This document shows positions 1 through 64,000 of a stretch of DNA of 64,000 nucleotides, piece by piece (within the stretch, counting starts at the first letter, position 1; every line of letters starts with the position of its first letter). The position numbers and the translations under genes are program-made. Origin of the DNA: an uncultured Nitrososphaerota archaeon (lineage in GTDB: Archaea > Korarchaeota > Korarchaeia > Korarchaeales > Korarchaeaceae); the NCBI GenBank assembly GCA_964618805.1, contig CAZUBM010000001.1, positions 96,001-160,000 on the forward strand. Direction: 5' to 3'. Under the pieces are notes generated by a model. That model worked only from the letters and a program-made list of their open reading frames with translations, was not told where the DNA came from and did no database searches.

Positions 1-269
1 GTGAAACTTTGATTTCACGCACCTATTGATCTATCGAATCGAATATAAGAGATCCTTAATTTCGCTCAGAAGCTCAGTAATGAGTATGATGAAAAACAGA
101 TCATGGCCGTCTGGAAGGTGGAAGAATAGGGTTTACAGGAAGTCCCAAAGATTTCAAGGGTTTTGTTGAAGAACTTACCAGAAAGATAGAAGAAATAAGA
201 CGACTATCTCTGTTGTTAGAGTTACCCTTTCTTCTTGACCTAGATTTTTGATCCTTCTACAATCATAAA

Positions 270-530
270 ATGATTTAGCGATAAATACCAAAGCAACGAT
301 CATAAAGAATAGCACCATCTCAAGCTTCTTGATTGTTGTCTCGAGCTGTGAGACCCTCTTGGATTCGGATCCACAGCTCCGAATTTAATAAAACCTTTAC
401 TGGTTCGATATTCTCCACCTTCCAAATCGCGGTACGATAGGAAGAAATGTAAGGTAAAATTCCTTAGTCTGGTGGCTTCTAAGTAAAAAAATACTCGGAA
501 GCCTTCTACTGGTGCTAGCTGTGTCCTCCT
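270..530 (-). pseudogene. C-terminal remnant of a membrane-anchored surface protein (Ig-like strands, coiled coil, TM helix)
   Basis: Manual translation: LAPVEGFRVFFYLEATRLRNFTLHFFLSYRDLEGGEY...GFIKFGAVDPNP, frameshift, KRVSQLETTIKKLEMVLFFMIVALVFIAK; no start codon; boundaries approximate. Confidence 0.4.
324..392. repeat. 69-bp direct repeat, copy 1
   Basis: gcttcttgattgttgtctcgagctgtgagaccctcttggattcggatccacagctccgaatttaataaa, identical to 4393-4461; internal stem gagctgtg/cacagctc. Confidence 0.95.
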
Positions 531-625
531 TCCCTTATGAAGATTCTTTTATTCTCCACATGGGTAGGAATAATTTTGAACCTTAAAAAGCAAGTTGCAG
601 ATTTTTCTATCCCAATTCTTAGAGA

Positions 626-970
626 TTATGATAGAACAAGCTCTTTGAGTATTTCCTCTGCTTTTCTTTTTTGTGTATAATGAATAGATGGGATAAGTTC
701 TTGTGTCTAGTTATCTTGGCGATTGTTTGATTGCTAAGCCTCTTTTAATTGCTGCCCAAGAGATAAAAGCATATCTAAGCGAGTGTTTTCAAGTGTTACG
801 ACGAGATTGCTTAAAGACTCGCATCTTGTGCACCTAAGTTGTTTTATTCTGCATTTCGCTCTCTCAGCTTCAATTAGATTGAAAATACCTCTTAGAAAAT
901 GATAATACAGTCTTGTATTGCTAGCATCAAGTAGATAATATAGTTCTTTATCGGTCTAAGGATAAAAACA
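626..970 (-). pseudogene. Tyrosine recombinase/integrase remnant with several frameshifts
   Basis: Manual translation across 2 frameshifts: HSLRYAFISWAAIKRGLA / QTIAKITRHKNLSHL / HYTQKRKAEEILKELVLS*. These carry the HxxR, H and catalytic Y motifs. HSLR lies at 774-785. Confidence 0.75.
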
Positions 971-1099
971 TTAAATAATCTCTCTCAATCAAATTAATCA
1001 GATGCTTCTTTAATTCTCAGTCTTGCATTAGAAAAGAGGAACTTTAACTAAAGGAATTAAAGTATAAATTCTACAAATATTGACTAATGTAGTTAAAAA

Positions 1100-1642
1100 T
1101 CATCCCTCAGGATACATCTCCAAAGTTACCTTTGCCACTTTCACCCCTAGCTGAGTTAAGTAGTACTTCCCTTCCTCCTCAGCCAACCACCCCTTCTTTA
1201 TCATGTCCTCTATTGTCTCATCCTTCTTAAGCTTCCTTCCCTTCTCGGGACTAGTGGCATCCATCTCAAGGAGTCTAGCTAACAATAAGTCCTTCTCGTC
1301 TGGCTCTGGAAAGAAGCGTTCTCTCAAATACTTCAATTTCTCCTCCCTGCTCATTCCATACAATCTCTTCCTAACTCCTATCTTCCATTCCCTACCTTCT
1401 TTCCAAACATCAACAACTATTCCCTTTTCCTCCAGCCCCTTCTGTACATTACTGATAAGCAACACAGCTTTCAATATTGTAGACCAGCTAGCTGCCACTC
1501 CCATCTTTCTCAGGTCATTTGGCGTTACTACAACACCCTCTGGAAGCTTCTCCAAGACTAGAGGAACGACCTCGCTAAGAGACTTCCTCTCTCCCAGAAC
1601 CTTCCTATGCATATTTCTACACCAACTGCAGATAGTAACCAT
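1100..1642 (-). CDS. Hypothetical protein with C-terminal winged-helix-like segment
   Basis: 180 aa ORF; MIKKGWLAEEEGKYYLTQLGVKVA is typical of a wHTH wing. Confidence 0.7.
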   Translation of the reverse strand: MVTICSWCRNMHRKVLGERKSLSEVVPLVLEKLPEGVVVTPNDLRKMGVAASWSTILKAVLLISNVQKGLEEKGIVVDVWKEGREWKIGVRKRLYGMSREEKLKYLRERFFPEPDEKDLLLARLLEMDATSPEKGRKLKKDETIEDMIKKGWLAEEEGKYYLTQLGVKVAKVTLEMYPEG

Positions 1643-1747
1643 TAAAGAACCAATCTCTGACTACTTACACCCTTCTCCTTACCCTCACTATCTTACAAAA
1701 CTAAAAGAATATTTAAATATAGCCAAATTTAATTTCATAATTGTAAA

Positions 1748-2017
1748 ATGATGGACCTTAAAGACTATGAGCTTGAAGTTCTCAAAAGGATGCTAAACGA
1801 GGGATTCATATTAAATAGTTATACTTCTATAGAAAATATTGAAAGCAAAATAAAATGGAAAGAGATTGCCCGTAAGTATAAGGTTAGAAGGGGATTCAAA
1901 CGAGTAGCAAGAAGCTTAGTCAAAAAAGGATATTTAACAGACCGCGGTAAGAGCACAGCAGTCTTATCTCTTACAAAAGATGGTGTAAAAGTGGCTTTAG
2001 CTCTTTTAGAAGATTAA
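1748..2017 (+). CDS. Small basic winged-helix-like protein
   Basis: 89 aa; ARSLVKKGYLT...LSLTKDGVKVA; divergent from 1100-1642. Confidence 0.7.
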   Translation: MMDLKDYELEVLKRMLNEGFILNSYTSIENIESKIKWKEIARKYKVRRGFKRVARSLVKKGYLTDRGKSTAVLSLTKDGVKVALALLED

Positions 2018-2442
2018 TTGCATTCTATAAATTGGCTACGCCACCCATAAAAATTGAATGCCTTTTTAAAATAATTGCACTTTTTTACATAATATTATTA
2101 TTAAATAATTTTCTTTATCTCCACTTAATTATTATTTACAATAATAAGAATTGATTTTCTAGAGCAAAATCCCTCAAAAATAAGAGTTTCTGTCAAAAGG
2201 GATTCTTGGCTAAAAAGCTTAGGTGTGCTAAGGGAACTTGTTAGGAGATTTAAGAATTAGCTGAGAGAGATTTAGCACGCGCTAAACCTCTTATATACTC
2301 TTAAATCACCTTGAGGGTTTTCCTGTCTCTACGGACTTTATCAAAAGTACTCGGAAGGAGCGGAAAGCTCCTTTTATATGTTTACTTCATAAGGTTCTTC
2401 TCTTGCTTACATACTGGAAGTCTCTACATTGCATTTATCATT

Positions 2443-4062
2443 CTAATACGCTTCAGTTAGTGAGGAAATTGGGTGCCACTTATGCTCATCCACATCGATT
2501 CTAACATCCAAGGGCTCGATCCTTTTATCTGGATTAAATCCATGCTTGATTCCCCACTTTCTTAAGTGCTCGACAACTAAGCGTGCTCCGAATCTTGCTA
2601 GCGGATAAAGGGGTAGCAGGAACGGATTTCCCTTCATAACCATCGGCAGACTTTTCACTACTTCTCTATAGAGATGCCTCCAAGCATAATAGAGGTGCAG
2701 GAACTGGCCTTCAGTTATCATCTCCTCAACATTAAAGAATTCCTTATCTTTAAGCAAGCCCATGGGGACAAATGCTAATGGAGTTACTGTGAAGTGTGCC
2801 CTATTGCCAAGCTTCTTTTCAAGCTCTTTTTTCATTGTGAGGATTAGCTGAGCAGTCATTATCTCGTCTTCCTCAGTCTCTCCAGGGAGACCTAAGATAG
2901 TTGTGTAAGCTGGGAACCAGTAGTTCTTGTTGAGGACGTAAGTGCCGTTTAACACAACCCACGGCCACTCCTCTGGCGAGAAGGGTTTCACCTTGTTGGT
3001 CATGTACATTCCGATTAGCCTCGGCGAGGCAGTCTCAAGGCCCACTTGGATTCCGACCCAGTGCCTCTTGTTTGCTCCTACAATTCTTGATATCTCCTTG
3101 ATCATTCCTGGGTTTGCTAAAGCTCCAGCAATCGAGCCGTGAGTCGGATTAACGTTTTTCGTATACTTGACGGCCATCTCAAAGAGCTCTATCACAGCTT
3201 CAGCATTTGGATAAAAGTTCTTCTTATCATCGACCTTGTACAGGAAGATGTCCTCGCTGTGGAGCCATGCATGATCTATGCCCGCCGTGACGTTCAGCTT
3301 TATCTCCTCTTCAATTTTCTCAAGGGGAATGTAGCGGACCACTCTTAAGTTTGGCTCGCAGAAGCGGCATCCTCTCCCGCATCCACGCATTACTTCAACA
3401 AGGCCTTTATATGAGGGTGCGACTATGGTCGGAATTTCATCAGCTCTTGGGCAGTTTTTAATGTATATCGTTTCATCAGCATTGCCACCCTCTATGTCTC
3501 TGAAGACATCTCCGGCAACATGATCTGCTTCCCCAATAATTATATGGTCAATCTTGAGCTTTTCTCTTTCTTCCTTCCTAAAGTCAACCTGCCACGCCCC
3601 TGGACCTCCAACGATGAGCTTAAACTTGTAGCCTTTTCTCTCCCTAAGGGCATTTATCTTCTCAACTAGCTGGAAGAACTTAAACTTCGTATAGCTTGTC
3701 CAATTCCCACCGTTTGTAAATATCATACTCACCGGAGCTAAGCCCATAGGATCCATCTCGGAAAGTGCTACTATTGTTGTCTTCTCATCTATGAACTGCC
3801 CTATCTTCCTTGGGTGAGCAACTACGACTTCCTCCCTCTTGAATCCTTGAGCAAGCAGTGCAGCTTCTATTTTCCTTAGTCCATAGGGTGCTACCGTTAA
3901 GATTCCGTTGTTGTCTGGAATTTGAGAATCAAGAATTCTAAAAACCCAGCTTGGCACTTTGTCGAAGGGAGCACAGCCGAAAAAATCCAATAAAGGAACA
4001 TCGTGATAAGTGCTTGTCAACGTCTCATCAGTGCTTAGCACAATCCTTGCCATCACTATCAC
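2443..4062 (-). CDS. B12-binding radical SAM protein, Grs/Gms (GDGT ring synthase / GMGT synthase) family-like
   Basis: IVLSTD, APYGLRKIEA, VGGPGAWQ, EVMRGCGRGCRFC (CX3CX2C), GLETAS. Confidence 0.8.
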   Translation of the reverse strand: MIVMARIVLSTDETLTSTYHDVPLLDFFGCAPFDKVPSWVFRILDSQIPDNNGILTVAPYGLRKIEAALLAQGFKREEVVVAHPRKIGQFIDEKTTIVALSEMDPMGLAPVSMIFTNGGNWTSYTKFKFFQLVEKINALRERKGYKFKLIVGGPGAWQVDFRKEEREKLKIDHIIIGEADHVAGDVFRDIEGGNADETIYIKNCPRADEIPTIVAPSYKGLVEVMRGCGRGCRFCEPNLRVVRYIPLEKIEEEIKLNVTAGIDHAWLHSEDIFLYKVDDKKNFYPNAEAVIELFEMAVKYTKNVNPTHGSIAGALANPGMIKEISRIVGANKRHWVGIQVGLETASPRLIGMYMTNKVKPFSPEEWPWVVLNGTYVLNKNYWFPAYTTILGLPGETEEDEIMTAQLILTMKKELEKKLGNRAHFTVTPLAFVPMGLLKDKEFFNVEEMITEGQFLHLYYAWRHLYREVVKSLPMVMKGNPFLLPLYPLARFGARLVVEHLRKWGIKHGFNPDKRIEPLDVRIDVDEHKWHPISSLTEAY

Positions 4063-4392
4063 TTCTCATGTAAAAGCAAGGGCATCAAGGAAAATTTTAA
4101 GGCTTCTCTAAGTTTTTCCTTATTTGTTTCTTCAGAACTTTTTAAATAAAATTTCTAACGGAATGCTCTGAAAAACTATTTTGGTAATAAGCGACGTTAC
4201 CGTAAAATCTCCATTCGCCATGTGCCCTATCTCACCTTTAAATGCTGCTAAGATTATTTTGTAACAAAATAGAGTGTGTCAAAGCATTATCAAAGAATAG
4301 ACCTCGTTGCGAAATATTATAACATGTTATAAGAGATAATCCCGATGAGGGCAGAAGCAAGGTATAAGAGCGTAGCAATCCTGCTAGCGCGC

Positions 4393-4461
4393 GCTTCTTG
4401 ATTGTTGTCTCGAGCTGTGAGACCCTCTTGGATTCGGATCCACAGCTCCGAATTTAATAAA
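4393..4461. repeat. 69-bp direct repeat, copy 2
   Basis: Identical to 324-392; its left edge overlaps gcgcgcgc at 4387-4394. Confidence 0.95.
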
Positions 4462-4566
4462 GGAAATAGGGGGATTATTCTAAGCCCGAGGTATGGAATT
4501 GAGGATCTGCAAAATCCAACAGGCCAGCCCTAACAAGCTCAGATGAATGAATGCTTAGACTATGCA

Positions 4567-4986
4567 TCAAACAACTCTTTTTATCCCAGGAAATCTGTCA
4601 AAATCCCTATCAAACGAGTAAATCTCATTTATTTTCTGCTTCTGCATTATAATGTATGCTAAGGCGTCATTTACCCCCACATCAAATTCCTTAGCTACCT
4701 CCAAAGAATTTAGGTAATCTTCTCCGCTCACGCTCAACACCTTAATGTTCTCCTTCAGGAGGATTGCTTCTTCAATCTCTAGAGCCTCTTTTAAAGGCAT
4801 TCTATCCTCTAGAATGTTTGCTATCTCGCTGAAGTGAGAAGTTGACATTAATACCTCTTCCCCTTCGTTAACGAGCCTGATTATCTCCTTTGCCCGCTTC
4901 TTTATCGCTAACTCATGTTCCCTAAGCTTTCTCTTTGTTTTTAGGAAAGCATGTATGAAGACGCTTGCGTCTATGAACCTAGTCAA
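4567..4986 (-). CDS. vapC: PIN-domain toxin VapC
   Basis: FIDASVF, E, GVNDAL, YSFDRDFD acidic PIN motifs; overlaps the upstream antitoxin. Confidence 0.9.
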   Translation of the reverse strand: MTRFIDASVFIHAFLKTKRKLREHELAIKKRAKEIIRLVNEGEEVLMSTSHFSEIANILEDRMPLKEALEIEEAILLKENIKVLSVSGEDYLNSLEVAKEFDVGVNDALAYIIMQKQKINEIYSFDRDFDRFPGIKRVV

Positions 4987-5224
4987 CCTTTCTCAACTCC
5001 TTCCTCACCTTATGCCAATCCGAGAGGTCGCTTTTGATATCAACTTCTATAACATCAAAAAATTTGGTTAGATCTAATGGCTTCTCTGGCCTAATCTCTA
5101 TAACTTCTCCCCTTATCTTCATCAAGATCCTTGGTTTTTTGAGATATTTCTTCCTCCAACTTTTTGGAATTACTATCCTCCCCTGCTTATCTACCTCTTT
5201 AATAACCACTTCCATATTTTTCAT
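4979..5224 (-). CDS. vapB: AbrB/MazE/SpoVT-family antitoxin
   Basis: VDKQGRIVIPKSWR motif; coupled to the PIN gene. Confidence 0.88.
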   Translation of the reverse strand: MKNMEVVIKEVDKQGRIVIPKSWRKKYLKKPRILMKIRGEVIEIRPEKPLDLTKFFDVIEVDIKSDLSDWHKVRKELRKVD

Positions 5225-5934
5225 CCTAAAAGAAAAATAATTCCATAAAAATTAAATTTTACCATTTTTATATCTCATTACCAAACTTATTGCTTAGCTT
5301 CGTTGAAATGGACCCACAAAATCCTGTTAACATATTTTCATTACTACGCGGCTCATATGCATCTCAGTCGTAGTAATAGTTGAGTTTTAATGGATTTATC
5401 ATGAAAAGAGGCAAGGTGTCCAAGTACTAAAGCTAAATGCTACTAGAAGATTTTTCCACCTCTTTTCTTTCTAAGTGCCTTTTCATTACTGTATGGAGCG
5501 CCGCGCGCGGTATGTTGGATAAATCCTATTATTAAAAACAGCTTTGTGAAAAATAGTTTGAATCAACAAGACTCTAAGACTCACAAGAAAAATTCGCTTT
5601 TATCATAAGTATTTTTGCTCTAATATTTACGGCTTGGAACCCAATAAAAGAAAATCTAATTCCCTGGATTAAAGCAATTGGTGAGACTGATTATCACGTT
5701 GAGTCTTTTGAATTCACTTTGAAGTTTAGGATAGATCTTCCCCTAAACATATCTCTATAACATATTTTGGAGACTATGTTAACCTTCCTTCAGAAGTTAA
5801 TCTTGGAAAATCATTTAAAGTCAAGTGCAGGTCAAGAAATTTAGGATGAAAGAGCTGAAACTGAAATCCCTATTCTAAATATGCCCCAATTTCGTGGGCT
5901 AAATTTAATAATGTGGGTCCATAATTTTCGTGAA

Positions 5935-6174
5935 ATGTCCTACGTAGTCCTCGTAGACTCAAAGGGAAGAGTAACGCTTCCAAGGGATGTGAGGAGGAGC
6001 TTGGGGGTAAAACCTGGAGATAGATTTAGGATCACTGTGGTTGGAAGTAGGATAGTCCTAGAGAAGGCTGAAGACCCGTTTGAGGTCCTCAACAGGATCT
6101 TGAAGGATGTAAGGTTCGACAGGAAGGCAAGGGAAAAGGCGGAGGAGGAGAGGAGGAGATTTCAATGGCTCTAA
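5935..6174 (+). CDS. AbrB-family antitoxin (likely start MSYVVLV; C-terminus probably altered)
   Basis: VDSKGRVTLPRDVRRSLGVKPGD. Confidence 0.8.
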   Translation: MSYVVLVDSKGRVTLPRDVRRSLGVKPGDRFRITVVGSRIVLEKAEDPFEVLNRILKDVRFDRKAREKAEEERRRFQWL

Positions 6175-6401
6175 AGGCGATAGAGGACATTATAAGGGGA
6201 TATACGAAACCCTACTTCCTCAAGCTAACTTTTAGCCACTCCTCCTTAGCTGCAGAACTCAGGAAGAGGCATGGCCTAACCTTCTTCGACTCCCTTCATG
6301 CATCAGTAGCTCTTCTTGAAAACCTGACCTACGTTGGAAATGACGATAGGGTGAGAAAGGCGGTTGAGCTGGAAGGAGGTAAGGCAAGGCCCCTCAGGTA
6401 A
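6165..6401 (+). pseudogene. N-terminally truncated PIN toxin
   Basis: Only the C-terminal half is present: LAAELRKRHGLTFFDSLHASVAL...GNDD; the N-terminal D-containing strand is missing. Confidence 0.75.
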
Positions 6402-6418
6402 TGTAACTTATACAACGG

Positions 6419-6655
6419 GCTGACATCGATGAGACTGTGTACTCACGCAGCCCATAAGTTTCACTTGAGAGGTTCTCAAATGGTCCAGTTAGGATAATGG
6501 CTTTGAGGTCGGATGAGCATCTAAAGGCAATGGGACGTGCCCCTCTAGCTCAGGTATTCGTGGACCTTTGGAATATACCAACCTGGTATGCTAGAGAGTT
6601 TATGCTGGCGGTAAGGGATAAGATAGATGGAATTCTGGCAGAATTGGGCTACTGA
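6419..6655 (+). pseudogene. C-terminal remnant of an AbiEi-like antitoxin/regulator
   Basis: Manual translation ADIDETVYS..*..APLAQVFVDLWNIPTWYAREF...LGY*; overlaps the start of the downstream nucleotidyltransferase. Confidence 0.6.
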
Positions 6656-7238
6656 GAGGAGCTGGAAGGCCCTTCTGGGGCTAAGGAGGAGTTACGAGTT
6701 CACTTTGCTTGAAGGGTGGGCCATTTACCTCTATACCAAGACCATGAAGTCCGTTGACATCGACCTAATAATGGAAAGGGATCAGCTCTGGAGATTTTCT
6801 AGCGAGTATCCGCTGAAGAAGACGGAGTTCTTTAGAAAGTATGAGGCCAGAGTCGAAGGAGTTGCCGTAGACATCTACGTGCCGTATTATTCTAGGCTGG
6901 CGATCCCGCCTGAGGATGTAACTAAGATGACTTTGATTGTGGAGGGCTTCAAGGTTCCAGAGCCTGAAGTTCTCTTGATCCTTAAGCAGGACGTAGCCTC
7001 TTCTAGAATAGCTAGCGTAAAGGGAACAAAGGAAAGAGTTGATATCTTAGCCCTACTACTTAGGGCCGAGCTGGACTTCGACGAGTACAGGGATTTGTTA
7101 AAGAGGTACGGACTGTTGCAATTTAGGGAAGAGCTAAGAGATATTGTCTCAAGGGCCAGTAAGGAATTCTCATATCTGGGGATAGAGGATCCTAGAAGGA
7201 TAAAACCGCTTAAGAAGTCTTTTCTAAGCAAGATATGA
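6627..7238 (+). CDS. Nucleotidyltransferase, AbiEii/type IV TA-like
   Basis: EGWAIYLY...SVDIDL (G-G-x-A / DxD-like), LLILK, KERVDI. Confidence 0.7.
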   Translation: MEFWQNWATERSWKALLGLRRSYEFTLLEGWAIYLYTKTMKSVDIDLIMERDQLWRFSSEYPLKKTEFFRKYEARVEGVAVDIYVPYYSRLAIPPEDVTKMTLIVEGFKVPEPEVLLILKQDVASSRIASVKGTKERVDILALLLRAELDFDEYRDLLKRYGLLQFREELRDIVSRASKEFSYLGIEDPRRIKPLKKSFLSKI

Positions 7239-7420
7239 TCCTCTTTTTATCATTTGGCGTTGCTAACTTGACAAAATTCGGAAGACTCAGGCGTTGCCGC
7301 TTTCTAGAAGATAACGGTAATCGTTACCTTAGAACTAGTCCACATTGTTTAAGTGGAACTAACTGTCCAAAAAATGGGTATACTAAATTATTGAGTGGGA
7401 AAAATGCTTCGCAGACTGGC

Positions 7421-7540
7421 ATGAATGTCGTTGAAATGGACGACCGCGGCAGGGTTCTAATTCCAGCAGATTTGAGGCGTAAGCTGAAGAGCAGGCGCTT
7501 CCTCCTGATCTACAATTCCAAATTGATAAGGATGGTTGAA
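7421..7540 (+). pseudogene. Truncated AbrB-family antitoxin
   Basis: MNVVEMDDRGRVLIPADLRRKL inside ORF 7235-7678. Confidence 0.65.
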
Positions 7541-7712
7541 TTTCAACGCCTGCCAAGGCCTTTCTGGAGGCTGATGAGATTCACGCGAATATGGTACTCT
7601 TTAGGTCTTGGACCCATTGTAGGGCGATGGATCCTCCTTTCGATAACTAAAGGACGCAAGCCTGGAAAGCCCACGTAGTACCTCTTCAGTACGAGGAGGA
7701 AGAAGATGTGAT
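7540..7712 (+). pseudogene. Fragment of a deazaflavin-dependent nitroreductase (DDN) family protein
   Basis: WYSLGLGPIVGRWILLSITKGRKPGKP, frameshift, VVPLQYEEE. Confidence 0.6.
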
Positions 7713-7773
7713 AAAAAGTAGTACTCAATGAAAAAGAAATTTATCAGCTTTAATTATCCTCTTTCCTATCTTC

Positions 7774-8747
7774 TTGAGGGCAATGAGCTTCAAAGTTCTA
7801 ATCGCGGAACTCATCCATGAGGATGGAGTTGACATCCTTCGGAAGCAAGTTGAGGTTATTGAGCTCCCACCAGAGAGCACGATTGAGGATCTGAAGAGGG
7901 CAATCGTTGACGTAGATGCTCTAATATCAAGGGGCTTCATCAAAGTCACCAAAGAAGTTTTGAAAGCAGCCAAAAGGTTGAAAGTCATCGTGGTTCATGG
8001 TGTTGGAGTCGATCACATCGACCTTGAGGCAGCAAGAGAGCTGGGAATCAAAGTGATAAACACACCAGAGGCCCTGACAAACACTGTTGAGGAATTCACC
8101 GTTGGAATGATCTTCTCACTAATCAAGCGCATCCCTCAGGCAGATAAGGCTGTTAGAAGAGGAGAATGGCACAGAAAGTTCAGCAACCTCGTTGGGATTG
8201 ATCTTGCGGGCAAGACTGTTGGAATAATAGGCTTGGGAAGGATAGGTAGCGCTGTTGCAAGGATGTTGAAGCCATTCAACCCTAGGCTGGTCTACTATGA
8301 CCTAAGGAGGAGGTACGACCTTGAGGGGGAGTTGGGCATAGAGTTCAAACCGCTTCATGAACTTCTGAAGGAGTCAGACGTCATAAGCATACACGCCACC
8401 CTAACAAAGGATACTTACCACACATGATCTCCTACAGAGAGTTCGAACTCATGAAGGATGGTGTCTGCATCGTTAACACCGCTAGAGGAGCAATTATAGA
8501 GGAGAGAGCCCTCCTAAGCTATCTTAGGTCAGGTAAGGTGAGAGGAGCAGCCCTAGACGTTTTCGAAACTGAGCCATTGCCCGATGATAGCTCCCTTTTA
8601 GGTTTCAAAAACCTTATTCTAACCCCTCACTTGGCAGCAAGCAGTTCAGATGCCCTAAAGAGGTTAGCTGTTGATGCTGTGAAAAGAACTCTCGAGGGAC
8701 TAGGGATTTGTCATCAACGCACCCATAGAAGCCAAGACGATCGTTAG
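7774..8747 (+). pseudogene. D-isomer-specific 2-hydroxyacid (phosphoglycerate-type) dehydrogenase, split by a 2-nt slip near 8420
   Basis: HGVGVDHID, GIIGLGRIG, VNTARG, ALDVF, TPHLA; the two ORFs join if one AC is removed from taccacacatg. Confidence 0.85.
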
Positions 8748-8916
8748 CACCCACGTCTTGGAATATTGAGCTTCTTGCATAGTAATCTCAACCTTTTTGC
8801 GCGCGCTTAATGACAACGAATATCTCTTATCGTTGATCTCTATGGCATTGCTCTTTCTTATGAAGAATAGATGCATGCCTTCAGCAACAGTGATCTTCAT
8901 TTCTTAATCTAGCCCT

Positions 8917-10098
8917 TTAGCGCGCTGAAAGCCTTGTTTGCGCAAAAATTGAGAAAATAAATGCTCCAATTCCAGAAAGAAGAAAAAGAGAAGGATATCC
9001 GACAGAGGAAATCAGAAATCCAGAGACAGCCTGGGAAAGAGTATTTCCGCCATGAAATCCAAGCATAAGAAGACCTATATCTGCCCCATAGCTTCGCTTC
9101 CCAGCTATTCTTGCGGTAACCATCTCATAAGCTGCAATTATTGCTCCAGTAGCTGATCCTAAGACTAAGATAAGTGGTAGAACACTACAGTCCTTTGCAA
9201 AACCAAAAACAAGGACACCTACAAAGGAGTAGATGCCGGACAAGAGAAGGAAATTCTTATAGTTGATCATTAAAGAGAGCAGGTAAAGTGTGATCCCTGA
9301 AGCCAATGATTGTAGGCTTAGAAGCATACCTATCCTTTCAATTGGGAGGTTCATGGATTTAAGGAAAAGCGGAACGACATATGACCTAACGATTCCCACA
9401 GAGAATCCAGGAACGCATAGTAGAGCAACGAATGCCAGAAAAATCGAGCCCTTTCCCCTGAGATCTATTGCTCTGAAGACATCCTTTATTTCAGGGCTTC
9501 TTCTTTTAACTGTCTCAGGCAAAATCAGGGAGAGGATCATCATTGCTGCGCTAAGGGGAAGAAGGACAAGTAATGAGGGTCTGTAGAGTATCTTGGCAAC
9601 AAGAAACCCAGCAAGAACATTGCCAATTGCTCCAAAAATTGCAGTAACTGCTCTCATATTAAAAAGAGACTTTGCACTTCCTCTCCTTTGTTCTAAAAAA
9701 TATGCTCTGTTAACAGCCCATATGCAAGCTGCCTGAACTGCGCCCAGCAATCTCCCAACTGCAAATCCTATTGGAGTCCTCGCAAGGTAATAGGTAAATA
9801 GGGAAAGGGCGCTTCCTACTCCATTGAGAAAATAGAATGGCTTTCTACCAACGAAATCTGAGAGAGCTCCTAGGAATAGCCTAGTAATCTGGAAAAGGAA
9901 CGGCTGTAGAGAGTAGACTATACCTACTTGTTGAATAGAGAGGCCTTCCTCTCTCATCAGGATGGGTAATATCGTTGAAAGTGCTCCACCTTGCACCATG
10001 TAAATCGACTGGATTGTAAGAGCTTCAAATTCTCCCTTCCTACCATCACTCCTTTCCCGCTTTGGACTAAGTTCAACTGGTATATCAGCCACTAACAT
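8917..10098 (-). CDS. MFS transporter
   Basis: About 12 hydrophobic segments; GALSDFVGRK motif A. Confidence 0.85.
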   Translation of the reverse strand: MLVADIPVELSPKRERSDGRKGEFEALTIQSIYMVQGGALSTILPILMREEGLSIQQVGIVYSLQPFLFQITRLFLGALSDFVGRKPFYFLNGVGSALSLFTYYLARTPIGFAVGRLLGAVQAACIWAVNRAYFLEQRRGSAKSLFNMRAVTAIFGAIGNVLAGFLVAKILYRPSLLVLLPLSAAMMILSLILPETVKRRSPEIKDVFRAIDLRGKGSIFLAFVALLCVPGFSVGIVRSYVVPLFLKSMNLPIERIGMLLSLQSLASGITLYLLSLMINYKNFLLLSGIYSFVGVLVFGFAKDCSVLPLILVLGSATGAIIAAYEMVTARIAGKRSYGADIGLLMLGFHGGNTLSQAVSGFLISSVGYPSLFLLSGIGAFIFSIFAQTRLSAR

Positions 10099-10628
10099 AG
10101 AATTCTGCCTTAGAACTTAAAATACCTTCTTAGTGACTTCTTATCAGAATCCTTTTCATTTTCCTATTTTGATCGGCTTTAACCCTAAAAGCTTAGATGT
10201 AAGGATTCCTAATCAGAAGTTCGTGTGTGTGAGCAGATGGGAAGAGTGCTGTTCTCACTCAGGCAGGCTTTTACATCTCAGGGATCGATGTAGTCTCTCT
10301 GGAAGAGAAGAATAGGGGCCATTGAACTCAAGTTCTTGATAAGGAGAAGAGGGGGAAAGGAGCTCGTTGAGGGCATTGCCTTAAGCCCAGCTGAAAGGCC
10401 ATCTCAGCCTTCATGATCTATGCAGGCTTACTCCTTCTTAACATCTCCATGATATTCATATGGTAAGGAAGATGTCAAGGTGAATCCAGCGTTCTAGGAG
10501 AAGTGTCTATCTCTCATTTATTTGATTCATGATGGCTTTGCTATCAGATATTCGTCAAGTTCACTGCATCTCCAAGATAATGCTGGGATTTCTGGCCAAT
10601 ACGGGCTGGTAGTCTCGACAAAAATGGT

Positions 10629-11684
10629 CTAGCTCACTGAAATCTCCTTAACAAACTCTCTCACCAGCGAAATCGTATTTCTAAGGTCATCTACATGCGT
10701 GATTGCAGCAGGTCCATGGATGTACCTACAAGGAACAGCTACTGTTCCGCTGGGCACTCCAGCCTTCGTCAGATGGATGGCACCAGCATCTGTACCTCCC
10801 GAAGGGACCTTCTTAAACTGGAAGGGTATTGACTTCTCCCTCCCTATCCTGATGAGGGTCTTCAGAACCTTCGGGTGGGTTATAGTAGTCCTGTCAACAA
10901 TGGTCACAACAGGACCAGCCTTGAGCTTTGCAGACATCCTGTGGGGCTTAGTCCCAGGCACATCTGCGGCAAAAGTTCCTTCCAAGGCAAGGGCATAGTC
11001 TGGCTCAACCTGCCAAGCTGCTGTCCTCGCTCCTCTAAGGCCAACCTCTTCCTGCACCGTTCCTACAGCCACAAGATTGTAAGGGGAGTCCTTTAACGCT
11101 TTGAAGACTTCAGCAAGCACGGTACAACCAGCTCTGTCGTCGAAAGCCTTTCCCATGATGTAACCTCCTCCAAGGTCCGCAAACCTAGCGTCGAAAACCC
11201 CAGTTGTCCCTATCTCAACTCCCTTTTCTAAGACCTCCTCCGCACTTCCTGCACCAATGTCTATGAAGAGCTCCTCTATAGGCAGTACCTTCTTCCTTTC
11301 CTCTTCCTTCATTAGGTGAGGCGGCTTTGTCCCTATTATACCCTTAACGAAGCCCCTTTCTCCCTTAAGAAGGATCCTCTGTCCTGGCATTATGTTGGTA
11401 GTTATGCCTCCTAGCGTGTGGAAGCGGAGGAACCCTTCATCCTCTATGAAGGTAATTAGGAAGCCTACTTCATCCATGTGAGCTGCAAGCATCACCTTTG
11501 GGTAGCTGTCCTTCCCATGATGGTAGAAGAAAATGTTTCCTAGCTTGTCAACCTTAACCTCATCTGCTTTCTCCTCCAACTCCTCTCTCAGAACGTTGCG
11601 TACTTCCTCCTCATTCCCAGGAGGACCAAACGCATTTGAAAGCCTCTCCAAAAGCCTAATTTCCTCAGACAAATCGGTCACCAA
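10629..11684 (-). CDS. M42 family aminopeptidase (TET/FrvX-like)
   Basis: AAHMDE, KAFDDR, QEEVG, GGTDAG, RYIH. Confidence 0.95.
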   Translation of the reverse strand: MVTDLSEEIRLLERLSNAFGPPGNEEEVRNVLREELEEKADEVKVDKLGNIFFYHHGKDSYPKVMLAAHMDEVGFLITFIEDEGFLRFHTLGGITTNIMPGQRILLKGERGFVKGIIGTKPPHLMKEEERKKVLPIEELFIDIGAGSAEEVLEKGVEIGTTGVFDARFADLGGGYIMGKAFDDRAGCTVLAEVFKALKDSPYNLVAVGTVQEEVGLRGARTAAWQVEPDYALALEGTFAADVPGTKPHRMSAKLKAGPVVTIVDRTTITHPKVLKTLIRIGREKSIPFQFKKVPSGGTDAGAIHLTKAGVPSGTVAVPCRYIHGPAAITHVDDLRNTISLVREFVKEISVS

Positions 11685-12174
11685 TCCAGTTATCGACTGA
11701 TTTCGCTATATACTTTTCCAAACCTCCTTTAAGGTCCTTAATGCCATTTGCATTTAGTCAAAACGCAGAGGATCTAATGACCGATCGCCTTAAGCATGTC
11801 TATATGTGAAAGGGTGCAGGGGGGGTAATCGTGGTAATACATCGTTACGGGCCATCATGTTGGAATTCTAACCCCTAATTACAAGGAAAAGAATTATTTT
11901 CCACCTAATCTGGAAGTTTGAAGTTAACTATAGAAAAACAATGAAATAACAAGCTATCACTAAATTTCGATATCTCTAGGTGCTCATTTTCTATATTTCA
12001 GGAGATGCTTTCTTTTGGCTTGAAAAGGAGAAATTGGGATTGTAACATGAAACAAAAAGCAAATTCCAAGCAAATGTTCATGAAAACTGTAAAAATTAAT
12101 TTAAAGAGCTAACAAATGGCTTTTAGCGGACTTTAAAGTGAGCTGGTAAAAGCACCGAAAATTTCACCCATTAG

Positions 12175-12325
12175 ATGAAATCAAGCCCTCCTTTGGAAGA
12201 TACTTTTCCAAGAAAATGCATCGCTAGCTACGATGAACTCGAGCATGTAGTATGGGTCACGAAATAGCCTTTTCCATTCTCTCTGCGTTTTCATCGTAGT
12301 ACCTCCTAACCGAATCGATCAAACC
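12175..12325 (-). pseudogene. N-terminal remnant of a class I SAM methyltransferase
   Basis: Manual translation with frameshifts: VRRYYDENAER/EWKRLFRDPYYMLEFIVA/MHFL/KYLPKEGLI. Confidence 0.5.
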
Positions 12326-12412
12326 GAGATCCCTTGACGAATTAATGATTCTACATTTTAACATTCGTCTGCAAGCTATGTTTGATAAAAGCTCCTTTTT
12401 CTAGCCTCAAAG

Positions 12413-13063
12413 GTGCCTGACTTAGACTCGTTAAGCTTAATAAAAGATCAAAACGATGCCTTTAGGGTGCCTATAGACAAGCTAGAGAGAATTTTGGCGG
12501 AGAAATTCCCCGACGAAGCAGGCTCTTCTTTAGCAAAAGCCTTGTCTTTGGCCCTAGAAAAAGGAAGAATCTCTTACGAAGAGATTGAGTCCATAGGGTG
12601 TTCCTTAGAGGACCTTCTCCTGGCTTTCAAAGAAAGGCTTTTGATCCCAACAAGGACATCCCAGGCTTCTAGAACTCTTGCATGGGAGGACAGGATACTG
12701 GCACCTAAGAAGGGAGAAACTTACGAAATGCCTAACGTGATAAGGTATTTGTTAAGTCATGTGGAGAAAACAGGAAAATGGGATCCAGCTCAGGCCGTTA
12801 AAAAGTATTTTGAGAAAATGGGCGATCCTGAAGCTGATAAAATGATTAAACTCTTCTTAGAACTGAAAAAGAGGCTGATAAGCTCAAGAAATAACAAAAT
12901 AAAGCCTGAAGATCTCAAGGAAATTTCAAGCAAACTTGAGCTGAACTTAGACATAGGTTCAACGATTGCAAAGCTGAAAGGAGCTGGCATAATAAGCCCT
13001 TGCCTACGTGGCTTCATGAAATACGGCATTAGGTACGAGGTGAACCCCTCGCTATTGAAATGA
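12413..13063 (+). CDS. Hypothetical protein (possible tandem winged-helix)
   Basis: 216 aa ORF; IAKLKGAGIISP...YEVNPSL. Confidence 0.7.
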   Translation: MPDLDSLSLIKDQNDAFRVPIDKLERILAEKFPDEAGSSLAKALSLALEKGRISYEEIESIGCSLEDLLLAFKERLLIPTRTSQASRTLAWEDRILAPKKGETYEMPNVIRYLLSHVEKTGKWDPAQAVKKYFEKMGDPEADKMIKLFLELKKRLISSRNNKIKPEDLKEISSKLELNLDIGSTIAKLKGAGIISPCLRGFMKYGIRYEVNPSLLK

Positions 13064-13086
13064 GTAGGCTAGCTACATAAAAAGGC

Positions 13087-13582
13087 TTAGAATGACTTTA
13101 TCCTTTCTATGTTCCTCTTCCTAGTCTCCTTAAGATCAGCACCGCATTTCCCGCAATTCTTAGAGAAGAAATCAACTGGACTGCCGCATTCAGGGCACTT
13201 CCACATGGATTCCTGCTCCTCAAGCCACACTTGCTCTCCTATCTCCTTAAGCCTCATTAGATTGTAATACGGTACTTCTTCGTATCTTCCGTCTAACTCC
13301 TTCCAGAGTCACATTCAGTGAGACTTGGACATTGATAACAGTAATTGTATCCTTTAGAGTCCAAACACTTCTGTATCTTACATCTCTCGCTTCCATCATG
13401 ATTATTTCCGAAAGACCAATCTCCAAGCTCAGGGTTCTGGCATCCATTACATCTGACAAGGTTTGGAGGGCAATTAAAGCGCTCTGCCACCATTCTTGCC
13501 CTTTCTAAGTCTTCATCCTTGAATATCCTGTGTATCACGCAAGCTCCACACTAAATACGCACCTTCCGAGGAGCTTGCTCAT
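13087..13582 (-). pseudogene. DUF3795-like Cys-rich protein, frameshifted
   Basis: GRC/..CGAC..RCNGC..CKIQKC..GYNYCYQC..WLEEQESMWKCPECG..NCGKCG, across stops and frameshifts. Confidence 0.7.
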
Positions 13583-13586
13583 GAGC

Positions 13587-13967
13587 TTATTTCTCCTCTT
13601 CCTCTTCTATCTCAGTGTATAAGCCTAGAAGATTTCCATCTGGATCTGTAAAGAGGGCAAACCAGCTTTTTCCTTCCTCAACTGGAATCTTTTCCTGAAC
13701 GACGCTCCCTCCTAACTCCTTTATCCTCTCTAAAACCGCATCTATGTCATCAACATATATATAAGGGATGATGCCCAACTCAGCCTCTTCCTCTACCTTC
13801 ATTAGACCCCCTCCGGGGGGATTTGGAGTGGTTATAAGAGCATATTCAACCTCAGGGTGAAGCTCGATTTCCCACCCAAAAAGTTCTGAGTAGAACTTCC
13901 TCGCCTTCTCCAGGTCCTTAACTGGGATCTCTATATGGCAAAAGCTATTCCTCAAATCGAAAAGCAA
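13587..13967 (-). CDS. VOC/glyoxalase family protein
   Basis: HIEIPVKDLEKARKFYSELFGW; FTDPDGNLLGL. Confidence 0.92.
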   Translation of the reverse strand: MLFDLRNSFCHIEIPVKDLEKARKFYSELFGWEIELHPEVEYALITTPNPPGGGLMKVEEEAELGIIPYIYVDDIDAVLERIKELGGSVVQEKIPVEEGKSWFALFTDPDGNLLGLYTEIEEEEEK

Positions 13968-14214
13968 TACATCACCTCCTCTTATTTTTTAGATTAGAAT
14001 TTAAATTATTACATTTTAATTCGAACTAATGAAAGAGTTCTTCCCCTAACCTTAGCAAATGAGTAAGCGTGATTATCCAATAGATAGATTATTCAGGTAG
14101 GCATTTGGTTGATTACACTGCGTTCTCTCTCTTTCAAAGGAGATGTGACGGACTATAGACGGATAGGTGGATATACCGTTGAGATAATTTTATCCATATT
14201 CCTGCCTAGCCGAC

Positions 14215-14778
14215 TTGGTGAATGAACAAGTGAAGATATTTGCTTTCTCAGGTAGTCCTAGAAAAGGTGGAAACACGGATATTCTTACTAAGATCTTCAT
14301 AGAGTATGTGAATAATATGGGAGCTGAAGCCGAACTTGTGAGAATATGCGATTATCAAATAAGTCCATGCGCTAGCTGTCGTCTATGTGTTGATGCTGGG
14401 AAATGCGTATTAGAGGATGGAATGGGAGAGTTATACCCTAAGCTATTAGAAGCGGACGGTATATTGATAGCTTCTCCAGTATACTTTAACAACGTGTCTG
14501 CTCAAACTAAGGCTTTCATGGATAGAACTTGGTGCTTAAGGGGCAAATTGAAGTGGAAAGTTGGAGGAGCAATTGTTGTAGGCAGAAGATATGGCCATGA
14601 ATTAGCTTTGAACGCTATACACTCCTTTTTCCTTAAGCATGAGATGATACTAGCATATAGAGGGGTTGTGTCCTTTGCCTTCGATAAGGGAGAAGCCTTA
14701 AATGACAAGAAGGCAATTGAATGTACCAGATACCTTGCCAGATCCATGGTTGAGCTGATAAGAAAATTAAAAACATGA
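14215..14778 (+). CDS. Iron-sulfur flavoprotein / NADPH-dependent FMN reductase family
   Basis: GSPRKGGNT, PCASCRLC...C, ASPVYF. Confidence 0.9.
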   Translation: MVNEQVKIFAFSGSPRKGGNTDILTKIFIEYVNNMGAEAELVRICDYQISPCASCRLCVDAGKCVLEDGMGELYPKLLEADGILIASPVYFNNVSAQTKAFMDRTWCLRGKLKWKVGGAIVVGRRYGHELALNAIHSFFLKHEMILAYRGVVSFAFDKGEALNDKKAIECTRYLARSMVELIRKLKT

Positions 14779-14948
14779 ATTTGAAATAATTAGACTTACT
14801 TCCTCTTTTAGAACATTCAACTTCTTGAAATGGCACGTTGAACTCGGTTTTTAATGATCGAGGGCCCGAAAACAAGGTAAATCTTAAAGTCAACACTTCG
14901 ACAGCTTTTTATAAGAAGCTAAGATCTAATTGCTGGTGATCTTGCCAT

Positions 14949-15803
14949 ATGGAAGCAAAAAAAGCTAAGCCGACCCTTCCTCCTGCTGTTAGGAAGCCTC
15001 CTACGAGAGAAGAAATCATGGAGAAAATAAGAGAGAGTCTTAAGGGAATAAAACACAAGATAATTGTCCTAAGTGGGAAAGGAGGGGTTGGGAAGTCTGC
15101 AGTGACAGCAAACCTGGCTGCTGTGCTTGCAAAAGAGGGTCACTCTGTTGGGGTATTTGATTACGACTTCCACGGTCCAGCAATGGCAAGGATGCTTGGA
15201 GTTCTTGGAGAAAGCCCTTCTGCCCTTCCCTTTGGAATTTTCCCCGTGACTGGCGTACTAGGAATAAAGGTTTTCTCATTAGCATTTTTGTTGCCGGATG
15301 AAAGGACGCCGGTTATATGGAGAGGTCCTCTCAAGGCTAAAGCCCTTCAGGAACTCATGACTAACATAATATGGGGCAAATTGGATTTCCTCCTATTCGA
15401 TCTCCCACCAGGAACTGGAGATGAAGCCCTTAACATAGCTCAAAACATACCTGATGTTAAAGGAGCCATTGTCGTAACCATACCAACCGTTGTTTCAGCA
15501 GTTGCTGTGGAGAAATCGGTTGAATTCTGCAAAAAGCTCAAGATACCACTTTTAGGGGTCATAGAAAATATGAGCTACTTTAGATGTCCATATTGCGGTC
15601 AGGTAACGGAAGTATTTGGTAAAGGAGCCGGAAAGAGGATAGCCGAAGATGAAAGCATTCGTTTACTTGGAAAAATCCCTCTAGACCCCGAGATGGCTAG
15701 ATGTCTGGACAAGGGATCTCCTATGATAGTCTGTAAGCCTGATTCGGAATCAACAAAATCATTTGAGGCAGTAGCTAAATCCTTACTTCAATTGCTTTCC
15801 TGA
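14949..15803 (+). CDS. mrp: Mrp/NBP35 (ApbC) Fe-S cluster carrier ATPase
   Basis: SGKGGVGKS, WRGP, DLPPGTGD, ENMS..CPYC. Confidence 0.93.
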   Translation: MEAKKAKPTLPPAVRKPPTREEIMEKIRESLKGIKHKIIVLSGKGGVGKSAVTANLAAVLAKEGHSVGVFDYDFHGPAMARMLGVLGESPSALPFGIFPVTGVLGIKVFSLAFLLPDERTPVIWRGPLKAKALQELMTNIIWGKLDFLLFDLPPGTGDEALNIAQNIPDVKGAIVVTIPTVVSAVAVEKSVEFCKKLKIPLLGVIENMSYFRCPYCGQVTEVFGKGAGKRIAEDESIRLLGKIPLDPEMARCLDKGSPMIVCKPDSESTKSFEAVAKSLLQLLS

Positions 15804-15899
15804 GCTTAGGTTAGATCTTAATTAAAAGTAAGGGCTCAAATTCACATGGACAGGAGTTAAATCGCTAGATTTCATAAAGCGAGAGATTTGAAGCATCTT

Positions 15900-16440
15900 A
15901 GAAAGCTTCTTTTTGATCTCTATTTTTATTTAGCTTCAAAAACCCCTTACGATAATTTCACTCACTACTTCGACATATCCGCTAGGGGAGATCTTCGTGC
16001 AATCAGCAAAGATAAGGTAACAGAAAAGTGCTCCGAAGAAGGTCCTAAAAACAACTTCAGAGCATTCCCTTGGGCACCCCTAGTTTGATTATCATCTCTC
16101 CTCCAGTCTCAAAAGGTTATCACAAAGTTGTCCGCACGGCTTCCCTATGGAAGGTATTCTGTCTTTTGAAGCTATTGCATGAAGAAAGATAGTATTTCGA
16201 AGCGATTTGAAAAGTTCCTCTATGCTTCCATGTTCCTTTAGAAATTCATCTATCATAAGCTTATGTGGAAATACAATAAAAGTCGTCTCTTTTATTCTCT
16301 TCTTTGCCATTAAAATACCAGTAGATTAGGCTTTTTGAAATCCCCACCCTTCTAACTATCTCTTCTATTTTTGCGTAATCGAATCCCTTCTTCGCTAATA
16401 TTTCTACAGCTGATTTTGGTCTTTTCTCTCCTATTGAGAT
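15900..16440 (-). pseudogene. TetR-family regulator remnant
   Basis: Manual translation SAVEILAKKGFDYAKIEEIVRRVG/SKSLIYWYFNGKEE; divergent from the radical SAM gene; boundaries approximate. Confidence 0.65.
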
Positions 16441-16522
16441 TTCTTCCCACGATTTATGGTCAATTGCGTGTGACTGATAAGATTTAATTTGGCTGATAGG
16501 TCGATTAGCAAAAGGAGGGGGG

Positions 16523-17968
16523 ATGTCTCATAAGCTAGATGAAAAGAAAAGCATCAATTTTGGGATTCCCGATCTTATTGCATCCCTTAGAAATGTACTA
16601 GGGAATAGGTTTCTTAGATATTTTCTAAGAAATATAGGTCAGAAAGAGCTAGAATGGATTTTAGGAGTTTATTCAGGCTTATACAAGCCAAGAAATTATA
16701 AGGAAGAATTTCTCCTAGATGTAATATCTAAGACGCTTTCAAAAGTCTTACCTAAGTTTGGTGTTAAAGAGGAAGCCCTTAAGTGTGCCCTTAAGGATGG
16801 TTACATGAGAAAAGGGGTCGCAAACATACTAATGGGCATAGCTGAGAATGGGATCACAAGGCCCCAAATGCTTCATGCTCCTTTCATGGTGGTATGGGAT
16901 TTCACGAGACAATGCAACCTTAGATGTAAGCACTGTTATGCAGATGCAAGTCCCGAACCAGCACCAGATGAATTAAGTCTAAAGGAAAAGCTTGAGGTCC
17001 TAAGACAGTTAGATGAGGCCGGGGTAGCAGCTATCTCCTTTTCAGGAGGAGAGCCGCTTATTAACAAGGACTTCTGGATTGTTGCTAAGAAAGCAGCAGA
17101 ATTGGGCTTTTATGTGAGTGTGGCTACAAATGGAACCCTTTTAACCCCAACAGTTGCTCTAAAGCTGAAGAAAATTGGAGTGAGATATGTGGAGATAAGC
17201 CTGGATTCATCTAGGCCTGAAGAGCATGATGAGTTCAGGGGATTGCCTGGCGCATGGAGAAGAGCAGTTGAAGGCATAATAAACTCTAAGAACGCTGGAT
17301 TAAGTGTTGGGATAGCTACTACTGTCACAAAAATCAATTATAAGAGGATTCCAGAGCTAATATCACTTGCTAGGAAATTAAAAGTAGAAAAATTCATTGC
17401 GTTCAACTTCATTCCTACGGGAAGGGGAAAAGAAATCATGGAATTGGATCTCTCTCCAGAAGAAAGGGAAAAGCTTCTGAATTACCTGTATAAAGAACTC
17501 ATTTCTGGAGATCTCCAAGTATTTTCGACAGCTCCCATGTACGCAGTGGTGTCCGTGAAACATGCAAGGGAGGAGAAGAAAATAACTCCCACTCACTTTG
17601 CAGAACTTTCAATTCCAGAGGAGTACATTCCAGCTGGACTTGCCTTAGCAGAATTTCTAGGAGGGTGTGGGGCAGGAAGAATTTACTGTTCAATTGAGCA
17701 AAATGGAGACATACAGCCCTGCGTTTTCCTTCCAATCAGGGTAGGGAACGTGATAAAAGATGGTTTCATGAATGTTTGGAAGAATAGTCCGATCATGAAG
17801 AAGCTTAGAGATAGGGACAACTATGGCTGTACTTTCTGCCAGTACAAGTACATATGCGGGGGATGTAGAGCAAGAGCCTATGCTTATTATGGCGACATAG
17901 CGGCCCCCGATCCAAGCTGTTCCTTTAACGAGGTACTTTGGAAGAGGATTCTAGTAAATGCAAGGTAA
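16523..17968 (+). CDS. Radical SAM protein with SPASM domain (NirJ/Ahb/MftC-like)
   Basis: CNLRCKHC, SGGEP, CGAGRIYC...QPC, CTFC...CGGCRARAY. Confidence 0.92.
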   Translation: MSHKLDEKKSINFGIPDLIASLRNVLGNRFLRYFLRNIGQKELEWILGVYSGLYKPRNYKEEFLLDVISKTLSKVLPKFGVKEEALKCALKDGYMRKGVANILMGIAENGITRPQMLHAPFMVVWDFTRQCNLRCKHCYADASPEPAPDELSLKEKLEVLRQLDEAGVAAISFSGGEPLINKDFWIVAKKAAELGFYVSVATNGTLLTPTVALKLKKIGVRYVEISLDSSRPEEHDEFRGLPGAWRRAVEGIINSKNAGLSVGIATTVTKINYKRIPELISLARKLKVEKFIAFNFIPTGRGKEIMELDLSPEEREKLLNYLYKELISGDLQVFSTAPMYAVVSVKHAREEKKITPTHFAELSIPEEYIPAGLALAEFLGGCGAGRIYCSIEQNGDIQPCVFLPIRVGNVIKDGFMNVWKNSPIMKKLRDRDNYGCTFCQYKYICGGCRARAYAYYGDIAAPDPSCSFNEVLWKRILVNAR

Positions 17969-18115
17969 GAATAGCATCTTCTTACAGTTTTTAGCCCAAA
18001 ATTTCTCTGAAGTCCTCCTCTTGGCATACATGCCCAGAGTTCTAGAGTTCCTTGGCACTGATGGAAGGAGATTAGCGCATATCCAAAAATACAGAAGGTT
18101 GATGATGGTGGGAAA

Positions 18116-18283
18116 ATGAGTTTTGCGATAGTAGCAAGAAACTTGACAAAATACCATGGAAATTTGCTAGCTGTGGATCATATCCCCTTTAACGTTAGGG
18201 AGGGGCAGATCTTCGGTTTTTAGGCCCGAATGGAGCTGAAAAACTACAACATCCTGATTGTTGTAGTCTCTCAAAAATAAGCG
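18116..18283 (+). pseudogene. Decayed 5' fragment of an ABC ATPase, paralog of 19193-20149
   Basis: MSFAIVARNLTKYHGNLLAVDHIPFNVREGQIFGF/GPNGA; matches the N-terminus of the downstream gene. Confidence 0.8.
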
Positions 18284-18415
18284 CGTGCTCTCCTCCACTC
18301 TCATGAGACCTTCATCTTGGAGATAGTTCGAATCAAAAAAGCGTTCAGGCCTTGTAAGAAGTTTCCAATCCGATTCCTTCTCTTAGACCATGTTCGCATC
18401 AAGAGCCTTCCCCTC

Positions 18416-18742
18416 CTACTCAAAGGAAATGGTTCCATCAACAAGATTTACGACTATCTTTTTTGCCTTAAGCCTCCATACTTTCTCTGGAGCTCCAGGT
18501 CCACTCTCCCTGTAGCTTGCGAGCTCGATTATTCCAATGTCCTTAAGCACAGATAGGTGGTAGTAGAGGGTGGATTTAGGGAAGTGTCTTCCGAAGGTCT
18601 CCTCAAGCCTCTCAGCTATTTCATTTGTGCTCAGTTCCCCGGAAGAGAGTGCCTTTATTATGGCCCATCTCGGCCCGCAGGCTGTGGCTCTTAGGGTCAT
18701 GATTACTTCCTTGAAAGGAAGCCTTTTGCAGCGTCTCATCAA
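18416..18742 (-). CDS. ArsR-like winged-helix regulator
   Basis: RWAIIKALS..LSTNEIA..KSTLYYHLSVLKDIGII. Confidence 0.85.
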   Translation of the reverse strand: MMRRCKRLPFKEVIMTLRATACGPRWAIIKALSSGELSTNEIAERLEETFGRHFPKSTLYYHLSVLKDIGIIELASYRESGPGAPEKVWRLKAKKIVVNLVDGTISFE

Positions 18743-18803
18743 GGGATTAGGGTGGGAATATTTATAATTATGTTGAGGATATCACGAATAATTTGGTGAT
18801 ATT

Positions 18804-19211
18804 TTGAAGATAGCAGTACCAAGCGCGGACGATAGGGGCCTAGACTCTGAAGTGGGACGACATTTCGGAAGGGTACCGTATTACACCATAGTGTTAGTTG
18901 AGGATGATGCGATAAAAGAGGTCGAGGTCGTCAGAAATCCCTTCAGCGAGCATCAACCTGGACAAATCCCCAGTTTTCTGAGACAGAAAGGGGTCGGCGT
19001 CATCATAGCCTATGGGGTTGGTTGGAGGGCCAGGGAGTTCTTCAACTCCCTAGGGATAAGTGTGATAACTGGGGCCTATGGGAAAGTTGGAGAGGTTGTA
19101 GAATCCTACATAAGGGGATCTATAAGGACTGATGAATCTTGGGAAGAAGGCCCAGAGTTCCACAGACATAAAATGGGTGAAGGAAGCAGAAAATGCAGAG
19201 ACATTTGGTAA
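18804..19211 (+). CDS. NifB/NifX-family (MTH1175-like) metallocluster-binding protein
   Basis: MKIAVP...HFGR.PY...GVGVII..GVG.RA. Confidence 0.9.
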   Translation: MKIAVPSADDRGLDSEVGRHFGRVPYYTIVLVEDDAIKEVEVVRNPFSEHQPGQIPSFLRQKGVGVIIAYGVGWRAREFFNSLGISVITGAYGKVGEVVESYIRGSIRTDESWEEGPEFHRHKMGEGSRKCRDIW

Positions 19212-20149
19212 ACCCGGAAAGAACTGGTCTTGCCGTAGAGGCAAGAAACCTAACGAAGTACTATGGAAGCCTGCTTGCCGTCGATCACATCTCATTTGAA
19301 GTTAGGGAAGGGGAGATATTCGGCTTTCTTGGGCCTAACGGAGCTGGTAAAACCACCACTATCAGGATGTTGTGTGGCCTTTCCAAAATAAGCGATGGAA
19401 CAGCATATGTAAACGGATTTGATGTTATAAAGGAGAAAATAAAGGTAAAAGCGAGCATAGGCGTTGTTCCAGACATATCAAACCTTTATCCCGAACTCAC
19501 ATGTTACGACAACCTCAACTTCTCTGCTGAGATGTACGGAGTTCCAAAGAGTGAAAGAAAGGAAAGAATAATGGATCTTCTTGATTTCTTTGGGCTTATA
19601 GATAAGAAAGATGAGAAATTTGCAAACCTTTCTAAGGGGATGAAGAGGAGGGCAACTATAGCAGCTGCTCTGGTACATGAGCCTGAATTGCTCTTCTTGG
19701 ATGAGCCTACGATAGGGCTTGATGTGATGGGAAGAAGGAAGATGTGGCGTTTGATAGAGCAACTTAACGAAAAAGGCCTTACGATCTTCCTTACAACCCA
19801 TAACATAAATGAGGCATCAAGACTTAGCCACAGACTGGCGATAATAAATAAAGGAAAGATAGTGGCTGAAGGAACTCCCTCAGACCTTAAGAAGCTAATT
19901 CCGGGATCTCAAGTATTAGAGTTGAAGATAACGCCTTTCGAGAATTTCAATGAGGAGATAGCTAGCATGGAAGGTGTAGTAAAAGTTGACTTTTGGAAAG
20001 ATGGCACACTAAGGATAGTGGCAAAGGATGCTGTCGGAGTACTCCAGAAGTTGCTAAGAAGGATTGTTGAAAGGGGCCTTAGCTTAGAACTACTCAGTCT
20101 TAGAGGGGCTGAGATGGAGGAGGTATTTATCAAGCTTTTGGAGGAATGA
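19193..20149 (+). CDS. ABC-2/DrrA-type ATP-binding protein
   Basis: GPNGAGKTT, LSKGM, LFLDEPT, TTH. Confidence 0.95.
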   Translation: MQRHLVNPERTGLAVEARNLTKYYGSLLAVDHISFEVREGEIFGFLGPNGAGKTTTIRMLCGLSKISDGTAYVNGFDVIKEKIKVKASIGVVPDISNLYPELTCYDNLNFSAEMYGVPKSERKERIMDLLDFFGLIDKKDEKFANLSKGMKRRATIAAALVHEPELLFLDEPTIGLDVMGRRKMWRLIEQLNEKGLTIFLTTHNINEASRLSHRLAIINKGKIVAEGTPSDLKKLIPGSQVLELKITPFENFNEEIASMEGVVKVDFWKDGTLRIVAKDAVGVLQKLLRRIVERGLSLELLSLRGAEMEEVFIKLLEE

Positions 20150-20880
20150 GATTGATTCAATTCGGGAAGGCCTTCTACATTGCTAAGAAGGACATAAAGG
20201 AGTACTACCTCAAGCCACCTACGATAAGCTGGGGGATCCTTTTCCCTCTGGCCTTTGCCTTGACCTTCATAATAAGGAGCAGGGGAGATATACACGAGCT
20301 TGCGCCTGGACTCATATCCTTAGCCCTCTTCTTCGGAACAACTTCCATGGCCTCAGCCTCAATAGTGTTCGAGAGAAGAATTGGGGCTTTTGAGAGGTTG
20401 TTATTGTATCCGGCTTCCTACCTCGATATAGCTCTTGGAAAAGTTCTTAGCAGCTTCCTCTTCGGAACGATATCTTCTATCGCAACAATATTCTTGCTCA
20501 TTCCCCTGTTAAAGCTCAAGCCCTTAAGTATTCCCCTTCTCATAGCATCTGTTTTTTCTTCTACCTTCCTTTTTGCTTCCTTTGGCGTCCTTCTTGCCTT
20601 CGTCTCGAGGGACCCTTTCATCGCGATGACGATATTCAACTCAGTAAGATTTCCGATGATCTTCTTAAGCGGGATATTTATACCTCTGACTAGGCTCCCT
20701 CCGCCTCTAAGGGCAATATCATTACTTCTTCCTCTCACATATTCTGTTGAGGCGATAAAATACTCAGTTATCGGAACATGCTATCTAATCAACCCATTAA
20801 TTCCCTTTTCCCTAATATTAATCCTAAGCCTGCTTTTCATTTTCATCATTAAGCAGCTTATAGAGAGAAGTATACCCTAG
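20146..20880 (+). CDS. ABC-2 type permease
   Basis: ERRIGAFERL, FLSGIFIP..LP..L..PLTY. Confidence 0.92.
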   Translation: MRLIQFGKAFYIAKKDIKEYYLKPPTISWGILFPLAFALTFIIRSRGDIHELAPGLISLALFFGTTSMASASIVFERRIGAFERLLLYPASYLDIALGKVLSSFLFGTISSIATIFLLIPLLKLKPLSIPLLIASVFSSTFLFASFGVLLAFVSRDPFIAMTIFNSVRFPMIFLSGIFIPLTRLPPPLRAISLLLPLTYSVEAIKYSVIGTCYLINPLIPFSLILILSLLFIFIIKQLIERSIP

Positions 20881-20922
20881 CGTTTGAATCCCTTGCAAAA
20901 TAAGGAGATACATGAGCCTTTG

Positions 20923-21525
20923 TTATTCATCATCCTTCTGCTTCCAGCCCAACACTCTTAAGAGGAAAGGCCCTAGCTCTTTCTTAAGGCCCTCTAAGTT
21001 CTTATGGTACTTCTGATTGCTTAGAGGCTCACACTGAGAAAGTCTTGCATCTCCCTGAAGGACGCTTACAGCAAAGGCAGAACATACCTGAAAGCCGCAC
21101 TTACCGCAGTTGATCTTTGGAAGATAATTGTATATTTTCATCCATGAGATCTCTCTTGCTGCCTGTATCTCTCTCTTGCTAGGCTTCCCAAACCTCAGGT
21201 AATCTTTGTATGCCAAATTTATGATGTTCTTTATCTCATCTAATATCTCTTGGGCCTCTTTAATGTCCTTTGTGTTTGTTACTGCAACCTTGCCAGATGG
21301 ATGGAGCGTGATCATCCTGTTAAACACGTTAAGAGTTAACGTGTTTTCAGGTTCGTTATAAGAGATCTTTCCTGGAGGAAACTTTAGGAAAATAATCGGA
21401 ATTACTTCTCCAATCTCTCTATCTGCTTGTGCAGTGAACCTTATGTATCCAGGGGTCGTTATACAAGGCAAGACCTCCTTTATTTCAAATCTCTTAATAA
21501 GCTCTTGATTGGCCATATTTCTCAC
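20923..21525 (-). CDS. Fe-S-binding domain protein
   Basis: LPKINCGKCGFQVCSAFA...CEPL putative Fe-S domain. Confidence 0.85.
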   Translation of the reverse strand: MRNMANQELIKRFEIKEVLPCITTPGYIRFTAQADREIGEVIPIIFLKFPPGKISYNEPENTLTLNVFNRMITLHPSGKVAVTNTKDIKEAQEILDEIKNIINLAYKDYLRFGKPSKREIQAAREISWMKIYNYLPKINCGKCGFQVCSAFAVSVLQGDARLSQCEPLSNQKYHKNLEGLKKELGPFLLRVLGWKQKDDE

Positions 21526-21526
21526 C

Positions 21527-21620
21527 TTAAATGGGGAGATGTAACCAAGAGAAAACCCCTATCATCTTAAGGGCCATGTATATCATGACGGCTATGATGA
21601 TGATAGCGGTGGAGGGGGTT
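21527..21620 (-). pseudogene. C-terminal remnant of a membrane protein (TauE/SafE-like)
   Basis: IIIIAVMIYMALKMIGVFSWLHLPI* ends immediately upstream of the Fe-S gene. Confidence 0.45.
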
Positions 21621-22127
21621 GCGGTTAGCAGGGTTGCGGTTACAAAAAGGCTGAGAAACATGACGAATAGAGGTCTTCTCAAGGTAGGAGCGATGATAAA
21701 TCCCAACAAATTGGATTTTAAAGTGCTTTTCATAAGCATAGGAGTTGCAAATTACGAAGATCTGCAGAAGCTAGTTGAAATTTACAAGAATTGTCCAAGG
21801 ATAATTTCCTTGATCCATGCCGCAGGAGGATATAATCTTCTAGCTCTAATGTATGCTGAGGATGAGAGGACGCTAATGAGCATCCTAAGCGGTTGCTCAA
21901 TAAGGACTAGAAAAGAGGTTAGAAGGTCTGAAGTAAGCGTTGGCCGCTTTATATACCCTAAATACCTTCCAATTACCCTGTCCTCTGGAGGGGAGGACGA
22001 AGTTACTCCATGTGGACTTTCATGCGATAAGTGTGAGAGATATAATGCGGAAGAGTGCATTGGATGTCCGAGTACAAGATTCTACAGGCCCATCTGGCTT
22101 CGATCTAGGAAAAAGGAAAGGGTATAG
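21615..22127 (+). pseudogene. Lrp/AsnC regulator with Cys-rich tail, N-terminal HTH truncated
   Basis: VSRVAVTKRL...GLLK, GGYNLLA, PCGLSCDKC..C.GCP; the ORF N-terminus (21531 onward) is not HTH-like. Confidence 0.65.
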
Positions 22128-22152
22128 GTATTTTCCCTTTATGAACTCATTT

Positions 22153-23523
22153 TCATTTTGCTATTATCGTCATGCCCTCAACGACTACCTTTGGTGCCAC
22201 AAAGTTCCCTACCTGCCTTGCCTCCTTTCCCATGAGGATTATCTTCTTTAACATTTCATATGCGTTTCCTGCCATCATCACTCCCTTAACGGCGTGAGTT
22301 ATCCTTCCTTCCTTTATCCTGAAAGCTGGAGCTAGAGCGACTGAAAACTCACCTGTCTCAGGATTCGATTGATGGGCTCCTTGAACCTCCCTTATGTAAT
22401 ACCCATCCTTTACTTCTGAAATGAGTTCCTCCTCCGAGGCATCCCCAGGCTCGACTACGATGTTCGTTGGATTTATCGAGGGAACTGTGCCGTACTTCGG
22501 CAGGCCGAGCCCGCCTCCTCCTCTCCCTGCATTTCCAGTGCTCTCCTTACCAACAAGCCTAGCCCAGTAGTTATCGTAGATGAAACCTGAAAGAACTCCT
22601 CTCTCAATTATCGGAGTCCTCTGACAAGGAACCCCTTCCAAATCTGCCTTTGCTGAATAAAGTCCTCCAGGAAGAGTTCCATCGTCGTATATGCTCAGGA
22701 TCTCCGAAGCAACCTTCTCTCCAACCTTATTCTTGTAGGCGCTCTTCCCCCTGTAAACGTTGTCTCCCTTTATGGCCTCAACGAAAGTGTAGGTAAGGAT
22801 GCTCTGCAGAGCAAATGGGTCCAATAGAACTCTGAACTTACCTGGTTCCGCAGGTCCGACGTTCGTAGACTTAACCGCAAGGCTTCCCGCCTCTCTTCCC
22901 ACCCACTCCGGGTCTATCTCGTACTTCCTCTTGGCAAGGAATTCGTAACACATTGGAGATACTTGAGTTTCTGACCTCGCCATTGCAGCCATGTAAGTTG
23001 CTATTCCAGTTCCCTTATCGTATACCTCCACACCATGACTGTTAGCACAGGCTAGCTCTAGCACGTAGATTTGAGTCCCTCCAAATGCCGGTAATACATT
23101 TGGACCTATGCCAAATGTTGCTTCAATTGCCCTTTGAGATAGTTCTACCGTAGTATCAGATGTAAGTTCCTCGATCCTCTTGTCATAAGTCTCTTGAACA
23201 ACAGGATATGCTTTAGGAGAGGGCAATGACCTCCAATTCTTGTCCTTTGGGCTCGATTTTGCAGCCTTTAAGGCCCTATTAGCCATCTCCTTTGCGCTTT
23301 CTTCGGTTAGAACGTTTGTAAATGCAAATCCTATTCTTCCATTCAATATCACCCTTACAGCTATGCCAACATCGGCTATGTCGCTACAGCTCTTTATCTG
23401 TCCTCTTTCAACCTCAGTTCCAACGGACCTTTCGCCTAAAACAAGTGCCTCTGCTTCAGAGGCGCCTAACTTCATCGCTTCCTCAACAGCTTTCTTGCAC
23501 AAATCGAGATAAATAGAGCTCAA
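22153..23523 (-). CDS. pmbA: PmbA/TldE protein
   Basis: DLEGVPCQRTPIIERGVL, STGNA, NPETGEFS; lacks HExxH. Confidence 0.9.
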   Translation of the reverse strand: MSSIYLDLCKKAVEEAMKLGASEAEALVLGERSVGTEVERGQIKSCSDIADVGIAVRVILNGRIGFAFTNVLTEESAKEMANRALKAAKSSPKDKNWRSLPSPKAYPVVQETYDKRIEELTSDTTVELSQRAIEATFGIGPNVLPAFGGTQIYVLELACANSHGVEVYDKGTGIATYMAAMARSETQVSPMCYEFLAKRKYEIDPEWVGREAGSLAVKSTNVGPAEPGKFRVLLDPFALQSILTYTFVEAIKGDNVYRGKSAYKNKVGEKVASEILSIYDDGTLPGGLYSAKADLEGVPCQRTPIIERGVLSGFIYDNYWARLVGKESTGNAGRGGGGLGLPKYGTVPSINPTNIVVEPGDASEEELISEVKDGYYIREVQGAHQSNPETGEFSVALAPAFRIKEGRITHAVKGVMMAGNAYEMLKKIILMGKEARQVGNFVAPKVVVEGMTIIAK

Positions 23524-23524
23524 C

Positions 23525-24928
23525 TTAATATCCCCCTATGGTTATCTCCTTAACCCTTAGATGAGGCCCTCCTGATGATACGAATGCAGACTGGCCCTTT
23601 CCGCATCTTCCACATTCAAGACCGAAGTCCTTTCCGCATGCGTCCACCTTTGCCAGAGTTTCTAGCGTGTTTCCGGATATGCCAAGGTTTCTGACGGGTT
23701 CGCCGAGCTCACCATTTACTATCTCAAAGGCGCTTTGAACCCCAACAGTGAAAGTCCCGTCTAAGTTGGCTTGGCCTCCCCTAAAGGCTTCTAGGTAGTA
23801 TCCAAACTTTATCCCCTCTAGAAGTTCTTCAAAGCTGTAATCTCCCCTTTCAAAGCATGTGTTCCTCATCCTAATTATGGGTGGAACTCTGAAGTCCTGA
23901 GCCCTTGCATTTCCCGTTGGCTCAGCTCCCATCTTAGCAGCAGTCTCCCTGTTGTGCATCAGCCCCATCAAAACACCTTTCTCGATCAAGATCGTCTTCC
24001 TACCCGGCACACCTTCGTCATCGTACTTTATGTATCCAAATCCCTCTTCCATGAGCGCATCATCGTATATCGTTACTACATCGCTTGCTATCTTTTGCCC
24101 AAGCTTCCCCATTATTATACTACCAGCAAGCGTTAAGTCGGCCTCGCAAAGATGTCCAAGAGCCTCATGAGCGAGAACTCCCACTATATCAGTGCCTATT
24201 ACCGCTGGAAACCTCCCTCCTTTTGGGGTCTTTGCCTCTAGCTGCTGAATAACCCTCTTGCTAACCCTATTTGATATCTTTTCAGGGGTTTCAATGTCAA
24301 AAAGCTCGTACCCGTGAGTTCCAAGCTCATCCCTTGCGCTTGCCATTATCCCGTTTCCAACGCCCGTAACCCAGCAGTAGTTCCAGACATAGTCCTTTTT
24401 CTGCTCTATGTAGGTTCCCTCAGTTGTTGCAATTATCTCATTTGTTGAGATGTCTGCATACCTTATTGTAACGCTCTTTATCCTAGGATCATATGCAAAG
24501 GAAAGCCTATCTATCTCAAGCAGGTTGGATAGCTTCTCTGATATTTCGACCTGAGTTGGATCCTTTTTTGCAAGGGAGCCAACCTTGTCCTCGACCGCTT
24601 TAACTTCTGCAAGTCTTACCGGCTCCTTTATGTTCCTACTTGAAGCTCTGGCCATTTTAAATGCTGATTCTGCTGCTCTCTTTAGGTCTTCTTTCTTCAG
24701 AGAGCTTGATACAGAGAAGCCCCAAGCGCCGTTTACTAGGACCCTTATTCCAGCACCCATCTCTTTTGCAGATGTTACCGCCTCAACAAGCCCATCTCTA
24801 GTAGTTATGAGTGTCTTATTCGTTTTTTCTACCCTTATTTCCCCATATTCGGCTCCCTTATTTGTAAGGGAGCTCAAAACCGAGAAAAGAACGTCTTTCA
24901 TTCCATCTCCTCCTGTTCTTAGTTCCAC
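23525..24928 (-). CDS. tldD: TldD metalloprotease
   Basis: AHEALGH, YDDEG, PIIRMRNT, CGKGQ...GGPH. Confidence 0.93.
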   Translation of the reverse strand: MELRTGGDGMKDVLFSVLSSLTNKGAEYGEIRVEKTNKTLITTRDGLVEAVTSAKEMGAGIRVLVNGAWGFSVSSSLKKEDLKRAAESAFKMARASSRNIKEPVRLAEVKAVEDKVGSLAKKDPTQVEISEKLSNLLEIDRLSFAYDPRIKSVTIRYADISTNEIIATTEGTYIEQKKDYVWNYCWVTGVGNGIMASARDELGTHGYELFDIETPEKISNRVSKRVIQQLEAKTPKGGRFPAVIGTDIVGVLAHEALGHLCEADLTLAGSIIMGKLGQKIASDVVTIYDDALMEEGFGYIKYDDEGVPGRKTILIEKGVLMGLMHNRETAAKMGAEPTGNARAQDFRVPPIIRMRNTCFERGDYSFEELLEGIKFGYYLEAFRGGQANLDGTFTVGVQSAFEIVNGELGEPVRNLGISGNTLETLAKVDACGKDFGLECGRCGKGQSAFVSSGGPHLRVKEITIGGY

Positions 24929-25089
24929 TTGTTAGTCCAATTCAATCTAAATAAGATGACTCACAAGATGAGCCTATTTGACTGTGTTGTAAATTGTAAT
25001 TAGGTTAAGAAACATAAGAAAAATATTTGTAGTAGGAGATTGGCGTCAATTTATCGGTTAAAATACACCTTAGGACATGAAAATCGTAC

Positions 25090-25893
25090 TTATCTGAAAA
25101 GATCCCTCTCTAGGGGTCTTATAAGATCTTTAGCACTCCCATCTCCCTTAGGATAGTCGTATCCGCGTATTATTACGACTGGGATTCCCTCTGACTTGCC
25201 CTTTGCCAGCTCAGCTGCTGCAGCAAGCTCATCTGCAACTGCCATCCTAGTTACCCTTAATGTGTAGCCGAACATGTCAGCTTGACCACGGTAGTCCCTA
25301 AATGGGCTCATTCCGGCGATTCCTACGGCAAAGTCAATGTGTCCTAGCCTCCAAGGTCTTCCCCAAGTATCAGTAATTATTACGGCAGGGCTTTTACCGG
25401 TTAATTCCTTTATCCTGCTCCTTATTTCCCTTGCAGATTTATCAGGATCCTCAGGAAGAAGTGAGACGAAGTCCTCTCCCTCCACGTTAGACCTATCAAC
25501 TCCAGCGTTTGCACAAACGAAGCCGTGCTTGGTCTCCATGATGAGACGACGATCCTTCATCCTAATGATCCTGCTAGTCTCCCTTAGGATTACCTCAACA
25601 AGCCTAGGATCCTTGTTCATGTTCCTTGCTACGTGCTCAGCAAATTCAGATGGAATCACGTCTTTAAGTGAGACGAGCCTTCCTTCAGCCTTTGAGACTA
25701 TTTTTTGTGTTATCACAATCACATCCTCATCCCTTATCTCAATGCCCTGTTCCTCAGCCGCCCTAACTATTATCTGGCCCAGATCATCCCCCGGCTTTAT
25801 AAGCGGAATTCCCTTCAGTCCGATGATGCTAATCATCCCAAATCGATTTAATCCGTTTTTATTAAATTTAGATTTAGAGTCATTCACAGACAA
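25090..25893 (-). CDS. cofE: Coenzyme F420-0:L-glutamate ligase
   Basis: PGDDL, QKIVSKAEG, ANAGVDRSN, DTWGRPWR, ADELA; likely start near MISIIG. Confidence 0.93.
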   Translation of the reverse strand: MSVNDSKSKFNKNGLNRFGMISIIGLKGIPLIKPGDDLGQIIVRAAEEQGIEIRDEDVIVITQKIVSKAEGRLVSLKDVIPSEFAEHVARNMNKDPRLVEVILRETSRIIRMKDRRLIMETKHGFVCANAGVDRSNVEGEDFVSLLPEDPDKSAREIRSRIKELTGKSPAVIITDTWGRPWRLGHIDFAVGIAGMSPFRDYRGQADMFGYTLRVTRMAVADELAAAAELAKGKSEGIPVVIIRGYDYPKGDGSAKDLIRPLERDLFR

Positions 25894-26203
25894 ATCCTCA
25901 TAGGGGATTCCTTTCCCTATTTCAACTTCTTCTTAATCATATCATGTGTTAGAGACCTTTTTCTCTTTTTCCCTGTCTTCTAAATTATTATTGCCCTAAT
26001 TGGGATGATTACCCTAATTTCACTTCTAAGCTTAACAGGCAAGCAATCCTCCTAATTTGATACAGATTTTAGGCTTCTCTCATGTAGCCAATCTTTCTAG
26101 AGCTTATGTAAGAGCTGACAATGCTTTCAGCTTCTTTCTTCCTTTAGGAAGAAAAAGAAAACCAAAATAGATTAGATCAAACTAAAATTTAAACAAAAGG
26201 AGA

Positions 26204-26605
26204 TCACAAAATGAGCCTGCTTGACATCATGTCAAAATCCTCATCAGTAAGCTCAAACTCATACTTCAACTTGGCATTCATTACGGCCTCAACGAACCCG
26301 TCAGATGCATCTATCTCCATGTTCAGGAGCTTAGATAACTTGAACAATATTGAGCTCTCAATTATCATCGAACCCTCTCCAAACATTAACTGGAGCGCTT
26401 GATGAAGCAGGCTTGGATTATCCAAAAGGTCTCTATAAGAGACGCCAAGGATCTCTGTTATTGAATCTAATATCTCATCACATACTCCGTCCCTAAATAT
26501 GGTCCTCAGTGATTCCTCTATGGCCTTAGCGAAGAGCCTGCTGAAGTCCTTAGTCAGGGCCAGTTGGTATGTATTCACCGACACCACCTTATGGGTCTCG
26601 ACCAA
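26204..26605 (-). CDS. DUF3227/NitrOD5-like small helical protein
   Basis: AIEESLRTIF...NPSLLHQALQLMFGEGSMIIE...GFVEAV; paralog of 33525-33890. Confidence 0.7.
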   Translation of the reverse strand: MVETHKVVSVNTYQLALTKDFSRLFAKAIEESLRTIFRDGVCDEILDSITEILGVSYRDLLDNPSLLHQALQLMFGEGSMIIESSILFKLSKLLNMEIDASDGFVEAVMNAKLKYEFELTDEDFDMMSSRLIL

Positions 26606-26650
26606 TCAGTCGATTATTAATTATAATCAATTGATTGTATTTAAGCTTTT

Positions 26651-26700
26651 GCGTGGAACGGGCTGGAACAGAATGGAAAAGACTTATAGGAAGATGTATA
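26651..26700. promoter_or_regulatory. Phased 10-bp repeats upstream of the TATA box of 26204-26605
   Basis: gcgtggaacg ggctggaaca gaatggaaaa, next to tttaagctttt. Confidence 0.5.
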
Positions 26701-27237
26701 TCAAGCAGAATTCTCTTTAACTTCTAATTCCCTTTCTAAATTGCTTGTTGATTTTCCATCATGGGAGTACCTTTAAGCTCACACAAAGATGGATCAAAAG
26801 TACCACAGGTGAAGCTTAGGAATACTTTTTAGAGGATCCTATTCGGCCTTTAGCATAAAGTGCAAAAGTTTTTCCTTAACTCTATGATTTTATCGAGCCA
26901 AAATGTTGCATTTCGTATTAAATGATAAAGGATTGACATTTCTAGGTGTTCCATGGTTACGTTGAAACGATAAACCACTATGACCAGTCCGGATAACGCC
27001 TAAGGTATTCTCTTAATTCATAAGTTTTAGAGCTTCCGTACTATGGAGATACATCAAGTAAGCGTGTTGAGATCACTTAAATGAAAAGCTTCAAGTATTC
27101 ACATAATCATGACTCATTTAAAGGAATTTATAGCTAGCTTAGCTTAAAGCGATGGCTAACATTATTGCAAAGCAAAAGCAAAAGAGGGGATTAAGCTGAG
27201 AAGAAAAGAAAAATTCCTTCTTTTTGTTACAACCAAC

Positions 27238-28191
27238 TCATATTAGGACCTCTACTCCAGGAACTCTTGGGAATACCTGAACGTCCTTTATGTGTTTGGC
27301 TCCTACTAGAAACCTTAGAAACCTTTCAACTCCTAACCCAGCACCCGCACTTGGCTTCAACAATCCTCTTTTTGCTATTTCAAGGAAATCCTTATAGCTA
27401 TCAGGGGAAAGACCATCCCCCTTTATCCTTCTCAGAATCCTTTCGTACTCCCACTCCCTCTCCCCTCCCGATAGTCCCTCTCCAAAGCCCTCGGGGTATA
27501 TCAAATCGTAGTTCCTGAAATGGCCCGGTCTTTCAGGATCCTCTCTGTCATAGAACTCCCTATCGTGGTCAATCACCCAGAACGGTTCTTTGTGCTCCCT
27601 GGAAGCAGGCAGTTCCCAATCATCTCCGTACCTTTCTCTTATCTCATGGGTCGTGTATACCTTGAATGGTTTCTTAGGAACCCTTAAATCCCTTTCAAAT
27701 AGTTCTAACTCCTCTTTTCTATCAGTTTTCACTGTTTTTATCGTTTCTATCACTAAATCCTCAACTAAAGACATTATCTGTTCCATAGTCCCATAAGCTA
27801 CCTCGAAGTCCATTTGAGTGAACTCAAAAAGGTGCTTTCCGGTCGAAAACCTTTCTTTCCTCTCCAACCTAACGTTCGGCGACATTATGTAGATCTTGTC
27901 AGCCCCGGTTAGGAGAGCAAGCTGCTTGTGCAACAACATGCTTTGAGTGAGCACAAGCTCCTGATCATAGTACTTTATCCTTGGAACTGCTATTACCCCA
28001 CTTCCTGGATCGGGTGCTAAAGGATCGGTGAATTTTGAAGTTATAACGGGCATTAGCTGGAGGAACCCCCTTGAGGTCATGAAATCATGGATTGCCTTCA
28101 GCATTGTGGTCTGAATCCTGATAAAAGGCAAGAGCAGGCCCGAACTCATCCTTTCTACCACATCCATTACATGAACCTGAGATTTCATCAT
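27238..28191 (-). CDS. asnA: Archaeal asparagine synthetase A (AsnRS-like, no anticodon domain)
   Basis: TDPLAPDP, LTQSMLLHKQ, SPNVRLE, HLFEFTQMDFE, SGGERE, GAGLGVER. Confidence 0.92.
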   Translation of the reverse strand: MMKSQVHVMDVVERMSSGLLLPFIRIQTTMLKAIHDFMTSRGFLQLMPVITSKFTDPLAPDPGSGVIAVPRIKYYDQELVLTQSMLLHKQLALLTGADKIYIMSPNVRLERKERFSTGKHLFEFTQMDFEVAYGTMEQIMSLVEDLVIETIKTVKTDRKEELELFERDLRVPKKPFKVYTTHEIRERYGDDWELPASREHKEPFWVIDHDREFYDREDPERPGHFRNYDLIYPEGFGEGLSGGEREWEYERILRRIKGDGLSPDSYKDFLEIAKRGLLKPSAGAGLGVERFLRFLVGAKHIKDVQVFPRVPGVEVLI

Positions 28192-28520
28192 CGGTTCAGA
28201 GTAGGAGCTCCGCTTTTAGGATTTTACTAAGAAATCATGGAAAATTTACAAAAACTGGCTTATTAAGCCATCTATTTTTGGATTTTTTACAACCATGTGA
28301 TATCAAGGGAAGGTATTCTGAGAGGTTAGTTAGGTTATCTAAAGGAAGTGCATCACTATCATCTTTACAGAACGTATTACATAACGTGTTATCGATTGAA
28401 TGTAGCCTCTATTGCAGAAAATATCCAAAGCTCCCTTATAGGATGTTTTGACTTCTTTGATGATAAAGTTTTAAACTAGTCCTAGGAATGAAGCAGGGCT
28501 TCTTGTTTAGCCCATAAAAG

Positions 28521-28790
28521 GTGAAAAACATGTCAGCAGGTCGCGTTGGGGTTCCTATGACAGATAGAATCCTAGAATTTTTAGAGGAGCGAAATCCAGG
28601 CTCTAAAGCAGCCATATGGCGTATCTTCTATCCGATGAGGGATGAGGATCCCATAGAGGTTGCAGTAAAACCGGGAGCTCTCTCTGGGGAGATGCTCGAG
28701 TTAACGTATGAAGATAAAGCCATCATTGTAAAAGAAGAAACAAAGCCAGCTCCTAGAAGAGAAAGGGAGCCTAGAAGGAACCGATATTAG
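28521..28790 (+). CDS. Small hypothetical protein
   Basis: 89 aa ORF with plausible TATA (ttttaaa) upstream. Confidence 0.65.
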   Translation: MKNMSAGRVGVPMTDRILEFLEERNPGSKAAIWRIFYPMRDEDPIEVAVKPGALSGEMLELTYEDKAIIVKEETKPAPRREREPRRNRY

Positions 28791-29179
28791 ATTAACTAAG
28801 TCCAAGGTCTGGAATCTGACCGGAAAGGCCAAAAGAGCTATTAGCTTGAAATCTGCTAAGTCCAAAGCAGATGTCTGGCTTAATGTTAACAACTTAGAGG
28901 ATGCTATGCGTCAGATGTAGGTTTGCTGCTTAAACTAAGCGGCTAGTCCTCGATATTGAAATAGGAAAATGTAAAAACAAAAAAGATCACTCCTATAGCG
29001 TAGTCTGAGCTGGGAATAAAAGCACCTCTTATACATCTTTCTTCCCACTTTACTTCTAGCCTTTTTAGCACTTTATGCACGTCTTTTCTACGCTCATTAC
29101 AGGAGTGGATTATAGAAAAGAAAATCTTCAGATACTCCTATATCTTTATAGGATATAGGAGAAAACTCCGTTTGTATCT

Positions 29180-29404
29180 TTACTCAATTAGCTTAACGTT
29201 AACGGCTCTAGGGCCCCTGTTCGTTGTCTTCACTTCAAACTCTACCTTCTGTCCTTCTGCTAGTTCATCTGCTTCCTCTATATCTGATTGGTGGACAAAG
29301 ATATCTTCTCCTCCGCCATCAGGTCCTATGAAGCCGTAACCCCTATCAATGAGCCATTTTTTGACAGTACCTTTCAAAAGTTTTTTCACCTCCATTAAAA
29401 TCAT
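29180..29404 (-). CDS. cspA: Cold-shock domain protein
   Basis: GTVKKW...GYGFI...DIFVHQSDI...GQKVEF...GPRAVNV. Confidence 0.92.
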   Translation of the reverse strand: MILMEVKKLLKGTVKKWLIDRGYGFIGPDGGGEDIFVHQSDIEEADELAEGQKVEFEVKTTNRGPRAVNVKLIE

Positions 29405-29485
29405 GGGTCAAAGAGCATATTATACTTGAGCATAATTTCAAGCGAGATATACCCAATACTCATGAAAATTTCCCTAAACATAAGA

Positions 29486-29884
29486 TCATCTAGCTATGAA
29501 CCTTACTCCATCCCTCTCAAACCTAATCTCAACCTTGTCTATCACGTCGAGCCTGCCAAGAACGTGAGGGATGTTCTCCTCATCTGAAAACCCTACTCTT
29601 GCCTTGAATTCAATTTCTCCTATTATCACCGTAACCTCATGTACTCTTACTGGTATTTCATGCCTTGTTGCGCTTAAAAGGAAAGCTTTCTCTCCTTCCT
29701 CATATTCTAGCCCCAAAAGTTCGCAGACGCTCTTGGGGAAGACAGACATTATTGCTCCGCTATCGATGGTTGCAAAAAGCTTGACATATCTCTGGTGCTT
29801 AAGGACAAGTTCTATCAGTGGGTGTTTTATCTCACCCAAGACATCGTGAGTCAGCCTTCTGTAAGGGAAGAACGCCTGCTTCAT
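29486..29884 (-). CDS. Retropepsin-like aspartyl protease
   Basis: ATIDSGA catalytic motif and VLGRLD. Confidence 0.8.
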   Translation of the reverse strand: MKQAFFPYRRLTHDVLGEIKHPLIELVLKHQRYVKLFATIDSGAIMSVFPKSVCELLGLEYEEGEKAFLLSATRHEIPVRVHEVTVIIGEIEFKARVGFSDEENIPHVLGRLDVIDKVEIRFERDGVRFIAR

Positions 29885-30096
29885 AGGATCATTGCTTCAT
29901 CCTCTGGGATGTAGGCAAGTGCTGGATCCGATTTAGGCTCCTTCTTCTTTGCCATGTCGTAGGCTTCCTTAGCTGTCTTTCCATAGCCTATCACTCGTTT
30001 GTTCCAAATGGCTACATGCATCCCTCGATACCTCTTAAGTTCCTTTGGACTGCTAGCGAACCATAAGAAGTCCTCATTAACCTTCATAAGCATCAC
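29881..30096 (-). CDS. DUF5678-like small protein
   Basis: YRGMHVAIWNKRVIGYGKTAKEAY; 4-bp overlap with the protease gene. Confidence 0.8.
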   Translation of the reverse strand: MMLMKVNEDFLWFASSPKELKRYRGMHVAIWNKRVIGYGKTAKEAYDMAKKKEPKSDPALAYIPEDEAMIL

Positions 30097-30346
30097 AGCA
30101 AGAATAACAAACTCTAATGATATTTAAATCCATAAGCACGATTTTAACAATTCTTTAAAACAGGCCTTTCACCTTGCCTTGTGAAAAATTAGACCAGCTT
30201 TAATGCGATCTTTTTGATCGAAACAGCCAAAAGATGTGGGGACTATCTAGCTCTAGCTCCGAGTTTATTCTTCAATATCCTTTCGTTTGCTGAAGATAAT
30301 GGAAAATTAACAGAACTATTATAAGCTGCCTTTTCAAACAAGGTAC

Positions 30347-31260
30347 ATGGAAGCGCATAAGACAGCACTATTGGGCTTTTTATGTATTGCAATTGTCTTT
30401 GCCAACTTCCAGGTAGCGCAGCAGGTTTTTTCCGACGGTGATCCACCTTATGATTCAGCGGTCGAAGTAAGGCAGATAATACAGATAACTTTCAACAAAA
30501 TAAATGAGCGCCCTCATTGCAATCACACCAAACCAGAACTAATTCGCCTCCGTGCACCCACGCATCTCGGAAAAGGAAGTTCTAGGAGCAAAATGAGATA
30601 TATGATTGTTTTCGACTCCCAAAAGTCTGGAAATCCTGACTTTATGTAACCTTTTCAAAGGACGGCATATCTTGGACTGAGCCCGTACAAATAACAACGG
30701 ATCCTGCTGCAGACATGTGGCCCTCCCTCATTCAAACGAAGCACGGAGACTTCATGCTAGCTTTCATATCGGACAGGTCTGGGGAGATGAAGATGTACAC
30801 AATGAGAAGCAAGGATGGATTGCATTGGAGTGAGCCCTCTTTGGTGGATCTTCCCTATGATACGGAGCATTACATGGAGCCCAGCCTAATCCAAACGTTT
30901 GATGGAAGGTTTATACTAGCATATACTGACTACGGATGGGATCCAGAGCTTGGATGGAATCGAGACGTCTACGTTACCTTCTCTAAGGATGGAGAGACCT
31001 GGTCAGACCCTATACGCGTTACCACTAGGCCTTATAACGAGTATTCACCCTGTCTCATGAAAACGCATTTCGGCTACAAGATCATGTTCAGCGGAGACCC
31101 GTCTCCTTCCCAACTCTACGTTGTCTCCTCAAGGGATGGGATAACCTGGGGAGAGCCTTATGAAAGGAAAGGAGGTCTTCATCCTAGCTGCTGCAGATTC
31201 CTTACCATCCTTCTTTTACTACTTCCATCTGGGGCCAAACGGGGAGAAAGGCTACAATGA
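30347..31260 (+). pseudogene. Secreted BNR/Asp-box (sialidase-like) repeat protein, frameshifted near 30640
   Basis: Signal peptide; repeats SKDGISW, SKDGLHW, SKDGETW, SRDGITW. Confidence 0.75.
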
Positions 31261-33229
31261 GTACGTTCCTCAGGACTTAGAGTTCATAAAAGGTCTCGGA
31301 TCGAATAACAAGTTCGATGAGAGGAATTGGACAGTTCTTCACATTGTGAACATCTTATCGGACATGGAGAAAGGAATGTACATCAACCCCTCGGTCTGGA
31401 GTAAAAACGAGACTGAACAGTTTCAGATAGCGAGGATTCTAATTGCTAACGGGTATCTCCTCTCATTTAGATGTGAGAATGGTGTGCTGACATCGGAAGA
31501 TCTACCTCAGACTTGGCTTTGGAATTATACAACGGAACACATCCTGCTATTGAAGGAAAATTGGGAGTTGCAGGATTATTGGAGGAAAAACCTCCTTAAA
31601 GACCTTCCAAATGAAGACCGCTGGAGAGATGAGATATATAGGAGGAATACGAAGAGAAGCGACCTTCTTCCTTGGATCCCAGAGGTATTGATGAACCTCC
31701 ACAGGAAGCTTGTGAAAGTCTTGTGGGATAAAGGAAGTCATGTAGATAGAGCCTACTTCTACGCAGCGGCCATCTTTCAAGATAAGCTGCTTCCGAACCT
31801 ATCTCTATGTAGGGCATCTGAGGACTTCACCTATTACCGTGATCTTGACCTAGGAAGCCTAGAGTCTGCATTCATGCAGAGCGTAGGACTGCCTGCGTTC
31901 AAGTGCGTGGGTCCTCTCTCTGGAGAATTTTCTCACGGAATTGCCCTTCGATTCACTTCTACGGCAAAAAATGCAATAGTTGAGGAGTTAAGGGCGGATA
32001 ACATAACTAACATCTTGATCTTTGAAGATCGTTACTTCCCCTATCCCTGGCTTTTTGGAGAAGTTGCCTTATCAATGGGAGACGAATACGTCGAGATAGA
32101 ATTCCCTATCTACGGCTATTTTGTTGCTGCATACCTTTTGTTTGACCCAAGAGGGGTTTACCTGAGCGATGCCCACATATTAGGCGATGTCAACGGGGAT
32201 CAGATCCCAGAATTGATTCTGGAAAGAGGCGAAAAGGAAGTCCTCGTTAAGAAAGAGGGAGGAGAGGTAGTCTGGGAGACGAATGGGTCCGCCTTTCTTG
32301 TCGTTGGAGACGTGGATCGGGACTCAATAAACGATGTTATCGTTTTTACCACATATCGTGAAGGGGCTTATCTCCTAAGCGGCAAAAACGGTCGGATTAT
32401 GAGGAAGATCGACCTATCACGACGTGCCAGCGGAGAGTACTCTCCTCTTTGTTCGAAAAGGGTTGAGGACATAGATGGAGACGGAATTGCCGAAATTTCG
32501 CTTACAGTCAAAGGACAAAGCGTTCTTCTAAGCGGAAGTGAAGTGATGCCCCTAGAAAAGGCGAGAATATGGGTAAACCTAAGTAAGGACCTCAAGCCAA
32601 CGTTCTATTTGTCTTTCCAATGGAACGGCGGAGAGTGGGAGGTAACCATACCCGAATTCCCTGAGTACCCTAAGCTCGTTGACCTAGTTGGAGATCTTAA
32701 TGAGGATGGGGTTGGAGATGTCCTATTGGCGAACTTCTCCCCGAAAGATCATGCCCTCTACCTAACGTGTTTTAGCGGGAAGAACGGAATAGAGCTTTGG
32801 AATACTTCCCTAACATTACCTAAAGAAGCTCTGGATGTGGAGACGGCCATACTCTCGGTAATTGACTTGGACAAAGATGGACATGAGGACATACTCTTAG
32901 CATACAAGCTAACTCTGTGGGACGTAAAAAGGCCTGAAGACTGTCTTTATGCGATAAGTGCTAATGGAAGCCAGATGTGGACACTTTCCCTTCCTGAAAT
33001 AACCTCCCTCATTTACGTTAAGGATTTGGGCCTTCTGATTGGAGAAGTTGGATCCATTGAGCTTGTATCCTTTGAAGGAGAGGTTTTGTGGGAGACGAAT
33101 GTAGGACTTCAGAGAATTGTCTCATTAGATTACATTGAAGGGCTTGTCCTTGCATTCAGTTCGTCTGGAAGAATAATTACCCTAGATCCTCAAAACGGGG
33201 CCATCTTAGGAGAAAGAGGAGGTGTTTAA
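31160..33229 (+). CDS. FG-GAP/PQQ-like beta-propeller protein (possibly the continuation of the upstream secreted gene)
   Basis: GDVNGDQIPEL, GDVDRDSIND, DIDGDGIAEI, GDLNEDGVGD, DLDKDGHEDI; LDPQNG. Confidence 0.8.
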   Translation: MKGKEVFILAAADSLPSFFYYFHLGPNGEKGYNEYVPQDLEFIKGLGSNNKFDERNWTVLHIVNILSDMEKGMYINPSVWSKNETEQFQIARILIANGYLLSFRCENGVLTSEDLPQTWLWNYTTEHILLLKENWELQDYWRKNLLKDLPNEDRWRDEIYRRNTKRSDLLPWIPEVLMNLHRKLVKVLWDKGSHVDRAYFYAAAIFQDKLLPNLSLCRASEDFTYYRDLDLGSLESAFMQSVGLPAFKCVGPLSGEFSHGIALRFTSTAKNAIVEELRADNITNILIFEDRYFPYPWLFGEVALSMGDEYVEIEFPIYGYFVAAYLLFDPRGVYLSDAHILGDVNGDQIPELILERGEKEVLVKKEGGEVVWETNGSAFLVVGDVDRDSINDVIVFTTYREGAYLLSGKNGRIMRKIDLSRRASGEYSPLCSKRVEDIDGDGIAEISLTVKGQSVLLSGSEVMPLEKARIWVNLSKDLKPTFYLSFQWNGGEWEVTIPEFPEYPKLVDLVGDLNEDGVGDVLLANFSPKDHALYLTCFSGKNGIELWNTSLTLPKEALDVETAILSVIDLDKDGHEDILLAYKLTLWDVKRPEDCLYAISANGSQMWTLSLPEITSLIYVKDLGLLIGEVGSIELVSFEGEVLWETNVGLQRIVSLDYIEGLVLAFSSSGRIITLDPQNGAILGERGGV

Positions 33230-33268
33230 GATCAGAAAAAGATACGAAGACCTCTATCTTTCATATCT

Positions 33269-33496
33269 TTGGTGATGCTTGCAATTGCATTGTTCTTACC
33301 CTCGCACTTTTACAGAGGACAAGGAGATAACTACCGCTGGATAGCTATCCTTGAATCCAAAACATGTAGCATTGAGACAATTACTTTAACTCCTTCAGCG
33401 CAGTTTATAGATAAATACCATTCTCTACTCTTGATTACATTGCTAATTTTGCTCTTTCTTTTCCTATTTTTACTCAAAATTAGAGGAATCAAGTAA
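33269..33496 (+). CDS. Small membrane protein or internally deleted remnant
   Basis: N-terminal and C-terminal hydrophobic segments. Confidence 0.4.
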   Translation: MVMLAIALFLPSHFYRGQGDNYRWIAILESKTCSIETITLTPSAQFIDKYHSLLLITLLILLFLFLFLLKIRGIK

Positions 33497-33524
33497 ACGA
33501 AGCTAGATCTTCTTAAATACAAGA

Positions 33525-33890
33525 TTAGGGGGAAATGTACATTAACTTGTCCTCAGAAATGTCGTACTCGTACTTAAGGCGGGCCCTATTTACTGTCTCG
33601 GCAAAGCTTCCAGAGAAAGAGACCCTTACCCCTATCAACTCACAAAGCCGGTTTATTATGGAACACACTATTACTCTCGCTCCATCATCTCCAAAAAGGA
33701 GTTTCAAAGAATCAGCTAGTGCCTCGGGAGATCTTAAGAGTTCTTTTGGGAGCATTCCCTTAAGATCACACATCAGGGAGACTATTGCTTCTTGAGCTAC
33801 ATTACCGAATATATTCTTTAGAGTAGACTCTACTGCCTCGACGTATAGCACGTCAAAACCCTTCTTTTTGTCCCTAAGGAGTTCTGGCAC
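33525..33890 (-). CDS. DUF3227/NitrOD5-like small helical protein
   Basis: AVESTLKNIFG...PEALADSLKLLFGDDGARVI...SFAETVNRARLKYE. Confidence 0.7.
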   Translation of the reverse strand: MPELLRDKKKGFDVLYVEAVESTLKNIFGNVAQEAIVSLMCDLKGMLPKELLRSPEALADSLKLLFGDDGARVIVCSIINRLCELIGVRVSFSGSFAETVNRARLKYEYDISEDKLMYISP

Positions 33891-34166
33891 TGCATGTGCT
33901 TAATATATTTGGGAAATAGATGATTAACGTTTCAAAGCGTTTCATTTTCATTCAATTTTGTTTTAAACCTTTTCAAAGATGTGTATTTTAACATAATAAG
34001 CGATGTTTTGTAAAAATAAAACAGGATCTCAGCTTTTTGTTACTTTTTAGCTAAATAGAGTAATAACAATGTAATCGAAAGATTTTCGATTTAAGAGAAG
34101 AGAGTGCCTTCGATCTTAACCTAAAAGATATTAAGATATTATCGCCAAATCTGATGGGTCTCCTGG

Positions 34167-34676
34167 GTGTCTTCGAAGAAACTCTGGCTGGCTGCTCTGT
34201 TAAACCTGGTTCTACCCGGCTTGGGTTTCATATACGTAGGAGGTCTTGGGTGGATCGTTGTAGGAATAGTTCTGATCGTCTTCTTCTGGGGGCTGTCTCC
34301 AATAGCTTGGTTCTTGGTTACTGGCGCAGGCCTGAAAGAAATCTCTGGCTGGACTGTCTTGGCTTTAATAACAGGACCTCTAGGAGTTTATGCAGCCGGT
34401 CGAAAGAATAAGAAGATGCAAGAGCTAATAAGTCCTCAGCTTCCAAGGCCTGAAACTTTACAATCTCTGCCTAGCAAAGGGTTAGAGCAAGACAGGGAGG
34501 AAAAGCTTCGAAAGCTTGAAGAAGCACTCTTAGACGGCAAGATTAGTGAGGAGACTTATTGGGAACTTAGAAGAAAATATGAGCAACCTCAAAAAGAAGT
34601 AGAGGCAGAGAAACTTTCCTTAGATCTTTCTGGTCCTAAAGAACTTAAGAAATGCAGAAAAAGGGCGATGAGGTGA
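34167..34676 (+). CDS. Membrane protein with SHOCT-like domain
   Basis: LNLVLPGLGFIYVG; KLRKLEEALLDGKISEETYWELRRK. Confidence 0.75.
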   Translation: MSSKKLWLAALLNLVLPGLGFIYVGGLGWIVVGIVLIVFFWGLSPIAWFLVTGAGLKEISGWTVLALITGPLGVYAAGRKNKKMQELISPQLPRPETLQSLPSKGLEQDREEKLRKLEEALLDGKISEETYWELRRKYEQPQKEVEAEKLSLDLSGPKELKKCRKRAMR

Positions 34677-35068
34677 GTATAGTCTGTCCATCTTGCCGCA
34701 AGACCACGATTATTAAAACTTCTGCTTTTACAACAGATTTGGAAGAGAGATCAAGGATGAATCTTAAGGAAACTGGAGAAAGCATCACTCTAGGCCGAAA
34801 TCTAGGCTGGCTGCTAGGTTTTATCACGGCGGTCTTTGTTGCAGGAGGAGCATATGTTTTTGTGGGGCTTTTAACCAACAATACTACCATAGCTTACGTT
34901 CTTGCAGTGTTTCTGGTGCTTGCTTTAGCTAGGCCAATTAGTTATTATATTACCTTCCAAATTTTCGGCAGAGAGGTTCCAGTATGGCTTTTCCAATGTA
35001 AGAATTGTGGAAAAAACATGATCTTGGTATCAAATGGGTCTGAAACTTATTTGCTCATGAGAAAGTGA
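34652..35068 (+). CDS. Membrane protein with split zinc ribbon
   Basis: CPSC, 2 TM helices, CKNC. Confidence 0.7.
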   Translation: MQKKGDEVSIVCPSCRKTTIIKTSAFTTDLEERSRMNLKETGESITLGRNLGWLLGFITAVFVAGGAYVFVGLLTNNTTIAYVLAVFLVLALARPISYYITFQIFGREVPVWLFQCKNCGKNMILVSNGSETYLLMRK

Positions 35069-35217
35069 ATTCAATGAGTGACCACTCAAGCTGGGTAGGG
35101 ATACTTAAGACAATATCCTCGAAAAGAGGAGATAAGGGCTCTGAACGCATATATGACATCAATAATCATCTATGACCAAGATCTTTATTTGAAAGTTCTT
35201 TATGATCATCTTATCGA

Positions 35218-36810
35218 TTAATAAGACTTGAATTTCCCAATTACAAGTCTATCCGAAGCTACAGACAGTATTTCAGACCTAAAAACATCACCTACTTTTA
35301 AATCTCTCGGTACACTTCTAACTAGAACGGTAGGGCCTTCTCTGAAAGGATAGGCCACCCTAAGTCTTCTCCTTCGTCCTGGGGCCAAGACAACCTTCAA
35401 ATCCTTGCCAATTAGTTCCTTTTTCCTTTCCAAATTGAATTTCCTAGCAGCCCTTTCAATTATCCTTGAGGCCGCATCCCTTGAAGAAGAAGGCCCTTCA
35501 GGCATGTTTTCAAATGCAGAGCACGGAAGAGGCTTAAATCTGTATACTGTAATTTTCTCTACTCCAATAAAGTACAACTTCTCCATCATGTTTGCTGTTT
35601 TTCTTGCAGTCTCCTTGGTCTGTCCCGGAAGACCGTGAATGAAGTAGACATAAACTCGCAATCCAGCTTTTATCGCAGATCTAATGGCCTCGACATCTTT
35701 AGATGGAGCAGAAGGCCTCCCTAACAGTGTTGCATGCCTATCATCTCCTGTTTCGATCCCCACATGTATTACTGCCCCAGGTAGATAGTTTGAAAGCAGA
35801 GATATTGCTTCTTCGGTCAAAAGGGACGCCTTAGCGTTCTCAACTCCGACGTACACCTCTCCTTTCCTCACCTCTGGTATTGATGTGACAGTAGAGAGAA
35901 GCTCTTCGATGGCTTTTAGGTTCGGCTTAGGTTCTGATGGATGAGTTGGTACATCAACGATGTCCTCTCTCCCATATTCAAGGAAATCTGCTCCGCTAAG
36001 TATTATCCTTTTAGCTCCGTTTTTTATCAAACCCCTTATCTCCTCAATTAGCATTTTCAGATCTCTGGACTTTGGATATCCATAAACAGCAGGGATTGAA
36101 CAATATCCACATCCAGGAGGGATTCCTTGAGGGCAAATGAGTCTTAAAGGAAGGTTAGTACCAAAACAAGCCCTACAAGACTTACATTTTCTCATATCTG
36201 CCATGATTAAAGCTCTGTTGTAGTTAGAGCAGCCTCTTACGACCTCTACGTAAACTCTGGATGCCTTAAAATGGGGTATTGAGGTGTAGTGGCGTATTGC
36301 ACGAAAGGAAGGCCTATACCTATTGAAATCCTCCTTTTTCAGTATTTTGTGGCCAGTTAAGTAGATTTTACCGTCCATAACGAGAATTAGATTAGAAATA
36401 TCCCTCAATTCCTCTAACTTTGCCTCATCCAAGCCAAGGCCTAGCAGAGAATCGACGGCAACCTCTCCTTCCCCAAATATCCCAATATCATACCCTAATT
36501 TGGCTATGACAGATGGATCACACGTGATGGGCCCCCCTAATACCTTGAATGAGGTTTTAAAGGCTCTTGATATCCTTTTAGCGGCCTTAAAGTCCATAGT
36601 CATAGCGCTAACCATCACTACATTGCTTTTCGAGAATTTAGAGGGTTTTCTAAGGACATCCTCTACCCTTACAATTCTATAAGGGAGGCCGTGCTTCTCA
36701 AGTATTCCAGCTATGGTTCTAGGACCCGCTCCTATGACATCAAGTGCAGACCTTCTTGTCCCCTCTCCTGCTGCTAGAGCATCAATTAAAAGGACTTCTG
36801 ACTCAAGCAC
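35218..36810 (-). CDS. B12-binding-like radical SAM protein with split motif and C-terminal TRAM-like domain
   Basis: VLGGP, GEGE, EVVRGC-X39-CGYC, GIETG, IHGLPGQT, TRAM-like tail. Confidence 0.85.
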   Translation of the reverse strand: MLESEVLLIDALAAGEGTRRSALDVIGAGPRTIAGILEKHGLPYRIVRVEDVLRKPSKFSKSNVVMVSAMTMDFKAAKRISRAFKTSFKVLGGPITCDPSVIAKLGYDIGIFGEGEVAVDSLLGLGLDEAKLEELRDISNLILVMDGKIYLTGHKILKKEDFNRYRPSFRAIRHYTSIPHFKASRVYVEVVRGCSNYNRALIMADMRKCKSCRACFGTNLPLRLICPQGIPPGCGYCSIPAVYGYPKSRDLKMLIEEIRGLIKNGAKRIILSGADFLEYGREDIVDVPTHPSEPKPNLKAIEELLSTVTSIPEVRKGEVYVGVENAKASLLTEEAISLLSNYLPGAVIHVGIETGDDRHATLLGRPSAPSKDVEAIRSAIKAGLRVYVYFIHGLPGQTKETARKTANMMEKLYFIGVEKITVYRFKPLPCSAFENMPEGPSSSRDAASRIIERAARKFNLERKKELIGKDLKVVLAPGRRRRLRVAYPFREGPTVLVRSVPRDLKVGDVFRSEILSVASDRLVIGKFKSY

Positions 36811-36829
36811 TCCTTAACCTCCCCCCACC

Positions 36830-37711
36830 CTATCTGATCCTCCACAGAATTCCGGATTCGGTAGCTATCGGTTCGACTTCTCCCTCATCAAACATATAGG
36901 AAAGGAGGGATTTTATCGTGACGCTAGAAATCAACAGAGACCAAACGCTTATGTTAGCACCTCCCTCCACCAAAATGTGAGCCGTTAAGCCCTCGGCTGA
37001 GATCGGGCCCCTTTCAAGGATACTCTCTGCCTTCTTTGGCAGCATTTCTAAAGCAACCAAGTTAGCCCTTAATATGTCTTCTGCCCTCTTACCCTCACAA
37101 ACTGGCCCGTGAGACGGGACTATCTTTCTGTAATCTCTGACATTATCTAACAGATCTCGTATGGTTTCTAAAGAGGCCTCGTAATCGATGAAATAGGGAA
37201 CTACAACTGTTCTAAGCAACTTATCCCCGAAGAAGGCATCTCCGGCATAGAGTAGGCCGTCTTCCGTTAAATAACCGACATGACCAAAGGAATGGCCAGG
37301 AAGAGGTATGGACTCAAAAGGACCAAGCTTACAAGGAGGGTTAAAGCTCTCATCTATCCTTATTGGCAAAGCTGGAGCAATCTTTGTGAGCTTATCACTT
37401 CTTTTAGCTCCAAAATCTAGTGCCTTCCTTATCTCTACGTTCCTAGCTGAACATGACTCGAGATATGGACAGGCTACGACTGCGTTTGTAAGCTCTACTA
37501 GCTTAGGTATTGCAGCCAAGTGATCGGAGTGGCTGTGGGTTATCAATACTATTTTCCTCTTCCCTTTATCTAAGCTTCTTGCCAGTTCTTCTCCTCTCTC
37601 TGGATATGCTCCTGGATCCACTATCCACATCTCTCCATCGAAAGGTATAACAAGCGTGCATGGCGAACCTGGAGCCAAGAACGCGCCTTTCCCTAACTTC
37701 CTAAGTTCCAT
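36830..37711 (-). CDS. MBL-fold metallo-hydrolase
   Basis: THSHSDH, PGHS, GDAF, PSHG. Confidence 0.92.
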   Translation of the reverse strand: MELRKLGKGAFLAPGSPCTLVIPFDGEMWIVDPGAYPERGEELARSLDKGKRKIVLITHSHSDHLAAIPKLVELTNAVVACPYLESCSARNVEIRKALDFGAKRSDKLTKIAPALPIRIDESFNPPCKLGPFESIPLPGHSFGHVGYLTEDGLLYAGDAFFGDKLLRTVVVPYFIDYEASLETIRDLLDNVRDYRKIVPSHGPVCEGKRAEDILRANLVALEMLPKKAESILERGPISAEGLTAHILVEGGANISVWSLLISSVTIKSLLSYMFDEGEVEPIATESGILWRIR

Positions 37712-37751
37712 AGGTTTTTTCTAGAGGTGTTTTTGAATAAAAAGAAGTGAA

Positions 37752-38009
37752 TTAGCCTCCTCCAACTGGAGGGATAAAGGATACAACATCTTTATCCTTA
37801 ATTATCGCAGAGAGACCTCCAAATTCTTCCACAGGCTTGTTATTGATCAGTACTATAATGTTTACCTTTCCCTCTTTACATATCAACCTTCTTGCTTCCT
37901 CAGGAAAGCTTTCGATAAGCCTCTTAAGGGTAATTGAGGTCTCGAACTCTATCTCCCTGCTTAGGATCTCCCTAAGCCTTCCTATGAACTTTGCTCTTGC
38001 CTTTGGCAC
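37752..38009 (-). CDS. MoaD/ThiS-family (SAMP-like) ubiquitin-like sulfur carrier
   Basis: 85 aa ending FIPPVGGG. Confidence 0.9.
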   Translation of the reverse strand: MPKARAKFIGRLREILSREIEFETSITLKRLIESFPEEARRLICKEGKVNIIVLINNKPVEEFGGLSAIIKDKDVVSFIPPVGGG

Positions 38010-38021
38010 CTTAACTCACCC

Positions 38022-39305
38022 CTAAGCCCCTGGCTCCTTAACAAATTTGATGAAAACCAGGAGCGTAATAAGACCTATGACTGCGCTTATGAAAAATGGT
38101 ATTGCCGCCCCAGGAAGGGAGATTTTCCAAAATTTAAGGAATTTCGGTGCATAAAGCTGGTAGAGATGTCCTCCTATAAGGGGACCTATTACGGCCCCTA
38201 TGTTGAAGGCTGCTTGCACCGTACCAAAGATCTTTCCTCTAACCTCCCTTGGGACTATGTCTGCTTGAAGAGCCCTGAAAGATGGCATCGAAAAGTTAAA
38301 TGCAATCGATCTGATGCTAGATAGTGCTCCAAAAAGTTTCAAGCTCTTGGAAAAAGGTATTAACATTGTCGTAAGCCTCGAGAGGAAGGTACCAGATATT
38401 ATGACTGGGCGTCTTCCCATGGAGTCAGAAATTCTGCCTGCAGGATATGTCACCATCAATCCTAGCAATCCCGCTATCGTTGTGACTGTTGCGACTGCTG
38501 CTGGATCCGCTTTTATGAACTCTATTATGAAGATGCTGTAGAGGGGTGCCGTGAGACCCATTCCAACGCCGTTTGCTATTGCCATGGCATATATTGCTTT
38601 TATGCTCCTCTTAGTCTCCTCAGATATCTTAATTTGAATGTTTGGGTTTGATAGAGTCTGAGAACCCACGTTTCTTTGGGGATTTTCCTCAAGTAAAAGG
38701 GTTGCTGGAATGGCTAAGGATGAAAATAGTGCAAGGCCATAAAAGGGGAATTTAAGGGCTGAACCCACATCCTTTATCCCTAACACAATTACTCCAAACT
38801 TGTAGATCGCTGCGCCAATGGCCGGGCCGGAAGTCATAGCAAGGTTGTTTGCTATCATGTAAACCGCCATTGCTCTCCCCCTGTAGCTCGGATCTGTCGT
38901 GTCCATTAGCAATGCTTCAGCAACAGGCCATACCATTGCTGAAGCGATCCCTTGAAAGCCCCTTATCAAGTAAAGATGGATCGTTGAGGAAGACGCTATG
39001 TATGCTAGGGCCATTAGGACGTAGAACAATGTCCCAACAAGTATTATCTTCTTCCTCCCAACTCTATCGCTTAAAGTCCCGAAATATCGGGCCATTATTG
39101 CTCTAGTCAGCATAAATGCCGACATCAGAGCAGTGTACTCTAGAGCATAGCTTGATGCCCCTGAAATCCTCTCAAATGTCTCAGGCAGTCTATCGAGTTT
39201 CCCTGCAAGGTAAAGTATATAGTATGGTAGAACCGCTGATATGGATCCAAAGCCCAAACTGACCATAAAGTCAAGCCAAGAAAGGAGCACTAGGTTCTTC
39301 TTCAA
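38022..39305 (-). CDS. MFS transporter
   Basis: GTLSDRVGRK and GRISDSMGRR motif A copies. Confidence 0.92.
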   Translation of the reverse strand: MKKNLVLLSWLDFMVSLGFGSISAVLPYYILYLAGKLDRLPETFERISGASSYALEYTALMSAFMLTRAIMARYFGTLSDRVGRKKIILVGTLFYVLMALAYIASSSTIHLYLIRGFQGIASAMVWPVAEALLMDTTDPSYRGRAMAVYMIANNLAMTSGPAIGAAIYKFGVIVLGIKDVGSALKFPFYGLALFSSLAIPATLLLEENPQRNVGSQTLSNPNIQIKISEETKRSIKAIYAMAIANGVGMGLTAPLYSIFIIEFIKADPAAVATVTTIAGLLGLMVTYPAGRISDSMGRRPVIISGTFLSRLTTMLIPFSKSLKLFGALSSIRSIAFNFSMPSFRALQADIVPREVRGKIFGTVQAAFNIGAVIGPLIGGHLYQLYAPKFLKFWKISLPGAAIPFFISAVIGLITLLVFIKFVKEPGA

Positions 39306-39437
39306 TCTTTAACCCTTCTTAATCCTCCAAGGATCTATAAAAGAATTAATCGCTGCCAGAACTGACTCATGACAAAATCTCCTCCTCTTGGAGGATTTAT
39401 CAGTGAGAAGTTGGGCTCGACGCTAAAGAAACCTTCT

Positions 39438-40709
39438 TCAAATATTGAGAAGGGACAAAAACGGGAATTTTCTTAAAGATCTGGCTTTTTGCCATGCTTT
39501 CAGTTCTTCTTCCGAGAAAGAGAGCTTTTCAATAAGATACATTGGAAGACAATAGTCTGTGAGCACAACCTCCTTTTTCTTCATTTCTGCAGCAAAGGAC
39601 GCAGCTTTCGAGCCTCCTTTCTTCAAACCTTCTTCATATGCAGCCATAACTTCTGATTTGTAGTATCCAACTATGCCTTCCCCTTGTAGTTGAGGGAATA
39701 GTGTGGGGAATATTCCGGCATTCGAAATAGATGTAAATGTCCTTACCCATAGTTCCTCGGCCCAAACCTCCCTATCAAGGAACTCCTTCCTATCTTTTTC
39801 ATTCATAAGGACGTTTCTACGAACGAAATTAAACGAAATCACCGCAGCTCCTAGATAAGGATTGGCCAAATAAAGAAGGCGATAGAAATCGTTCAAGTTT
39901 GGAGCATTCTTTGCTTTCTCAAGCCCTTCTTCACCTATCTTCAACAACGTAGGACCTGTAATGACCAAAGCCCCTATTTGGTCCCTTTCGATCAATTCAT
40001 CGATGAACTTGTTGCGGAATTTCATTGGATCAAAATTCCCTATGTTTTGAACTACCCATTTGAGGAAGTAGCTCGAATCTTGCCTTGAAACGAGTCCTCT
40101 CTCCCATACCTCTCCTAAGCTGATGAGTGTGGAAAGAACTAAGAGATAGTCTATGAAGTATTGATTGGGAAGTGTAAAGCGATCAATTAGTCCATATAGC
40201 TCCTGAGAGAAGTTAATTGAGAATTTTCGGACTTTTTCGAGCAAGTCCATAGTCTTATCTCGCGTCAAGTACTCTTTCATCATCCTTGCAAGCCCTTGAC
40301 GTAAGACCCCCGTATAGGTATGTTCGAAAAGACTCCTTATGACTCCTATCACGGTATCCAAATTTAGAACCCGATAAAGGTCAGGATCCTTTCCCTTCAG
40401 CTCTGACGATAGTTTCAGTAGTCTTGAGAAAAGCCTTCTATCTTTAGGATCATACTTAATGGCAATCCTTTCCCTTCTTCCATCAGGTCTACTTAGCAAA
40501 GCATATTCTTCGTGCTCCAAGAAAGATTCTTGAGATGATCTAAAGTCAGTTTCAGGGACCGGCTTATATCCCTTAGAAATGTAATTCAACACTCGCTCGG
40601 TTTTTTGTAACAACTTCTCAGCGTCCTCTGGTGTTAGGATCATCAAGCAACGGCAAACTCTTGCTATTTCATCGCGCAGTTCGACGATATGAGGAGGCAT
40701 CACATGCAC
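39438..40709 (-). CDS. Hypothetical protein, 423 aa, unrecognised
   Basis: Long clean ORF starting 4 bp after 40714-41214. Confidence 0.75.
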   Translation of the reverse strand: MHVMPPHIVELRDEIARVCRCLMILTPEDAEKLLQKTERVLNYISKGYKPVPETDFRSSQESFLEHEEYALLSRPDGRRERIAIKYDPKDRRLFSRLLKLSSELKGKDPDLYRVLNLDTVIGVIRSLFEHTYTGVLRQGLARMMKEYLTRDKTMDLLEKVRKFSINFSQELYGLIDRFTLPNQYFIDYLLVLSTLISLGEVWERGLVSRQDSSYFLKWVVQNIGNFDPMKFRNKFIDELIERDQIGALVITGPTLLKIGEEGLEKAKNAPNLNDFYRLLYLANPYLGAAVISFNFVRRNVLMNEKDRKEFLDREVWAEELWVRTFTSISNAGIFPTLFPQLQGEGIVGYYKSEVMAAYEEGLKKGGSKAASFAAEMKKKEVVLTDYCLPMYLIEKLSFSEEELKAWQKARSLRKFPFLSLLNI

Positions 40710-40713
40710 AGCA

Positions 40714-41214
40714 TTATTTACCTCCGCTTGTGAATACGATAGTCAGAGCCCCTGCTATTCTTTCAGCACGGTCTTTTGCTTTGTCCTCCGGAAAATTATG
40801 AGACTTCAAGGCATTAAAAACCATCTTTGTGCCTTCTTCTATGGCTTCTTTGAGGTCTGCTTCAGATGACCCCTTAACGACCACAACAACGGAGTTCATC
40901 AACTGGTGAAGTTCTTCCTGCTGCTCAACAGAATCTGTCTTGAGAGCCTTCTGGGTGAAATCTGAGAGCTCTTCGAGGGTCTTTTCAACTAAATGTTCAA
41001 ACAACTTCTCCTTTAACGCATTAACGAACCCAGACAAAAAAGAGCCTATCAAGAGCCCAGAAAAAGTGATGAGCAGTTCAGATCCCACATGATAGCGAAC
41101 ATCTTCTTCAACCCTGATGAGAGGCAAATCTGCTGCTATCACGTCAGATACGTCGAGATAGGCTCTTTGTGTCTCTTCAAGAGAGATCTGATCTTCACTA
41201 ACAGAAGGATTCAT
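40714..41214 (-). CDS. Hypothetical protein with one hydrophobic/amphipathic segment
   Basis: 166 aa; LLITFSGLLIGSFLSGFVNAL. Confidence 0.72.
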   Translation of the reverse strand: MNPSVSEDQISLEETQRAYLDVSDVIAADLPLIRVEEDVRYHVGSELLITFSGLLIGSFLSGFVNALKEKLFEHLVEKTLEELSDFTQKALKTDSVEQQEELHQLMNSVVVVVKGSSEADLKEAIEEGTKMVFNALKSHNFPEDKAKDRAERIAGALTIVFTSGGK

Positions 41215-41405
41215 TACGTTAATGTCTAGATCATATTAAAAAACAATCTCATATTGCCTGATGTTCCCTAACTTTTGCGCAAGAGATGTCCATTATATGA
41301 TTGAAGATCGCTACCACCGCTTTTTAACTAGTTCTTTGACCACTCATCAATTTTCTTCAAGATGATTTCTCAGCCCATGAGAAATCATCATACGAGCTAA
41401 GGGCT

Positions 41406-42308
41406 TTACAACAGGTCCCTTTCAAGCTGAACGTACTCGGCTTCTATCTTTCCTCCAGACTTAAGGTATAACACGGCTCCTGGCGCTAAGTGATCGAGAT
41501 AAGCCAACGTGTAGACCGTAAGCCTCTCTAACCCGAACTCTAGAGCTTTTCTTAATGCTGCCTTCATTAGCTCCCACCCAACACCTTTAAGCCTGTGGTC
41601 TGGCAGTACCATGACCCCGAAGAACGTGCCCTCACGACCCTTAACATGAAATCCAGTGAGCCCAACCACCCTTCCGTCTTTCCTTGCAACAAGCCACAAA
41701 AGGCCCCCTGAAGGCTCAAACCAGGATCTTGAAATTTCCTTAAGCCTCTCTACTCCCCCATAGTCCTCTATCCACCAATCCCAATAGGGCCTCAAGCTCT
41801 CTACGAAGACGTTTGGTAGCGTGTCGAGGTCTCCAGGCCTTAGTTCACCCACTTGAGCTATGTCCTCTGCAGGAGGTCCTATTTCTACCCGCTCAGGCTC
41901 CCAAAAGATCCGAAGTATTCTCCTTACGGGTTTGAAGCCGTGCCTTTTGTAGGCAGATACGTAGTACTCCATTGAGTGGGTGTGAGCCCTGACAAGCCTG
42001 GCTCCCTTCTCAGACAACCACTCAAGGGCCTTATCTATTAGTATGTCCTCCACGCCTAATCCCCAAAGCTCCTTAAGGACAGCAAGATCCCAGAGTTCAT
42101 ATCGATCCTTCTCGAGCAAACCCTTTATCCATATGCATCCAGCTGGCTTCCCATCAACTTTGGCTAAGAGAAGTCTGCTAGGATCGAAATGAAGGGATTC
42201 CGTAATAGCCCTCAGATCCTCAAGTGTTCTCCTCTCCAGCCTTCCGAAGCACTGCTTAAGAATGCTGTGCCATAATTCAGCTTCTCTACAACCTTTTACC
42301 TTAATCAT
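41406..42308 (-). CDS. Tandem-domain GNAT acetyltransferase
   Basis: AVLKELWGLGV and VLPDHRLKGVG acetyl-CoA motifs. Confidence 0.88.
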   Translation of the reverse strand: MIKVKGCREAELWHSILKQCFGRLERRTLEDLRAITESLHFDPSRLLLAKVDGKPAGCIWIKGLLEKDRYELWDLAVLKELWGLGVEDILIDKALEWLSEKGARLVRAHTHSMEYYVSAYKRHGFKPVRRILRIFWEPERVEIGPPAEDIAQVGELRPGDLDTLPNVFVESLRPYWDWWIEDYGGVERLKEISRSWFEPSGGLLWLVARKDGRVVGLTGFHVKGREGTFFGVMVLPDHRLKGVGWELMKAALRKALEFGLERLTVYTLAYLDHLAPGAVLYLKSGGKIEAEYVQLERDLL

Positions 42309-42378
42309 ATGAAATCAGGATTAGAACCAATTTTTTGCTTTTAATTCCTGATTCGCATACGCCTGCTCGCTAGTTATT

Positions 42379-43560
42379 ATGTTTAAAAACAAAGATATAA
42401 AACGAAAACGCTTGAAATCATTTCAGAACTCTTCAATTTCAGAAGTAGGTGAAGAGAAATTGGTTCTTGATCGATTAGTTCCGAGTGTCGATAAGCATGA
42501 GATTGACACTCCTGCCTTGCTTCTGGATCTGAAACTCCTTGAGCACAACATCAAGGTCATGTCTGACTTCATATCGGGGGTGAAAGCAGAACTCAGGCCT
42601 CATGTTAAGGCTCACAGAACGCCCATGATAGCTCATAAGCAGATAGAAGCTGGAGCTAAAGGCATTACATGCGCAAAGGTAAGCGAAGCCGAAGTTATGG
42701 TTGAGTCGGGCATAGAGGACGTTTTCATCGCCAACCAAATCGTTGGAGTGAAGAAGATAGCAAGATTGATTAGCCTTGCCAAGAAAGGCAGAGTTTCGGT
42801 GGCTGTTGATAGCATAAAGAATGCTAAGAGCATTTCCAGACTCGCATCCGAGAAAGGGTTAAGGATTGAGGTTCTGATAGAGGTCGACATCGGAACTCAT
42901 AGATGCGGTCTAGAGCCAGGAAAGCCCGTTCTTGAGTTTGCAAGAGAAATTCAAAACCTTGATGGCATAAGATTGAAAGGATTGATGGGATATGAGGGCT
43001 TTGCTGGTTCAATCGTCGACTTTGAGGAGAGGAAGAGTGCTTGCACAAAGGCTTTGGAATCAATTATGGAGTCAAGGGATCTACTCGAAGATTCTGGGAT
43101 AGATGTTGAGGTAGTAAGCTTGGGAAGCACTGGAACCTATAAAATTAGCGGAAGCTATCCCGGGGTGACTGAGATCAGAGCGGGCTCGTACGTGCTCTCG
43201 AGCGCAAAACATAAGAGGATAGTCCCCGAGTTTGAAGTAGCCTTTACTCTTCTCTCAACAGTGATAAGTAGGCCTTCAGAAGATAGAGCTATCATAGATG
43301 CTGGAAGAAATGCCATAAGCTACGACCAAGGACTTCCATTAGTGAAAGGACTAGAAGGAGTTAAACTCGTTAAGCTGTACGATGAGCACGGAGTGCTGGA
43401 AATCAAGAACAAGGGCGTTAAACTGGAAGTTGGTGACAAAGTAGATCTCATCCCGACCCATCCCTGCACAACGGTCGCGTTGCATGAGAAGATGTTTTGT
43501 GTGGATGAAGGGGTACTAGAGGATGTCTGGGACATATCTACAAGGGGAAAGTTCTTCTAG
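42379..43560 (+). CDS. DSD1-family PLP enzyme (D-serine dehydratase / D-threonine aldolase-like)
   Basis: DTPALLLD, RPHVKAH, MGYEG, EIRAGSY, DEHG, PTHPC. Confidence 0.92.
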   Translation: MFKNKDIKRKRLKSFQNSSISEVGEEKLVLDRLVPSVDKHEIDTPALLLDLKLLEHNIKVMSDFISGVKAELRPHVKAHRTPMIAHKQIEAGAKGITCAKVSEAEVMVESGIEDVFIANQIVGVKKIARLISLAKKGRVSVAVDSIKNAKSISRLASEKGLRIEVLIEVDIGTHRCGLEPGKPVLEFAREIQNLDGIRLKGLMGYEGFAGSIVDFEERKSACTKALESIMESRDLLEDSGIDVEVVSLGSTGTYKISGSYPGVTEIRAGSYVLSSAKHKRIVPEFEVAFTLLSTVISRPSEDRAIIDAGRNAISYDQGLPLVKGLEGVKLVKLYDEHGVLEIKNKGVKLEVGDKVDLIPTHPCTTVALHEKMFCVDEGVLEDVWDISTRGKFF

Positions 43561-43615
43561 ACTAAAGAGGAATTGATCTGAGGACATACATAGAGAAAAA
43601 GGGAGAAAGAAGGCC

Positions 43616-44378
43616 CTATGGAAGGGACCAAGAAACGAGCTGTATGAGTATTTCCGTTTCGCTATCGCGATAGAAGCCTTTGATTACATACCCGTTTAGC
43701 GGGCCTTCCTCAGCAGAAAACCAGTAACGAGCTGGTTCAGGAAGATCTGAAGCCACTAAGTCGTATACATTGCATTTAAACGTGCCAGCAGGAACCGTTA
43801 TTGTTTCCTGACCTCTGTCAATTGTTTCAACATATTCAGATGTTTCGCGGGCACATAGACTTGGAAACTGCTCAAAAGATACATTTTGTTTATGAGACGG
43901 ACCTTGTGGCACCTCTATTTGAACGTATGCCTCGATAAAATCAAGATCGTCCTTTGTGTAGTAACCTACGAAAGTTGCTTTGGCAAGGCTAAGACCCGTA
44001 ATGGGATTCATCTCTACCGTAAGAGCGTACTTGTCTCCCAAATCCTCTGCCCAGTAAGTGTATCTAACTACAATGGTCTCAGTGCTCCCGTTTTCGAAGA
44101 ACCTCTTTATGGTTACTTCATACTCGGTTTTTAAGCCAGAAATTACCATTCTTTCCATCTTCAGAAGCTCACAGCACTTTATTTCTTTCTCTGTTTGCGG
44201 AGCTTCCGTTGGAGTCGGAGTTGGCGAGGGCGATGGTGTTGGCGAAGAAGTAGTTCCTGGCTCAGCTCCCGGAGAGGGGACAGCTTCCCCTCCAAGACCT
44301 CCTTTTATGAGGAAAATATGCACCAACCACTCCTCCAATTATAACCACAAGGAGGATCAGAGCAAACAGCTTTCCCAT
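43616..44378 (-). pseudogene. Membrane-anchored protein with Pro/Thr linker; +1 frameshift after the N-terminal anchor
   Basis: ATG at 44378 gives MGKLFALILLVVIIGGVVGAYF; an extra T near 44315 puts the rest (SPTPSPSPTPTPT, ETITVPAGTFKC) out of frame. Confidence 0.7.
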
Positions 44379-44694
44379 GCCTTTCAACTTACCCTTATTT
44401 GGATGAGGGGAAACCTATTTCCCGCTAAAAAGTTTCACGCTTGACGCGAAATTTTTCGTGACGCGCTGTATTTTTCATTCACAGACTTTGGTATAGCGAA
44501 TTTAACTGATGTGGAAGGGTAAACTCTCCTTCTATACTTAAATCTTGAGAAAGTTTTTAAAGGAGTAAGAAAGGCACATGTTCAGTGATAGAAGTGAGGG
44601 TTTTCGTTCCACATACCTGAATTCCTCTTTTTTGTGAATTATCAGTCAGAAAACTCTGTTTCACACACTCATCTTAGAAATAAAAGACAAGGGA

Positions 44695-46146
44695 GTGGTG
44701 AAAATGTCTGATTTAGGTGTTACTGTCAAGAAGTCGGAAAACTTCTCTGAATGGTACACTCAAGTGGTTTTGAAATCAGAGCTGGCAGATTATGCACCTA
44801 CAAAGGGCTGTATAATCTTCAGAGAATACTCCTATGCTATATGGGAGAAAATACGGCAAGTGATGGACAGAAGAATTAAAGAAAAGGGACATAAAAACGC
44901 ATATTTCCCCCTTTTTATCCCCGAAAGCCTCCTAAAGAAAGAAGCAGAGCACTTTGAAGGTTTTGTTCCCGAATGCGCATGGGTCACGATAGGAGGAGAC
45001 AGGAAGTTAGAGGAAAGACTTGCAATAAGGCCCACATCCGAAACAATCATCTATTCTATGTACGCAAAGTGGATTAGAAGCTGGAGGGACCTTCCTGTAA
45101 AACTAAATCAGTGGTGCAACATCGTAAGATGGGAAACAAAGGCAACAAAGCCTTTCATTAGGACTAGGGAATTCCTCTGGCAAGAAGGACACACTGCCCA
45201 TGCCACTAAGGAGGAGGCGGATCAGGAGGTAATGGAGATACTCGAAATGTACAAGGATCTAATGGAAAATTATCTTGCAATCCCTGTTCTAGCTGGAAGG
45301 AAAAGTGAGAGGGAGAAATTTGCAGGAGCTCTCTATACGACAACCTTAGAAGCCCTGATGCCCGACGGAAAGGCCTTACAAATGGGGACTTCCCACAACT
45401 TGGGGCAGAATTTCGCGAAGGTCTTTGAAATAAAGTTCGTCGGGAGGGATGAAAAGGAGCATTACGTCTGGCAGACCTCATGGGGGATATCGACGAGGCT
45501 TATAGGAGCGGTGGTTATGGTTCATGGAGACGATAGAGGATTGGTCCTCCCTCCCAGAATAGCTCCAATACAAGTAGTCATAATTCCTATATTTTACAAG
45601 GAAGTTGAAAGGAAAGAAATCCTGAAGAAAGCTAGAGAAATTCTTGAAAACTTGCAGAAGAACGGGATAAGTGCTCTGCTTGACGACAGAACGGAGTACA
45701 CTCCTGGGTGGAAGTTCAATCACTGGGAGCTTAAAGGAGTCCCGCTGAGGATAGAAATAGGTCCGAAAGACTTGGAAAAGGGAGAGATAACCTTGGCCAG
45801 GAGGGATACTTTCGAGAGAATTGTTGTAAAGGATGAGAAGGTGCTTGAAGAGGTTAATCAGATTCTTGAAGATATTCAGGAAAACCTATTCAAGAGGGCA
45901 AAGGAGTTCTTAGAGACGCACATAACAGAGGTGAAGAGCTATGAGGAATTTAAAGAGGTGCTAAGAACAAAGGGAGGCTTTATCAAAGCGTGCTGGTGCT
46001 TAAGCTCTGAGTGCGAGGAGAAGATAAAGGAGGAAACAGGTGCAACAATAAGGCTAATTCCATTTGAAAAGGAAAAGCCGTTTTCAAACTGCATTTATTG
46101 CGGTAAAGAGGCAAAGGAAGTAGTTTATTTTGCCAAGGCATATTGA
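44695..46146 (+). CDS. proS: Prolyl-tRNA synthetase, archaeal/eukaryotic type
   Basis: FSEWY, RPTSET, RTREFLWQEGH, SWGISTR, C-terminal AKAY. Confidence 0.98.
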   Translation: MVKMSDLGVTVKKSENFSEWYTQVVLKSELADYAPTKGCIIFREYSYAIWEKIRQVMDRRIKEKGHKNAYFPLFIPESLLKKEAEHFEGFVPECAWVTIGGDRKLEERLAIRPTSETIIYSMYAKWIRSWRDLPVKLNQWCNIVRWETKATKPFIRTREFLWQEGHTAHATKEEADQEVMEILEMYKDLMENYLAIPVLAGRKSEREKFAGALYTTTLEALMPDGKALQMGTSHNLGQNFAKVFEIKFVGRDEKEHYVWQTSWGISTRLIGAVVMVHGDDRGLVLPPRIAPIQVVIIPIFYKEVERKEILKKAREILENLQKNGISALLDDRTEYTPGWKFNHWELKGVPLRIEIGPKDLEKGEITLARRDTFERIVVKDEKVLEEVNQILEDIQENLFKRAKEFLETHITEVKSYEEFKEVLRTKGGFIKACWCLSSECEEKIKEETGATIRLIPFEKEKPFSNCIYCGKEAKEVVYFAKAY

Positions 46147-46179
46147 TGTGCAAAACCTGTAATTCATCCATTCTTGCCC

Positions 46180-47457
46180 TTAAGCAGATTCTTTGATCAT
46201 GCTGGCTGCTATTAGAGATAAGAAGGTTAGAGGAAGAGCTAGAAGGAATGGAGCACGCCAACCAAAATGTCTGAATAGAAATCCGCCCAGGAATGGGAAT
46301 GGTAGGCCAATTAAGGAACTTAAGAAATCTATTTTTGTCATCTCAGTGACTCTGCTCTTCATTGGGATTCTCTCTGCAAGTAAAGCGCTGTAGGGAGAGG
46401 ACCACGTTGCTATTATTCCTGAAATCAAAATAGGATAGTATATCCTTATAGCGTTAGGATCAGGGAGCAAAACAAATGCAAGCAAGGTTAAGATTCCAAA
46501 AGCTTCGCTTACTACTAGAAGCTCCCTCCGCCCTATCCTATCCGAAAGCCATCCAGCGAGAGGACCCATTGTAGCACTTAGGGCGTTTCTAAGGGAACTA
46601 AGAGTTCCTAGATAGGAAGATGTAACTTGAAACGCATCTACCATGAACATGAAAAGGACTCCCCTCATCCATATTCCATATGATATCGAGTCTATTGATT
46701 TTAGCAAATAGATGTCCTTTAGATCCTTATTTGGCTTTAATAGTTCTCTTAGAGAGTTCTTTAACTCCAAGGACTCTTGCTCAAACTTATAGGTCTCCCT
46801 TATTATGATCCAAGCTGTGACTATTCCTATAGCTGCTGTCCCAGCAGCTATCCAGATTACTGCTCTCTCTCCAATAGATTCAGCAAGGACTCCAGCGATG
46901 TAAGGCAGGAAAAATCCGGGGATTGTCCAGCCAAGGGATAAGAGACTCATTACCAGAGCTCTGCTCTTTTTTAGCGTGGATTCTGCTCCGATCGTTGCCG
47001 AAAGGGGCCTGTATGTCCTAAAACTAATGGATCCTATGATTGAAGCAGGGATGAAATGAATCCAGTTAGTTGAGAGCGCATACATTGCCCTGCTAAGCGA
47101 GGTTAGGACCATCGATGCTGTGAACATGATCTTTCTACCGAACTTGTCAGCTATCCTACCAAGGAAGAGACTCGATGGCAGGGCTACCAAGGTTGAGATG
47201 GACTGAATCATCCCCATTTTCTCGCTGTCTGCTCCCAGAGATGAAGCAAAAGTTGGTAAGACCGGTCTCTGAAGGTTCATAGAACAAGATCTGAGGAACC
47301 TGGCAAGGAAGAGACCAGCCACATTTCTTTTATCCATCTTTTCGGTTTCTTCTTCCGATGTAAGCTCATCCAAGTCCATATATTGTTTATCTTTCTCACC
47401 CATCTCCGCTTCTGGTATGGCTAGGATCATAAAAACCCGACTTTTAGAAGGATCCAA
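46180..47457 (-). CDS. MFS transporter
   Basis: GRIADKFGRK and GWLSDRIGRR. Confidence 0.9.
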   Translation of the reverse strand: MDPSKSRVFMILAIPEAEMGEKDKQYMDLDELTSEEETEKMDKRNVAGLFLARFLRSCSMNLQRPVLPTFASSLGADSEKMGMIQSISTLVALPSSLFLGRIADKFGRKIMFTASMVLTSLSRAMYALSTNWIHFIPASIIGSISFRTYRPLSATIGAESTLKKSRALVMSLLSLGWTIPGFFLPYIAGVLAESIGERAVIWIAAGTAAIGIVTAWIIIRETYKFEQESLELKNSLRELLKPNKDLKDIYLLKSIDSISYGIWMRGVLFMFMVDAFQVTSSYLGTLSSLRNALSATMGPLAGWLSDRIGRRELLVVSEAFGILTLLAFVLLPDPNAIRIYYPILISGIIATWSSPYSALLAERIPMKSRVTEMTKIDFLSSLIGLPFPFLGGFLFRHFGWRAPFLLALPLTFLSLIAASMIKESA

Positions 47458-47969
47458 TAACCCCTAAAAATAAAAGTATTGAGCCCTTCTAGCTATCATT
47501 TGTCATTTTTTTAAACGATAAAAGAGCTGCATAACTCAGAATTAGAACTGAGATCACGAGTAATTATAGGTAAATTCCCGCAAAAATACTTATTTTTCAG
47601 CCTTTGTCATCAAATAGAGGGGTTCTATGTTTCTAACTTTATTCCTTTTAGTTCATGCTTTTTGAGGACTCAGATGCTTTAGTTAGAGCATCTTAGTCCT
47701 AGATATTATGAAATTAAACAAGACAAGATCTTCGAATATGAGTTTTCTTCATCTAATTACGCTTGATAGATCTCCAATACTTCTCCACCTTACTAGCCTC
47801 TTCTCATCATATCTTGTCAGGTAATTTGCATGTCCTTCGAATGAGGTTATAAAATTTATTAGATTATCCCACTTGGAGGCTCCAAATGAGTACTTGGCAG
47901 GTATGGCTGATCATTTTGCTATCATTCTCAATAGGTTTAACTGTCAGCCAGTAATATTGCAGCCAGAGC

Positions 47970-48434
47970 TTGGATATGGACCCATTTTATATGAACAATA
48001 ATATTCTGAGGATGGTAAAGAGCTTGTTGCAAATCTATCAGTTCCCCACCATATTTTTGGCAGGGACTCATATCTGGGATGCGGAGGGTGGAGGAAAGCT
48101 AATGCGAGTTTTCCTTGGAATTAACGCCATCATAGGGAAAAGGGACGGATCCTTTATGAATCTGCGGTTTAGAAGTAAGGAGATGTATACTCGCATTCTT
48201 CCAAACGACTCAAACTTTCCAGCTCCTGTTGTTGGCGCAACTGTCTTTTCAATTGCCTCAATACCACTGCTTCCTCTTTTTTCCTTCTCTATAATAAGGT
48301 ACATTATGAGGAGAAAGAAAACTTACTTGGCAACTGCCTTGATATCGATCTTGATCCTTGTTTTGGTAGCATATGAAGCAATTCTTTTACAAAAAGTCAA
48401 CATGAAGATTCTCAAGCTTTTTGATGAGATTTGA
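47970..48434 (+). CDS. Hypothetical membrane protein (possibly a remnant)
   Basis: Two C-terminal TM segments; upstream signal-like peptide ends in a stop. Confidence 0.4.
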   Translation: MDMDPFYMNNNILRMVKSLLQIYQFPTIFLAGTHIWDAEGGGKLMRVFLGINAIIGKRDGSFMNLRFRSKEMYTRILPNDSNFPAPVVGATVFSIASIPLLPLFSFSIIRYIMRRKKTYLATALISILILVLVAYEAILLQKVNMKILKLFDEI

Positions 48435-48620
48435 TGTGGTAACAATGAAAGATCTAGGAAACAGGACTCTAAAGCAAGTTCTGCAAGCTGGCTGAACCTA
48501 TCACTCTCAAGCTTAGAAGGGGGCAGCTTTGTCCAATCCTCTTATCCTTTCACCTGCTGAACAGATATGACTCCTATTTTGCTCATTTGCCAAAAAGCTG
48601 CACAGTATTGAGGTTGAAAT

Positions 48621-49460
48621 CTATCTCCTGATGCCAGTGGCAACCACAACTTTTGCTCCTTCATACTTTTTGGATATGTATAGGGCAAGAGAAACAGCTG
48701 GGTCAAATTTAGAGTATTTTTTACATAGATCGGTTACTTCTTTCAAGCTAAGAGTTGAATCGATTCTTACGAAGGGAAATTTCAAAAACTCTTTTCTAAT
48801 GCTTTTTCCATCTCCGCCAAAAGTGTATATCGAGTTAAATATTTTCTTGTACTTCTCTTCTATTTCCTCTGTCAGTTTGATGAAAGGATGGTTTGGTAAA
48901 ACGCACGATATAATCATTGGAACTTTGTCAATTAACCCTTTGCTTTTTATCTCATGAAATCCATAGGCAACTCCTAGGGCAAGCGTGTGATTTGCGGAAG
49001 GTACAAAAACATAGTCTGGTTTTAGATTTTTCAATTCATAGCTTATGGCGATATCCCCACGCCATCTATCGACAAAACCAGGAGAGATGTTGATCAAACC
49101 TTGATTTTTAGCTATCTTATCAACAAGCATGTAAGATTCGTAATAATACTTTCCCTTTATGATTACTTTTGCCCCAAACCTCTTAATATTCTCTATTTTC
49201 TCTTTAGGCGTTATTTCTGGGACAAGAACAACTGCTTTTTCTTTCATCCAGCAGGCCAAGGAAATTCCCGCGTTACCACTCGAAATTATTATGTATCTCT
49301 TATCCCAGCCAAACTTATCCAGCAGATACAGAGTTTCTCTATCCTTGTGACTTCCTGAGGGATTCTCACACTCAAGCTTTAGAAAGCAAGATGCATGTTT
49401 ATCGTAAACCACTGGAGTCCGGCCAACTCCTCTCCTCAAATCATTCACCCATAGATGCAT
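48621..49460 (-). CDS. Fold-type II PLP enzyme (threonine synthase/dehydratase-like)
   Basis: GRTPV, LKLECENPSGSHKDR, SSGNAG, VVATG. Confidence 0.85.
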   Translation of the reverse strand: MHLWVNDLRRGVGRTPVVYDKHASCFLKLECENPSGSHKDRETLYLLDKFGWDKRYIIISSGNAGISLACWMKEKAVVLVPEITPKEKIENIKRFGAKVIIKGKYYYESYMLVDKIAKNQGLINISPGFVDRWRGDIAISYELKNLKPDYVFVPSANHTLALGVAYGFHEIKSKGLIDKVPMIISCVLPNHPFIKLTEEIEEKYKKIFNSIYTFGGDGKSIRKEFLKFPFVRIDSTLSLKEVTDLCKKYSKFDPAVSLALYISKKYEGAKVVVATGIRR

Positions 49461-49936
49461 CAGCTACTCCTAGTAAGCTTGGATGAAACCTTAAAGAACT
49501 TCATTAGATCGAAGTTTATCAAACCAATCTCGAGTCGAAAATAAGCATATAAGCATGTAGCACTTGATAGGAATACTAAAAAGCATAGCCCACCTTTATC
49601 GTTGAAAAAAGGTAAGCAAGATTGAAAGAATCAATTTAATGATGATGCATGAAGACCATGAATTCAAGAGCCAAAATTTCCGTCTTAGAGGCCAAGAAAA
49701 TTTGAAAAATACATCCGAGGGCAATCAGCTTAGAATTGGTTCGATTTAATCGAGCTCCTTTTCTCATTTATTGAAATATCATTAGGCCAGGCCATCCTAT
49801 GGGCTCTTCTAGGAATTCCATGTCAGATTCTGGTACTTTTAAGGTTTTTCCTCCCTACAGTAACCTCTTTTTCTTATATCGCCGTAGTTTTCATTTTATT
49901 TATTGTTTTGTTCTTACTTCAACTCTAAAATCTAAA

Positions 49937-51799
49937 TCATGGGCTTAATGAGATCTCCAAAGCTTCAAGCCCGTCTATCACATAATCAAGGCCAGATTTC
50001 TTTAGCGTAGATTTTCTAGGAATCCCTCTTTCATCCCAACCCCTAATCTCGTAGTACCAACTTAGAAGCTTGTCATAAGCTCCTCTATCAAGCTTTGCTC
50101 CCTTCGAAGGCCCCTTGGTCAGCGGCTCCTCGAACCATCTTACTGGAGGATAATCAAGCTCCCTGCTCCATCCCCCGTACTCCCTAACCCAGAAAGCCCT
50201 TATCAGATTGTATATCCTGTCTGCTATTAACCAGAGATCCTCTAGAGTGTAATCTAGGCCTGTAGCTGCCTTTAGAAACTTTGGATACCATTCCAAGTTG
50301 AATCCGAGCTCAATCCAAGGCAATCTGCAGGTTACGGCTGATTCAAAGAAGCCACCCCTTATTCTTTGCATCTCTATCAGGCGCTCCACCTTCTCCTTTG
50401 TTATCAGGTCCCTTCCTAACTTCAGTTCCCACGCGATAAACCAGGCATCCTTATGATGAGCTCCTATTGGCGAGGTTCCGAAGGCTAGAGCCATGCCTGG
50501 AGCTGCATGACAGTCATAAGCTGTTATCTCTAGGCCTTTCACATGCATTGCAAATTTCTCAGATCCATTCCCCACTTTTGCAGAGAACCTCTTAACTCCC
50601 TCAGCCATCTGATCTCCTATGCCCTTTCTTGAAGCGACCATTTCTGCAAGCTCAAACATAGCTTGACCGTCTCCCCACTTCAAGTCAACGCCAACTTCCT
50701 CCTTGGAAAGGAGACCTTTCTCCATGCATTCTGTAGCAAATCCAAGAATGCTTCCCAACGTTATGGTGTCTATGCCCTCCTTATCCGCGAGAAGGTTTAG
50801 GTTTAGAGCCCAGTTGAAATCTCCTATTCCAAGATTAGAACCAAGCATTCCGATGTTCTCGTAATCTACTTCACAGATTTCTCCCTTATAGGGACCATCC
50901 CTTATCTCACACTGCATACCGCATTGCATGTTGCAGAAGGGACAACCTTTCTGCGAAACCTTGTATTCCTCCATCTTTGAACCGCTTATCCCCTTCCATT
51001 CGTCGAAAACCCCTTCCCTAAAGTTGTATGTCGGCAAGACGCTGTTGGTTTGGGACCATTCAATCGTCGCCATCGTCCCCTGTCTTACCCAGAAATCGTA
51101 GTTCTCCGCTGCCTTTATTTCAGCGTATCCCTCCTTTGCCATTTCCTTCAAACCTTCGGAATTTATGGCAGGGATCTCCTTTGTTCCCTTTATCACAACG
51201 GCTTTCAGGTTCTTACTACTCATAACAGCCCCCATACCAGTTCTGCCGCCAGCTCTACCTTTTTCAGAAACGATAACAGCAAACCTAACTAGCTTTTCAC
51301 CACCCGGGCCTATTACAAGGATACCAGCCATTCCATACTCCTCTTCCAGCAAATCCTGGACTTCGTAGGCGTTTCTACCCCATAGATCCGTAGCAGACTT
51401 TATCTCAACAGAATCATCTTCCACATAAAGCAGTGATGGCTCCTTTGCCTTTCCCTGTACTACAATTAGATCGTAACCAGCCTTTCTCAGCTGAACAGAA
51501 GCTCTTGTCCCAATGTTTCCGTCACCATACCCTCCTGTTAGCGGGGACTTGGCTGCGATAACAAGCTTACCGCTACTTGGGAGTGAAAAACCTGTTAGGG
51601 GCCCGGTTGCAAAAATAAGCCTGTTCTCAGGAGAAAAGGGATCAGTACCAGGCTTAAGTTCATCCCACAAAATTTTTACTGCCAGCCCCCTTCCTCCCAA
51701 GAGGTCAACTGCGTCCTTAGCGTCCAGGTTTTGAACGGTGTGCTTTCCGCTCGACAGGTCAACTCTAAGGATTCTACCTGTCCAGCCACCTCTAATCAT
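49937..51799 (-). CDS. aor: Tungsten aldehyde:ferredoxin oxidoreductase family
   Basis: GGRGL, KSPLTG, GRTGMGAVM.SKNLKA, CPFCNMQC, DTIT, YYEIRGWD. Confidence 0.95.
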   Translation of the reverse strand: MIRGGWTGRILRVDLSSGKHTVQNLDAKDAVDLLGGRGLAVKILWDELKPGTDPFSPENRLIFATGPLTGFSLPSSGKLVIAAKSPLTGGYGDGNIGTRASVQLRKAGYDLIVVQGKAKEPSLLYVEDDSVEIKSATDLWGRNAYEVQDLLEEEYGMAGILVIGPGGEKLVRFAVIVSEKGRAGGRTGMGAVMSSKNLKAVVIKGTKEIPAINSEGLKEMAKEGYAEIKAAENYDFWVRQGTMATIEWSQTNSVLPTYNFREGVFDEWKGISGSKMEEYKVSQKGCPFCNMQCGMQCEIRDGPYKGEICEVDYENIGMLGSNLGIGDFNWALNLNLLADKEGIDTITLGSILGFATECMEKGLLSKEEVGVDLKWGDGQAMFELAEMVASRKGIGDQMAEGVKRFSAKVGNGSEKFAMHVKGLEITAYDCHAAPGMALAFGTSPIGAHHKDAWFIAWELKLGRDLITKEKVERLIEMQRIRGGFFESAVTCRLPWIELGFNLEWYPKFLKAATGLDYTLEDLWLIADRIYNLIRAFWVREYGGWSRELDYPPVRWFEEPLTKGPSKGAKLDRGAYDKLLSWYYEIRGWDERGIPRKSTLKKSGLDYVIDGLEALEISLSP

Positions 51800-51957
51800 C
51801 TTAGGTCTGGCTTCTTTTTCAGAGATAAAATATAAACAATCTTGGATTCTTAAGCTCCCCCTTTCCTCTAAGTAATCCCCGGCCTTACTGTTAACGAAGA
51901 CAAACCATTTCTCTTTCTACTCTTGGCTCACATCTGAAGATTTATCGGATTTCACCT

Positions 51958-52884
51958 CTAACTGGATCCTTTTTCGCGAGAACAAATTTTCCTAAGGAAT
52001 CTTACATATGCTTCCATCCTATTGATAATGAGGATCGCTTTAGATGGTTTAACAACCCCTTGCTCTGTTATAATTGCTGTTATTAGTTCGGGAGGAACCA
52101 GGTCAAAACCCCTCTCAATTTCAGGCTTTTCTCCAAGATAGCTAAGGACGTTAAACTTAGCAGTTTCACAAAGGACATAAAACGGTAAATTGAGCCTTTT
52201 AGAGGCCTGAGCTAGCTTGTACGTTGGAGTTCCATTGATGAGGGATCCATCAAACAGAATGCTGTCAGCACCAACAAAGACCTTCTTCACTCTCTTTGCA
52301 TAAACGTTAATTGCGCTATCTGGAAAGACTTCTACTCGGATCCCATGACCTTCTAGCTTCTTTGCCATAAGTTGACCGTATGATCTGCCGGAGACATTTG
52401 ATTCCGCAACCATTAGGCTGAAGTCCTTTCCATCTCTTTTAGCTGCTTTGAATGTTTCACACAGGGTTGAGCTATAGCTGCAGGTCATAATCACGTCAAA
52501 ATCCTCAATTAAGCTAGCCCCATGCTTGGAAACTTTTCTAACGGCAAGTTCAGAGTTAAGAAGCAACTCCTCGATTTTTGAAGTGGCAACCTCCTTTAGA
52601 GAAGCTATATCTTCCCTTTCTCTTCCACTTTCCTCCCACCATTTGTTAATTTCATAAACAGCTCTAGCAATCAAATTCTGGATTGGTGACATGTTGGGCC
52701 TGGCCATAAAGAGCCTCCTACTGATCTCATTTATGCCTTCTAAAAAGACCTCAACCCTTTCCTCCTTGCTTACTTCTACAGCAAACTTGAGCACTAGCAG
52801 TGCTTCCCTAGCAAGTTCGCTTGCTCCTCTCCATCTATCAAGCCTTATTTGCTCTATTTTCTCAAGAATTTCTTTGTCTATCAT
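51958..52884 (-). CDS. aIF-2B / eIF-2B alpha-beta-delta family protein
   Basis: RGASELA, RPNM, TCSYSS, VGADS, NGTPT, FDLVP, IITE. Confidence 0.85.
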   Translation of the reverse strand: MIDKEILEKIEQIRLDRWRGASELAREALLVLKFAVEVSKEERVEVFLEGINEISRRLFMARPNMSPIQNLIARAVYEINKWWEESGREREDIASLKEVATSKIEELLLNSELAVRKVSKHGASLIEDFDVIMTCSYSSTLCETFKAAKRDGKDFSLMVAESNVSGRSYGQLMAKKLEGHGIRVEVFPDSAINVYAKRVKKVFVGADSILFDGSLINGTPTYKLAQASKRLNLPFYVLCETAKFNVLSYLGEKPEIERGFDLVPPELITAIITEQGVVKPSKAILIINRMEAYVRFLRKICSREKGSS

Positions 52885-53182
52885 GGTTCGACATCATAAA
52901 TTAATGGGAAACTAAAAGCATTCAATTTAAGCCATATATCATCCCCTTCTTCTCAAACGACCATTAAGAACCCCTTCCTCTTGAATCTCGATGCAAATTC
53001 CTTGGCTATGGTTAAAGCTCTTGAAACCTCACCTGACGTGAAGTCATTGAACTTCATGGTCTGAATATCCAATTTAGACTCTAAATAAAATGAGTGTGAG
53101 GATCTGAAAAATCTTAGGTATTTCAACGTGCTGAGTTTAAATTTCCCTACGGTATTGTTATCAAGGGATTTTCCTGCGTATA

Positions 53183-53404
53183 TTGCCTGATGGGTGTCCA
53201 ATCTGCAGGAGAAAGATGGAGAAGGGATATGTGGTAACCTCGGACCCATCAATTTATTGGAGCGAGAAGCCTGTAAGGTTTGCATTTTGGAAGGCAGAGG
53301 TCATTGTTGCTGGGCGTTTTAGGCTGCTTCCTGCAAATGCCGAAGCTTATAGGTGTAGGAATTGTAAGATAGTTTTGTTCAGTTACGGGAAGAAGGAATT
53401 TTGA
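53183..53404 (+). CDS. Small zinc-ribbon protein (DUF6487/PF20097-like)
   Basis: CPIC..MEKGY...AYRCRNCK. Confidence 0.75.
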   Translation: MPDGCPICRRKMEKGYVVTSDPSIYWSEKPVRFAFWKAEVIVAGRFRLLPANAEAYRCRNCKIVLFSYGKKEF

Positions 53405-53445
53405 GCCTTGTAAGCACATTTGGTGAATCATGCTTGAATCAGCTC

Positions 53446-54222
53446 TCATGGATGGCTGGGTTTTGATCGCAACACACGGTACCAGTAGGTGTAGATTGTC
53501 TTGAATCCAAGAGATCTGTAAAGTGCGAGTGCTGGCTTGTTTTCTACTTGGACCTGTAAGAATGCTCTACGAGCTCCGAGGCTTTTTGCCCAGGAGCCAA
53601 GTGCTTGGCTTATAGCCGTTCCAACGCCTCTTCTACGAAATCGGGGGATTGTCCAGATTGCAAACAAACCCAACCAATCGTTCTCTAGCACACCAAGACC
53701 TACTCCTACTACGTTATCACCAATTATTGCCCTAGCGAACCCCTTCTTGGCCCTAATTCGTTTCATGATACTGATTCTTAATCGAAGTTCTCGCTCTGAA
53801 AACCTGCCACCAGCGTTATAAGCCTCTACCCATCCGGGTGTGAGCGCCTCATCAACTACAACATCTACTCTTGGGTTTATTGAGGAAAGGGCTTCGATGG
53901 GAGCAGTCATGACGTATGTGTCCTTTTCCCTAGTAAAGCCAACCTTCTCCAAGGTTCTGTCTAGCTCAGGAGGCCTGCTTGCTTGAGTTAGCTTGAATAT
54001 TGGGAGCAGCCTCCTCCGCTCGTAAAATCGTATCGCAACCCCAATGGCCTCACTCAACATAACCCTGCCCTTCCAATAAAGAGGAAGAACGCTGTTTGCT
54101 CTCCAAGTAACACCTTCGTTTGCCCTCAGGATCCAACCATTGAGCTCTTCGCTTTCACGAGCAGGCCACATGTGGCTGGAAATAACCTCAAGGCTAGTCA
54201 CGACCGAAGGGCAACCTCGCAA
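53446..54222 (-). CDS. GNAT acetyltransferase
   Basis: GWILRA..G.T.RANSV, RFRRRGVG, N.PALALY.SLGF. Confidence 0.88.
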   Translation of the reverse strand: MRGCPSVVTSLEVISSHMWPARESEELNGWILRANEGVTWRANSVLPLYWKGRVMLSEAIGVAIRFYERRRLLPIFKLTQASRPPELDRTLEKVGFTREKDTYVMTAPIEALSSINPRVDVVVDEALTPGWVEAYNAGGRFSERELRLRISIMKRIRAKKGFARAIIGDNVVGVGLGVLENDWLGLFAIWTIPRFRRRGVGTAISQALGSWAKSLGARRAFLQVQVENKPALALYRSLGFKTIYTYWYRVLRSKPSHP

Positions 54223-54226
54223 TACT

Positions 54227-54973
54227 TCAAGCCCCCTTAAATAGGATCCTCCTGAGGTTATCTCCCAAGATCTTCCTCAGGACCTCCGGCTCTAAGCCAG
54301 CCAACTCTATCCTCCTTAGTTCGATTTGTGCAACATCAATTGGGGAGTCTGACGCAAAGATGAGCCTATCTAGATCGAACTCCTCTGCAAATCCTAGCTT
54401 GAAGAACAGAGTTGGAAAGGGTCGCGTCAACAGGTAAAGGTTGTTGCGTTCCCGAGCAGCTCTAGGCGCTCTGATGCTCATTGAAGTGATGAAATTGACG
54501 CTCTCAAACTTAGAGGCGAGGTCTGCCACGTACTCTGGTGGACAGAAGATGGAGTCACCAGAATGGACGTATACTGGACGGCCTAATTCCTCAGCTACCT
54601 TCACAACTGGTTCAACAACCTGGCTCCTCAGGAAGTATCCATCGTTGGTTGGATCCAGCTGAATACCAACGAAACCCTCAACATCTAAAGCATCCCTAGC
54701 CCTTTCCTCTTCCTTCTCAAGTTGTGGGTTGGCATGATAAAGGGGTATTAGCCTATTTGGATGCTTCTTTGCTGCTTCCATCACGAACTCGTTTGCATCT
54801 TCGTAGAAAGGACCTGGGGGCGGTGCAACGATAACTGATGCCTCAATTCCTAGCTTGTCCATCTCAGCAAGAAGATCATCAACCTTTTGCTCCATGAAAA
54901 TCGACTTTCCTACGAACACATGACCATCTATGATCCTCATTTCCTTCCTGGCTGCTGCATTTGCTTCCTTCAT
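54227..54973 (-). CDS. Amidohydrolase_2 family protein with degenerate metal site
   Basis: IIDGHVF, GIQLDP, VHSG, FASDSP. Confidence 0.85.
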   Translation of the reverse strand: MKEANAAARKEMRIIDGHVFVGKSIFMEQKVDDLLAEMDKLGIEASVIVAPPPGPFYEDANEFVMEAAKKHPNRLIPLYHANPQLEKEEERARDALDVEGFVGIQLDPTNDGYFLRSQVVEPVVKVAEELGRPVYVHSGDSIFCPPEYVADLASKFESVNFITSMSIRAPRAARERNNLYLLTRPFPTLFFKLGFAEEFDLDRLIFASDSPIDVAQIELRRIELAGLEPEVLRKILGDNLRRILFKGA

Positions 54974-54980
54974 TTTCTCA

Positions 54981-55742
54981 TCAACCCCCTTTAATTCCCA
55001 AGATACGGGCCATGTTTAGGCCCAAAATCAATTCCTTCTCTTTTTCAGAGATCTTACACAGTCTAACGCTCATTATTGAGATCTCTGGAATGCCAAATGG
55101 CATATCTGACCCATAAACAACCCTATCAGCCCCTACCCGCTCGACTGCCCTCCTTATCTCCCTTGGGGTGTGGAAAGAAGTCTCCAGAATGACGTTGTCA
55201 AACCACCTTGCAACCAAGATGGCGTCTTCATACAGCCTCTTTCCCATGTGTCCTACAATGATTGTGACCTCCGGAAAGGTGTCAGCGAGGTCTCCAACTA
55301 ACGTGGGCTGTGCAAAGCCGTACGTGTCCGGATCTCCTGTGTGAAAGAGTAAAGGTACCTTTAGCTTGCTTGTCAGCTCTGCTATCGGAAAGACAAGCTT
55401 CTCACTGTTAATTGGAAAAGCCTCGTTTCTGGGATGGAGTTTTATTCCTTTGAACCCCTTATGCTTGACGCCATCTTCAATACTTCTTAAAGCATGCTCT
55501 AAGAAGTGCGGGTTCACCCTTATGAACCCAAATATCCTATTTGGCGCTTTTTTCATAGCCTCTGAGATGAAAGCATTTGCCTCATCGTATTTTCTGTCTG
55601 CCCCAATTGAGGATAAGGGAGGTGTAGTGACAACAGCGTCAATACCATTTGCATCCATCACAGAAAGAAGTTCCTCCACGCTATTTGGAGGTAGACCTTT
55701 CTCAGGGCCTGCAAAATGGGTGTGCCCATCGATTATTACCAT
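54981..55742 (-). CDS. Amidohydrolase_2 family protein
   Basis: IIDGHTH, GIKLHP, FHTG, GHMG, YGSDMP. Confidence 0.92.
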   Translation of the reverse strand: MVIIDGHTHFAGPEKGLPPNSVEELLSVMDANGIDAVVTTPPLSSIGADRKYDEANAFISEAMKKAPNRIFGFIRVNPHFLEHALRSIEDGVKHKGFKGIKLHPRNEAFPINSEKLVFPIAELTSKLKVPLLFHTGDPDTYGFAQPTLVGDLADTFPEVTIIVGHMGKRLYEDAILVARWFDNVILETSFHTPREIRRAVERVGADRVVYGSDMPFGIPEISIMSVRLCKISEKEKELILGLNMARILGIKGG

Positions 55743-55838
55743 AACAACCCTTAAACCTCAAATAAATGATTTATTTTAAATGACGTGGAACTAGGGTTCT
55801 TTTCAAGAAAACAGGTCTAACGAAGGTTTAATTCACCT

Positions 55839-56648
55839 ATGAAATATACAATCTATTGGTGCCTCTATATGCGGCATAACGAGATGGCATCCAAACGCAG
55901 ATTGCCAACAAGTTATAGAATAGTGATGTGCGACAAAAATAAAGCTCTAGACGCCTTCCCCAGGTTATTATCAGAGACTGGGTTTGAACCTGAGGAATAT
56001 GACCTCGTCCTAATAAAGCCGAACTTATGCGGTATGTACTATCCTGAAACCTCACTTGTAGAGAAAACTATAGAGTTTTTTGAGCCTAGGGCTAGAAAGA
56101 TCGTCATCGGAGAGACTAAAAGCATGATCCACACCCCAGAAAGGCAGTTTAAACGCTTCGGAATATATGACATGATTAAACGATTTGGTGAAAAGGTCAT
56201 AGCCATGGATCTCATGGAAGACGATATCCTGGATTTAGAAATCCCTTTTCCGCATGCAGTCAGCAAGCTACCGATACCAAAGCTAGTAAAAGAATGCGAT
56301 CTTCTCATAAACATACCAGAAGTGGGAAAACACTCTGACACACTGCTTACATGCGCTTTGAAGAACCTTTTCGGTTTGCTGGCAGAGGGCAATAAGTACG
56401 GAGTCTATCATCCGTTAGGGGTCGACAATGTAATTGCGGACTTGATGAAGGTAGTGAGATGTGACCTGAACATAGTTGACGCTGGGGAAAAGGTGATAGT
56501 TGGAGTTGATCCCCTTCCAGTAGATGTATTGGCGTGTCGCTTCGTGGGCTTGAATCCGTTGAAAGTCAGGCACTTAAGGCTTATCTCTAAAGATAGAAAT
56601 CTGAGACTTGAAGACGTTTTAAATCGATTGCAAATAATTGAATTGTAA
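55839..56648 (+). CDS. DUF362 domain protein
   Basis: VLIKPN, INIP..KH, ALKNLFG, DPLPVD. Confidence 0.82.
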   Translation: MKYTIYWCLYMRHNEMASKRRLPTSYRIVMCDKNKALDAFPRLLSETGFEPEEYDLVLIKPNLCGMYYPETSLVEKTIEFFEPRARKIVIGETKSMIHTPERQFKRFGIYDMIKRFGEKVIAMDLMEDDILDLEIPFPHAVSKLPIPKLVKECDLLINIPEVGKHSDTLLTCALKNLFGLLAEGNKYGVYHPLGVDNVIADLMKVVRCDLNIVDAGEKVIVGVDPLPVDVLACRFVGLNPLKVRHLRLISKDRNLRLEDVLNRLQIIEL

Positions 56649-56734
56649 CTTAACTCTGAAAGGCTGTCATCATATAAGACATAGAATAATAACTAGAATG
56701 GTCCTAGCCTTCAGGTTTGCGATTTAATATCAAG

Positions 56735-57749
56735 TTATCCATTACCTTTCTCTTTACGCTTCTTCTTTCCCTTCTCCCAGCCTTTTCCCCTCTTTTTACC
56801 TTTTCCCTTCCATCCTTCCTCATCTTCAGGTAGACCTTCACTTCCTTCAATCTGTTTCTCCTTGCCTCTTATTTTGTCCCAATGTTTCTCATGGGCAACT
56901 GCTTTTTTCATCTCCCTTAAGATCTCCTTAATCTTCCTCACATCACCTTTAGCCTTAGCCTCGTTGAATTCCTTAGTGAGGTTTGTGATCTCTGACGCAA
57001 CATCCTCCGGTATAGCACTAAGATTCATCCTCGAAAGAGTCCTATTGAGCATTTTCTCAGCTTTAGCTATCTGGCAGCACTTCACAATTTCCTTTCTCAT
57101 CTCGGCTCTAATTCTATTAGCTTCTGCCAGCATCCTTGCAGCTTCGCTGGCATTATAGAAAGCAATGATGGAAGCGTTCTCCAGTATCATCGATGCGTTT
57201 TGGTAAAGCTGCTTGAATAAGCTTAGGTTTAGATTGGTCTCATTTAGGTACTTTATCTTCTGAATGCTAAGATTTAACTTATAGAGCAGCCTCTTGTGCC
57301 TTTCAAACGCTATCTGAAGCCTTCTTATGGATCCAACAGGAGTAGAGGTTAAGTTTGAGGAAATCTCGCATTTATGAACCTCTTTTAAGACAATTTTGAG
57401 CAGATTTAATGCCTTTTTAGTTGTAAACGAGATCTGAGAGCAATTCGCTTCCCCTAGAGACGAGTTTGCCTTTAATGCCATGGAATAACTCAAGTTTAGA
57501 ATGTCTCCAATGCTCATGGTCTTGCTTAGGTTCATTTCTAAACCATGGATGCCGGGAACTGAAATGTTTTCCTCCAGGCTCAGATTAGACGATTCTACTT
57601 TGCTTAATACGAAATCATAGGCTCTAAATTGATAACAACTCCTGTGCAATTTCACATTGGTTACTTGCTTCATCCTCAGCTACAGGATGTGAGATTGGAA
57701 CGAGGAGTAGAACCATTGCAAAGGCCAAGGACACCTTCCTTGCATCCAT
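56735..57749 (-). pseudogene. Secreted helical glycoprotein with Lys/Gly-rich tail, frameshifted near 57625
   Basis: ATG at 57749 gives signal peptide MDARKVSLAFAMVLLLVP...ELLSI*; the body continues in another frame; about 16 N-x-S/T sequons. Confidence 0.72.
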
Positions 57750-57790
57750 CTTAGATCCTCATACATATCTTATGGATTCATCGCATTTAA

Positions 57791-57870
57791 GGGAAGGTTC
57801 CGGGAGGAAATGGGATGAAAATGGAAGAGATTGGGAGAAAATGCAAGGAAATGAGACCATTTGAAACACA
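57791..57870. promoter_or_regulatory. Array of about 7 phased 10-bp repeats directly upstream of the TATA box
   Basis: + strand cgggaggaaa tgggatgaaa atggaagaga ttgggagaaa atgcaaggaa atgagaccat ttgaaac, next to atttaag. Confidence 0.65.
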
Positions 57871-58083
57871 AAGAAATCTTAGCATTAGTTAAGGGTATAT
57901 TATATCTCTAGCTTCTTATCTTAAGAATGCTCTCTGTAAGCACGTGATTACATGGCTTCACAGGATGAGGAAAGAAATTATTAAGGCAAGATTTCTTCCT
58001 ATTTGAAGGAAGATCTCATAAGAAGATCTGATGTTGTTAAGGGAGCTAATATCACTAATATTAGGTTAATATTGTATGTTCTC

Positions 58084-58785
58084 TCATTCTCGTTTTCTCT
58101 CTTCTATTCTCTCAATCCTCCCATCTCGCATGTAGACCACTCGATCGCTCACTCCAATCATCTTAAGGTCGTGAGTGGCAGCAATTATGGTTACACCACG
58201 CTTCCTGTTTAATTCTCGAAGGAGGTTTATGATCTCCCTTCCAGTTTTGAAGTCCAGATTTCCAGTAGGTTCATCTGCCAGTATGATGGCAGGATCGTTG
58301 ACCATTGCCCTAGCAATAGCTACCCTTTGCTGCTGACCGGCTGAGAGCTCAGATGGTTTATGATCTAACCTGTCTCCTAAGCCAACCGACCTAAGGATAA
58401 TCTCAGCCTTCCTCCTGCCTTCATCCCTTGGAAGCCCTGCAAAGATCGTAGGTAGTGCCACATTCTCTAGGGCTGTCAGGGTTGGTATTAGGTTAAACGT
58501 CTGGAAGATATACCCTATCTTCCTACAACGAAGCCAAGCTAGCTCATAGGCGTCAAGCTGGGATATATCAACATCATCTATGATGACCTTTCCTCTCGTT
58601 GGCCTGTCCAGGCCGCCTATCATGTTGAAGAGAGTTGTCTTTCCAACTCCAGAAGGACCTACGATCGAGAGGTACTCACCCCTGCGAACCTCAAGATCCA
58701 CGCCATCTAGTGCCTTAATTATCTCTCCTCCTAGCTCATAATAGCGAGCCAAATCTATTGTTTTGATTATGATGTCAGATCTCAT
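58084..58785 (-). CDS. ABC ATPase, LolD/MacB-type
   Basis: GPSGVGKTT, IGYIFQTFNL, LSAGQQQR, LADEPTGNLD, ATHD. Confidence 0.95.
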   Translation of the reverse strand: MRSDIIIKTIDLARYYELGGEIIKALDGVDLEVRRGEYLSIVGPSGVGKTTLFNMIGGLDRPTRGKVIIDDVDISQLDAYELAWLRCRKIGYIFQTFNLIPTLTALENVALPTIFAGLPRDEGRRKAEIILRSVGLGDRLDHKPSELSAGQQQRVAIARAMVNDPAIILADEPTGNLDFKTGREIINLLRELNRKRGVTIIAATHDLKMIGVSDRVVYMRDGRIERIEERKRE

Positions 58786-59383
58786 ATCTCAAAGCCTCCA
58801 CGGGGTCCAATTTTGCTGCTTTGTAGGCAGGATAAATCGTAGCAATCGCACTTAAGGTAATGGAGAGGAGGATAACCTTACCTAATAGGATGAGGAGAAC
58901 GGTCATAGGAAGTTCAAGCACTACGTGAAAGCCCATTGATAAGCCGCAAGCTAAAATTGAAGCTACTATACCAATTCCAAAGCCAAAAGTTCCACCTAGG
59001 ATTGCTAAAATGATTGATTCCACGAGAAAGAGCTTTAGTACGTGCTGATCGAGGGCTCCTAGACATTTCATCGTCCCTATTTCCCTATATCTCTCGTATA
59101 CGGCTATGAGCATTGAGTTTGTTATACTTATGGTGCATACGGCAAGTGAAACGAGGACAAGCCCATATTGATAGCCCTCAACCCCTAAGGCTCCTCCCCC
59201 AGCTTGAGCATGAAGCTTAAAGAAGACGTCCATGAGAGAAAGCGTGGAGAAGAAGGCTATGCCCAGCATTATGGCTGCGATGCTTAGAACTGCTCTGTTG
59301 AAGCGCCTTTTCACATTATCATATCCTAGCCTTAAGGCATCTGCTAGGCTGAAGGTTATCCTCCCCTCTTCCTTTATACTCAT
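58775..59383 (-). CDS. Small FtsX/MacB-like permease
   Basis: ERYREIGTMKCLGA, YPAYKAAKLDPVEALR. Confidence 0.92.
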   Translation of the reverse strand: MSIKEEGRITFSLADALRLGYDNVKRRFNRAVLSIAAIMLGIAFFSTLSLMDVFFKLHAQAGGGALGVEGYQYGLVLVSLAVCTISITNSMLIAVYERYREIGTMKCLGALDQHVLKLFLVESIILAILGGTFGFGIGIVASILACGLSMGFHVVLELPMTVLLILLGKVILLSITLSAIATIYPAYKAAKLDPVEALRYEI

Positions 59384-59427
59384 CTAAACACCCTCCCATT
59401 TCAAATTCAAATGCACGAACAAATTGA

Positions 59428-62425
59428 TCATCTTCCTCCAAGTTTTCCTCTTTTAACGTTCCACTCGAGAATTATCTTACGAACGAAGGATCCAGTTTTT
59501 TGGGCTGCCTCAGGAAGCCCGTCGCTTATGAGCACAACGTCATATACTTCTCTATCATCCTCTTTTCTCAGAATAAGTTTGTTTCTAGTGTGAATTGGGC
59601 TCATCTGACCTCCAGATGCATAGAAAAACTCTATGGTTCTGATGGATAAGCCCTTTCTGTCCTCTCTGCTTACCTTTATCACATAAGTATGCTCTTCATA
59701 ATCGTCCATGTGGGATCTAAGTGCATTCAAAACGAACTCCGTAAACTCTTCCACTTCATCCTCTGTAATCCAGATAGGCAGGGCCAGTTTAAAGGGTTCA
59801 GCAATCTTGTACGCGCGCGCATCTATCTTCCACCTCCTCTTAAGCGAGGGGGTGATGACTACGGATCCTTTCAGAGCTGTTAGGCCTCCCACAATAACAG
59901 CTGCTAGCGACACAGCCATTGCAGCAAGGGTCCAGAGAGCCGAGACCTTCTGCCTAACTTGTAGGCCAACTTCCATAAGCGAGAGGGCTTTATACCATCC
60001 AAAACCAAGAACATAACCTATTCCTCCTCCTATGATCCCGATTATCCCGGCCTCAGCTAGAAATATGCTAGCTATTTGACTAGGATTGATCCCTACGGAA
60101 GAGTAGATCAAGATCTCCCTCTTCCTCTCATAAAGGGAGTTAAGCATTGTTATGATGACGTTAAGGACTACTATGAGCCAAGGAATTGCTATAGAAAGGC
60201 CTTTTCCTTCAAAATAAGAGGATAAACGAGCTAGGTAAACTCCTCCTTCGGTAGAAGCCCAAACCCTGAGGCCTTTGTTAAGAGCTATCATCTTGGCACG
60301 CTCAATTAGATCACTTCCTTCCTCTAACAGGATATCTATTCGAGAGAGCTGTATCTCAGGGATCCTTGAAGCAATCTTCCACGTAGTTACAATGGTTTCG
60401 CTGGCTGAACAAGGAGTCAAACCCTCCGTTATGATGTCAAAGCCCTCTTCCACAGGAGCCCTTCGGACTTCCACGATCTTCATTGGGAGAAGGGGCAACC
60501 CGTCTAGGTCTCTAATGTTCTCAAACTTTTGGTCTTCAAACACTCCGACAACCTTTAGTGTAAGCCTCTTCCCAGATATCTGGAAAGTTACTTTCTCTCC
60601 AACTGTTAAATTCAATTTTTTCTTAAGTTTCTCACTAATCAGGATGCCGTCCTCATCCTCATCTTTCAAATATCTCCCTTCTACTATCGTCTCATTCAGG
60701 GACAGGATTTCTGCCTCTGCGCTAGGGACGATGCCAACCATACCAAATATGGGGTGCCCCTTCACATATCCTAAGGGATTGTATGATCCTCTGTAGTTGT
60801 ACTGGCGGTGTGGTACGTTCTCATACTTCGGTGCCACGAGGCTTACATATGAGCGGGACTCAAACCACTCAACAGAGGAATTTCCGAGGGGTGAGAACCA
60901 GAATACTCCTTTTCCTCCGCTTACCCGGCGCATAAGCCTCCATCACTGGGGATTTTAGTGTCCTTACCATTATTCCCAAGGAGGATCCTGGGTACTTGGA
61001 GACCCTGCTAATGATTAGACCGTAGCCCGTTGTGAAGGATGTCAGGACTATGAAACTTGAAACAAGTATCGTAACAGAGATTAGGGTTAGGACTGATCTC
61101 AGCTTTCTCCTCCTAAGATTCCTCTTAGCTATGGAGAAGATGGGAACTACTATGTTCCTCAGAGGAACTCGACCCCTAAACTCCCTACCTTTTAAGAACT
61201 TTGGAAACAGAATGAAGAAGCCTAGAATCGAGATTAATGGGATAAAAGAAGCCCTGATGAACAAAGATGGAGCTATAATCTTGCTTCCTGGATATAGATA
61301 ATATGTTAACAGCAGGAATAACGAATAGAGGACCGCCGATGCGCAGATCTTAAGCTTTTTCCCTTCAAAGTATAGGAAAGAGACAGAAGTTGCTGTGAAA
61401 GCTAGGAATGGGATCAGAAGAAATGCTGATCTTAAGGCTTTGATGTACATCCTGTTGAGCCAGTCTTGGAGGTTCGAGATTTCTGCATAGGCCTCACGAA
61501 GCCTTGCAAAGGACGATTCATAGGCCCCTTGATCAAAAAGATCCTCTGCCTCCAGGATCAGGGAATTTATGCGCGTCAATCTCTGCGTCTCAACTGCTAC
61601 GTAAAACCCTTCCCTCTCCCTCTCCTTTATCATTAAGTCTACCTCAGATGCCCTTTCTTTAACCGCTGATAAGCTGTTGCGGACCGAGAATTTAGTCAGA
61701 TCGATGTGAAAGGCCTCTCCTTTTTCAAGAATGAAGTGATTTTGCCTGTCTACGATGAAACTAAGTGTGAAAGTCTCTTTGCCTTGATACCACACAGCAT
61801 GAATCTCTTTCGAAAACTCTACATTCGAATGCACCTTAATAATGAAGGGAATGCCTGCCGGGACTATTATGAGATCCGGACTTAGTCCTAAGTATTTATT
61901 TGGGAAGTTCGAGGGCTCTCCGAATCTGAGCTTGTATCCATCGAACTCCATAACCTTTCCTGACTCCGGGCTTATCACCGAAAACACAGGTTTCAAGGAC
62001 TTCGTTGTCTCAACAAAGAGAACTTCCCCTTCTAAAAAGATTGAGGCCCCATCCCAAAGCTCAAAGGTGATGTTCAATTTTCCTCCAGGCTCTGTCTGGA
62101 TCCTCTTCATGGACGGTACATAATCAAATCCAGAAGTCAGAGGATCGTCGTAGTATACACAAATTGTGTAGTTGGAGCCAGCAGGGAGTTCTATATTGAA
62201 ACTACCATTTAGATCCGTCTTTCCTTCAAAAACCTTTCGAGAATATGTTCCCCATGGTCCCATCAAGACTAAAACATTTGCGTTTGGAACGGGCTTTCCG
62301 GTCCTGACCTCCTTGACAAATCCTGTAATAGTTACGTTACCGTCGCCCAGCAAGGGAGAAAGCGGTAAGGTCAATGACAAGGCAAAGAACGCTGAGAGGA
62401 GAAGAAATGTCCTCTTTTCGGGCAT
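59428..62425 (-). pseudogene. Large FtsX-like permease with extracellular carboxypeptidase-regulatory-like domain, split by a frameshift near 60920
   Basis: ORFs 60869-62425 (signal, ITGFV..GKPVPNA, RNLRRRKLRSVLT) and 59428-60933 (EGRYL, ERKREILIYSSVG) overlap out of frame. Confidence 0.8.
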
Positions 62426-62702
62426 TGGATGTCACTTATTCAATGCATGCAAAGCTAAATATAAATCAAAGGGAATAGCTAAGAGAAGATAGGCAAGAGA
62501 ACAACCCGTATCTTTCCATCCATAAAAATAGATGCAATTGCTTGAATTTTGAATGGAATCGAATTAGTTTGGAAAGATAAAGAACCCATTCATCGACTCC
62601 CTAGCTTCTAAACTTCTTTTAAAGGATTATTCTCTTTTTTCTCTAATATCTCCTCTATAAAGTTCGAATTAATGATTTTTCAAGGTTAAAGAGTTGGGAT
62701 AA

Positions 62703-63752
62703 ATGCTGCATCGGTTGTTCCAACTCATTACGCAACGATTACGTAACGATTCCTTATTACTTCACGCCACAGCATTTAGAGCGGTGAATGATGTGATTAA
62801 GATGAAAATGAAACCTAGCAACGTAAGGATCGTCCTAGCTTTATCAGTCTTGGCACTCATGTTCTCCGGTCCAATACTTAACATAGCAGCTCAACCAGAG
62901 AGTCAAGGAGCTTTGGTTGAGAAGATACTACAGATCTACGAGCAAGCCAGAGAGCTAGCTCTTCGATGGGCCGCAAGGGCAGAACAAGCGGGTTCTAAGG
63001 ATGTAGCTGACGAGCTAAAGAGAGCTGTTGAAAATGCTGACAACTTAATCGATCAGGCAAGGGATAAACTAGCATCAGGAGATAGGAAGGAGGCTGCTGA
63101 ATTAGCGAGAAGGGCTATAAATACGTTAAGAGAGGCATTACTTAACGCAAAGGAGGAGTACGCTCCCTCAAGCAACGTAACTAGGGCAAAGGGCCTTCTG
63201 CTATCTGCGATCAGAAGGCTGAATGATCTGATTCAGAAGCTTGAGACCTCCTTAAGGGCACTTGAGAGCAGGGGTGTAGATGTTAAAGAACCGAGACAAA
63301 AGCTGGAAAGAGCTAAGGAGATGCTAGAGGACGCAACAGGATTGATGAGCGAAGAAAAGCTTATAGAGGCCAAGAAAAAAGTAGAAGGAGCTGCTGAACT
63401 GATTAGAGAAGCTTACTCTTGGATTAGAGAACACATTAAGGAGATCAAGGAGGGCATGTTGGAGAAAAGAGTTCAGCGCATTGTATCTGCAACTGAAAGA
63501 ACTATCGAAAGACTCCAGAAGTTGGAGGAATGGCTGATACAACACAATAGGACTGAGGCAGCAGCTAAAGTTTCAGAGGCCAAAAATGCCCTAACCCAAG
63601 CTTTAAGGAAGTTTAATGATGCTGTAGAAAAGCAGAACTATGCTGCTGCTAGAGAAGCCCTAAGAGAGATGCTTGGAATCCTTAGAAGGATAAGGCAGTA
63701 CGTCTTAGAATACAGATCCATGAGAGGGGTTCCAACAGGAGCAGGGGGTTAG
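62703..63752 (+). CDS. Secreted all-helical/coiled-coil protein (true start probably about 62793-62808)
   Basis: Signal peptide RIVLALSVLALMFSG..AAQ; repeated amphipathic helices; RBS-like ggtga at about 62783. Confidence 0.85.
   Translation: MLHRLFQLITQRLRNDSLLLHATAFRAVNDVIKMKMKPSNVRIVLALSVLALMFSGPILNIAAQPESQGALVEKILQIYEQARELALRWAARAEQAGSKDVADELKRAVENADNLIDQARDKLASGDRKEAAELARRAINTLREALLNAKEEYAPSSNVTRAKGLLLSAIRRLNDLIQKLETSLRALESRGVDVKEPRQKLERAKEMLEDATGLMSEEKLIEAKKKVEGAAELIREAYSWIREHIKEIKEGMLEKRVQRIVSATERTIERLQKLEEWLIQHNRTEAAAKVSEAKNALTQALRKFNDAVEKQNYAAAREALREMLGILRRIRQYVLEYRSMRGVPTGAGG
62708..62753 (+). promoter_or_regulatory. Phased 11-bp repeats upstream of a putative TATA
   Basis: ccaactcattac gcaacgattac gtaacgattcc followed by ttatta. 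Confidence 0.55.
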
Positions 63753-63778
63753 ACCTCCTCTTTTTATTTGATTTTCTC
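63753..63778 (+). terminator. Pyrimidine/T-rich archaeal terminator-like tract
   Basis: acctcctctttttatttgattttctc right after the stop codon. Confidence 0.45.
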
Positions 63779-63793
63779 CTAAATGAGAGAGAG

Positions 63794-64000
63794 TTGAAGG
63801 CCATAAGCAGGATAGCCGTACTCATAGTGCTTTTGATCTCTCCAACTCTAACAGTTTCTCAAGAACTTCCAGAATTAGTAGAACTGGAAGTATACGAAGA
63901 CGGTTGGGTAAACGTAAGTTATAGCATTAGCTTTTCGGATCCTGAGCTCGTTGCATATCTGCCCCTTTATGCTTCCCCAACTTTCCTAGTTGTTTTGGAT
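63794..64000 (+). CDS. Partial secreted or membrane protein resembling the N-terminus of COG2512-type membrane-anchored regulators
   Basis: TTG start; MKAISRIAVLIVLLISP..ELEVYEDGWVNVSYSI; runs off the window. Confidence 0.55.
   Translation, partial: MKAISRIAVLIVLLISPTLTVSQELPELVELEVYEDGWVNVSYSISFSDPELVAYLPLYASPTFLVVLD

Follow-up and report, generated by a model that had tools for sequence, protein, structure and literature searches.

Results

A 4-kb insert bounded by two perfect direct repeats

The window, a 64,000-nucleotide stretch of archaeal DNA, opens on a small insert that lies between two 69-bp direct repeats and holds an intact ring synthase gene, two winged-helix genes, a truncated regulator gene and a putative recombinase remnant. 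The repeats form the left (324..392) and right (4393..4461) insert boundaries; they are unstranded features, 100% identical to each other and offset by 4069 bp. As the first-pass annotation had reported, they are perfect, and we found that the whole 2.18-Mb genome contains no further copy. The repeat holds a hairpin with an 8-bp stem, and its minus-strand RNA fold reached a z-score of -4.26, with none of 200 shuffles as good. It matches no Rfam family, and no tRNA target was found, either by ARAGORN (0 genes in positions 1-12000) or by Rfam (no tRNA at E-values up to 1). Copy 1 had also been suspected of sitting inside a coding remnant that continues on both sides. This suspicion found no support: the open frame through copy 1 (548-303) has no family match, and the same frame is closed immediately upstream of repeat 2.

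In the likely source run, the depth of the 69-bp unitig was 53.6, compared with 25.8 in the left flank, 24.2 inside the insert and 30.7 in the right flank. The depth of the repeat is thus about twice that of the insert (2:1), indicating that the repeat is present in two copies and the insert in one. The genome's own contig (265,938 bases) runs through both repeats, and independent contigs from two other samples and studies start in the insert, cross repeat 2 and continue into the right flank, one (X3) spanning 4033-4519 and the other (X4) 4224-4658, with a 75-bp deletion. The contigs of the likely source run itself break at the repeat. In 35 further genomes of the family we found neither another copy of the repeat and its flanks nor an empty site. 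Since the region itself is not conserved in those genomes, the missing empty site, which had been proposed as a check, says little either way. The empty-site joint was likewise absent from the contigs of four runs, although contigs cannot show absence.

An intact GDGT ring synthase gene

The gene grsA' (2443..4053, minus strand) encodes a protein of 536 aa followed by a stop codon. The listed ORF started from a GTG at 4062 and comprised 539 aa, while homologs and DNA homology both start at the ATG at 4053; the ORF previously described as an intact B12 radical SAM is indeed intact, with its length corrected to 536 aa. The protein shares 76% identity over its full length of 536 aa with BAD84356.1 of T. 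kodakarensis, which we take to be TK0167 from its locus numbering, and 79% with WP_062369925.1 of T. guaymasensis, whose accession directly precedes that of Gms. Pfam detected Radical_SAM (E 4.1e-10), and the CX3CX2C motif is present. The three motifs on which the family assignment was originally based (APYGLRKIEA, GGPGAWQ and EVMRGCxRxCxFC) were all recovered and are conserved, together with CX3CX2C, over 80 aligned Grs-like rows. The B12-binding family PF02310 was undetected by Pfam in the window protein; one relative, P0015, has it in a precomputed list, and close relatives are named "B12-binding domain-containing" by their sources. The ORF has a dN/dS of 0.135 against the nearest Thermococci relative and is, by this measure, under purifying selection.

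Judged from its sequence, the window gene is a Thermococcales-type GDGT ring synthase, belonging to Grs only. It shares with GrsA' of T. kodakarensis and grs of T. guaymasensis the same length (535-536 aa), the CX3CX2C and N-terminal motifs and the clade, while it differs from the Thermococci genes in having a Korarchaeote as host and in standing alone, without neighbouring gms and gmm. The identities and the clade placement support the initial view of a tetraether-lipid-modifying, Thermococcales-like enzyme. GDGT-1 to -4 are given as the product of TK0167 (bioRxiv 10.1101/2025.10.20.683597), and a Delta-grs strain is described as Delta-TK0167 (PMC12107092). The literature names GrsA and GrsB of S. 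acidocaldarius (Saci_1585 and Saci_0240) as the founding ring synthases and places them in the same B12-type radical SAM group (PMC11214058).

The first-pass annotation had assigned the protein to a joint Grs/Gms group. The Grs part of this assignment stands and the Gms part does not, since Gms is a SPASM/Twitch enzyme of another subfamily and the two do not make up one family. Gms is described as a SPASM/Twitch radical SAM enzyme with three clusters, in a separate subfamily (PMC11214058, PMC11186832). Gms (T. guaymasensis WP_062369926.1, P. furiosus PF0647) resembles the window protein in using radical SAM chemistry on GDGT chains, and its gene shares the Thermococci cluster with grs, but its subfamily differs, and in the window protein Pfam found no SPASM domain. 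At an E-value limit of 1e-5, BLASTP did not match the window protein to the Gms-like protein encoded in a Thermococci cluster (L053:1967-3472, called Gms-like from position and domains only), which has none of the three motifs named above. In view of the missing SPASM domain and BLASTP match, the window protein is ruled out as a Gms. The host has a Gms-like gene of its own, separate from grsA', at 16523-17968.

The other genes of the insert are korarchaeal

The two small ORFs noted earlier as wHTH-like both gave winged-helix models, tandem in ORF180 and single in ORF89. On the basis of its homologs and model, ORF180 (1100..1642, minus strand, 180 aa) belongs to a rare korarchaeal accessory family: homologs with 57%, 45% and 43% identity occur in three other Korarchaeaceae genomes and a partial one in a further genome (4 of 35 genomes matched), and only 3 relatives were found in a collection of 5.8 billion proteins. 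Its model has a pLDDT of 75.9 and weak ScpB/Nse1-like fold matches. ORF89 (1748..2017, plus strand, 89 aa), predicted from its model (pLDDT 88.7) to be a small winged-helix protein, forms with ORF180 a divergent pair that is conserved in three genomes (G002, G015 and G009). Its best fold matches include pNOB8 AspA, STIV F93, SSV1 F-93 and MarR, at E-values of 5e-3 to 9e-3. Pfam found no family in either protein, neither gene was found in IMG/VR, and no PF00589 integrase adjoins the pair in the three other genomes that carry it.

Beside repeat 2 lies a cut fragment of a korarchaeal RHH-wHTH gene (4268..4392, plus strand), identified by homology and comprising the promoter and the first 16 codons. 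It is 84% identical to a sister-species sequence (G002:C10), with the homology ending about 5 bp before the repeat, and 78% identical to an intact gene of the same genome at window positions -575 to -489, some 0.5 kb before the window begins. Taken at the level of sequence, the insert is a mosaic of korarchaeal winged-helix genes, a regulator fragment and a foreign Thermococcales gene. The idea that the insert as a whole is a Thermococcales element does not hold, as the likeness to Thermococcales is confined to the gene and roughly 50 nt ahead of it, and the other genes are korarchaeal.

Adjoining repeat 1, we found a putative decayed tyrosine-recombinase remnant (622..955, minus strand). The motifs HSLR, RH and HYT are spread over three reading frames of the minus strand, at 622-788, and by our own count their spacing is that of the genome's XerA-like protein. 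Five pieces of the remnant gave 0 Pfam matches at E-values up to 10, a six-frame search of the genome for PF00589 did not flag the place, and a read-through in which X marked the breaks had no integrase among its top matches when compared with the genome's 8836 ORFs by local BLASTP. Moreover, phmmer of a 73-aa piece against 1.84 billion proteins returned 4 matches, 0 of them integrases. Hence, the motifs behind the earlier call of a frameshifted tyrosine recombinase exist, but four statistical tests lent that call no support.

The ring synthase gene came from a Thermococcus-like archaeon

The host is a hot-vent Korarchaeote, its aEF-2 being 72% identical to that of Ca. Korarchaeum cryptofilum among the named matches, which agrees with the expectation that it would not belong to Thermococcales. 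Both flanks are syntenic with a same-genus genome, on the left up to about window position 7 and on the right from 7524. In a quick IQ-TREE phylogeny of 80 rows, proposed as a check of the gene's origin, the window protein groups with Thermococcus, apart from the host-lineage homologs. It lies deep within the Thermococcus clade, the three smallest marked sets (2, 7 and 14 rows) having SH-aLRT values of 100, 99 and 100, and the marked 34-row Thermococcus clade contains it along with the proteins of T. kodakarensis and T. guaymasensis. Native Korarchaeaceae homologs are 32-33% identical to it and form their own separate clade, and a single korarchaeal clade was rejected by the AU test (p 1.6e-6). 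Furthermore, no close homolog was found in any of the four other genomes of the genus (71-90% complete), so that the gene is, as first proposed, foreign to the host lineage.

At the DNA level, identity reaches 89% to a Thermococci MAG and does not extend beyond the gene and some 50 nt ahead of it; across Thermococci loci it ranges over 77-89%, for the gene only. The GC3 of grsA' is 0.497, compared with a host mean of 0.415 (sd 0.059). The region upstream (4054..4110, minus strand) resembles the promoter and leader of Thermococci grsA in degraded form, with a shared TATA-like box and leader and with indels, as far as about 50 nt ahead of the ATG, a likeness judged by eye and unscored. We consider the transfer of the gene from a Thermococcus-like archaeon to the Korarchaeote solid, and the transfer itself fairly recent.

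Discussion

Most archaeal integrative elements target tRNA genes, usually with att repeats and a tyrosine integrase at one end. The locus described here shares with archaeal integrated plasmids and proviruses the foreign DNA between perfect direct repeats, the location in a variable island and a small winged-helix protein with a plasmid- and virus-like fold. On the other hand, the insert lacks a verified integrase, a tRNA target and replication or structural genes, it measures only 4 kb, and an empty site was not found. A mobile-element origin is nevertheless plausible, and from the repeats we infer that the gene may have arrived as cargo on an integrative element. Of the original claim to that effect, the intact and retained gene and the repeats proved real, while the integrase is unsupported and the rest of the insert is korarchaeal.

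Our best explanation, to which we assign a probability of about 60%, is that the ring synthase gene came from a Thermococcus-like donor and lies in a korarchaeal mosaic insert that integrated as a circle at the 69-bp site. The 4,069-bp insert lies in a variable, toxin-antitoxin-rich island. The Thermococcales gene would first have been taken up by a small korarchaeal circle or by an excised island, and the presumed circle would then have joined the chromosome through a single crossover at the 69-bp sequence, duplicating it. This crossover may have been carried out by an integrase or by plain homologous recombination, and mobility functions would have been lost since integration. The insert also includes a decayed, AT-rich stretch of about 700 bp, and the foreign gene keeps a stub of its own promoter. 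Counting against this explanation, in Thermococci grs sits in a chromosomal gms-gmm-grs cluster beside CarS, off mobile elements; grsA was found in neither a plasmid nor a phage collection.

A possible, if rather unlikely, alternative is that the same transfer took place without a mobile element, through ordinary homologous recombination of circular or looped DNA from a related korarchaeal strain into the chromosome, at an intergenic sequence of 69 bp common to both. The repeats would then be a by-product rather than attachment sites, and the "integrase" a set of chance motifs in decayed DNA. The unsupported integrase and the missing tRNA target fit such an event, as does the korarchaeal DNA of the insert, whose regulator fragment is nearer to a sister species than to the genome's own copy and therefore points to exchange among korarchaeal strains. 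However, 69 bp offers little length for efficient homologous recombination, ORF89 has a fold like that of plasmid and virus proteins, and the motif triad, by our own count at canonical recombinase spacing, adjoins repeat 1, where an integrase would be expected.

Two further alternatives bear on the locus itself. The assembler might have threaded a free circular 4-kb plasmid sharing the 69-bp sequence into the chromosome, and it is true that in a graph with 31-letter words the integrated form is indistinguishable from an empty site plus a circle, and that the source-run contigs break at the repeat. We regard such an artefact as very improbable, given the nearly equal depth of insert and flanks, the two contigs from other studies that cross the right junction and the genome's own contig, which passes both repeats. 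Still less credible is a gene native to Korarchaeia, or a contig that contaminates the bin from Thermococcales. In the literature, 12 Korarchaeia MAGs are reported to carry Grs homologs (bioRxiv 10.1101/2022.08.15.504015), and one 90%-identity cluster contains a protein labelled Candidatus Korarchaeota. Against these readings stand the low identity and separate clade of the native Korarchaeaceae homologs, the AU test, the synteny of both flanks with a korarchaeal sister genome and the korarchaeal genes of the insert.

Returning to integration of a circle at the 69-bp site, we tentatively suggest a broader version, which we consider doubtful: grsA and its promoter stub may form a single-gene module moving between distant hyperthermophile lineages on small integrative elements that use a non-tRNA, 69-bp site, from Thermococcus-like donors to Korarchaeia and perhaps, along similar routes, to M. 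fervens and an Archaeoglobus. Related proteins occur in Methanocaldococcus fervens (81% identical) and in an Archaeoglobus (68% identical). GDGT ring counts serve as proxies for temperature and pH, and grs genes are used to assign them to source organisms. If the module reading were true, membrane-lipid cyclisation would be exchangeable between phyla in a single step, and so would the GDGT ring signals used in geochemistry.

The locus offers a physically bounded, fairly recent cross-phylum transfer, with 89% DNA identity and a known native cluster in the donor, and suggests that ring-making is able to move as one gene. Since a Grs tree out of step with taxonomy has already been published (bioRxiv 10.1101/2022.08.15.504015), our finding illustrates a known pattern and does not change it: it is a clear example of known gene transfer in the Grs family, not a new kind.

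By analogy with its characterised relatives, the enzyme is predicted to introduce, by radical SAM chemistry, cyclopentane rings into the biphytanyl chains of GDGT lipids. The Korarchaeote may make ringed tetraethers by means of a borrowed Thermococcus enzyme. For the enzyme to be active in this host, as we infer, the tetraether synthase Tes would supply the substrate, and given Tes and the native Gms-like gene, the added gene would give ring-bearing tetraethers. The host does have Tes, which matched NF045702 at 709 bits, compared with a cut-off of 450.

Identity of the radical SAM gene

Judging by its sequence, the gene enclosed by the two repeats (2443-4053, minus strand) is an intact GDGT ring synthase gene of the Thermococcales type and not a gms gene. 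Radical_SAM is the sole Pfam domain of its product, a search of NCBIfam gave no specific family for it, and a search of the PDB by sequence, run among the insert genes, returned no relative. In a collection of 5.8 billion proteins we found 1952 relatives, the best named ones belonging to the Thermococcales: Palaeococcus sp. (85% identity), Thermococcus sp. P6 (79%), P. horikoshii (75%) and T. pacificus (73%). Other relatives come from Methanocaldococcus fervens (81%) and an Archaeoglobus sp. (68%), and one protein of the collection, encoded on an 83-kb contig, is 98% identical. Among the ten matches whose 90%-identity clusters were looked up, the T. pacificus cluster includes T. kodakarensis BAD84356.1 and a T. 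litoralis protein, and the Palaeococcus cluster includes T. guaymasensis WP_062369925.1. Over the full 536 aa, the window protein is 79% identical to WP_062369925.1 and 76% identical to BAD84356.1, which, from the locus numbering, we take to be TK0167.

In the available sections of the respective sources, TK0167 of T. kodakarensis is described as a ring synthase with GDGT-1 to -4 as products (bioRxiv 10.1101/2025.10.20.683597), and its deletion as the Delta-grs strain (PMC12107092). T. guaymasensis is reported to carry grs and gms (product WP_062369926.1) in one cluster, and Gms to be a SPASM/Twitch enzyme of a different subfamily from Grs (PMC11214058 and PMC11186832, parts of the text). Given the adjacent accession number, WP_062369925.1 would be the grs product encoded next to gms.

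The first-pass annotation had assigned the protein to a joint Grs/Gms group on the basis of three motifs (APYGLRKIEA, GGPGAWQ and EVMRGCxRxCxFC). Pfam detected no SPASM domain in the window protein, BLASTP gave no match between it and the Gms-like protein of a Thermococci cluster, and that Gms-like protein lacks all three motifs. Therefore, the group should simply read Grs. This half of the assignment is upheld by the 76-79% identity and by the conservation of the motifs across 80 aligned Grs-like sequences, while the Gms half falls. The gene is also intact, as had been claimed.

Transfer of the gene into the Korarchaeote

We consider the transfer of this ring-synthase gene into the Korarchaeote well supported. 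The host itself is korarchaeal, since the best named matches of the genome's own aEF-2 are Candidatus Korarchaeum cryptofilum and Korarchaeum sp. (72%), with relatives lacking a name at 92% and 75%. None of the four other genomes of the genus (71-90% complete) holds a close homolog of the window gene (best E 2.5e-4 to 2.8e-4), and the other genera of the family encode a different Grs-like protein, 32-33% identical to the window protein by BLASTP.

Phylogeny points the same way and confirms the earlier impression of a Thermococcales-like gene in an unlike host. We computed a quick LG+G4 tree of 80 hand-chosen sequences (matches 1-30, every fourth of 31-120, nine named cluster members and 17 genome or metagenome loci), leaving out GrsA and GrsB of S. 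acidocaldarius. The window protein and its 98% twin fall inside Thermococcus, the closest named sequence in the tree being that of Thermococcus sp. M39. SH-aLRT values are 100, 99 and 100 for the three smallest starred sets that contain the window protein (2, 7 and 14 rows). The native korarchaeal Grs-like proteins form a separate clade. Forcing all korarchaeal rows, a group defined after the tree was seen, into one clade cost 164.6 log-likelihood units (AU p 1.6e-6).

The nucleotide identity of the gene to five loci from Thermococci or metagenomes is 89%, 86%, 86%, 80% and 77%, with BLAST homology confined to 2441-4053; reading by eye, we recognised a degraded version of the TATA-like box and leader of the donors, extending ~50 nt upstream. 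The gene has a GC3 of 0.497, as compared with a mean of 0.415 (sd 0.059) for host genes and 0.53-0.62 for the donors' genes. Compared with the nearest locus, it shows a dN/dS of 0.135, which indicates purifying selection on the gene. In the Thermococci, the grsA locus (found in 22 of 81 genomes sampled) has the order MMPL, Gms-like, B12 radical SAM, grsA, two small ORFs, MarR and CDP-archaeol synthase, consistent with the published gms/grs cluster. The Korarchaeote received a single gene only.

Transfer within the Grs family and the presence of Grs homologs in Korarchaeia have already been reported (bioRxiv 10.1101/2022.08.15.504015, sections available). The word "mobile" does not occur in the main text of that preprint, and "horizontal gene transfer" appears in PMC12107092 in the reference list only.

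Some further loci deserve mention. A 1,967-bp contig (L020) from a MAG labelled Thermoproteales (G052) bears a partial grsA, 84-85% identical and with one in-frame TGA. It has in common with the window ~33 nt of flank past the stop codon, which suggests the same post-transfer lineage. This cassette lineage may therefore recur in a different bin as L020, or the contig may be mis-binned, as binning is unreliable at 1,967 bp. In two Thermococci loci (L017 and L053), the 3' end of grsA (~20 nt, stop codon included) recurs ~60-75 nt downstream, before the next gene; this is a small local duplication. Finally, the Korarchaeote genome has a second Grs-like gene (contig C12, L015:1522-2961), whose 479-aa product is 37-40% identical to the window protein, retains all three Grs motifs and forms a lone long branch in the tree. 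A search of the four other genomes of the genus did not find this gene. Most of the Atlas clusters nearest to it are from Bathyarchaeota, and it may be a second acquisition.

Repeats and composition of the insert

The perfect 69-bp direct repeats noticed at first pass are real features of the assembly: they lie at 324-392 and 4393-4461 with a spacing of 4069 bp, and are the only two copies in the genome (2,176,148 bases in 62 contigs, 93.7% complete). Such identity cannot have arisen by chance. The repeat contains a hairpin with an 8-bp stem, and the RNA fold of its minus strand is unusually stable (z -4.26, 0 of 200 shuffles as good), whereas that of the plus strand is not (z -1.94). ARAGORN found no tRNA genes in 1-12000, and Rfam gave nothing at the repeat and two chance-level matches elsewhere in the same interval (E 0.55 and 0.77). 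A search of IMG/VR did not find the 37-nt hairpin core of the repeat.

We checked the assembly on contigs rather than raw reads. The assembly graph of the likely source run breaks at the repeat, with depths of 25.8 in the left flank, 53.6 in the repeat, 24.2 in the insert and 30.7 in the right flank. These values fit two copies of the repeat and one of the insert in each genome, although by themselves they do not distinguish integration from an empty site with a separate circle. Two runs, from two other samples and two other studies, provided contigs that connect the insert, via repeat 2, with the right flank, one matching 4033-4519 (X3, 6 mismatches and 4 gaps) and the other 4224-4658 (X4, with a 75-bp deletion). 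Since both span repeat 2, the right junction is real and present in related strains; in both runs 1-1062, with the left junction, was without cover, which carries no weight either way. No joint of an empty site or of a circle was seen in the contigs, which cannot show absence.

The insert begins, after repeat 1, with ~700 bp lacking long ORFs, followed by ORF180 (1100-1642, minus strand, 180 aa), ORF89 (1748-2017, plus strand, 89 aa), the radical SAM ORF (2443-4062, minus strand) and, at the edge of repeat 2, a short gene fragment. The latter (4268-4392) is an RHH-wHTH regulator gene reduced to its promoter and 16 initial codons, and breaks off ~5 bp short of repeat 2. The genome's intact copy of this gene (contig C1, 95426-95793) is located ~0.5 kb upstream of the window start. 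The fragment matches the gene of the sister species at 84% identity and this intact copy at 78%. Therefore, the insert is a mosaic of korarchaeal DNA that acquired a single gene from the Thermococcales, and not a Thermococcales element.

Synteny with the sister genome of the same genus (G002) extends on the left, along its contig 10, up to ~7 and resumes on another contig from 7524 on. Thus, 7-7500 is a variable island, which includes VapBC-type and AbrB/PIN modules and a nucleotidyltransferase-like gene. To the right of the insert, 4567-7238 harbours a PIN gene with an AbrB/MazE-like partner, then a second AbrB with a PIN fragment; this toxin-antitoxin-like run, typical of a variable island, also has a DUF6036 nucleotidyltransferase-like gene.

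Origin of the repeats

The first-pass annotation had proposed the gene to be cargo of an integrative element, with a frameshifted tyrosine recombinase between the repeats. A triad of motifs (HSLR, RH, HYT) is indeed present next to repeat 1, with the spacing of the genome's XerA-like protein by manual count. On the other hand, every statistical test of the putative remnant (622-955) failed. Pfam gave no match on five pieces at E up to 10, and a six-frame search of the genome with PF00589 found five matches elsewhere and none at the remnant. In tblastn of the genome's four integrase-like ORFs against 250-1150, no match was below E 0.05 and none was collinear, and the read-through with X at the breaks had an unrelated best match (E 0.13) among 8836 ORFs. 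Across 40 genomes of the class, a 73-aa piece matched only itself and one other sequence (E 0.08). With 1.84 billion proteins as the target, phmmer gave four matches (one 55-aa fragment and three of repeat type), none an integrase by Pfam. Nor did 393-1100 match the phage and plasmid collections by blastn. The recombinase is thus not borne out. Elsewhere in the genome (C4:44696-46801, L037 and L038), the Pfam match of a 702-aa XerA-like tyrosine recombinase is in two parts ~420 aa apart, split just after HxLRH, which looks like an intein inside the recombinase.

The two small wHTH-like ORFs fared better, as both are modelled with winged-helix folds: ORF180 as a tandem winged-helix protein, and ORF89 with pNOB8 AspA, STIV F93, SSV1 F-93 and MarR proteins among its best matches (E 5e-3 to 9e-3). 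They are a rare korarchaeal accessory pair: of 35 other family genomes, four have ORF180 and three of these four have both genes, and the big protein collection contains only three relatives of ORF180.

Taken together, the repeats are best explained by a mobile element. This origin is favoured by their perfection and uniqueness, the variable island, the foreign cargo, the winged-helix folds of ORF89 and ORF180 and the motif triad. Against it stand the failed integrase tests, the lack of a tRNA target, the absence of a PF00589 integrase from the contigs carrying the ORF180/ORF89 pair in the three genomes searched, and the absence of both ORFs from IMG/VR and PHROGs. Searches of plasmid and phage collections likewise did not find grsA. 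In a search of 35 other family genomes for an empty site, both repeat-plus-flank queries matched their own genome only, apart from two chance-level matches (E about 0.007-0.009). Of the integrative-element claim, the repeats and the foreign cargo stand, but no integrase was verified and neither a tRNA target nor an empty site was found. The joining of a circular korarchaeal fragment by plain homologous recombination is a serious alternative.

Tetraether synthase and probable lipid-modifying genes of the host

The host encodes a tetraether synthase (Tes; NF045702, 709 bits against a cut-off of 450) and a Gms-like gene, and therefore the GDGT substrate should be present. With 76% identity to a characterised enzyme, the window protein would be expected to act as a ring synthase in this host. 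The Gms-like gene (16523-17968, plus strand) has a radical SAM/SPASM product of 481 aa, which shows 61% identity with the Thermococci Gms-like protein across 466 aa. Homologs are present in 33 of 36 family genomes, counting its own. Located ~12 kb from the acquired grsA, this gene probably encodes a GMGT synthase native to the host. Furthermore, a 530-aa radical SAM protein (35221-36810, minus strand), with a weak match to a B12-binding domain and a faint one to a Gmm-like protein, may be another lipid-tailoring enzyme.
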